From an uncultured Demequinaceae bacterium (GTDB lineage Bacteria; Actinomycetota; Actinomycetes; Actinomycetales; Demequinaceae): a stretch of 37,684 bases of DNA. The stretch lies in assembly GCA_964392875.1 (NCBI GenBank), contig CAYMRO010000001.1, positions 1-37,684 on the forward strand, read 5' to 3'. Shown piece by piece: positions 1-37,684 of this stretch; the first letter of the stretch is position 1; every line of letters begins with the position of its first letter. The notes under the pieces are model-generated. The model made no database searches and had not been told where the DNA came from. It was given only the letters and a program-made list of their open reading frames with translations. A program made the position numbers and the translations under genes.

Positions 1-6
1 CCGCAT

Positions 7-63
7 CCGCCTTGTCCTCCCCCGCCGCTGGACACCTCCCCCGCCGCCTTGTCCTCCCCCGCC
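7..63. repeat. C-rich short tandem repeat (CCGCCTTGTCCTCCCCCGCC x2, period 37)
   Basis: Identical 20-mers at 7-26 and 44-63. Sub-unit CCTCCCCCGCC occurs three times. Non-coding, low-complexity region. Confidence 0.6.
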
Positions 64-177
64 CCGCGCCGCCGCGTCGGCCCCGTCCTCCCTGCCCCGC
101 GCCCGCCGTGACCGCCGGACCCCTCGCCCGCCGTCCTCCCCTTTCCGTCACCGCCAGGAGGGACTCCTTGCCCGTGA

Positions 178-215
178 GTCCCTCTGGACCGTGAATTTTC
201 ACGCTCCAGAGGGAC
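178..215. repeat. REP-like palindromic hairpin
   Basis: GTCCCTCTGGA (178-188) / TCCAGAGGGAC (205-215) with inner CGTGAA/TTCACG. Confidence 0.6.
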
Positions 216-260
216 CGAGCCCGCCCACGTGTCACCAAATGGGCGTTACCCAGCCTCCGT

Positions 261-327
261 GTCGGCCTGGTGGTGAACCGGACGGGTGAGCCGCCGCGTC
301 GGCCGGGTGGTGAGCCGGACAGGTGAG
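261..327. repeat. Imperfect 30-bp direct repeat x2
   Basis: GTCGGCC(T/G)GGTGGTGA(A/G)CCGGAC(G/A)GGTGAG at 261-290 and 298-327, 3 mismatches. Confidence 0.6.
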
Positions 328-365
328 TGGCCGCGGTGCGCTCGACCGTGAACTTGAGCGGCGCG

Positions 366-1043
366 CTAAAGCCCGCGCAGATACTCCCGGATGAGCGCGA
401 CACCAGCCATCGCGGCCTCGTCGCCGTGCATTCGCGCGGCGGCGCGCAACTCGCGCGCGTCGTAGCCCCAACGCTCCAGGTCCCCGGCGTGGCCTATGAA
501 CCACCGTTCCATCGCTTCCGGATCGGCTTCTGGATGGAACTGGAAGGCGAGAGACCGCCCGTAGGCAAACGCCTGATTGGGGTTCGCCTCGCTGTTCGCG
601 AGCGCAACCGCACCATCGGGCACCGAGAAAACATCTTGATGCCAATGCAGCACCGGCGCCCCGGCGAGGTGGCGAAGAGGGGTGGCGGCAGCGTCGGGCA
701 AGAGGCGCAGAGGTGACCACCCAACTTCCCTGTTGCCACGCGACAACTCGCCACCCAGGGCCAAGGACATCAGCTGCGCGCCCAGGCAAATGCCAAGTGT
801 CGGTCTGTCCGCCGCGAGCCGTGCGGCAAGAACCGCGCGAATGTCGGCGAGGTACGGGTACTGCTCGTCACCATCCGCGTCGATAGGCGCGCCAAGGCAG
901 ATAGCCAAGTCGGCGTCGGCAAATTGGGAGACCTCGTCGACGCCTGCCTCGAGGTAGCGCACGTCGTAGCCGTGGGCGCGGATCTCCGCCTCCCAGGTGC
1001 CGAGGTCTTCAAAGGCCACGAATCGGACCACGTCGCAGCGCAT
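366..1043 (-). CDS. Stand-alone class I glutamine amidotransferase (GuaA GATase-like)
   Basis: GICLGAQL nucleophile elbow and QFHPE His-Glu motif. TAGCCT lies 6 nt before the ATG (leaderless). Confidence 0.88.
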   Translation of the reverse strand: MRCDVVRFVAFEDLGTWEAEIRAHGYDVRYLEAGVDEVSQFADADLAICLGAPIDADGDEQYPYLADIRAVLAARLAADRPTLGICLGAQLMSLALGGELSRGNREVGWSPLRLLPDAAATPLRHLAGAPVLHWHQDVFSVPDGAVALANSEANPNQAFAYGRSLAFQFHPEADPEAMERWFIGHAGDLERWGYDARELRAAARMHGDEAAMAGVALIREYLRGL

Positions 1044-1102
1044 GGCGACAGGCTATCGCCCCGGCTCGCAGGACCGGGCGCAGGGCAGGGCGCAGAACTG
1101 GG

Positions 1103-1150
1103 CGCAAAAAAGGGAGGCGAGCACTATGTGTGCCCGCCTCCCCTTTTGCG
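1103..1150 (-). terminator. Intrinsic terminator downstream of the DoxX gene
   Basis: Minus strand GGGGAGGCGGGCAC-acata-GTGCTCGCCTCCCT followed by a T run. Confidence 0.8.
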
Positions 1151-1154
1151 CGGT

Positions 1155-1574
1155 CTAGCTGAGGTGGAACAGCGGGCCGACGATCGTCAGGCCCAAGTCC
1201 GCGCCCTCCGCTGCGAACAGCAGGAAGAACGCGAGAGCGCCGCCCAAGAGGCCAACGTTCTTGTTAAAGGAAGTGCGGTCCGCACCCTTAGCCTGGGCGT
1301 CGCTCTCCTTCCAGTACGCGTGCATGAAGAGCGTGACGGGGATGAGGGTCACGAACACCAGCAGCGCGCCAAGGTCACCGTAGATGCCCAGCAGCACCAT
1401 CAGTGCGCCAAGGCCCATCGTGATACCGGAGAGAATGACGCCAACCTTGCCACCCGGGGCGCCCTTGTATTGCGCGTACTGCGCCATGGTGGACGCCTTG
1501 GAGATGTGCCCCCATGCACTGAGCAAAAAGATGAAGGCGAAGAGAATGCGGGCAATGAGAAAAACGGCGTCCAT
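1155..1574 (-). CDS. DoxX family membrane protein
   Basis: 139 aa, four hydrophobic segments, N-terminal RILFAFIF, H-x-(Y/F)W and F-x-KN motifs. AAGGGA RBS. Confidence 0.85.
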   Translation of the reverse strand: MDAVFLIARILFAFIFLLSAWGHISKASTMAQYAQYKGAPGGKVGVILSGITMGLGALMVLLGIYGDLGALLVFVTLIPVTLFMHAYWKESDAQAKGADRTSFNKNVGLLGGALAFFLLFAAEGADLGLTIVGPLFHLS

Positions 1575-1587
1575 GGTATCCCTTGAT

Positions 1588-1637
1588 AAGTTGATTGTTC
1601 AACTAACTCTAAACGGAGTCAGTTGATGTGTCAACAA
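1588..1637. promoter_or_regulatory. Twin GTTGA-N4-TCAAC operators (MarR/RosR-like)
   Basis: AAGTTGATTGTTCAACTA (1588-1605) and CAGTTGATGTGTCAACAA (1620-1637) in the AT-rich divergent intergenic region. Confidence 0.7.
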
Positions 1638-1676
1638 AGTCCAACCGTGGCGCATTCCCGCTCCTACGATGAGGGC

Positions 1677-2294
1677 ATGACAGACGGTCTCGCGGCACAC
1701 TGGGAAGAGCGCTACCGCGAACGCGCGCAACGCTGGTCAGGGGAGGCCAACCCGACGCTCACTGCAGTAGTCGCCCCACTCACCCCGGGCGTGGCAATAG
1801 ATCTGGCGTGCGGGGAAGGCGCGGACGTGCTGTGGCTTGCGTCGAACGGCTGGATTGCAACGGGCGTGGACATCTCCCCCACGGCGGTTGAGCGCGCGCG
1901 GGCCGCTGCCGCTGGTGTTCCCGGTGCCGCCTATGTGGCCGCTGACCTTTCGGAGTGGTCCCCGGAGGGGCCAGCGGACTTGGTGTGCAGCTCGTTCATG
2001 CACTCCGAGGTGGAGTTCCCGCGCACCGAGATCCTGCGCCGCGGGGCCAGCTGGGTTGCGCCCGGCGGCCATTTCCTCACCGTCACTCACGCCGTGGCAC
2101 CGTGGTGGCACGAGTCCGCGCACGAGCACGGCGCACACATGCTGTCGCCCCAGGAGGATCTCGCGGCGATCGCGTTGAATGAGGCCGAGTGGGAGATCGT
2201 GGAGTTGGGCACCCGCGATCGCGAGGCCGTCAGCCCAGCTGGCGAGCCGGGCGTGCTCCACGACGGCGTGATCCTCCTGCGCCGGGCTGAGTGA
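1677..2294 (+). CDS. Class I SAM-dependent methyltransferase
   Basis: DLACGEG motif I, GVDIS, N-terminal WEERY...WSG. Start moved to ATG 1677 because TACGAT lies 6 nt upstream. Confidence 0.85.
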   Translation: MTDGLAAHWEERYRERAQRWSGEANPTLTAVVAPLTPGVAIDLACGEGADVLWLASNGWIATGVDISPTAVERARAAAAGVPGAAYVAADLSEWSPEGPADLVCSSFMHSEVEFPRTEILRRGASWVAPGGHFLTVTHAVAPWWHESAHEHGAHMLSPQEDLAAIALNEAEWEIVELGTRDREAVSPAGEPGVLHDGVILLRRAE

Positions 2295-2345
2295 GTCGCC
2301 AAGGCGCAATCAGGCGCGCCCTCCAGCGCGACTACCCTTGACGCC

Positions 2346-4253
2346 GTGGCTCACCTCTTAGGCGCCGAGGCGCTTCACCTCGACTTTGGCACCGGCACCG
2401 TCCTCGACTCGGTCTCGATAGGCCTCGACGACGGCGATCGCATCGGCGTAGTGGGTGGCAACGGCGCGGGCAAGACGTCGCTGCTCAAGCTCCTCGCGGG
2501 CAAACTTGCGCCGCAGGCAGTTGATGGGCGCAGCGGGCGCGTAACCATTGCCCGCGGCACCCGCATCGGCGTCCTCGACCAGGACGACGCCGTGGATCCG
2601 TCGCTCACGGTGATCCAAGCGATAGCCGGCGAGGCGGACGAACACGAGTGGGCGTCGGACCCCCGCACACGCGACGTCATGGCCGGGCTGGTGCCAGACC
2701 TCCCGGCCGACGCCGTGGTTGGCACTCTCTCTGGCGGCCAGCAGCGACGGGTTGCGTTGGCCCACGTGCTGGTTGGCGACCACGACGTGATCTTCCTCGA
2801 CGAGCCAACAAACCACCTCGACGTTGAGGGCGTGACGTGGCTCGCGGACCATCTCAAGCGACGCTGGGCGGGACGCAACGGCGCGCTGCTTGTGGTCACT
2901 CACGACCGCTGGTTCCTGGATGAGGTCTCCACCCAGACGTGGGAGGTGCACGACGGCGTTGTGGACCGTTACGAGGGAGGATACGCCGCGTACGTGCTGC
3001 AGCGGGTGGAGCGGGACCGCATCTCCAACGTGACTGAACAGCGCCGCCAGAACCTCATGCGCAAGGAGCTCGCGTGGCTCCGCCGCGGTGCGCCAGCACG
3101 CACCTCCAAACCCAAGTTCCGCATCGACGCCGCCAACGCGCTCATCGCGGACGTACCCCCCATCCGCGACACCATTCAGCTGGCGCGCATGGCTACGGCG
3201 CGCCTGGGCAAGGACGTGGTGAGCCTCATGAACGCGGGCGTCACGTACGGCACGGGCGATGAGGCGCGCGAGGTGCTGCACGGCATCGAATGGCACATCG
3301 GGCCGGGCGAGCGCACGGGCATCCTTGGCGAAAACGGCGCTGGCAAGTCCACGTTGCTCAAGCTCATCACGGGCGAGCTTGAGCCAACCAAGGGGCGAGT
3401 GAAGACCGGCATCACCGTGCGGGTGGCGGCGCTGAGCCAGCGCCTGGAAGAGTTGGATGAGGTCCAGGAGGAGCGCGTCTCCGCGGTGGTCAAGCGCTAC
3501 TCCTCCATCAAGATGTCCGATGGCACGGAGATGACGCCCGGGCAACTGCTTGAGCGCTTTGGCTTCACTGCGATGCAGCTCAAGACGCCCGTCAACCGCC
3601 TCTCCGGCGGTCAACGCAGGCGCCTGCAAATCCTCATGGTGCTGCTGAGCGAGCCCAACGTGCTGGTGCTCGACGAGCCCACCAACGACCTCGACACCGA
3701 CGTCCTCGCGGCGCTGGAAGATTTGCTCGATTCATGGCCCGGCACCCTCATCGTCGTAAGTCACGACCGCTACCTCATGGAGCGCATAACGGACCAGCAA
3801 TACGCGGTGCTCGACGGCGGATTGCGCCATCTACCAGGGGGAGTAGACGAATACGTGCGGCTCTCGCGAGAGCGGCGAACGGCGTCGGGCGGCGTCGGCA
3901 GTTTTGGCGGGCAAGCGGGAACCAAGCACACCAAGGGGCCCGACGCTGTAGCTGTGCCTGCCGTTGTGGTAGATCCGGGGCGAAGTGGCGGCGACATTCA
4001 CCCTGCATCTACCCCAAAGAGCAACTTGAGCGGGTCTGAGCGGCGCGTGCTCGCGAAGGAGCAGCAGGCGGCCGAGCGGCGGATGGCGAAGATCGTGCAG
4101 CTGAAGCGCGAGCTTCATGACCGGATGGCCGCGCACGATCAGTCTGACCATGAGGGCGTGGCCGCCATGACGCAGCAGTTACGCGCGCTCGACGACGAGA
4201 ACTCCACGCTCGAGCTTTCCTGGCTCAAGCTGAGCGACGCGCTCGACACTTAG
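2346..4253 (+). CDS. ABC-F family ATPase (Uup-like)
   Basis: Two NBDs (GGNGAGKT, GENGAGKS; LSGGQ; DEPTN; HDR), no TM segments, C-terminal coiled coil. Confidence 0.9.
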   Translation: MAHLLGAEALHLDFGTGTVLDSVSIGLDDGDRIGVVGGNGAGKTSLLKLLAGKLAPQAVDGRSGRVTIARGTRIGVLDQDDAVDPSLTVIQAIAGEADEHEWASDPRTRDVMAGLVPDLPADAVVGTLSGGQQRRVALAHVLVGDHDVIFLDEPTNHLDVEGVTWLADHLKRRWAGRNGALLVVTHDRWFLDEVSTQTWEVHDGVVDRYEGGYAAYVLQRVERDRISNVTEQRRQNLMRKELAWLRRGAPARTSKPKFRIDAANALIADVPPIRDTIQLARMATARLGKDVVSLMNAGVTYGTGDEAREVLHGIEWHIGPGERTGILGENGAGKSTLLKLITGELEPTKGRVKTGITVRVAALSQRLEELDEVQEERVSAVVKRYSSIKMSDGTEMTPGQLLERFGFTAMQLKTPVNRLSGGQRRRLQILMVLLSEPNVLVLDEPTNDLDTDVLAALEDLLDSWPGTLIVVSHDRYLMERITDQQYAVLDGGLRHLPGGVDEYVRLSRERRTASGGVGSFGGQAGTKHTKGPDAVAVPAVVVDPGRSGGDIHPASTPKSNLSGSERRVLAKEQQAAERRMAKIVQLKRELHDRMAAHDQSDHEGVAAMTQQLRALDDENSTLELSWLKLSDALDT

Positions 4254-4341
4254 CCAACGCCGCAGGTAAGAGGGCTCGCCCCGCACGACAGCATGCAAGC
4301 GCCTTCCGGAACCTCGGCATGGGTGCCTCCGACGCTATGCA

Positions 4342-4367
4342 TCGGCCGCGGTCGCGGCTGCGGCCGA
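4342..4367. terminator. GC-rich hairpin between convergent genes
   Basis: TCGGCCGCGG...CTGCGGCCGA stem without a U tract. Confidence 0.35.
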
Positions 4368-4380
4368 CAGCTCACCGCGC

Positions 4381-5535
4381 CTACGGCACTCGCAGTATTC
4401 GCAACGGGTCACGGTATGCGGCGTAGGCGGCGATCGGCGCGCTGGTGATGAGCGTTAGCAGAACGGCCAGGCCAGCGACCCCCGCCACGAACTCCCATGT
4501 GGGCAGCGAGCCAGCAGTGGCCGCGACGGCGGCGACCCCCGCGCCGGTTCCCACCGCGGTGCCGATGACGGCTCCTATCGCCGCCTGTGCGAGAAGCGTG
4601 GCGACGAGGGCCGAGCGGGTGGCGCCTAGCGCTCGGCGACGGCCAAACTCCCGGCGCCTAGAAACGACGGCGGAGAGCACAGTGACGGCGATGATCACCG
4701 CGCCGACACCCATGACTACGGCCATCAACTGCCGGGAGGCGGCGCCGAGGCGGCCAGCGATGACGTCCCTCAGCGCGATCGCACCCTTGGGGGTCTCCAC
4801 TGTGAGCGCCGTGGGATTGAGGGCGGGCGTCGAGGTCGTTAGGACGCCCTCAAGGCGATCGATTACCGTGACGTCGCTCGCCAGCACGTAGACGTAGCGC
4901 AGCGTTTTCACGTCGTCGGGTTGCGCGGCAATGAGAACTGTGTCGTTCAAATTCGCCAGTGGTCCGGTGGCTTTGAAGACGCCAACCACGCCCACCGGGT
5001 CGGCGTTCGGGTCAGCCGCCGAACGGACCCTCCCAAGGCCGGGTCCAAGATTCAGTCCGTCCGTCGCCCCTAAGCCAACGATAGCTTCGCCTGGGAGGGG
5101 AGGCCGCCCCTGCACCAAGGTGAAGTCCGGAGGCAAGTCGCCAACCATAGCCCGGGCGGCGAATGGCGATGCGGGCAACGCGGGATTCACCACGTCCGCG
5201 GCGGCACCCAAGCCGAGCGTCCAGGCGACGTCGGAGAGCCTGGCCAACTCGGCTGGCGCCTCGGGCAAAATGCCAGCCACACCGCCGTCGTCCGAGATGA
5301 CGATGAGGCGCGTCCCGGCGGAGTCGATCTGGCCCACCACCTGCGCCTCATTCGCCGCGGCCTGGCCGGTGGTGACGAGGATCGAAAAGCTTACGCTGGC
5401 CAGCACCAGCACGAGCGTAATCGTGGTCGCCAACTGCGCTCGAGCGCCGGCGACGGCATCCCTGATCAACGCTGCGGTGCGCGGAACGCCCGGCCACGAC
5501 CCCGCAGCCCGCGCGTCGCGAGTTTCTGTGCTCAT
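4381..5535 (-). CDS. MacB/FtsX-type ABC transporter permease
   Basis: N-terminal TM, large extracytoplasmic domain, three C-terminal TMs with RRREFG.RRALGA motif, ending DPLRILR. Confidence 0.88.
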   Translation of the reverse strand: MSTETRDARAAGSWPGVPRTAALIRDAVAGARAQLATTITLVLVLASVSFSILVTTGQAAANEAQVVGQIDSAGTRLIVISDDGGVAGILPEAPAELARLSDVAWTLGLGAAADVVNPALPASPFAARAMVGDLPPDFTLVQGRPPLPGEAIVGLGATDGLNLGPGLGRVRSAADPNADPVGVVGVFKATGPLANLNDTVLIAAQPDDVKTLRYVYVLASDVTVIDRLEGVLTTSTPALNPTALTVETPKGAIALRDVIAGRLGAASRQLMAVVMGVGAVIIAVTVLSAVVSRRREFGRRRALGATRSALVATLLAQAAIGAVIGTAVGTGAGVAAVAATAGSLPTWEFVAGVAGLAVLLTLITSAPIAAYAAYRDPLRILRVP

Positions 5536-6254
5536 GGGGTCGCCCGCGAGCCGACCTCGGCGCCGCCGTCAGCGGCGAGCCGAATCTCATGGTCGGAGCG
5601 GCTCGCGAGGCTCTTGTCATGGGTCGCGAGGATCACGGTGCCGCCGTTCTTGGCGTGGTCCACCAGCGCCTCCCACACGACCTCGGCGGAGGCGTCGTCG
5701 AGATTGCCCGTGGGCTCATCCGCGAGCACCACGCGCGGATCGGTGAGCAGGGCGCGGCAGATCGCCACCCGTTGGGCCTGCCCGCCGGAGATCTCTCCCG
5801 GCCGGTGGTCCGCCCTGTGCTCCAAGCCAAACCGGGTCAGCATCGCACGCGCCCTACTCGCGGCATCGTCGTGTGACATGCCCGCGAACAGGCCGGAGTC
5901 GCAGACGTTCGCCAGCACCGTTCGTGAGGGATCGAGCAGGGCGTCCTGGAAGACGAATCCCACCTGCGCGGCGCGGAGCCTCGATCGGGCTACGTCTGGG
6001 AGGTTCGACGCCGCGCTGCCATTCCAGAGGACCTCGCCGCCCGAGGGCCGGATCATGAGCGCGAGCAAGTAAAGCAGGGTGGACTTGCCGGAGCCCGAAG
6101 GCCCCGTGAGGGTCGTGACCGCGCCAATGGGAATGTCGACCGTCAGATTGTCGATCACCGCGGCACCATTGGAGCGATAGGCGAAGGTAAGGCCACGCGC
6201 ACCGACAACGGTTCGCGCTTCTGGACGCGCCGCGAAACCTGCGGCCATGCTCAT
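5532..6254 (-). CDS. MacB/LolD-type ABC ATPase
   Basis: GPSGSGKS, VFQ, ISGGQAQR, LADEPTGNLD, ATHD. Start moved to ATG 6254, which overlaps the upstream stop (ATGA). Confidence 0.9.
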   Translation of the reverse strand: MSMAAGFAARPEARTVVGARGLTFAYRSNGAAVIDNLTVDIPIGAVTTLTGPSGSGKSTLLYLLALMIRPSGGEVLWNGSAASNLPDVARSRLRAAQVGFVFQDALLDPSRTVLANVCDSGLFAGMSHDDAASRARAMLTRFGLEHRADHRPGEISGGQAQRVAICRALLTDPRVVLADEPTGNLDDASAEVVWEALVDHAKNGGTVILATHDKSLASRSDHEIRLAADGGAEVGSRATP

Positions 6255-7357
6255 GGCGCAGGCGTCCAAGTCTCGGCGGGAGAGCCCCCGCTCGGAGACG
6301 CAGGGGTGCCCGCGAGGACCACGGTGGTGCCGTCCTCCACGCCCGCGAGGACAACGCTTCCCTGACCTTGGCCAACAATGGTCACCGGGACGTGGGTGCC
6401 GTCCGTCAGTGCCACATAGGGGTCTCCGGCCGCGGTGAAGCCCACGGCGGCGGCCGGCACTCCCGGGCCCGTCACCGAGGGAATGAGTATCTGCTGCGCC
6501 GGATAGACGGCCTCCGCCGGGATAAGCGACACTTGGTAGCACTTGTCGGCGCAAATGGAAGTGCCGTCTTGTCGTGTGAGGGTCAGCATCGTGTTGTTCG
6601 ACTGGTCTACCTGGGAATTCGCAATCACCGTCTTTACCGTCTCGTCACCGAAGGTCACCTCGATGGGCAGCGACGGGTCATACATGGAACCCGAGGGAAT
6701 CGTGGCGATGAATTCTGGCTCCCGGTCTAGCACGGACAGCACCACGTCTCCGGGGTTGAGGCGTTTGCCCACCTGGACGTCGTCGGCCACCCGCAGCCGC
6801 GCCGGCAGCCTTGTGGCGAATACAACGTCGCTCGCGCGCACAATCCCGTCCGTCTCCACGCCCAACTTCGCCTGCCACAACTGCACGGCGCGCTTCGTGA
6901 CCGGGCCAAAGTCGCCGTCGGCCGAGCCGTCGAGGTACCCAAGTTCAATGAGGAAGCGCTGCACTTGCGCAACATCGGCCCCGTGTTCACCCTGGGACAG
7001 GTCGCGGAAGGCGGGAACCTCGCCCACGGCGGCCACCACCGGTCGCAGGTCCACCGAGTAGAGGCGGTCACCCAAGTTGGCGGTGTCGCCGTCCGCCACA
7101 TCGAGCGACGTCAGCACGCCCGACGCCGCGCCCACCCCGAACGGGCGAGCGGCCCACGACGCAGAGACGGCTACGGGCATGGATTGGCCCACGGTCGTCT
7201 CTGCGACCTTGACCGTCGCTGGCGCATCCGCGGCCTCGTCAACATGCGGAGGCGCGAACGCCCATCTTCCGAAGATCAGGCCTAAAGCCAGCGTGACGAC
7301 CAAGGCAAGCACCCATGGCCACGTACGCGCGAGCCCAGTGGCGCCCTCGTCGGTCAA
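6251..7357 (-). CDS. Peptidoglycan-binding-domain adaptor (MFP-like) of the ABC system
   Basis: N-terminal TM, barrel-sandwich-like GVLT...GD segment, PG_binding_1-like RDLSQG..G.DV.QVQ.FL..LGY...ADG.FG..T..AV..WQ...G...DG. TTG start at 7357 overlaps the upstream TGA and follows GGGGGA. Confidence 0.85.
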   Translation of the reverse strand: MTDEGATGLARTWPWVLALVVTLALGLIFGRWAFAPPHVDEAADAPATVKVAETTVGQSMPVAVSASWAARPFGVGAASGVLTSLDVADGDTANLGDRLYSVDLRPVVAAVGEVPAFRDLSQGEHGADVAQVQRFLIELGYLDGSADGDFGPVTKRAVQLWQAKLGVETDGIVRASDVVFATRLPARLRVADDVQVGKRLNPGDVVLSVLDREPEFIATIPSGSMYDPSLPIEVTFGDETVKTVIANSQVDQSNNTMLTLTRQDGTSICADKCYQVSLIPAEAVYPAQQILIPSVTGPGVPAAAVGFTAAGDPYVALTDGTHVPVTIVGQGQGSVVLAGVEDGTTVVLAGTPASPSGGSPAETWTPAP

Positions 7358-7941
7358 GAATCCCCCGTCGGAGCCAGGACTTCGAAGTTTGGTCCGGACT
7401 GCGGGCACGCATTGGCTAGTGCAAACAACTTGTCTTTCGCGAGTGAGTTCGTCGCATTCACGAGTTCGGCGTATGGATTCCACGCAGATTGCCAGTCGGA
7501 GTCTTTCCACGTGTCGAAAGTGGGCGGTTCAGAAACGTCAAACCCGTGCGCGACGATGCAGGCGCGTGTGTCGAGCATCCGTTGGTACGCAGTGTCTGTG
7601 AGCGTCTTGTCGGCGAGGTGTTGGGGCAAAGGAAAGCGAGCGTTGCAATCGGCCGCCGCCTTTTCGAGAAGGTCTTGAGTCGCCGAGTCTTGCGGAAGGT
7701 CCACGAACCCAACGGAGCCGCCCATGGTCTTTACGGCCTTGAGCCCATGCTCGCTGTAGCACGAGATCTGACCGTCCTGGAATTTCTCATTCTCTTGACG
7801 CACCTGCGCCATCCACCCGGGCTCCACCCACCCCGGTGACGCGTCGAGGCCGGGCGCCTTTTGAGCGCATCCTGAAACGGCGACCAGCGCGAGTCCCAGC
7901 GCGAGCATAGTCACCGAGCCGGATCCGACTCGCCGCGTCAC
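7354..7941 (-). CDS. Lipoprotein with two Cys-pair repeats
   Basis: Lipobox LVAVSG-C. Repeated C-x-x-x-HG motif (CYSEHG, CIVAHG), each followed by a second Cys. GTG start overlaps the upstream TGA. Confidence 0.8.
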   Translation of the reverse strand: MTRRVGSGSVTMLALGLALVAVSGCAQKAPGLDASPGWVEPGWMAQVRQENEKFQDGQISCYSEHGLKAVKTMGGSVGFVDLPQDSATQDLLEKAAADCNARFPLPQHLADKTLTDTAYQRMLDTRACIVAHGFDVSEPPTFDTWKDSDWQSAWNPYAELVNATNSLAKDKLFALANACPQSGPNFEVLAPTGDS

Positions 7942-8255
7942 GTGCCGCAGAAGCCGGAGCCTGAGGTAGCTCCGGAGCCATTGACGGACCAGCTACCCGA
8001 ATACGAAGCGCCCTTCACCGTGATGCTAAAACCGGTCGATGTCGTCGAATCCGTGTATGAGTGTCCAGGAGCGGACACGGTGATCGGACCCGAGCCGCCT
8101 TTGTAACCGGTGGCCTTGACGAAGGTGCCGCTCGGACAACTGAGAGTTCCGCCCCACGTGCCGGCATTGGCAGTTCCTGCCGCCAATGGAACTGCCGCGA
8201 TCACAAGAGCAAAGGTGCCTGCGGCTATTCGAGTCCTGCGCGACAATGCGTGCAC
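7938..8255 (-). CDS. Small Sec-secreted Gly/Ser/Thr-rich two-cysteine protein (bacteriocin-like candidate)
   Basis: GGAGGGG RBS then GTG at 8255. Basic n-region, hydrophobic h-region, ANA cleavage site. Mature part about 74 aa, GTWGGTLSCP...SGFCGT. Confidence 0.75.
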   Translation of the reverse strand: MHALSRRTRIAAGTFALVIAAVPLAAGTANAGTWGGTLSCPSGTFVKATGYKGGSGPITVSAPGHSYTDSTTSTGFSITVKGASYSGSWSVNGSGATSGSGFCGT

Positions 8256-8299
8256 GTTTACCCCTCCGATATTCGGTGGCATCGTTGCCCCGCGAAACG

Positions 8300-8328
8300 A
8301 TCATGCAATAGAAAACGTTTTCGTGCAA
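8300..8328 (-). promoter_or_regulatory. Sigma70-type promoter with LacI-family operator palindrome in the spacer
   Basis: TTGCAC (8328-8323)-N17-CATGAT (8305-8300). Perfect palindrome GAAAACGTTTTC at 8311-8322. Confidence 0.6.
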
Positions 8329-8353
8329 CGGCAAAACAAGCGAGGATCGCAGA

Positions 8354-9478
8354 TTAATGCGGCTGATATGGGCTGACTACTACGTCTACCCGCTGGAACT
8401 CCTTGAGGTCGCTGTAGCCAGTGGTTGCCATTGACCGCCGCAGGGCTCCCATCAGGTTCGTGGTGCCATCTGCCGTTGTACCAGGACCAACGAGGATTTC
8501 CTCGAGAGTCCCAACGGTGCCAACGTGCACGCGTTCGCCACGCGGCAGAACGGGGTGGTGAGCTTCCGGACCCCAGTGCAGGCCGCGACCGGGCGCCTCC
8601 TCGGCCCGCGCAAGCGCCGCGCCAACCATCATCGCGTCCGCACCACATGCGATCGCCTTCACCATGTCACCGGAGCGGCCGATGCCGCCGTCGGCGATCA
8701 CGTGAACGTACCGGCCCCCAGATTCGTCAAGGTAATCGCGACGAGCTGCCGCGGCGTCGGCCACTGCTGTTGCCATGGGCGCGTGAATGCCAAGTGACTG
8801 GCGCGTGGTCTGCGCCGCGCCGCCGCCAAAGCCAACCAAAACGCCAGCCGCGCCGGTGCGCATGAGGTGCAGTGATGCCTGGTAGGTGGAGGCGCCGCCA
8901 ACGATGACGGGAACGTCGAGCTCGTAGATGAACTTCTTGAGGTTGAGCGGCTCCTCGGCGCCGGAGACGTGTTCCGCGCTCACGGTGGTGCCGCGGATGA
9001 TGAAGATGTCAACGCCCGCCTTGAGGACGGTGCCGTAGAACTCCTGGGTGCGCTGCGGGCTGAGGGCGCCCGCAACGGGCACGCCCGCCGCGCGAATCTC
9101 TTGGAGGCGCGCCGTGATGAGCTCGGGCTTGATGGGCTCGGCGTAGATCTGTTGCATGCGGCGCGTGGCATTTGCGCCCTCAAGCGCGGCGATCTCTTCA
9201 AGCTGCGCAGTTGGGTCCTCGTAGCGCGTCCACACGCCTTCAAGGTCGAGGACGCCGAGGCCGCCGTGCTGGCCCAATTGGATGGCCGTGGCCGGGCTCA
9301 TGACGGAGTCCATGGGGGCGGCGATTACGGGGATCGAGAACTCGAATGCGTCGATCTGCCAGCGAAGAGACACGTTCTGGGGATCGCGCGTGCGGCGCGA
9401 CGGCACAATTGCGACGTCGTCAAAGGAATAGGCGCGGCGCCCGCGCTTTCCGCGGCCAATCTCGATCTCGTTGCTCAC
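8354..9478 (-). CDS. guaB3: GuaB3 family IMP dehydrogenase-related protein
   Basis: EIEIGRGKRGRRAY.FDD, APMD, VIADGG, TGYSDLKEFQRV. TAGGCT lies 6 nt before the GTG. Confidence 0.92.
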   Translation of the reverse strand: MSNEIEIGRGKRGRRAYSFDDVAIVPSRRTRDPQNVSLRWQIDAFEFSIPVIAAPMDSVMSPATAIQLGQHGGLGVLDLEGVWTRYEDPTAQLEEIAALEGANATRRMQQIYAEPIKPELITARLQEIRAAGVPVAGALSPQRTQEFYGTVLKAGVDIFIIRGTTVSAEHVSGAEEPLNLKKFIYELDVPVIVGGASTYQASLHLMRTGAAGVLVGFGGGAAQTTRQSLGIHAPMATAVADAAAARRDYLDESGGRYVHVIADGGIGRSGDMVKAIACGADAMMVGAALARAEEAPGRGLHWGPEAHHPVLPRGERVHVGTVGTLEEILVGPGTTADGTTNLMGALRRSMATTGYSDLKEFQRVDVVVSPYQPH

Positions 9479-9580
9479 GGGGTAAGCCTACCGGCGTGTC
9501 CCAGCCACGGCGTCGGGCCTGTTGTTTGGCTCCGTACCCGGTGACTGATCCTCCGCCCCGTGCTCGCGGCGGCGCACCCG

Positions 9581-9602
9581 TGTCACACCTTCGTGCCAGG
9601 CT
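9581..9602 (+). promoter_or_regulatory. PafBC/RecA-NDp-like promoter of the exonuclease gene
   Basis: TGTCAC-N10-CAGGCT, then 6 nt, then ATG. Spacing matches TGTCGG-N10-TANNNT. Confidence 0.45.
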
Positions 9603-9608
9603 TGGTGC

Positions 9609-10346
9609 ATGACCTGGCTAGACAACCCCATGGTGGGCTTCGACACGGAAACCACCGGCATCTCCACCGCCACCGACCGCATCGTGACCGCGGCGCTCAT
9701 CACGCGCACTGGCGGCGACGTCAGCACCCGCACGTGGCTCATCGACCCCGGAATTCCCATCCCCGAGCGCGCCACGGAGGTCCACGGCATTACTACGGAG
9801 CAAGCACGGCAAAACGGCCAGCGCCCGGCCGACGCCCTGGCTGAGATTGCCGAGATTCTCGCCTCCGCGCTGGCTTCCGGGGTGCCCGTGGTTGGCTTCA
9901 ACGTGCAGTACGACTTGAGCATTTTGGAGGCGGAGTTGGCGCGGAATGGGCTGCCGACTCTCGCCGAGCGGTTGCCTGGCGGCATCCGGCCCATTGTGGA
10001 TCCGCTCGTGTTGGACCGCCACCTCGATCGCTACCGTCGGGGTAAGCGCAAACTCATCGACATGTGCGAGACGTACGGCGTTGCCGTCATTGCCGACGAC
10101 CTCCACGCGGCCGACGCCGACGTTCTGGCCACTCTCGACCTGGTGCAGGCCATCGCGGTTCGCTATCCCGCGCTCGGCACCGTTGAATTGCGAGACCTGC
10201 ACGATCAGCAAGTGGAAGCGCATCGCGTGTGGGCGCTGCACTTTGCGAGCTACCTCGCGGGCAAGGGCATCACTAACGACGTGCCCAGCCCGGAGTGGCC
10301 CGTGTGCGGGCTCGCGGTCCAAGCCAGTTCCGCGTCCACATTCTGA
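9609..10346 (+). CDS. DEDDh 3'-5' exonuclease (DnaQ-like)
   Basis: ExoI FDTETTG, ExoII FNVQYD, ExoIII H.A.AD. Confidence 0.9.
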   Translation: MTWLDNPMVGFDTETTGISTATDRIVTAALITRTGGDVSTRTWLIDPGIPIPERATEVHGITTEQARQNGQRPADALAEIAEILASALASGVPVVGFNVQYDLSILEAELARNGLPTLAERLPGGIRPIVDPLVLDRHLDRYRRGKRKLIDMCETYGVAVIADDLHAADADVLATLDLVQAIAVRYPALGTVELRDLHDQQVEAHRVWALHFASYLAGKGITNDVPSPEWPVCGLAVQASSASTF

Positions 10347-10362
10347 AGAATTTCGCACGTTT

Positions 10363-10384
10363 CCAGTGCGCGCGTTCGCACTGG
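10363..10384. terminator. Hairpin after the exonuclease gene
   Basis: CCAGTGCG-cgcgtt-CGCACTGG. Confidence 0.35.
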
Positions 10385-10421
10385 TAGAGGGGTAGATTCG
10401 GAGGCAACGAAAGAGGTCACA

Positions 10422-11684
10422 ATGACGTGGTCTGCTCCCGTTGGTGAGGGCCCCCTCGCCGACGCACGCGCCCAACTTGCCGCCGCCGTCGGGCATCTTG
10501 GTTACGACGACGGCACCCACCAGATGCTCGCCACCCCGCGGCGCGAACTGCAGGTATCGGTTCCCCTGCGCCGGGACGACGGCAGCATCGCCGTGTACTC
10601 GGGGTACAGGGTGCAACACAACTTCAGCCGCGGCCCCGCAAAGGGCGGCTTGCGGTTCGCGCCCAATGTTGACCTCGACGAGGTGCGCGCGCTCGCCATG
10701 TGGATGACGTGGAAGTGTGCGCTCGTGGACGTGCCGTACGGTGGCGCAAAGGGCGGGGTGGCCTTTGAGCCGCGCACCCACTCCAATCTTGAGTTGGAGC
10801 GTGTTACCAGGCGCTATACCTCGGAGATCTTGCCGATCATCGGCCCCGAGGTGGACATCCCGGCGCCCGACATGGGCACCAATGAGCAGACCATGGCGTG
10901 GATGATGGATACCTATTCCACGTCCGTTGGGCACACGGTTCCCGGAGTTGTGACGGGAAAGCCCGTGAGCCTGGGCGGGTCCCTGGGGCGCGCCGCAGCC
11001 ACCTCACGCGGCGTGGCGCACATTGCGATTCTGGCGATGGAATCGCACGGGATAGCCGTGGTGGGTTCGAGTGCCGCGGTCCAAGGATTCGGCAAGGTGG
11101 GCCGCGACGCAGCCCGCTTCCTCGCGGATTCAGGAGTTGCAGTTCGTGCCATCTCCGACGTTGACGGCGCCATCTACAACGAGGCCGGTTTGGACGTTGT
11201 TGCGCTGTGCGCTCACGTGGACGCCGGCGGCGCAGTCGCGGACTTCCAGGGCGGCGAGCCAATGGACGGCGGGGAGTTACTGCTGCTGGACGTGGACCTC
11301 CTGGTGCCCGCCGCGCTCGAAGGCGTCATCACGGGCGACAACGCCAGCGCGATCAAAGCGCGACTGGTGGTGGAGGGGGCAAACGGACCTACCACCAAGG
11401 CCGGCGATGCGATCCTCACGGACCGCGGCGTGGTGGTGGTGCCGGACATCCTCGCCAACGCGGGCGGCGTGATCGTCTCCTACTTTGAGTGGGTGCAGGC
11501 GAACATGGCGTACCAGTGGACCGAGCAAGAAGTGAACGGTCGGCTCAAGGAGCGCATGACCAAGGCGTGGAGGGACGTGGTCGCGTTCTCCGGCGATCGC
11601 GGAATGACGTACCGCGAGGCCGCTACCGTGCTCGCCGTGCAAAGGGTGACGGAGGCACACCGCTTGCGCGGGCTGTACCCGTGA
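10422..11684 (+). CDS. gdhA: Glutamate dehydrogenase (Glu/Leu/Phe/Val dehydrogenase family)
   Basis: RGPAKGGLR, PYGGAKGG, DIPAPDMGT, QGFGKVG, EGANGP, NAGGVIVSYFEW. Confidence 0.88.
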   Translation: MTWSAPVGEGPLADARAQLAAAVGHLGYDDGTHQMLATPRRELQVSVPLRRDDGSIAVYSGYRVQHNFSRGPAKGGLRFAPNVDLDEVRALAMWMTWKCALVDVPYGGAKGGVAFEPRTHSNLELERVTRRYTSEILPIIGPEVDIPAPDMGTNEQTMAWMMDTYSTSVGHTVPGVVTGKPVSLGGSLGRAAATSRGVAHIAILAMESHGIAVVGSSAAVQGFGKVGRDAARFLADSGVAVRAISDVDGAIYNEAGLDVVALCAHVDAGGAVADFQGGEPMDGGELLLLDVDLLVPAALEGVITGDNASAIKARLVVEGANGPTTKAGDAILTDRGVVVVPDILANAGGVIVSYFEWVQANMAYQWTEQEVNGRLKERMTKAWRDVVAFSGDRGMTYREAATVLAVQRVTEAHRLRGLYP

Positions 11685-11690
11685 CCCTGA

Positions 11691-13211
<1,521 letters not shown>

Positions 13212-13407
13212 CTACAGGCCCGTCTAGTCCCAATTGGGCACCGAAAATTGGCACTTGGCATTCCCGCCAGAAGGGGGTAAGAATGGCACTAAGCGGTCCG
13301 CGACGTCGAGGATCTTCTGGAGGCGAAGCGTCCGCTGCATGGTGTTTCAAACCACGCGACGAGAGACAAAGACGCCTCCCGTTGCCCTAAGCGAATTAGG
13401 GGACTTA

Positions 13408-13698
13408 ATGGACGCGGTGGCCAAGTTGCCAGCACCGACCCAAGACCAGTGGGAATGGCAGTACGAGGGATCGTGCCGCGAGGCAGACCCGGAACTGTTC
13501 TTCCATCCGGAGGGGGAAAGAGGCTCAGCTAGGCGCCGCAGGGCGGAAGCAGCAAAGAAGTTCTGCGCCCGCTGCCCCGTGCTGGAACTGTGCCGCGAAC
13601 GGTCGCTGGATGCGCGGGAGCCGTTCGGTGTGTGGGGTGGCCTCAGCGAAGACGAGCGGCATGCGCTTCTCGCCGGCCGCATGAAGCGAGCGAGCTAG
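13408..13698 (+). CDS. whiB3: WhiB family Fe-S transcription regulator (WhiB3/WhiD-like)
   Basis: Four conserved Cys, FFHPEGERG, GVWGGLSE. ATG 13408 follows AGGGGA. Conserved groES-guaB neighbourhood. Confidence 0.88.
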   Translation: MDAVAKLPAPTQDQWEWQYEGSCREADPELFFHPEGERGSARRRRAEAAKKFCARCPVLELCRERSLDAREPFGVWGGLSEDERHALLAGRMKRAS

Positions 13699-13703
13699 CC
13701 TCA

Positions 13704-13753
13704 CAGACGAAGCGAGGGGCTTCAGTCAATTGACTGAAGCCCCTCGTCGTCTG
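13704..13753. terminator. Bidirectional terminator hairpin between whiB3 and groES
   Basis: Perfect 34-bp palindrome 13713-13746, extended by CAGACGA/TCGTCTG. Confidence 0.8.
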
Positions 13754-13764
13754 CTGTGCGTGAC

Positions 13765-14058
13765 TTAGGAAATCACGGCGAGCAGGTCGCGTGCGGAGAG
13801 GATCAGGTAATCCTCACCCGCGTACTTGACCTCGGTGCCGCCGTACTTGCTGTAAATCACCTTGTCGCCAACGTTGACGTCAACCGGAATGCGGTTGCCG
13901 TGCTCGTCAATACGACCCGGGCCCACCGCCACGACTTCGCCCTCCTGGGGCTTTTCCTTGGCGGTGTCCGGGATCACGAGGCCAGACGCCATGGTGGTCT
14001 CGGCTTCAGCCGACTTCACCACAACCTTGTCCTCAAGAGGCTTGATTGAGACCGACAC
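13765..14058 (-). CDS. groES: Co-chaperonin GroES
   Basis: [35 protein letters not shown] start at 14058 follows GAGGT. Confidence 0.96.
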
Positions 14059-14166
14059 TGCGGACCTCACCTTCCACGAGTAGTTCCGGACATGATGCGC
14101 CTATTCCGTCGATGCCGTCGCGGGGGTCATACGAACGGAGCGCTGGCTCTACGAGCCGCAACCAAT

Positions 14167-14193
14167 TTAGCACTCTGACCCTGCGAGTGCTAA
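14167..14193. promoter_or_regulatory. CIRCE element (HrcA operator)
   Basis: Exact TTAGCACTC-N9-GAGTGCTAA upstream of groES. Confidence 0.95.
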
Positions 14194-14229
14194 CCCAGTA
14201 TCGTTCGCCTGCCGTGAAACGATGAGCTC

Positions 14230-15399
14230 ATGGACGCCGCCGACGCTCGCCTTGCCGTAAGCCCAGCGTGCCGGGCCCTTACCGACGCGATAGGTGACTA
14301 TGACGGCAAAACGGCGCTCAGCGTCGGGCAGCGTTTGCGGGCCGAGGGTGCGGCGCCGGAACTGGTAGCCGCCGCGCTCACCCAGGCGCGCTTGCGGGCC
14401 CACGCTCGGGGAAAGTTTGGCGAGTTTGCCGCCGGCATGGCTTTCCATCAGGAAGGGCTCGAGCAGGCCACGCGGCTTGCCGTGGCCGCTTTGCATGCCC
14501 GACGCTACCTGGAGGCTGGGCTGCAATCCGTCGCCGATCTCACGGCCGGGTTGGGCGCCGATTCGATGGCCATGGCGGCGCTCGGTCTACAGGTGACCGC
14601 GGTGGAGCGGGACGAGGCAACCGCGCTACTCGCGGATCACAATCTGCGGCACTGGCCAGGCACCCGAGTGGTCAACGCGGACGCGCTCGAGGTTGCGCTC
14701 CACCTGGGCGCGGATGCGTTCTTTGCGGATCCTGCCAGGCGCAATGCGCGAGGGCGCCGCCATGATCCCGCTGACTATGCGCCTCCCCTCGACCCGTTGT
14801 TGGCCTTGCGTGACGCCGTTCCCGCGCTGGGGCTCAAGCTGGGGCCAGCCGTGCCGCATGACGCGGTGCCGCCGGGTGCGGAGGCGCAATGGGTGAGCGT
14901 TGACGGAGATGTGGTGGAGCTTGGCGTGTGGTGCGGTCCGCTCGCGCGGCACGAGGGCCATGGGGCGCTCGTGATTCGTGGGGGCGCGGCGCACGAGTTG
15001 GTAGGGGATCTCCATCGCGGCGAGGTGCGCGAACTTGGCGAGTTTGTGGCGGAGCCGGATGGCGCGGTGATTCGCGCGGGACTCGTTGGGGCGCTTGCCG
15101 ACGAGGTGGGAGCCGGGCTGCTCGATGCGAGCATCGCGTATCTGACGGCGGATGCCGCGGTTGAGAGTGCCTTTGCGCGGTGGTTCCGCATTGAAGCGGC
15201 CATGCCCTTTGACGTGAAGCGCCTCGCCGCCGCACTGCATGCGCGCGGAGTGGGGTCGCTCGAGATCAAGAAGCGTGGGGTTGACGTGGTGCCGGAGCGG
15301 CTGCGGGCGCAGCTGAAGCTGCGCGGCACCGAGTCCGCAACGGTGATCCTCACGCGCGTGGCCGGCAGACACACGGCGCTCATCGCGCAACCGGTTTAG
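14230..15399 (+). CDS. SAM-dependent methyltransferase with C-terminal THUMP-like domain
   Basis: EQAT, DLTAGLGAD, DPARR, EPDGAVIRAG, LEIKKRG. Usual neighbour of groES in Actinobacteria. Confidence 0.85.
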   Translation: MDAADARLAVSPACRALTDAIGDYDGKTALSVGQRLRAEGAAPELVAAALTQARLRAHARGKFGEFAAGMAFHQEGLEQATRLAVAALHARRYLEAGLQSVADLTAGLGADSMAMAALGLQVTAVERDEATALLADHNLRHWPGTRVVNADALEVALHLGADAFFADPARRNARGRRHDPADYAPPLDPLLALRDAVPALGLKLGPAVPHDAVPPGAEAQWVSVDGDVVELGVWCGPLARHEGHGALVIRGGAAHELVGDLHRGEVRELGEFVAEPDGAVIRAGLVGALADEVGAGLLDASIAYLTADAAVESAFARWFRIEAAMPFDVKRLAAALHARGVGSLEIKKRGVDVVPERLRAQLKLRGTESATVILTRVAGRHTALIAQPV

Positions 15400-15657
15400 C
15401 TCCCCTCGCGCTGTGAGGACCTCAGGCCGGGCGAGGGCCTCATTCCCGGCCCAGTGTCCTCACAGCGCGCGTCGGCCGAGCGCGGGGAGCGAGCGCGCAG
15501 GCGCGGGACGCCGCGCGGGGGCGGGACGCCGCGCGGCCAGCTCCCACGCCCGGTTTAGCTCCCCTCGCGCTGTGAGGACCTCAGGCCGGGCGAGGGCCTC
15601 ATTCCCGGCCCAGTGTCCTCACAGCGCGCGTCGGCCGAGCGCGGGGAGTGAGCGCGC
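15391..15657. repeat. Two 108-bp direct repeats, each a REP-like hairpin
   Basis: 15391-15498 and 15550-15657, one mismatch, period 159. Each contains CGCGCTGTGAGGAC/GTCCTCACAGCGCG and GGCCGGG/CCCGGCC stems. Confidence 0.9.
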
Positions 15658-15705
15658 GGGCCGAGCGCAGCACGTGGCCGGGACCCCGCACTCCGCGAGC
15701 TGCGG

Positions 15706-16311
15706 CTACGCGCTCAGCGCCAGCCCTACGGCGAGCGCAATCATCACTACTGCAATGAGGGCGTCGAGCACGCGCCACGCGCGCGGCGTCCCAAGCACTG
15801 GGGCGAGCGCTCGCGCACCGAAACCCAGCGCCGTGAACCACGCGATCGACCCCGTGATGGCGCCGGCAGCGAAAGCCCATGGCAACTCATGACCAGCACC
15901 AACGGTGCCCATGAGGAACACCGTGTCCAGGTAGACGTGCGGGTTGAGCCACGTCAGGGCGAGGCACGTGAGCGCCACGGATCCCGCAGTTGCCGCCGCA
16001 ACGGCGCCGCCAGTAGAAGCTTCGAGCACAGCGGGGCGCCAAGCACGACGCGCGGCCATGAGCCCGTATACCAGCAAGAATGCCGCACCACCCCAGCGCA
16101 CAATGGTGAGTAGCAGTGGATGCGAACTCACCACCGCGCCCATGCCGGCGATGCCCGCGATGGTGAGCACGGCGTCGGACACTGCGCAGATCGCCACCAC
16201 CAAACCCACGTGTTCGCGCCGCAAGCCCTGCCTGAGCACAAACAGGTTCTGGGCACCAATGGCGACGATGAGCGACAGCATCAGCCCAAGGCCGGCAAGG
16301 TATGAGCTCAC
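15706..16311 (-). CDS. LysE/ArgO family amino acid exporter
   Basis: LIVAIGAQN.FVLRQG, TWLNPHVYLDT. GTG at 16311 overlaps the upstream TGA. Confidence 0.9.
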   Translation of the reverse strand: MSSYLAGLGLMLSLIVAIGAQNLFVLRQGLRREHVGLVVAICAVSDAVLTIAGIAGMGAVVSSHPLLLTIVRWGGAAFLLVYGLMAARRAWRPAVLEASTGGAVAAATAGSVALTCLALTWLNPHVYLDTVFLMGTVGAGHELPWAFAAGAITGSIAWFTALGFGARALAPVLGTPRAWRVLDALIAVVMIALAVGLALSA

Positions 16312-17930
16312 GCAGAACACTCCGCATACGGCAACTTGAGCGCCACGGGCCACGTGCCACGAGCGGGAACGTCACCGGCGAGAACGGCGGCCAACGCGCG
16401 CAACTGCTCGGAGCCCTCACCCCAAATCGCTACGTAGGCCTTGGCGTGGGATGCGGGCAAACCCCACGGGCCACCCATAGCGACCACAACGTCGGCCTTG
16501 GCGTGGCCCCTGTCCCCGCGCACCAAGGCAACGGTGGTGCCGCCTTTGCCCACCTTCACTCCGTGGTCGCGCAGCGCAGCCGCGAGTGTCTTCCGCTGCG
16601 CCGCGTTACCGCCCGTAATCGTCACCTCGTGACCCGCGAGTGCGTCGCAGTCCTTGGCCGCAACCACGATGGAGCCCTCGACAAAATCGCGGGGCCGGCC
16701 GGGCGCGACCGCATCTTGCGCGTGGTACCCCCACCGGGAAGCGAGGATCACGTGTGCCGCAGCGTCGTCGAGGCGGGCGCGGTCAAGCGAACCCTTCTCA
16801 ACCGCCCCGACCAAGGCGTCTATCGCGGCATCCGTGTTCGCGGGCATGAGCACCAGGTCCGCCCCCGCGCGAATCGCCGCTACGGTCGCCGCCCCCGGCT
16901 TGTAACGGTCCGTGATGGCTTCCATGTTCATGGCGTCCGTCACTATCAGCCCGGTAAATCCCAGCTCTTCACGCACGTACGCGTAGGCCCGCGGGTTCAC
17001 TGAAGCGGGTGCCTTCCCCCATTCGGGAACGCGGATGTGGGCCATCATGATCGCCGGCGCGCCAGCATCAATCGCAGCCTTGAACGGCACAAAGTCGCGA
17101 TCGGCAAGCGTGGCGACCTTCGCCTTTTGGCGGGGCAGCCCGGCATGCGAGTCCACCGTCACGGATCCGTGGCCCGGGAAGTGCTTGAGCACCGGCAGCA
17201 CACCGCCGGAGTCGAGTCCCTGCCATGCCGCCACCACCGTGTCCGCAACATCTTGCGCATCGCTTCCTGCGGATCGTGTGCGGATGGTCGGGTCCTCGAG
17301 GCCAATGGTCACGTCGGCATCGGGCGCCATGTCCATCGTGAAGTTCAGTTCGCGCATCTGCGCGCCGAGGCCCGCGTAATAGGCGCGCACGCTAGATGAG
17401 TCGCCGTTGGCGCCCGCCGCCATGAATGCCGACACGTAGCCAATCGCAGGGCGCAGCCGCTGCACCACGCCACCCTCTTCGTCGGTCGCAATGACAACGG
17501 GCCAGTCGCGCTTGGGGTCTGCAGTTTGTATGGCCTGATTGAGCGCGAGCACCTGCTTGGCGCTCGTGACCGCACCGCCCATGATCAGCACGCCCGCGAG
17601 GTGCCGCGACTTCACGAGTTTGGCGGCCGCCGCCGCGTCAGGGTGCGAGATGTCCGCCATGATGACCTGCCCCGCAACGTCCTCAAGGCTCAACGCCTGC
17701 GCGTCCATCAGCGCCGCGTCCCAGTCGTCTTGGGACGGCCCCCACGCGAGGTTCGGCACCTTGGGCGTGGGGCTGGGGCTATGGGTGCCCGACGTTGTGG
17801 TTGGCTCTCCCGGAGGCGTTGCCGAAGACTGGGGAGGGGATGGCGGACGCGCGCTGACCCACCAGCCGGTCCCCGCCACGGCGATGACGACGGCGGCCAG
17901 CGCAACCCCTAAAGTGGTGCCGCGCTTCAC
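16308..17930 (-). CDS. Membrane-anchored/secreted GH3 beta-N-acetylhexosaminidase (NagZ-like)
   Basis: DEEGG.V.R, KHFPGHG...DSH, IMMAH, TDAMNM. N-terminal TM followed by a Pro/Ser/Thr linker. Confidence 0.88.
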
Positions 17931-18979
17931 ACCATCACGGTACTCAGCGGCATCGAGGAGTCCACCCCAATGCTGAGTCGAGACGGCTCGGCCCCCCGCC
18001 GGACTAGTGCGGATCCCAAAGCGGCGATCATCGCGCCGTTGTCCGTGCAGAACTTGATGGGCGGGATGCGCACGTCCACGCCGGCCTCCGCGCCGCGCGC
18101 AGCCGCGAGTTCTCGCAGCTGCGAGTTGGCGCTAAAACCGCCGCCAATGACAAGAGTTGACACCCCGTGCTCGCGGCACGCGCGGAGCGTCTTGGCGACC
18201 AGCACGTCAGCCACAGCGGCAGCGAAACTGGCGGCAACGTCGGGCACCGGAACCTCGCGACCAGAGTCGCGGCAGTTCTCCACCCAGCGAGCCACCGCGG
18301 TCTTGAGGCCGCTGAACGAGAAGTCGTAGGCGTGATCTGCCTGGTCTTTTGGCAAGGTCAGGGCGCGGGGGAAACGGATCGCCTCGGGATCGCCTTCACG
18401 CGCGAGCCGGTCAACATGCGGGCCGCCGGGATACGGCAGCCCCAGCAGGCGACCCACCTTGTCAAACGCCTCGCCAGCGGCGTCGTCGAGCGTGTGGCCC
18501 AGCTCGGTGACACCCAGCGGATTGCCCGTCTGCGCGCATTCCTCGAACAAGAGCAGCGACGTGTGGCCGCCGCTCACCACGAGCGCCATGGTGCGCTCGG
18601 GGAACTCGCCGTGCACCAGTTCGTCAACCACCGCATGCCCAATGACGTGGTTGACGCCGTAGAGCGGGCGATCCAGAGCGAGCGCAAGTGCCTTGGCTGC
18701 GGACGCGCCAACGGTGAGCGAGCCAACCAGCCCGGGGCCGGACGCAACCGCGATGGCATCCACATCGCTGAGCGACACTCCGGCGCGCGCGAGCGCGGCA
18801 TCAAGCGTTGGCACAAACGCCTCGAGATGCGCTCGCGACGCCACCTCCGGCACAATCCCGCCAAACCGGGCGTGCTCGTCCATGGACGAGGCGACAACGT
18901 CCGCGAGCAGTTCCGTGCCGCGCACGAGCGCAACGCCGGTCTCGTCGCACGTGCTCTCGATGCCAAGGACTAGTTCCAC
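17927..18979 (-). CDS. tsaD: tRNA t6A synthase TsaD
   Basis: [50 protein letters not shown]. Confidence 0.96.
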
Positions 18980-19007
18980 GCCATTACCCTAACCGCGCCA
19001 ATCCGGG

Positions 19008-19463
19008 TCATAGCCGCAACCGCATCACGAGGCCGTCAACGTCTTCCGGTTGGTAGTAACGCGGGCGGATGCGCACATCCTCAAATCCGTACTCGCGATA
19101 CAGCGCGAGCGCGGGTGTGTTCTCCACCGACACCTCAAGCCAGGCGTCCGGAGCACCAAGCGATCGCGCTTCGGCAAGAAAGTCATCCATGAACGCCCGC
19201 GCCACCCCATGCCGCCTCGCGTCCGGAACAACCGCCAGATTCATGAGGTGAAACGCGTCCCCCTCAAAGCCGTAGACCGCGTATGCCACCAACTCGCCGT
19301 CCAGCTCCGCGCCGCGATAGCGCGCGCTGCCGTGGATGAAGTCTGCGCGAATGAGCGCCTCCGACCACGCCGCCGGCCCAAAGATAGCCACCTCTTGCTG
19401 GGTCACCCACGCGAGGTCCTGCTCCGTGAGGTCCCGCAGCCGTAGCGACGGCGCGCCAATCAT
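19008..19463 (-). CDS. rimI: Ribosomal protein alanine N-acetyltransferase
   Basis: GNAT motifs (NLAV.P.ARRHG, LEV...N..A..LY...GF...RPRYY). Located between tsaB and tsaD. Confidence 0.88.
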   Translation of the reverse strand: MIGAPSLRLRDLTEQDLAWVTQQEVAIFGPAAWSEALIRADFIHGSARYRGAELDGELVAYAVYGFEGDAFHLMNLAVVPDARRHGVARAFMDDFLAEARSLGAPDAWLEVSVENTPALALYREYGFEDVRIRPRYYQPEDVDGLVMRLRL

Positions 19464-20053
19464 GCGCCCGGCACCCCGTGGACGTCCGGGCGGCGCAGAT
19501 ACAGCGGTTCCGTTGGCATTTCCGTGCCCGACGCTCTGGCCGCGTTCGCCACTCGCACCAAGTAAGCGGGGTTTGGGTCGGCGGCGGTTCCGTTAGCGAA
19601 GACGTCCGGGTACAGCGCCGTCCCGCGGCCCACGGCCGCGGCCGCTTGGGGGACGTCCGCAGGTACGGCAACTGCGGGTCCATCGACTCGCACCCCGTCC
19701 CGGTACATGGCCCAATAGACCTCGCGGCGGCGCGCGTCCGTGACAACAACGCACGTGCCAAATTCCGCGCCCAGCGCGTCAAGCGAACACACTCCTTCAA
19801 CCGGGATGTTCCACGCGTAGCCAAGGGTGCGTGCCGTGACGAGGCCCACCCGCAGCCCCGTGAAAGTGGCCGGCCCGGTGCCAACCACGATGCGCTCGGG
19901 CCTTGCCCCGGCGTCCGCGAGCACCGCCTCCACCATCCCGGCAAGCAACTCGGCATGGCCACGCGGCGCAAACTCGCTTCGCGACGCAACGACGTCCGTG
20001 CCGTCGACGGCGGCCACGGCGATAGCCCCAGAGGTGTCAATCGCGAGGATCAT
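19460..20053 (-). CDS. tsaB: t6A biosynthesis protein TsaB
   Basis: LAIDTS, GPATFTGLRVG, DARRREVY, PLYLRRPD. Confidence 0.93.
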   Translation of the reverse strand: MILAIDTSGAIAVAAVDGTDVVASRSEFAPRGHAELLAGMVEAVLADAGARPERIVVGTGPATFTGLRVGLVTARTLGYAWNIPVEGVCSLDALGAEFGTCVVVTDARRREVYWAMYRDGVRVDGPAVAVPADVPQAAAAVGRGTALYPDVFANGTAADPNPAYLVRVANAARASGTEMPTEPLYLRRPDVHGVPGA

Positions 20054-20553
20054 GCGGCGCTCCCAAAATCTACGTTCGCCCAGCGCGCGCCATGGCCTTC
20101 AAGGATCACGGTGCGATCCCCGCCGTCTGCCGCGTCCAGATCGAACTCGCCGCCACGCGTGCGCGCAATGTTCACGTGCAGCCGGTCCTCGGAGAGCGCG
20201 CTCGCAGAGTCGCCCCACTCCACCACCGTCACGGAATCTTCGAGGGTGGCGTCCAGGTCAAGATCGTCGAGCTCCGCCAAGGAGCCCAGCCGGTAGGCGT
20301 CCACGTGCACTAGGGATGGGCCACCCACGGTTGAAGGATGCGTGCGCGCAATGATGAACGTGGGGCTCGCGATGGGACCGCGCACGCCAAGCGCCTCGCC
20401 CAGTCCCTGCGTGAAGGTCGTCTTCCCCGCGCCCAAATCTCCCGTCAAGATCAGTAGATCTCCGGCGCGAACGTGAGGCGCAACAACGGTGCCGGCAAGA
20501 GACCGCATGGCCACGGCGTCGGGCACTACAAAACTGCTCACGGCGCCACTCAC
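20050..20553 (-). CDS. tsaE: t6A biosynthesis ATPase TsaE
   Basis: GDLGAGKTTFT, SPTF, HVDAYRL, VEWG. GTG at 20553 overlaps the alr stop. Confidence 0.93.
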   Translation of the reverse strand: MSGAVSSFVVPDAVAMRSLAGTVVAPHVRAGDLLILTGDLGAGKTTFTQGLGEALGVRGPIASPTFIIARTHPSTVGGPSLVHVDAYRLGSLAELDDLDLDATLEDSVTVVEWGDSASALSEDRLHVNIARTRGGEFDLDAADGGDRTVILEGHGARWANVDFGSAA

Positions 20554-21659
20554 ACGCCCGCCTTGGGGCGCAGACCGCCAAACCGGCACACAATCTCGTA
20601 GTCGATGGTGTCGAGCGCGTTGGCCCAATCGCGAGCGCTGGGGCCCGCGGGCCCAATCAGGGTGACGACGTCGCCAACGACGCACTCCGTCGCAGGCCCC
20701 AGGTCCACCACAAACTGATCCATGCATACGCGGCCCGCAATGGTGTAGCGCCGGCCGCGAATGGACACCTCGGCCACGTTGCCTGCCGAGCGCATGATGC
20801 CGTCCGCATAGCCCGCATCCACGAGGCCCAAGGTGGTGGGCATGGGCGTGACGTACTCGTGGCCGTAGCTCACGCCCTGGCCGGCAGGCACATCCTTGAC
20901 GAGCACCAACTCCGAGGTCACCGACATTGCGGGCTCAAGGCCCCAATTGGCGCCGTCAGGATCTGGCACCGGCGGGAGACCGTAGACCGCAATTCCCGGC
21001 CGTACCAGGTCAAAGTGCAGGTCCGGCCGCGTCAGCGTGGCCGCGGAATTGGCGAGGTGACGCATTTCCACCTCAAGGCCGTAGGTGTCCAGCAACGCGG
21101 TCGCGGAGCGGAAGATGTCCGTCTGCGCGTCGATGGTTGGATGCCCCGGCTGGTCCGCCCACGCAAAGTGGGACCAGATGCCAACGAGCTTCACGAGACC
21201 CTCGCGCTGGGCGGCCGCAATGAGGTCCATGAGCCCGTCGAGCCGCGACGGCTGCACGCCCTCGCGCCCAAGTCCCGTGTCCACACACAAGTGCAGCCTC
21301 GCTACGAGGCCGTGCTCGCGCGCAGCGGCGAGGATGACCCCCAGCACATCCGGCGAGGACACCGAGAGGTCAATACCCGCGGAAATCAGTTGCTCGGCGG
21401 CCACTTCCGGCCCGTAGAGCCACGTGAAAATGTGGCCCTCATCGCCGGCCTCGCGCAGCTCCAACGCCTCGTCCGGCTGCGCCACGCCAAGCCACGTTGC
21501 CCCGCCGGCGCGCGCCGCAGCCGCCGCGGGGAGCAAGCCGTGACCATAGGCGTCGGCCTTGATGACGGCCATCACCTGGGCGTCGCCCGCGCGCTGCACC
21601 AGAGCGGCAACATTGCGCGCGATCGCGCCGTAGTCCACGCGAATCGCAATCCTGCTCAT
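20550..21659 (-). CDS. alr: Alanine racemase
   Basis: AVIKADAYGHG PLP-lysine motif, HLANSA, RPGI, GYADG, GRVCMDQ. Confidence 0.95.
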   Translation of the reverse strand: MSRIAIRVDYGAIARNVAALVQRAGDAQVMAVIKADAYGHGLLPAAAAARAGGATWLGVAQPDEALELREAGDEGHIFTWLYGPEVAAEQLISAGIDLSVSSPDVLGVILAAAREHGLVARLHLCVDTGLGREGVQPSRLDGLMDLIAAAQREGLVKLVGIWSHFAWADQPGHPTIDAQTDIFRSATALLDTYGLEVEMRHLANSAATLTRPDLHFDLVRPGIAVYGLPPVPDPDGANWGLEPAMSVTSELVLVKDVPAGQGVSYGHEYVTPMPTTLGLVDAGYADGIMRSAGNVAEVSIRGRRYTIAGRVCMDQFVVDLGPATECVVGDVVTLIGPAGPSARDWANALDTIDYEIVCRFGGLRPKAGV

Positions 21660-22012
21660 GCACCCTCTCCAATAACAACCGCCGACGCGATGCCCGCGTC
21701 GTGTGACAGCGACAGATGAAAGTGGGTGATGCCCAGTTCCGCTGCCCGCGCGGCTGCCGTGCCGCGCACCACAAGCGTTGGTTTGCCCGACGCTTCACTC
21801 ACCACTTCTGCGTCGTGCCAGTTGAGCCCGCCGGGGCTCGCAAGGGCCTTCGCGAGCGCTTCCTTTGCGGCCCAGCGCGCGGCAAGGCTCGCGGTGCTGC
21901 GATTGCGCTCATCCACGGTGAAGACGCGCTCCACGAAGCCGGGTGATCGCGTCACTGCGTGTTCAAAGCGCGCGATTTCCACCACGTCAATGCCGAGCCC
22001 AAGGATGCTCAC
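21656..22012 (-). CDS. acpS: Holo-ACP synthase
   Basis: GLGIDVV, ARWAAKEA, SGKP, LSLSHD. GTG start at 22012. Confidence 0.92.
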   Translation of the reverse strand: MSILGLGIDVVEIARFEHAVTRSPGFVERVFTVDERNRSTASLAARWAAKEALAKALASPGGLNWHDAEVVSEASGKPTLVVRGTAAARAAELGITHFHLSLSHDAGIASAVVIGEGA

Positions 22013-22016
22013 GGCG

Positions 22017-23882
22017 TTACTCGACCGTGACGGACTTGGCGAGGTTGCGGGGTTGGTCAACATCGTGACCCTTGGCGCTTGCGAGTTCCAGCGCCAACAA
22101 ATGCAGCGGCACCACGGTCAGCAAGGGGGCGAGCAGCACGGGCGCGCGGGGCACGTAAAAGACCTGCTCCGCGTAGTCGGCTGCAACCTCGTCGCCTTCC
22201 TCGGCGATGACGAACGTGCGAGCGCCGCGGGCGCGCACCTCTTGGACGTTGCTCACGACCTTGGAGTGCAGCGATTCACGGCCACGCGGGCTGGGCAGGA
22301 TGATGACTACGGGCTGGCCCTCTTCTACGAGAGCGATGGGACCGTGCTTGAGCTCGCCGGCCGCAAAACCCTCCGCGTGGATGTACGCGAGTTCCTTGAG
22401 CTTGAGTGCGCCTTCGAGCGCAATGGGGTAGCCAACGTGCCTGCCGAGGAACAATACGGTGCGCTCATTCGCGAGCGAACGGCCCACCTCGCGAACCGCG
22501 TTGGACGTATCGAGTACCCATTGGATCTTGGCGGGGATGCTGTCTAGTTGCCCCAGGAGCGCCGCAATCTCATCAGGGAACTTGTTGCCTCGCAGTTCCG
22601 CGAGGTACAGACCCAAGAGGTACGCGGCGGTGATTTGCGCCACGAAGGCCTTGGTGGAGGCCACCGCAATCTCCGGGCCGGCGCGCGTGTAGAGCACGGC
22701 GTTGGCCTCGCGCGCAATTGTGGAGCCCTGGGTGTTGACGATGGCGATGACGTTGGCGCCCTGCTGTTGCGCGTGGCGCACAGCCATGATGGTGTCCATC
22801 GTCTCGCCCGATTGACTGATTGCTACAACCAGGGTGCGTACGTTGACCACGGGGTCGCGATAGCGGAATTCGTGGGCCAGCTCCACCTCTACGGGGATGC
22901 GGGTCCAGTGTTCAATGGCGTACTTGGCCACCGAGCCTGCGTACGCCGCCGTTCCGCACGCAATGATGACTATCTTGTCCACGGCGTTGAGAACGGACTC
23001 GTCAACGAATCCCGCGTCCAGTTGCAGCTTGCCGCGCTCGTCGATGCGCCCCCGCAGGGTGTCCGCAACAGCGGCGGGCTCCTCGAAAATCTCCTTCTCC
23101 ATGAAGGTGGCGTAGCCGCCCTTCTGGGCCGCCTCCGCGTCCCAGTCCACGTGGTACGGCGTGCGCGAGACCACGTCGCCATTTGCGTCAGTCACAACCA
23201 CAGCGTCGGGCGTAATTTCTACGACCTCGTCTTGACCTAGTTCCAAGGCTTCACGCGTGTACTCAATGAATGCCACCACATCCGAGGCGAGAAAGTTCTC
23301 GCCCTCACCAAGCCCAACGACGAGCGGGCTATTGCGCCGCGCGCCTACCACCACGTGGGGCTCGCGCGAGTCAACGGCGAGCAGCGTGAAGGCGCCCTCG
23401 AGTTCCCGGACTATGGTGCGCATCGCCTCGGTGAGCGACTTGCCCGCGTCCACCTCGCGCGCCAGCAGGTGGCCCGCAACCTCGGTGTCCGTCTCGGACT
23501 GGAAGATGAACCCCTCCCCTGCGAGATCCGTGCGCAGCGTTGCGTAGTTCTCGATGATGCCGTTGTGGATGATCGCGATTCGTCCATCGGCAGACAGGTG
23601 CGGATGCGCGTTGGCGTCCGTTGGCGCGCCGTGGGTAGCCCAGCGGGTGTGGCCAATTGCGGCGGTGCCGTCACTGAGCGGGTGATCGGCGAGCTCCTTG
23701 GAGAGGTTGACCAGTTTGCCTGCGCGCTTGGCTACGTCGAGACGCTGGGGGTCTTCCGTGACAATCGCGATGCCTGCAGAGTCGTAGCCGCGATACTCGA
23801 GCCGCGCAAGGCCACTCATCACCACGCCCTGCGGCCTGCCGCTGGCATCGCCCGATCCCACGTATCCGACGATTCCACACAT
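22017..23882 (-). CDS. glmS: Glutamine-fructose-6-phosphate aminotransferase
   Basis: True start MCGIVGY at 23882. GHTRWATHG, C-terminal PRNLAKSVTVE. Confidence 0.97.
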   Translation of the reverse strand: MCGIVGYVGSGDASGRPQGVVMSGLARLEYRGYDSAGIAIVTEDPQRLDVAKRAGKLVNLSKELADHPLSDGTAAIGHTRWATHGAPTDANAHPHLSADGRIAIIHNGIIENYATLRTDLAGEGFIFQSETDTEVAGHLLAREVDAGKSLTEAMRTIVRELEGAFTLLAVDSREPHVVVGARRNSPLVVGLGEGENFLASDVVAFIEYTREALELGQDEVVEITPDAVVVTDANGDVVSRTPYHVDWDAEAAQKGGYATFMEKEIFEEPAAVADTLRGRIDERGKLQLDAGFVDESVLNAVDKIVIIACGTAAYAGSVAKYAIEHWTRIPVEVELAHEFRYRDPVVNVRTLVVAISQSGETMDTIMAVRHAQQQGANVIAIVNTQGSTIAREANAVLYTRAGPEIAVASTKAFVAQITAAYLLGLYLAELRGNKFPDEIAALLGQLDSIPAKIQWVLDTSNAVREVGRSLANERTVLFLGRHVGYPIALEGALKLKELAYIHAEGFAAGELKHGPIALVEEGQPVVIILPSPRGRESLHSKVVSNVQEVRARGARTFVIAEEGDEVAADYAEQVFYVPRAPVLLAPLLTVVPLHLLALELASAKGHDVDQPRNLAKSVTVE

Positions 23883-23970
23883 GGCTGCCAGTCTAGTTGG
23901 TGCACTGCGGTACACGGCCTTGGCCCGTGCCCACGTACGGCGAGTGCTGTGCGTGCGCCACAATGGTTCA

Positions 23971-24915
23971 GTGAGCGCGCCCGACGACACCCCGTTCCTG
24001 ACGCTGGATCGCAACGAATGGTCTGCCCTCGCCGCAGCCACTCCCCTCCCCCTCACGGAAGCGGACATCGCGCGCGTGCGCGGGCTCGGCGACCCCATAG
24101 ACCTGGGCGAGGTAGACACCATCTACCGGCCGTTGTCACGCCTGTTAGACCTCTACTCCGAGTCAGTGGGCCGCCTCCACGACGCCACGAGCGAATTCCT
24201 AGGCGAGCGCGCTGGGCGTACGCCATTTGTCATTGGCATCGCCGGCTCAGTTGCGGTAGGCAAGTCCACCACCGCGCGAGTGTTGCGCGAGCTTATGGCG
24301 CGCTGGCCCGGTTCTCCCCGGGTTTCCCTTGTCACCACGGATGGATTCCTCTACCCCAATGCCGTGCTGGACGAGCGCGGACTGCTTGACCGCAAGGGCT
24401 TCCCGGAGTCGTATGACCGGCGCGCCTTGCGGAGTTTCGTATGGAAGGTGAAGTCCGGTGTGGCGAAGGTTCACGCCCCCGTCTACTCGCACATCACCTA
24501 CGACATCGTGCCCGATGCCACGGTGACCATCGAACGGCCAGACGTGCTCATCGTCGAGGGCCTCAATGTGCTGCAGCCGCCATACCGCCGCTCGGTGGGC
24601 GGGTTCTCGCACGCGATCAGCGACTACTTTGACGTCTCCATCTATGTGGACGCGCACCAACCAGACGTGCGCCGCTGGTACGTGGAGCGCTTCCTTGAAT
24701 TTCGGCAGACGGCGTTTGCACGGCCGGACTCGTACTTCCGCACCTACGCGGACCTCAGCGACGACGAGGCGATCGCCAAGGCGGGACAGATCTGGGACAC
24801 CATCAACGCGCCCAACTTGGCGCGCAATATTGCGCCCACGCGGTCGCGCGCAACGATCATCCTGCGCAAAGGCGCCGATCACTCGGTTGAATCGGTGAGC
24901 CTCAGGAAGCTGTGA
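23971..24915 (+). CDS. coaA: Type I pantothenate kinase
   Basis: GSVAVGKST, DGFLYPN, KGFPESYD, EGLNVLQ. GTG at 23971 with CACAAT 6 nt upstream. Confidence 0.93.
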   Translation: MSAPDDTPFLTLDRNEWSALAAATPLPLTEADIARVRGLGDPIDLGEVDTIYRPLSRLLDLYSESVGRLHDATSEFLGERAGRTPFVIGIAGSVAVGKSTTARVLRELMARWPGSPRVSLVTTDGFLYPNAVLDERGLLDRKGFPESYDRRALRSFVWKVKSGVAKVHAPVYSHITYDIVPDATVTIERPDVLIVEGLNVLQPPYRRSVGGFSHAISDYFDVSIYVDAHQPDVRRWYVERFLEFRQTAFARPDSYFRTYADLSDDEAIAKAGQIWDTINAPNLARNIAPTRSRATIILRKGADHSVESVSLRKL

Positions 24916-24934
24916 CGCTGCGGATCTGAGCCCG

Positions 24935-25816
24935 CTAGCGCCTGCGCGCCACCAATGTGAAGGTCAGTGGGAGGAGTTCGCGTTGCGACGGCGGAAACTC
25001 AAAGTCGCCGTCCGCGCGCTCCACCATGAACTCCGAGAACCTCCACGGCAGCGTCTGTCCCTCGTCAAACCACACCAGCTCCAGTCCCGCCGCGAGGATG
25101 ACTTGCAGCACTTCGGACACGGGGTGCGGAAACTCGTAGGTGCGCTGGTGCGTGATGGTGCCCTCACCCACGTAGCTTTCATCGGCATCCCACACTTGAG
25201 CGCGACCGTTCGCGAAGTACCGGAAGCGCGTGGTGAGCGCCTCGAGTCCCTCATCGAGCGAATACAGCGCGGGGTGGCCGTCGCGGATGTAGAAAAGGCC
25301 GCCGGGGCGCAACAGTGCCGCAACTTGCTCCGCCCAGCGGCCGATGTCCGCGAGCCAGCCAATGGTGCCGATGCTCGTGTAGACCACATCAAACTCGCGG
25401 TGAGCGCCCAGCGCTTCGGTGACTGCGGCGCGCGCCTCCAAGACGTCGGCGTGAACCCACTCGGCAGCGATCCCTGTCGAGGCGGCAAGTTCCGCGCCAG
25501 CGGCGAGCGCGGGCTCAGAGAAGTCCACTCCCACCACGCGCGCGCCCGCGCGTGCCAGGGACACGGTGTCCGTGCCGATGTGGCACTGCAGATGACACAG
25601 CTCCAGTCCCGCGAGACCAGCGGGCAGGAATCGTTCCAGCACGGGCAAGTCCACGGCCACCACCTGGGAGATGTGGGTGGGATCGCTCCGGTATGCCTCA
25701 AGGTCATACCCGCCATTGGTGTGGATCTCCACACGGTCGTTCCAGTTCGCGAGGTTCGCGGCCCGCGCGTCTTCCCAAGCGACCTCTACGTCATCACCCA
25801 CGAATTCCTCGGCCAT
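24935..25816 (-). CDS. Class I SAM-dependent methyltransferase
   Basis: HLQCHIG.D..SLAR.GA...GVDFS, FDVVYTS.G. ATG 25816 with TAGAAT 6 nt upstream. Confidence 0.85.
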   Translation of the reverse strand: MAEEFVGDDVEVAWEDARAANLANWNDRVEIHTNGGYDLEAYRSDPTHISQVVAVDLPVLERFLPAGLAGLELCHLQCHIGTDTVSLARAGARVVGVDFSEPALAAGAELAASTGIAAEWVHADVLEARAAVTEALGAHREFDVVYTSIGTIGWLADIGRWAEQVAALLRPGGLFYIRDGHPALYSLDEGLEALTTRFRYFANGRAQVWDADESYVGEGTITHQRTYEFPHPVSEVLQVILAAGLELVWFDEGQTLPWRFSEFMVERADGDFEFPPSQRELLPLTFTLVARRR

Positions 25817-25845
25817 GCCCAAATTCTACGGTGAGGCGCCCAGCC

Positions 25846-26514
25846 CTACCCGAGATTGGGCTCTTGCGAGGAATCCTCAGCCGGAGCGTCGGGCACGCTG
25901 ACTCCAAAGCGAGCGAGGATGCGGTCGATAAGCCAACCGAGCGCCACACCGCCAACCACGCCAACGAGAATCGACAACAGCAGGTTGTCGATGAGCGCGG
26001 CGGCCCACACCCCGATCGCCACGGCGTAAGACGCCCAGATGACTGCTGCGATGGCGTCGAAGATCATGAAGGTGCGCCGCGGGAAGGCGAGCGAGCCGGC
26101 GGTCAGGTTGACGGCAACCCTGCCGAACGGGATGAAGCGGGCGGCGATGATGATCGCGGCGCCGCGGTTGTGGAGCGCGTGATCGGCCCAGTCAAGGGTG
26201 TGCTGGCCGCGGGTGGAGCGGAACAGGCGGAAGGACCGCAAGTGAATCTTGGTACCCACTTGGTAGGCGATCTGGTCTCCGCACCACGCGCCGGCGGCCG
26301 CGGTGAGCCAGATGAGCGGGAGCCACGGAGTACCGGAGCTCTTCCAGGCGGCAGACGCAGCGATGACCACGGACTCCGAGGGCACAACGGGGAGGATGCC
26401 GTCCACCGTGGTCAGCACGTACACCCACACGTAGATCCAGGCGGACTCCATGGCCGCGATCACAACGTCCTCGATGCTCGAGCTGAAGTGAACGACCCAG
26501 TCCCAGATGCTCAT
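25846..26514 (-). CDS. DedA family membrane protein
   Basis: P.VPSE, GD..AY.VG, ARFIP.GR motifs. Start overlaps the glmM stop. Confidence 0.9.
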   Translation of the reverse strand: MSIWDWVVHFSSSIEDVVIAAMESAWIYVWVYVLTTVDGILPVVPSESVVIAASAAWKSSGTPWLPLIWLTAAAGAWCGDQIAYQVGTKIHLRSFRLFRSTRGQHTLDWADHALHNRGAAIIIAARFIPFGRVAVNLTAGSLAFPRRTFMIFDAIAAVIWASYAVAIGVWAAALIDNLLLSILVGVVGGVALGWLIDRILARFGVSVPDAPAEDSSQEPNLG

Positions 26515-27875
26515 GACAGGGCCAGTCGTTCCCGCACCACCGCCGCAAGCTCGTCGGCGTAGCGCTGCGCCTCATCTTGCGTTGTTGCCTCCACCATCAC
26601 GCGTACCAGCCTTTCTGTGCCCGACGGCCGGAGCAGCACCCTGCCCCCGTCACCCAAGTGCGCGCGTACCTTGGCAACGGCCTCGCCAAGCACGCGATCC
26701 GTGTGGACGCGAGCGCGATCACAGTTGGGAACGTTGACTAGCACTTGCGGCAGCGTTTCAATCCCCGCGCTGAGGTTCGCGAGCGCACCGCGCTCGGCAA
26801 CCTGCGCGGCGAGCACCAGCGAGGTGAGCACGCCGTCACCCGTGGTGGCGTAGTCCGTGAGAATCACATGGCCGGATTGCTCCCCGCCAAGCGTGTAGCC
26901 GCCCTCGCGCATGGCCTCGAGCACGTAGCGGTCGCCCACCGCGGACTCGATGATCGTGATGTCCGCCGCACGCATCGCGCGGTGCAGGCCCAGGTTGCTC
27001 ATCACGGTGGCTACGAGGGTGTTGTGGTACAGCGCTCCAGAGCGGTGCATGGCTAGAGCGAGGAGGCCCATGATCTGGTCGCCGTTGACGATGCCGCCGG
27101 CCGCGTCCACAGCGAGGCAGCGGTCCGCGTCCCCGTCATAGGCCACGCCCAGGTCCGCGCCCAGGTCAACTACTGCGGCGCGCAGGCCATCAAGGTGCGT
27201 GGACCCCACGCCGTCGTTGATGTTGAGACCGTTGGGGGCCACGTTGATGGCGTGCACCTCGGCGCCCGCGGCGGTGAGCGCGGCTGGCCCCACCGCCCAA
27301 GCTGCGCCATGCCCAGCGTCCACCACTATCTTGACTCCGGCAAGCGGGCGGTCAACACCCGCAAAGGAAGCCGCCGCCGCAACCACGTGAGCCACGTATT
27401 CCGCGCCGAGCTGCGGAGACGGAACGATGGTGCCAACTGCTCCGGCCGTGGGCCTTTCCCACGGTTCGCCAAGGCGAGATTCGATGGCCTCTTCAACGGC
27501 ATCGTCCAATTTGTGACCACCGCGTGCAAAGAATTTGATGCCGTTGTCCGGCGCGGGGTTGTGGGACGCGGACAGCACCACGCCCAGGTCAGCCTCGGTG
27601 AATGCCGTCAGATACGCGATGCCGGGCGTGGGAAGCACGCCAACGTCAATGACATCAACGCCCGCAGACGCAAGACCGGCCGCAACCGCCGCACTCAGGA
27701 ACTCGCCTGAGATGCGGGTGTCGCGGCCGATGACTGCTTGGGGCCGGTGACCGGAGAACTCGCCACGCTCGGCGAGAACGTGCGCGGCGGCAACGGCGAG
27801 ATCCACCGCGAGTTCCGCAGTGATGTCGCGGTTGGCTACACCGCGGACTCCGTCCGTCCCAAAGAGCCGCGCCAT
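26511..27875 (-). CDS. glmM: Phosphoglucosamine mutase
   Basis: LFGTDGVRG, SASHNP, DGDADR, GGEQSGH, RPSGTE. Confidence 0.96.
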   Translation of the reverse strand: MARLFGTDGVRGVANRDITAELAVDLAVAAAHVLAERGEFSGHRPQAVIGRDTRISGEFLSAAVAAGLASAGVDVIDVGVLPTPGIAYLTAFTEADLGVVLSASHNPAPDNGIKFFARGGHKLDDAVEEAIESRLGEPWERPTAGAVGTIVPSPQLGAEYVAHVVAAAASFAGVDRPLAGVKIVVDAGHGAAWAVGPAALTAAGAEVHAINVAPNGLNINDGVGSTHLDGLRAAVVDLGADLGVAYDGDADRCLAVDAAGGIVNGDQIMGLLALAMHRSGALYHNTLVATVMSNLGLHRAMRAADITIIESAVGDRYVLEAMREGGYTLGGEQSGHVILTDYATTGDGVLTSLVLAAQVAERGALANLSAGIETLPQVLVNVPNCDRARVHTDRVLGEAVAKVRAHLGDGGRVLLRPSGTERLVRVMVEATTQDEAQRYADELAAVVRERLALS

Positions 27876-27885
27876 GCGCGGAACC

Positions 27886-28374
27886 TTAGCGCTTCGAGTA
27901 CTGCGGTGCGCGGCGTGCCTTCTTGAGTCCGGCCTTCTTGCGCTCCACGACGCGAGCGTCGCGGGTCAGGAAGCCGGCCTTCTTGAGGGCGGGGCGGTTG
28001 TTCTCTTCGTCGATCAGGTTGAGCGCACGAGCCACACCAAGGCGCAGTGCGCCAGCCTGGCCGGAGGTGCCGCCACCAACGATGCGGGCGTGGACGTCGA
28101 ACTTGCCCTCGATGTCGAGGAGCGCGAACGGCGAGTTCACGAGCTGCTGGTGCACCTTGTTGGGGAAGTACGCGTCGAGCTCGCGACCGTTGATGGTCCA
28201 CACTCCGGTGCCGGGGACCAGGCGCACGCGCGCAACGGCCTCCTTGCGGCGGCCAAGGCCACCGCCCGGGTTGATCGCGGAGGCACCCTTGCCGCGAACG
28301 GGCGCGGTCTCAGAGGTGTACTCGGTGGCCTCAATGGCCTCGTCGTTCTCGATGGTCTCGGTCACGTCAGTCAC
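27886..28374 (-). CDS. rpsI: 30S ribosomal protein S9
   Basis: [34 protein letters not shown]. Confidence 0.97.
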
Positions 28375-28399
28375 TGTGTCTAATCCCTATTCCTGCGCG

Positions 28400-28843
28400 C
28401 TACTGCGCGACCTGCGTGATCTCAAACGCCTGCGGCTGCTGCGCGGCGTGGGGGTGCTCAGAGCCTGCGTAGACCTTGAGGTGGTTCAGCTGCTGAGCAG
28501 CAAGCTTGTTGCGGGGCAGCATGCCCTTGACGGCGTTCTCGATGACCCGCTGCGGGTTCTTCGCGAGCAACTCGCCGATGGGAACGGCGCTGAGGCCGCC
28601 CGGGTAGCCGGAGTGGCGGTAGACCATCTTGTCGGTGGCCTTGGCGCCGGTCAGGGCAACCTTCTCCGCGTTAATGACGATGACAAAGTCGCCGCCGTCA
28701 ACGTGGGGCGCAAACGTGGCCTTGTGCTTGCCGCGGAGCAGGCCAGCGACCTGCGAAGCAAGGCGACCGAGGACCACGTCAGTGGCGTCGACGACGTACC
28801 AGTTCTTGGTAACGTCGGCCGGCTTGGGGGTAAACGTGCGCAC
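28400..28843 (-). CDS. rplM: 50S ribosomal protein L13
   Basis: W.VVDA...[26 protein letters not shown]. Confidence 0.97.
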
Positions 28844-28962
28844 TGTAAAGCCCTAACTATCGTGAAGTGTGAGCGGCGACGAATCACCGCGAGGTTCGGT
28901 CGGCAGGTCCTGCGGCGGTGCTAGAGAATCACCGGTCCACGTGGAACGCACAACGAGGATCC

Positions 28963-28992
28963 ATCATACCGGCGAGCATGCCGTTGGGTCCA
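28963..28992 (-). promoter_or_regulatory. Putative rplM-rpsI promoter
   Basis: TGGACC-N18-TATGAT about 120 nt upstream of rplM. Confidence 0.5.
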
Positions 28993-29024
28993 TCCGCGCC
29001 ACAGGACCCCCCTACCCTTGGGAA

Positions 29025-29882
29025 TCAATCAAGGGTGCGACGCGCTCTCGTGAGCTCTGCCCGCGCACCCACCTCGGCATCGGGAGGGTAGACCACCTCT
29101 TCGAGCGTCAACCCATGCGGCTTGGCCACCTTAATCGCGTCGGACCGCCCAAGGGAACTGGCCACCCCCGCGAGCCACTCCTGGTCCCTGCGCCCGTAGC
29201 CCACGGGCAGCAGCGCGCCGATGAGCGCGCGCACCATCGAGTGGCAAAACGCGTCCGCACGCACCGTTGCCACCACGAGGCCCGTATCGGGCCCTTCCGT
29301 GACCCGCGCCCAGCTGAACTCGGTCAGCAGTCGCACCGTAGTTGCGCCATCTCGGGGGCGGCAGAACGGGGCAAAGTCCCTAAGGCCCGTAAGCATGCCC
29401 GACGCTGAGTTCAGTGCGTCAACATCGAGGGCTTTGTCCAGCGCAAGTACGTAACGGCGCGTGAGCGGGTCCACGGCGGTAGCGGAATCGCGAACCCGGT
29501 AGGCATAGCGTCGTTCAAGAGGGCTGAACCGCGCGTCGAAGCCTTCCGGAGCCACATCGACGTGATGCACCCTGATGTCTGCGGGCAACACCCCGTTGAG
29601 GCGCCTGAAGAGCCCCTGCTCCGGCGCCTTTGGCTTGTGACCGGGCATGCGCAGCCACTCTGCGAGCGGCAAGTCAACATGTGCCACCTGGGCACGCGCG
29701 TGAACGCCGGCATCCGTGCGGCCGGCCACGGTGACGCGAATCTGCTCGGCGCGCATGATGCGCGCGAGCGCTCCTTCCAGTTCACCTTGGATGGTGCGCA
29801 GCCCCGGCTGAATGGCCCAGCCGGCAAAATCCGTGCCGTCGTACGCGAAAACGAGACGGGCCCGCACGACTTCATGAGTCAT
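29025..29882 (-). CDS. truA: tRNA pseudouridine(38-40) synthase
   Basis: YDGTDFAGW, AGRTDAGVHA, FDARFS, FCHSMVR. ATG start at 29882. Confidence 0.94.
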   Translation of the reverse strand: MTHEVVRARLVFAYDGTDFAGWAIQPGLRTIQGELEGALARIMRAEQIRVTVAGRTDAGVHARAQVAHVDLPLAEWLRMPGHKPKAPEQGLFRRLNGVLPADIRVHHVDVAPEGFDARFSPLERRYAYRVRDSATAVDPLTRRYVLALDKALDVDALNSASGMLTGLRDFAPFCRPRDGATTVRLLTEFSWARVTEGPDTGLVVATVRADAFCHSMVRALIGALLPVGYGRRDQEWLAGVASSLGRSDAIKVAKPHGLTLEEVVYPPDAEVGARAELTRARRTLD

Positions 29883-29922
29883 GGGGCCCGCCTCGTTCAC
29901 TGGTTTCGCTGATGCGAAGAGA

Positions 29923-30567
29923 TTACTTCTTGTCCTCGTCGGCACCCTCGGCGGGCGCCGCGGCGGCCTCAGGAAGTTCGGAGACCTCCTCGGCGACGTC
30001 CTCAGCACCCTCAGCGGGAGCGTCGGCGTGAGCGCCAGGCTTGGCCTCTTCGGCGATCGTCTCTTCTACAGCCTCGTCGGTGACGGGAGCGGTCTCTTCG
30101 GCAACTTCCTCAGCCACAGCGTCGGCCTTCTTAGGAGCCTTGGCAGCCTTAGGGGCGGCCTTGGAAGCGGCCTTGGACGCCTCCTTGACAACCGCCTTCT
30201 TGGCGGGCGTGCCGAACTCAACGAGCTCGATCACTGCGAGGGGAGCGTTGTCGCCCTTGCGCGCGCCCACCTTGGTGATGCGGGTGTAGCCGCCGTCACG
30301 CTCGGCGTAGCCAGGAGCGATCTCGGTGAAGAGCTTGTGGACTACGCCCTTGTCTGGGATGGTGCCCATGACGCGGCGGCGCGAGGCGAGGTCGCCGCGC
30401 TTGGCGATGGTGATGAGGCGCTCCGCGTGGGGGCGCAGGCGCTTGGCCTTGGTGACCGTGGTGGTGATGCGGCCGTGCTCAAAGAGGCTCTGCGAGAGGT
30501 TCGCCAGGATCTGACGCTCGTGTGCAGGACCGCCGCCGAGACGGGCACCCTTGGTGGGGGTAGGCAT
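29923..30567 (-). CDS. rplQ: 50S ribosomal protein L17 with Ala/Lys then acidic C-terminal tail
   Basis: [26 protein letters not shown]...RKGDNA. Confidence 0.96.
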
Positions 30568-30584
30568 TGTTGTACGTTCCTTCT

Positions 30585-31574
30585 TTAGTCTTCGGAGCCG
30601 GAGAAGTAGACACCTGCGGCGGAGCGGTCATAGTCGACAACGCCGTCCTTGAGCGCAAAGCCCAGCTCGGCAAGCTTTTCCTTGACCTCGGTGATGGACT
30701 TCTGGCCAAAGTTGCGAATGTCCATGAGGTCCGCCTCCGAGCGAGCGGTGAGCTCGCCAACGGTGTGGATGCCCTCGCGCTTGAGGCAGTTGTACGAACG
30801 CTGCGTCAGGTTGAGTTCCTCGATGGGCTGGTTGTAGTCCTCCTCGAGCGCCTCGTCGGTGTCCGACGGGCCAATCTCGATGCCCTCTGCGAACTCGTTG
30901 AGGCCCTTGGCCAGCGAGAACAGCTCCACAAGCGTGGAACCGGCAGATGCCACCGCGTCGCGGGGGGTGACGGAGTTCTTGGTCTCCACATCAAGGATCA
31001 GCTCGTCAAAGTCGGTGCGCTGCGCAACACGCGTGGCCTCAACCTTGTAGGTGACCTTGAGAACGGGAGAGTAGATCGAGTCAACGGGAATCTGACCGAT
31101 CTCGGCGTCGTAGCTCTTGTTGAGGGCGGCAGGCACGTAGCCACGTCCACGCTCTACCGTGAGCTCAACCTCAAACTTCGCCTTGGAGTTCAGCGTGGCG
31201 ATGTGCAGGTCAGGGTTGTGTACCTCAACACCGGCGGGAGGAGCGATGTCGGCACCCGTCACGGCGCCAGCACCCGACTTGCGCAGGTAGAGGGACACGG
31301 GCTCGTCGTGCTCGGAGGAGACCACGAGGTTCTTGAGGTTCAGCAGAATCTCGGTGACGTCTTCCTTGACACCGTCGATCGTGGTGAACTCGTGCAGCAC
31401 GCCGTCAAAGCGCACGGACGTGATCGCGGCGCCGGGGATGGACGACAGCAACGTGCGGCGGAGCGAGTTGCCGAGCGTGTAGCCAAAGCCAGGCTCAAGT
31501 GGCTTGAGCGAGAACTGCGAGCGGTTGTCAGAGATGACCTTCTCAGTCAGGGTGGGGCGCTGTGCAATAAGCAC
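30585..31574 (-). CDS. rpoA: RNA polymerase alpha subunit
   Basis: [34 protein letters not shown] 31574 follows GAAAGGA. Confidence 0.97.
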
Positions 31575-31754
31575 GGTTCTTTCCTTTCCGAGCATCCACT
31601 ATTTGATGCTCGAGGGTCCGGCGGCGCTCGCCGTCGGGGTAGATATGAAGTTTGGGGGCTACTGGCAAGTGCCCGACGCTGTGGTGGCCACAGCGTCGGA
31701 CCTCACCTTGCGACCGGTGGGGCCGCGGCAAAGCTAGTTGTGAAGGCGCTGCGC

Positions 31755-32144
31755 CTAGTTGCGACGACGCTTTGGCGGGCGGCAACCGTTGTGTGCCTGC
31801 GGGGTGACGTCCTTGATGGAGGTCACTTCGAGGCCAGCGGCCGTGAGCGAGCGGATCGCGGTGTCGCGACCGGAGCCCGGTCCCTTGACGAACACGTCGA
31901 CCTTGGTCATGCCAGCATCCTGGGCGCGGCGAGCCGCGGCCTCTGCTGCCATCTGGGCGGCGTAGGGCGTGGACTTGCGCGAACCCTTGAAGCCAACCTG
32001 GCCGGAAGACGACCAGGACACCACGGCGCCCGAGGGGTCCGTGATGGAGATGATCGTGTTGTTGAACGTGGACTTGATGTGCGCCTGACCGTGAGCAACG
32101 GTCTTCTTGATCTTCTTGCGCGGCTTGCGAACGGGAGCAGCCAT
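31755..32144 (-). CDS. rpsK: 30S ribosomal protein S11
   Basis: [31 protein letters not shown]. Confidence 0.97.
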
Positions 32145-32147
32145 GGC

Positions 32148-32516
32148 TTACTTCTTCCTTCCGGCGACGGTCTTCTTGGGTCCCTTGCGGGTGCGCGCGT
32201 TGGTCTTGGTGCGCTGACCGCGAACCGGCATGCCACGACGGTGGCGCAGGCCCTGGTAGTTGCCGATTTCAACCTTGCGGCGGATGTCAGCCTGAACCTC
32301 GCGGCGCAAGTCACCCTCAACGGTGAAGCTCGCCTCGATGAAGTCACGGAGAGCAACAAGCTGCTCGTCCGTGGCGTCCTTGACGCGCAGGTCAGGGCTG
32401 ATGCCGGTGGCTGCCAAGATCTGCTGTGAACGGGTACGGCCAATGCCGTAGATGTAAGTGAGCGCGATTTCCATGCGCTTTTCGCGCGGAATATCGACGC
32501 CGACGATGCGTGCCAT
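32148..32516 (-). CDS. rpsM: 30S ribosomal protein S13
   Basis: [34 protein letters not shown]. Confidence 0.97.
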
Positions 32517-32644
32517 ATCTTCTTCTGATCTCCATCAGTAATCGAAGGTCTGACGCTCAGGCTTCCCGCTTATGGTCTGTTGTGCGGGCCTCGGCCTTCG
32601 AACCGAGGGTGACTGCGTTGCCTGAACGAGGTCTATTTATTTGT

Positions 32645-32758
32645 CTAGCCTTGACGCTGCTTGTGGCGCAGGTTTTCGCAGATGACCATAACTCGGCCGT
32701 TACGACGAATCACCTTGCACTTGTCGCAGATGGGCTTGACGCTGGGCTTAACCTTCAT
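32645..32758 (-). CDS. rpmJ: 50S ribosomal protein L36 (Zn-ribbon type; absent from ORF track)
   Basis: Manual translation [37 protein letters not shown]. Confidence 0.97.
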
Positions 32759-32767
32759 GGTTCTTTC

Positions 32768-32989
32768 TTACTTGTAGCGGTAGACGATGCGGCCGCGTGA
32801 AAGGTCATATGGACTGAGCTCCACCACCACGCGGTCCTCTGGGAGGATCCTGATGTAGTGCTGACGCATCTTTCCTGAGATGTGAGCGAGGACGAGGTGA
32901 CCGTTCGTCAGTTCCACACGGAATGACGCGTTCGGCAATGCCTCAACCACGGTGCCCTCAACCTCGATGACGCCGTCCTTCTTGGCCAT
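32768..32989 (-). CDS. infA: Translation initiation factor IF-1
   Basis: [12 protein letters not shown]...[38 protein letters not shown]. Confidence 0.97.
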
Positions 32990-33045
32990 GACTCCACTAA
33001 CGTTGTTGGTTGGGAATGTGGGCGCGCAAAAACGCCCGACCGACA

Positions 33046-33074
33046 ACTATACGGCACTTTGGGGCCCCGCTCAA
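33046..33074 (-). promoter_or_regulatory. Putative infA promoter
   Basis: TTGAGC-N17-TATAGT. Confidence 0.6.
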
Positions 33075-33093
33075 GCCGCCTTTTAGAGCAAGG

Positions 33094-33399
33094 TCACAGG
33101 TAGATGCCGCGAAGCCGCTCTTCGGCGGCGGTGGCCACTTGTTGCGTGTGGTGATCTGCCAGGTTGCGCACTACTGAGGACGGCGTGCGCGGATTCGAAA
33201 TAACCGCGAGCAGCACCTCTGCGCGGTGGTCGTGCCCCAGCGAGATGAGCGCTCCCGCGGGACAATCCATGCGGCGCGCCACCGCGGCCCGCACCGCCGG
33301 CTCACGGTGAACGGCGAGTGACAAGAGTTCCGTGGACGTCACGTCCTCGATTTTGGCGCGCTCAAGCGCTACCTGCAGATCTTCTGTTGAGATAGTCAC
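33094..33399 (-). CDS. Small LRV/HEAT-like helical repeat protein
   Basis: About 24-aa repeats of the form L....VR.AVA.(N/R)P..P. GGGGAGG RBS before the GTG. Confidence 0.7.
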   Translation of the reverse strand: MTISTEDLQVALERAKIEDVTSTELLSLAVHREPAVRAAVARRMDCPAGALISLGHDHRAEVLLAVISNPRTPSSVVRNLADHHTQQVATAAEERLRGIYL

Positions 33400-33468
33400 G
33401 ACCCAACCTCCCCTTGGGCCGCCGTTGGCCCGTTTCCTCAGCCTAGCGCGATTGGCATGCGCGGTGCG

Positions 33469-34077
33469 TTAGGTCTTGGGCTTAAATCCCCGCACCGGGG
33501 CGGTCCGGGTGGGGGCGGGGGCGCCCGGTGTGGAGTGAGGCGCGAAGATTTGCGCCACGGCGGGCGGGGCTGGTTGGGGTGGCACCGGTGCTGGTATTTG
33601 GTCCGACGCTGGGGCTGGGTACCCCGGCAACGGCACCACGTGCTCCGCCAGTTCCGGCGTGTGCACGTCTTCCCTTGCGGGTATCGCCGGAGCGGGGTCG
33701 TCGAGACGCGCCGCGGCCGCCGCTCTCACCGCCGCCTTCTTGTGAAACGCCAGTGCCTCCACCATCTCCGGTGGCAGCGCAGGGTTCGCGAGCAGTGCGA
33801 TCAGCACGTCCATGGAGTGGTCGGTAGAGAGGTACGCCATGACGGTGCGCTGCGCGCTGGGGTTGCTCGCAACCTGTGCACGCACCTCGGGTGAGTGGTC
33901 GTGCGCGAGGGTGACCATGAGGCCCAATGGACAGTCCCGGCGTGAGGCGATGGTGGCGCGCACTAGGGTGTTGCGGCTGGATCCCAGCACCATAATGTGC
34001 GCCCGGTTGAGGTCTGGCTGCAGCGCCACTTGCACCTCGGCGCTTGCGCCGGGCGCGTAGTTGAATCCGCGTGCCAT
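33469..34077 (-). CDS. LRV/HEAT-like repeat protein with Pro-rich C-terminal tail
   Basis: Four to five repeats of about 24 aa (LAHDHSPEVRAQVASNP, LSTDHSMDVLIALLANP) followed by a Pro/Ala-rich tail. Confidence 0.72.
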   Translation of the reverse strand: MARGFNYAPGASAEVQVALQPDLNRAHIMVLGSSRNTLVRATIASRRDCPLGLMVTLAHDHSPEVRAQVASNPSAQRTVMAYLSTDHSMDVLIALLANPALPPEMVEALAFHKKAAVRAAAAARLDDPAPAIPAREDVHTPELAEHVVPLPGYPAPASDQIPAPVPPQPAPPAVAQIFAPHSTPGAPAPTRTAPVRGFKPKT

Positions 34078-34210
34078 GTCCGCCCCAAACTCGGACCCAG
34101 GGAGGTCCGTTGCAGTCTGGAGACTATTGGCGAACCGTTTCGACCGCCGTCATGGCAGGTAACAGCCGTGTTAACAGTGCTGCGGGTGTGAAGAACCCGA
34201 CACCAGGGTG

Positions 34211-35017
34211 TTACCCAACGGGAACGGGGACAACACCAAACGATCGGAGGCCCTCAGCCCCACCGTCGGACGCCGTCAGCACCCAGATGCCGTTGGCGTG
34301 CACCGCAACCGAATGCTCCCAGTGCGCGGCGCGAGAGCCGTCCGCCGATACGACCGTCCAATCGTCCGCGAGCACGCGCGTCTGGGAGGTGCCGCGCTGG
34401 AACATCGGCTCGATGGCCACACACAAGCCCGGCCGCACCTTCGCAAGCCTGCCGCGCACCCGGTAGTTGAGGACATCGGGCTCCTGATGCATCGCGGTGC
34501 CAATGCCGTGCCCGACGTAGCCATCGATGGGGTGCAGGCCCGCAGCATTAGCAACGTCCTCAACCGCCTCACCCACGTCGTTGAGGCGCGCGGCTGTGGA
34601 CAGCGCGGCGATGCCAGCCCACAGCGCCGTTCGCGTGGCGTCGCTCAAGGCGACGTCGGCTGGATCGGGGTTGTTGCCCAGCACCACGGTGATGGCGCTA
34701 TCGCCGTGCCATCCGTCAACAACGGCACCGCAATCTATCGAGACCACATCCCCATCGCTCAGCACTCGCTTGCCGGGGATCCCGTGCACCACCTCGTCAT
34801 TGACTGACACACAGGAACTGGCGGGGAAGCCGTGGTAGCCAAGGAAGTTGGACGTAGCGCCCGCCTCCGCGATCACCCGCGCGGCGGCTGCGTCCACATC
34901 TGCGGTGGTGGCGCCTATCACGGCCGCCTCGCGTGCCGCGGCGAGCGCGGCCTCAACCACCACACCCGCGCGCGCCATGATGCGCATCTGGTCTGGTGTC
35001 TTGTACTCAATGCCCAT
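34211..35017 (-). CDS. map: Type I methionine aminopeptidase
   Basis: SVNDEVVHGIP, IDCG...GWHGDSA, GHGIG, IEPM, AHWEH. Confidence 0.95.
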   Translation of the reverse strand: MGIEYKTPDQMRIMARAGVVVEAALAAAREAAVIGATTADVDAAAARVIAEAGATSNFLGYHGFPASSCVSVNDEVVHGIPGKRVLSDGDVVSIDCGAVVDGWHGDSAITVVLGNNPDPADVALSDATRTALWAGIAALSTAARLNDVGEAVEDVANAAGLHPIDGYVGHGIGTAMHQEPDVLNYRVRGRLAKVRPGLCVAIEPMFQRGTSQTRVLADDWTVVSADGSRAAHWEHSVAVHANGIWVLTASDGGAEGLRSFGVVPVPVG

Positions 35018-35045
35018 CAGGCGACGCTCACTCGAACTGTGGTTG

Positions 35046-35606
35046 TTAGGAAAGTGCGGCGATGATTCGCGCGGTCACTTCGTCAATCTCGCCAAGGCCG
35101 TCCACCTGCACCAGCAGGCCGCGGCCGTCATAGAACGCGGTGAGTGGTGCCGTCTGCTCTGCATAGACCTCGAGGCGAGTGCGGATCACGTCTTCCGTGT
35201 CATCCGCGCGGCCCTCAATCGACGCTCGCTTCAGAATGCGCTTGGTGACCTCGTCCATGTCGGCCGTAAGCTCCACCACCGCGTCAAGGCTCACATCGAG
35301 CGCTGCGAGCATCGCGTCCAGCTCAACCGCCTGGTCCGGATTGCGAGGGTAACCATCGAGCAAAAACCCAGCCGCAGCGTCGGGCTGGGACAAGCGATCC
35401 CGCACCATGGCATTGGTGACCGAATCCGGAACCAACCCACCCGCGTGCATGATTTCCTGCACCTGCTTGCCCAGTTCCGTGCCGCCCTTGACGTTGGCGC
35501 GGAAGATGTCCCCGGTGGAAATTGCCGGAATCCCAAAATGGGTGGCGAGGCGCGCGGCTTGCGTGCCCTTTCCTGCACCGGGGGGGCCCAGAAGGATCGT
35601 CCGCAT
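35046..35606 (-). CDS. adk: Adenylate kinase (short LID)
   Basis: [23 protein letters not shown]. Confidence 0.96.
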
Positions 35607-36904
35607 TACTTGAGGAATCCTTCGTAGTGCCGCTGCTCAAGTTGCGACTGGATGCGCTTGACGGTGTCGAGTCCAACGCCAACCAGAATCAGGATCGAGG
35701 TTCCACCGAACGGAATGTTGGTGTTCACCCCCATCGCCACGAAGGCGAGCATGGGCGCCAGCGCCACGAGGGCCAGATAGATGGAACCGGCCGCGGTGAT
35801 GCGCGAGAGCACGTACGAGAGGAAGTCGGCCGTTGGCTTGCCTGGGCGAATGCCGGGGATGAAGCCGCCGTACTTCTTCATGTCGTCTGACACCTGATCA
35901 GGGTTGAACGTGATGGCGGTGTAGAAGTACGCGAAGAACACGATCAGCAAGACGTACAGCAGCATGTGCAGCGGCTGCGAGGTAGATGCGATGTTGTTCT
36001 GCATCCAGGCGATCCAGCCTGGCGGGTCATCGCCGGCGAACTGGGCGATCACCATGGGCAGCGTCAGCAAGGACGACGCGAAGATGACGGGGATAACACC
36101 AGCCATGTTGATCTTGAGCGGGATGTAGGTGCTCGAGCCGCCGAGCGTCCGCCGGCCAACCACGCGCTTGGCATACTGCACGGGAATTCGCCGCTGACTC
36201 TGCTCAACGAACACCACCACAGCGACCACGGCAAGCACCAGCAACGCGAGTAGCAAGGTGTTCGTGGGGCCGTTCGACGAGCGCCAGATGGAACCGATGT
36301 TCGCAGGGAAGGCCGCCGCAATGGACAGGAAGATCAACAGCGACATGCCGTTGCCAACGCCGCGTTCGGTGATGCGCTCTCCAAGCCACATCACGAAGAC
36401 GGTGCCGGCGGTCATGACGAGCACCATCATCGAGATGGTCTGCCATGACTCGTCGGGAACAATTGGGTACGCACAGCCCGGGAAGAATTGTCCGCTGCGT
36501 GCGAGAGTCACGTACGAGGCGGACTGCAGAGCTGCAAAGCCCACCGTGATGTAGCGCGTGTACTGGGTCAGCTTTTCCTGACCCTCCTGGCCTTCGCGGT
36601 AGAGCGTCTCGAAGCGCGGAATGAGTACGCGCAAGAGCTGCACGATGATCGACGCCGTGATGTACGGCATGATCCCGAGCGCAAAGAGCGACAAGTGCAG
36701 CAGCGCGCCACCTGCGAACAGGTTGAGGATGTCAAAGGCGGAGTTGCTGGAGGTGGTCTTTGCACACTCCTGAACAGCTGCGTAGTCCACGCCGGGTGTG
36801 GGGATAGCCACACCGAGGCGGTAGACCGCAAGGATGCCGAGGGTCAGCAGCAGCTTCTTGCGCAGGTCCGGCGTGCGGAATGCACTGATGAAACCGCTGA
36901 ACAT
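35606..36904 (-). CDS. secY: Preprotein translocase subunit SecY
   Basis: [49 protein letters not shown] 36904 follows GGAGG. Confidence 0.97.
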
Positions 36905-36940
36905 CAATCCTCCAGTTGTGGGGGCCGGTTAGTGCCGGAA

Positions 36941-36970
36941 CGGGTCCGTCCCATCGTTGGGGCGGACCCG
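36941..36970. terminator. Strong hairpin between rplO and secY
   Basis: CGGGTCCGTCCCA-tcgt-TGGGGCGGACCCG, no U tract. Confidence 0.5.
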
Positions 36971-36980
36971 AGTTCCGACT

Positions 36981-37684
36981 CTAGCCCTCGTTGACCGCGC
37001 CGCCCGCGGCTTCGATCTTGGTCTTCGCTGACTGCGAAACGCGGTCTGCGTCAACAATGGTCACCTTGACGGAAATGTCGCCGTCGCCCAGCACCTTTAC
37101 AGGCTGGTTCTTGCGCACGGCGCCCTTCGCAACGAGGTCGGCCTTCGTTACCTTGCCGCCCTTGGGGAACAGCTCGTTGAGCTGCGCCACATTGACAACC
37201 TGGAATTCAACCTTGAACGGGCTCTTGAAGCCACGAAGCTTGGGAATGCGCATGTGGATGGGCGTCTGACCACCCTCAAAGTTCGCGGGCACCTGGTAGC
37301 GGGCGCCTGTTCCCTTGGTTCCACGTCCGGCCGTCTTGCCGCGCTTGCCGCCCTCACCACGACCCACACGGATCTTCTTAGCGTGAGCGCCCGTTGCGGG
37401 ACGCAAGTGGTGAAGCTTGAGCGTCGAGACCTTCTCCTCGCCCGTAGCGGGCTTGGCGGCAGTCTTCTTGGCGGCAGGCTTACTAGCGGCCGACGCTGCG
37501 GCAGCAGGAGCCTTGGCAGCTGGCTTCTCGGCGGCCTTGTCGGCAACCTTGGCAGCAGCAGCCTTGGGCTCGGCCTTGGCGGCAGCGGCCTTTTCAGCGG
37601 CGGGCTTCTTGGCAGCAGCAGCCTTGGGAGCGGCAGCGGCCTTTTCAGCGGCGGGCTTCTTGGCAGCAGCAGCCTTGGGAGCGG
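36981..37684 (-). CDS. rplO: 50S ribosomal protein L15 with long Ala/Lys/Pro N-terminal extension (5' end outside window)
   Basis: [33 protein letters not shown]. The frame stays open to the window edge. Confidence 0.93.
37580..37684 (-). repeat. 51-bp in-frame tandem repeat in the rplO extension
   Basis: Period 51, encodes [17 protein letters not shown] twice and may continue past the window edge. Confidence 0.85.

What the first reader, a model, noticed from the sequence alone, without database searches (positions are those of the whole stretch)
4381..8330. Five-gene coupled operon: small secreted two-Cys protein + lipoprotein + PG-binding adaptor + MacB-type ABC transporter
Seen: all four junctions are 4-nt start/stop overlaps (GTGA 7938-7941, TTGA 7354-7357, ATGA 6251-6254, ATGA 5532-5535). 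The 5' part looks more AT-rich than the flanks, and the unit sits directly after guaB3 in a housekeeping region with its own promoter. Known: MacB/FtsX-type transporters with an adaptor (e.g. Bacillus YknXYZ) act on extracytoplasmic peptides, and lipoprotein/PG-binding/ATPase/permease cassettes occur in Actinobacteria. Sec-exported lactococcin 972-type bacteriocins are also encoded beside a membrane protein and an ABC ATPase. Inference: the first gene is the dedicated cargo, either an unmodified antimicrobial or signalling protein or a polymerising surface subunit. The four downstream products would provide immunity, release through the wall or assembly. I do not recognise this as a characterised system.
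Basis: partly seen in the sequence, partly recalled or inferred. Interest (0 to 1): 0.8.

Follow-up and report, generated by a model that had tools for sequence, protein, structure and literature searches.

The report
Secreted protein–lipoprotein pairs on MacB pump
This is a real, mobile five-gene unit of actinobacteria in which a highly variable small secreted protein sits beside a surface lipoprotein predicted to grip it and a wall-anchored MacB-type pump; it is likely an undescribed bacteriocin-like weapon with its own immunity kit, although killing is untested.

Summary
The operon is real: five minus-strand genes with four 4-nt overlaps, inserted after guaB3 in a Demequina genome. No promoter was detected.

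Gene A encodes a 74-residue secreted two-Cys beta-sandwich of an unnamed family (63 clusters). B is an unnamed four-Cys lipoprotein, C an adaptor-like protein with a peptidoglycan-binding domain, and D/E a MacB-type ABC pump.

In 49 related loci B is always present and A occurs in 34, nearly always beside a B. All 4 informative held-out loci have A. One genome holds five intact different A genes, four with their own B, around one pump. A and B are predicted to bind (score 0.88, best control 0.02).

A is not in the lactococcin 972 family by sequence. Best reading (0.5): a polymorphic bacteriocin-like protein with an immunity lipoprotein and a clearing pump. Main rival (0.27): dedicated export of a surface or fibre protein with a chaperone. 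Toxicity and expression are untested, one orphan A exists, and no A–B co-evolution signal was found.

The scan noted the B family before on other DNA (e1-9542116); the A family and A–B pairing did not come up.

The parts
7938..8255 (-). Gene A: 105-aa precursor with a Sec-type signal peptide (about 31 aa, ending ANA) and a 74-aa mature seven-strand beta-sandwich with Cys near both ends; unnamed family
   Evidence: (pLDDT 97.8); signal peptide judged by sequence heuristic only
7354..7941 (-). Gene B: 195-aa lipoprotein (lipobox VSGC, Cys25) with four further invariant Cys; acidic, mostly helical; unnamed family; predicted to bind A
   Evidence: (pLDDT 93.7)
6251..7357 (-). Gene C: 368-aa single-pass adaptor-like protein (TM 16-34) with PG_binding_1 at residues 126-173, in the position where MacA-type adaptors have the helical hairpin (position inferred)
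   Evidence: TIGR01730 E 0.04; MexC-like chain E 4.9e-5
5532..6254 (-). Gene D: 240-aa ABC ATPase of the LolD/FtsE/MacB class; Walker A, Q-loop, signature, Walker B and H-loop intact
4381..5535 (-). Gene E: 384-aa MacB/FtsX-type permease with one TM, an extracellular domain of about 225 aa, then three TMs
8256..8353 (-). 98-bp leader between the guaB3 stop and A. It holds a ribosome site and a 12-bp perfect palindrome at 8311-8322 that occurs once in this genome and is shared with G016; possible operator
   Evidence: no promoter consensus
8354..9478 (-). guaB3-like IMPDH gene; its 3' end is the insertion site (context, not part of the unit)

Best explanation
The unit is a mobile five-gene cassette whose first gene likely encodes a polymorphic, unmodified bacteriocin-like protein, with the lipoprotein as its predicted binding partner and likely immunity factor and the MacB-type pump likely clearing it from the producer's membrane surface. 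Step 1 (inferred from the signal peptide): A leaves by Sec, is cleaved, and closes one disulfide between its first and last strands. Step 2 (predicted): lipoprotein B on the outer face of the membrane grips A by pairing two of its own strands with A strands 34-38 and 44-49, masking A's variable face. Step 3 (inferred from the MacB family): D/E use ATP on the outside of the membrane, braced against the wall through C's peptidoglycan-binding domain, to strip A (or the A-B complex) away and release it. Step 4 (inferred): cells lacking a matching B and pump are hit at the envelope; the target is unknown. Shown directly: gene anatomy, family membership of D/E, A-B linkage, hypervariability, extra and orphan B genes, and insertion and plasmid carriage.
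For: Linkage: B in 49 of 49 related loci, A in 34, two or more B in 8, and no A in 15; 34 of 36 A genes lie within 400 nt of a B, also when the pair moves behind E or to the other strand. Array: G853 has five intact A genes, 15-35% identical, four followed directly by their own B, around one D/E. Binding: predicted A-B complex 0.88 in three runs, best of 3 controls 0.02, contacts agreeing at least 96%, partner pLDDT at least 93. The mark was reached by 116 of 157 solved complexes and 2 of 215 mismatched pairs; these counts hold only roughly with my own alignments. Divergence: median pairwise identity A 0.19, B 0.22, E 0.29, C 0.33, D 0.50 over 24 loci; mature A is mildly cationic (median +2.5) and B strongly acidic (median -19). 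Mobility: 8 of 64 genus genomes; after guaB3 in 2 of 30 loci, with the empty site seen in 2; a 113-bp repeat of the guaB3 end flanks the G016 copy; one copy is on a mobilizable plasmid. Precedent: MacB-type pumps with adaptor protect monoderms from SDP and AS-48 (PMC5985334, passages); lcn972 is followed by a putative ABC immunity transporter (PMC4055356, passages); a PF09683 gene occupies the same guaB3 slot in G188.
Against: No toxicity, expression or secretion data exist here. A has no sequence link to any known bacteriocin. G189 carries an intact A with no B or pump nearby and no clear B elsewhere (best E 1e-3, partial), which a strict self-toxic protein should not allow unless it is silent. 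G707 has three A genes and one adjacent B. A and B divergence are not correlated beyond shared descent (partial Mantel r 0.025, p 0.36). Close cousins of a true partner also pass the complex test (10 of 12 colicin pairs), so cognate specificity is not shown. Some A proteins are neutral or acidic (-8 to 0 in 9 of 24). In G016, A, C and E are all broken together, which is decay or sequencing error, not immunity retention. 27 of the 34 A genes were picked by a pattern upstream of C and most of them went into the profile, and the loci are kin, so they are not independent.
Confidence: 0.5

Rival explanations
1. Dedicated secretion and assembly line for a surface protein. A is a small lectin-like adhesin, coat protein or fibre subunit; B is a chaperone that caps A's exposed edge strands; C/D/E move A, or the lipid-anchored A-B complex, to or through the wall, in the manner of Aat/dispersin or LolCDE.
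For: B is predicted to pair with two outer strands of A, as chaperones of beta proteins do (recalled). A's weak fold neighbours include lectins and carbohydrate-binding modules (Z up to 4.0). D's best NCBIfam match is LolD, and E weakly matches MacB and LolF. MacB pumps export Sec-secreted disulfide or 10-kDa beta proteins, STII and dispersin (PMC5985334, passages). Three tandem A with one B in G707 and the orphan A in G189 fit this better.
Against: 15 of 49 loci keep B-C-D-E without an A-family gene and 8 keep extra B genes. Different A genes in one array mostly carry their own B. No acyltransferase, sortase or outer-membrane channel gene is in the unit.
Confidence: 0.27
2. A is a secreted protective or decoy protein, for example an inhibitor of enemy lysozymes, proteases or amylases. 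B parks it at the membrane and the pump releases or recycles it.
For: In the distant clade of the same cassette the first slot is sometimes a peptidase inhibitor I36 protein (2 of 12 over the Pfam cut-off, 1 below). PliG, a lysozyme inhibitor, is among the weak fold neighbours (Z 3.8). An orphan A would be harmless.
Against: It does not explain B-only loci or one B per A. The fold matches are at background level.
Confidence: 0.1
3. A is a strain-specific signal and B its receptor; the ABC complex reports binding or clears the signal.
For: Variable ligand-lipoprotein pairs with predicted binding. Some loci have regulators nearby: an ECF sigma pair before L053, HTH-type genes before the C copies in L257, and a response regulator in L057 (labels from reading the sequences).
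Against: The window unit has no kinase or regulator. MacB-type pumps have no path across the membrane for import (PMC5985334, passages).
Confidence: 0.09
4. A is a chance passenger; B-C-D-E is a generic envelope-stress pump.
For: 15 of 49 loci lack A, and several distant Pseudonocardia, Micromonospora and Nonomuraea loci have B-C-D-E only.
Against: The A pattern occurs at 0.05 per 2.6 kb in the own genome against 30 of 49 loci; 0 of 20 other ABC loci have an A hit; A travels with B through rearrangements; the complex is predicted.
Confidence: 0.04

Closest known systems
Bacillus YknWXYZ and Enterococcus AS-48EFGH (MacB-type pump, adaptor and a fourth protein, protecting against SDP or AS-48)
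   Same: Four-component layout in a monoderm: accessory protein, adaptor, separate ATPase and MacB-type permease, acting outside the membrane (PMC5985334, passages).
   Different: The accessory protein here is a four-Cys lipoprotein, not a membrane protein such as YknW or the 4-TM AS-48E. The adaptor carries a peptidoglycan-binding domain. The putative cargo is a folded disulfide beta protein encoded in the same operon and swapped between loci.
Lactococcin 972 locus
   Same: Small unmodified beta-sandwich protein beside a putative ABC immunity transporter (PMC4055356, passages). Weak fold match to 2lgn (Z 3.6, rmsd 3.2, 56 aligned). One family member uses the same guaB3 slot.
   Different: No sequence or profile similarity. 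Lcn972 has no cysteines (PMC8538875, passages), while A has two invariant ones. No lipoprotein or adaptor gene is described for that locus in the passages read.
Streptococcus pneumoniae Spr0693-0694-0695 (MacAB-like pump)
   Same: Adaptor plus split ATPase and permease in a Gram-positive (PMC5768738, abstract and outline only).
   Different: Spr0693 forms a nanotube channel; C appears to have a wall-binding domain in that position. No cargo or lipoprotein gene is mentioned in the abstract.
Aat/dispersin-CexE and MacAB-TolC export of STII
   Same: A MacB-type pump dedicated to a Sec-exported small protein (PMC5985334, passages; PMC7943197, abstract).
   Different: These are diderm systems with TolC and, for Aat, the acyltransferase AatD and an N-terminal glycine. 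None of these is a feature of the present family.
NisI/NisFEG lantibiotic immunity
   Same: Two-tier logic of a binding lipoprotein plus an ABC pump (search listing, and recall).
   Different: Different ABC class and different lipoprotein; the cargo here is an unmodified folded protein.

Membership tests
Type VII (MacB/FtsX) ABC transporter | Four-TM permease with a large extracellular domain between TM1 and TM2 and an FtsX-type C-terminus | tested here: met
   Hydropathy segments 27-45, 273-291, 310-328, 350-368; PF02687 45 bits, cut-off 25.5
Type VII (MacB/FtsX) ABC transporter | LolD/FtsE/MacB-class ATPase with intact motifs | tested here: met
   Best NCBIfam matches LolD and FtsE, below their equivalog cut-offs; motifs located
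MacA/YknX/Spr0693-type adaptor | Membrane anchor, lipoyl and beta-barrel domains, and an alpha-helical hairpin that builds a tube | tested here: inconclusive
   TM 16-34; weak MexC-like (E 4.9e-5) and TIGR01730 (E 0.04) matches; residues 126-173 are PG_binding_1 instead of a hairpin. C was not folded.
Lactococcin 972 family | Match to PF09683 or to a profile of its members | tested here: not met
   0 of 75 A sequences; hhalign probability 0.1% against 7 actinobacterial members
Lactococcin 972 family | Same small beta-sandwich fold | tested here: inconclusive
   2lgn Z 3.6, rmsd 3.2, 56 aligned, rank 25 among tied background rows
Lactococcin 972 family | Lipid II binding and antibacterial activity | not testable with these tools
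   Needs experiment
YknWXYZ / AS-48EFGH | Fourth component is a polytopic membrane protein | tested here: not met
   B has a lipobox and a soluble helical fold
Aat/dispersin | AatD acyltransferase, TolC-like channel and conserved N-terminal glycine | tested here: not met
   No such genes in the unit; the first mature residue varies across the family
Polymorphic toxin-immunity systems (features recalled) | Variable toxin gene followed by an immunity gene, with arrays and orphan immunity genes | tested here: met
   34 of 36 A within 400 nt of a B; 8 of 49 loci with extra B; 15 of 49 without A; array in G853. Roles are inferred.
Polymorphic toxin-immunity systems (features recalled) | Conserved trafficking domain fused to a swappable toxin domain | tested here: not met
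   A is a single domain; 62 of 63 library hits are 68-184 aa
Polymorphic toxin-immunity systems (features recalled) | Toxicity neutralised by the cognate partner only | not testable with these tools
   Only one complex job was allowed, so non-cognate pairs were not folded

The most novel reading that the evidence does not exclude
A phylum-wide, undescribed class of polymorphic folded-protein bacteriocins in Actinomycetota: interchangeable A-B toxin-immunity modules of two unnamed families plug into a shared wall-anchored MacB-type machine. The machine takes A from lipoprotein B and launches it past the peptidoglycan, amounting to a monoderm second-step secretion system with its own cargo receptor.
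Probability: 0.35. Interest if true: 0.85.

Novelty: new variant of a known kind. Interest (0 to 1): 0.7.

Why it matters
What MacB-type pumps with adaptors do in bacteria without an outer membrane is an open question; the review passages read call the role of YknW enigmatic. This cassette supplies a candidate cargo, a candidate cargo receptor with a predicted interface, and natural arrays of different pairs, so specificity and direction can be tested directly. If A is antibacterial, it is a large pool of small, disulfide-closed antimicrobials that standard family scans miss: no Pfam or NCBIfam name, and unnamed in the 10 clusters checked.

Tried and rejected
Family and structure searches that found nothing. 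Pfam and NCBIfam for A and B: no meaningful hit. PDB sequence search with the A profile: 0 hits. Foldseek against PDB and the viral library for A, and PDB for B: none at E<=0.001. VIA wide search: best Z 4.7 for A and 3.2 for B, both background level; this does not show the folds are new. ESM Atlas: only unnamed actinobacterial clusters.

Hypotheses tested and dropped. Lcn972 membership was rejected by sequence; the one ORF hit by both profiles (G215) matched the A profile only at positions 4-79, probably through the signal peptide. A-B co-evolution: one search gave p 0.03 but had a trimming bug (signal peptides and read-through included); the corrected one search gives p 0.36 and is the one used. 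The palindrome is not a family feature: 1 of 28 upstream regions. The window has no downstream copy of the guaB3 end.

Blanks. Promoter and terminator scan: none. No RNA holder was listed.

Literature. Ten searches listed no paper describing this unit; two of them returned nothing. Two 2026 papers were checked by term search and do not cover it (PMC13460014; bioRxiv 10.64898/2026.09.08.750141). The YknWXYZ primary paper is not held. The library lacks most subscription papers, and no supplements were read.
Full report
Observation. The five ORFs and the four 4-nt overlaps are exactly as reported. A probably starts at GTG 8255 (105 aa). A and B are more AT-rich than C-E, with GC3 0.64 and 0.70 against 0.79-0.83. 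No promoter or terminator consensus was found. The 98-bp leader holds a 12-bp palindrome that occurs once in the genome and is shared with the G016 copy only. The cassette is single-copy in the own genome, which is 87% complete; a distant C paralogue lies on contig C241. Titles of same-genus records indicate Demequina.

The pump. D is a LolD/FtsE/MacB-class ATPase with intact motifs, and E has the 1+3 TM MacB/FtsX layout. C has one TM, weak adaptor similarity (MexC-like chain E 4.9e-5; TIGR01730 E 0.04) and a strong PG_binding_1 domain at 126-173. From the sequence I infer that this domain replaces the tube-forming hairpin; C was not folded. MacB-type pumps act on the outer side of the membrane on Sec-exported cargo such as STII and dispersin, and in monoderms protect against SDP and AS-48 (PMC5985334, passages). 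PMC5768738 was seen as abstract and outline only.

A and B are unnamed families. A folds confidently as a seven-strand sandwich (pLDDT 97.8) and B as a mostly helical domain (pLDDT 93.7). Neither has a clear fold or family match. A profile of 27 mature A sequences found 63 clusters at 50% identity among 1.84 billion representatives. At least 9 are query rows and one 371-aa repeat is false; nearly all the rest are stand-alone proteins of about 100 aa with a signal peptide and two conserved Cys. In a leave-one-out test 13 of 28 A sequences beat all 200 shuffles, so homology is shown for about half and inferred from position and pattern for the others.

Linkage. A profile of C found the close subfamily in 8 of 64 genus genomes, 26 of 401 order genomes and 7 of 381 phylum genomes; only 5 candidates per genome were scored in the large searches. 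I kept 49 non-duplicate loci with a C score of at least 190 bits; weaker loci were set aside as a distant clade. A pattern for a signal peptide with Cys near both ends hit the 2.6 kb upstream in 30 of 49 loci (2 false on inspection, 1 another small protein type), against 0.05 expected from the own genome. With profiles over longer regions, B is in 49 of 49, A in 34 of 49 (28 of 42 without the seed loci; 2 broken), two or more B in 8, and 34 of 36 A genes lie within 400 nt of a B. This count is partly circular and the loci are kin.

Held-out and reciprocal tests. Of 5 loci not used for any profile, 4 have A next to B (3 by profile, 1 by pattern) and 1 is cut by the contig end; 0 of 20 other ABC loci of the own genome have an A hit. 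Of 14 regions fetched around A-profile hits outside the training set, 5 hold B-C-D-E. The other 9 do not: 7 are partial matches, 1 is a weak full-length match, and 1 (G189) is a clear intact orphan without B in the genome. Both metagenome contigs found with close A relatives continue into B and C.

Modularity. The A-B pair moves as a unit: before C, behind E, or on the other strand. G853 has five intact A genes (15-35% identical) and one broken or weak one. Four intact A are followed directly by their own B, with two C and one D/E. G707 has three tandem A with one adjacent B. In the distant clade the first slot holds other small secreted proteins, including peptidase inhibitor I36 (2 of 12 over the cut-off), or nothing. 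Median identity over 24 complete loci is A 0.19, B 0.22, E 0.29, C 0.33, D 0.50. A is mildly cationic and B acidic; no A-B co-evolution signal remains after controlling for C-D-E (p 0.36).

Binding. The A-B complex scored 0.88 in three runs against a best control of 0.02, with contacts agreeing at least 96% and partner pLDDT at least 93. The mark was reached by 116 of 157 solved and 2 of 215 mismatched pairs, counts that hold only roughly with my alignments. I found no solved look-alike of either chain that the model could recall. B residues 53-57 pair with A 34-38 and B 161-165 with A 44-49 (mature numbering). The B hairpin strand is nearly gap-free in 37 rows, the B tail varies in length (1-17 residues after the last Cys), and interface columns are less conserved than the rest in both proteins, as surface positions generally are. 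The model supports binding; it does not show it, nor cognate specificity.

Mobility. Among the 30 best of 62 guaB3 matches in the genus, the cassette follows guaB3 in 2. In 2 others guaB3 runs straight into the ABC-F gene that flanks the window's cassette, which is the empty site. In G016 the unit is bracketed by a 113-bp, 96% identical repeat of the guaB3 3' end; I saw no integrase among the ORFs read. A C-D-E-A-B copy lies on a mobilizable Clavibacter plasmid, where A, B and C are not in the record's gene table. A lactococcin 972-family gene uses the same guaB3 slot in G188.

Mechanism and verdict. A kept beside B, extra and orphan B genes, arrays of distinct pairs, fast divergence and patchy horizontal spread are the pattern of toxin-immunity modules, so I commit to a bacteriocin-like A with lipoprotein immunity and a clearing or releasing pump (0.5). 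A chaperoned export of a surface or fibre protein remains a serious rival (0.27), helped by the orphan A and the edge-strand grip. The unit works like YknWXYZ, AS-48EFGH or NisI/NisFEG beside an Lcn972-like cargo, but fails membership of each on tested features. Ten literature searches listed no description of it, within the limits of the library. Rating: new variant of a known kind, interest 0.7.

Noticed in passing
L009:9969-10081 and 5854-5966 (G016): The cassette is flanked by a 113-bp, 96% identical direct repeat of the guaB3 3' end. In this copy A has an internal stop and C and E are frameshifted. A RelBE-like pair and a metal-transport-like gene follow (labels from reading the sequence).
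   Followed up: partly
L212:1486-1869 (G188): A PF09683 lactococcin 972-family gene lies directly 3' of guaB3. What follows guaB3 varies widely across 30 genus loci, suggesting an insertion hotspot.
   Followed up: partly
L257:241-13472 (G853): Array of five intact A genes plus one broken or weak one, at least seven B genes, two full C genes and one D/E; small HTH-type genes precede the C copies.
   Followed up: partly
window 8311-8322: Perfect 12-bp palindrome, unique in the genome (0.02 expected), resembling LacI-family operators (recalled); shared only with G016.
   Followed up: partly
L177:5707-6033 (G189): Intact orphan A in a low-GC island with IS remnants after recR, overlapped by an unknown 101-aa ORF.
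   Followed up: partly
G000 contig C241 (L038): The own genome has a second, distant cassette with a four-Cys lipoprotein and a C paralogue, cut by the contig end; no small secreted gene was seen before it.
   Followed up: no
L023-L040, L056, L064, L181:2910-3332: The distant clade of the same cassette carries several other small secreted protein types in the first slot, some of them peptidase inhibitor I36.
   Followed up: partly
L053:1950-3091: A B-C-D-E unit without A follows an ECF sigma factor and a likely anti-sigma gene, as expected of a stress-induced defence pump (labels from reading the sequence).
   Followed up: no
window 7354-7812: Public protein records start B at residue 44 (152 aa), dropping the lipoprotein signal, so the family is probably often mis-called.
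   Followed up: no
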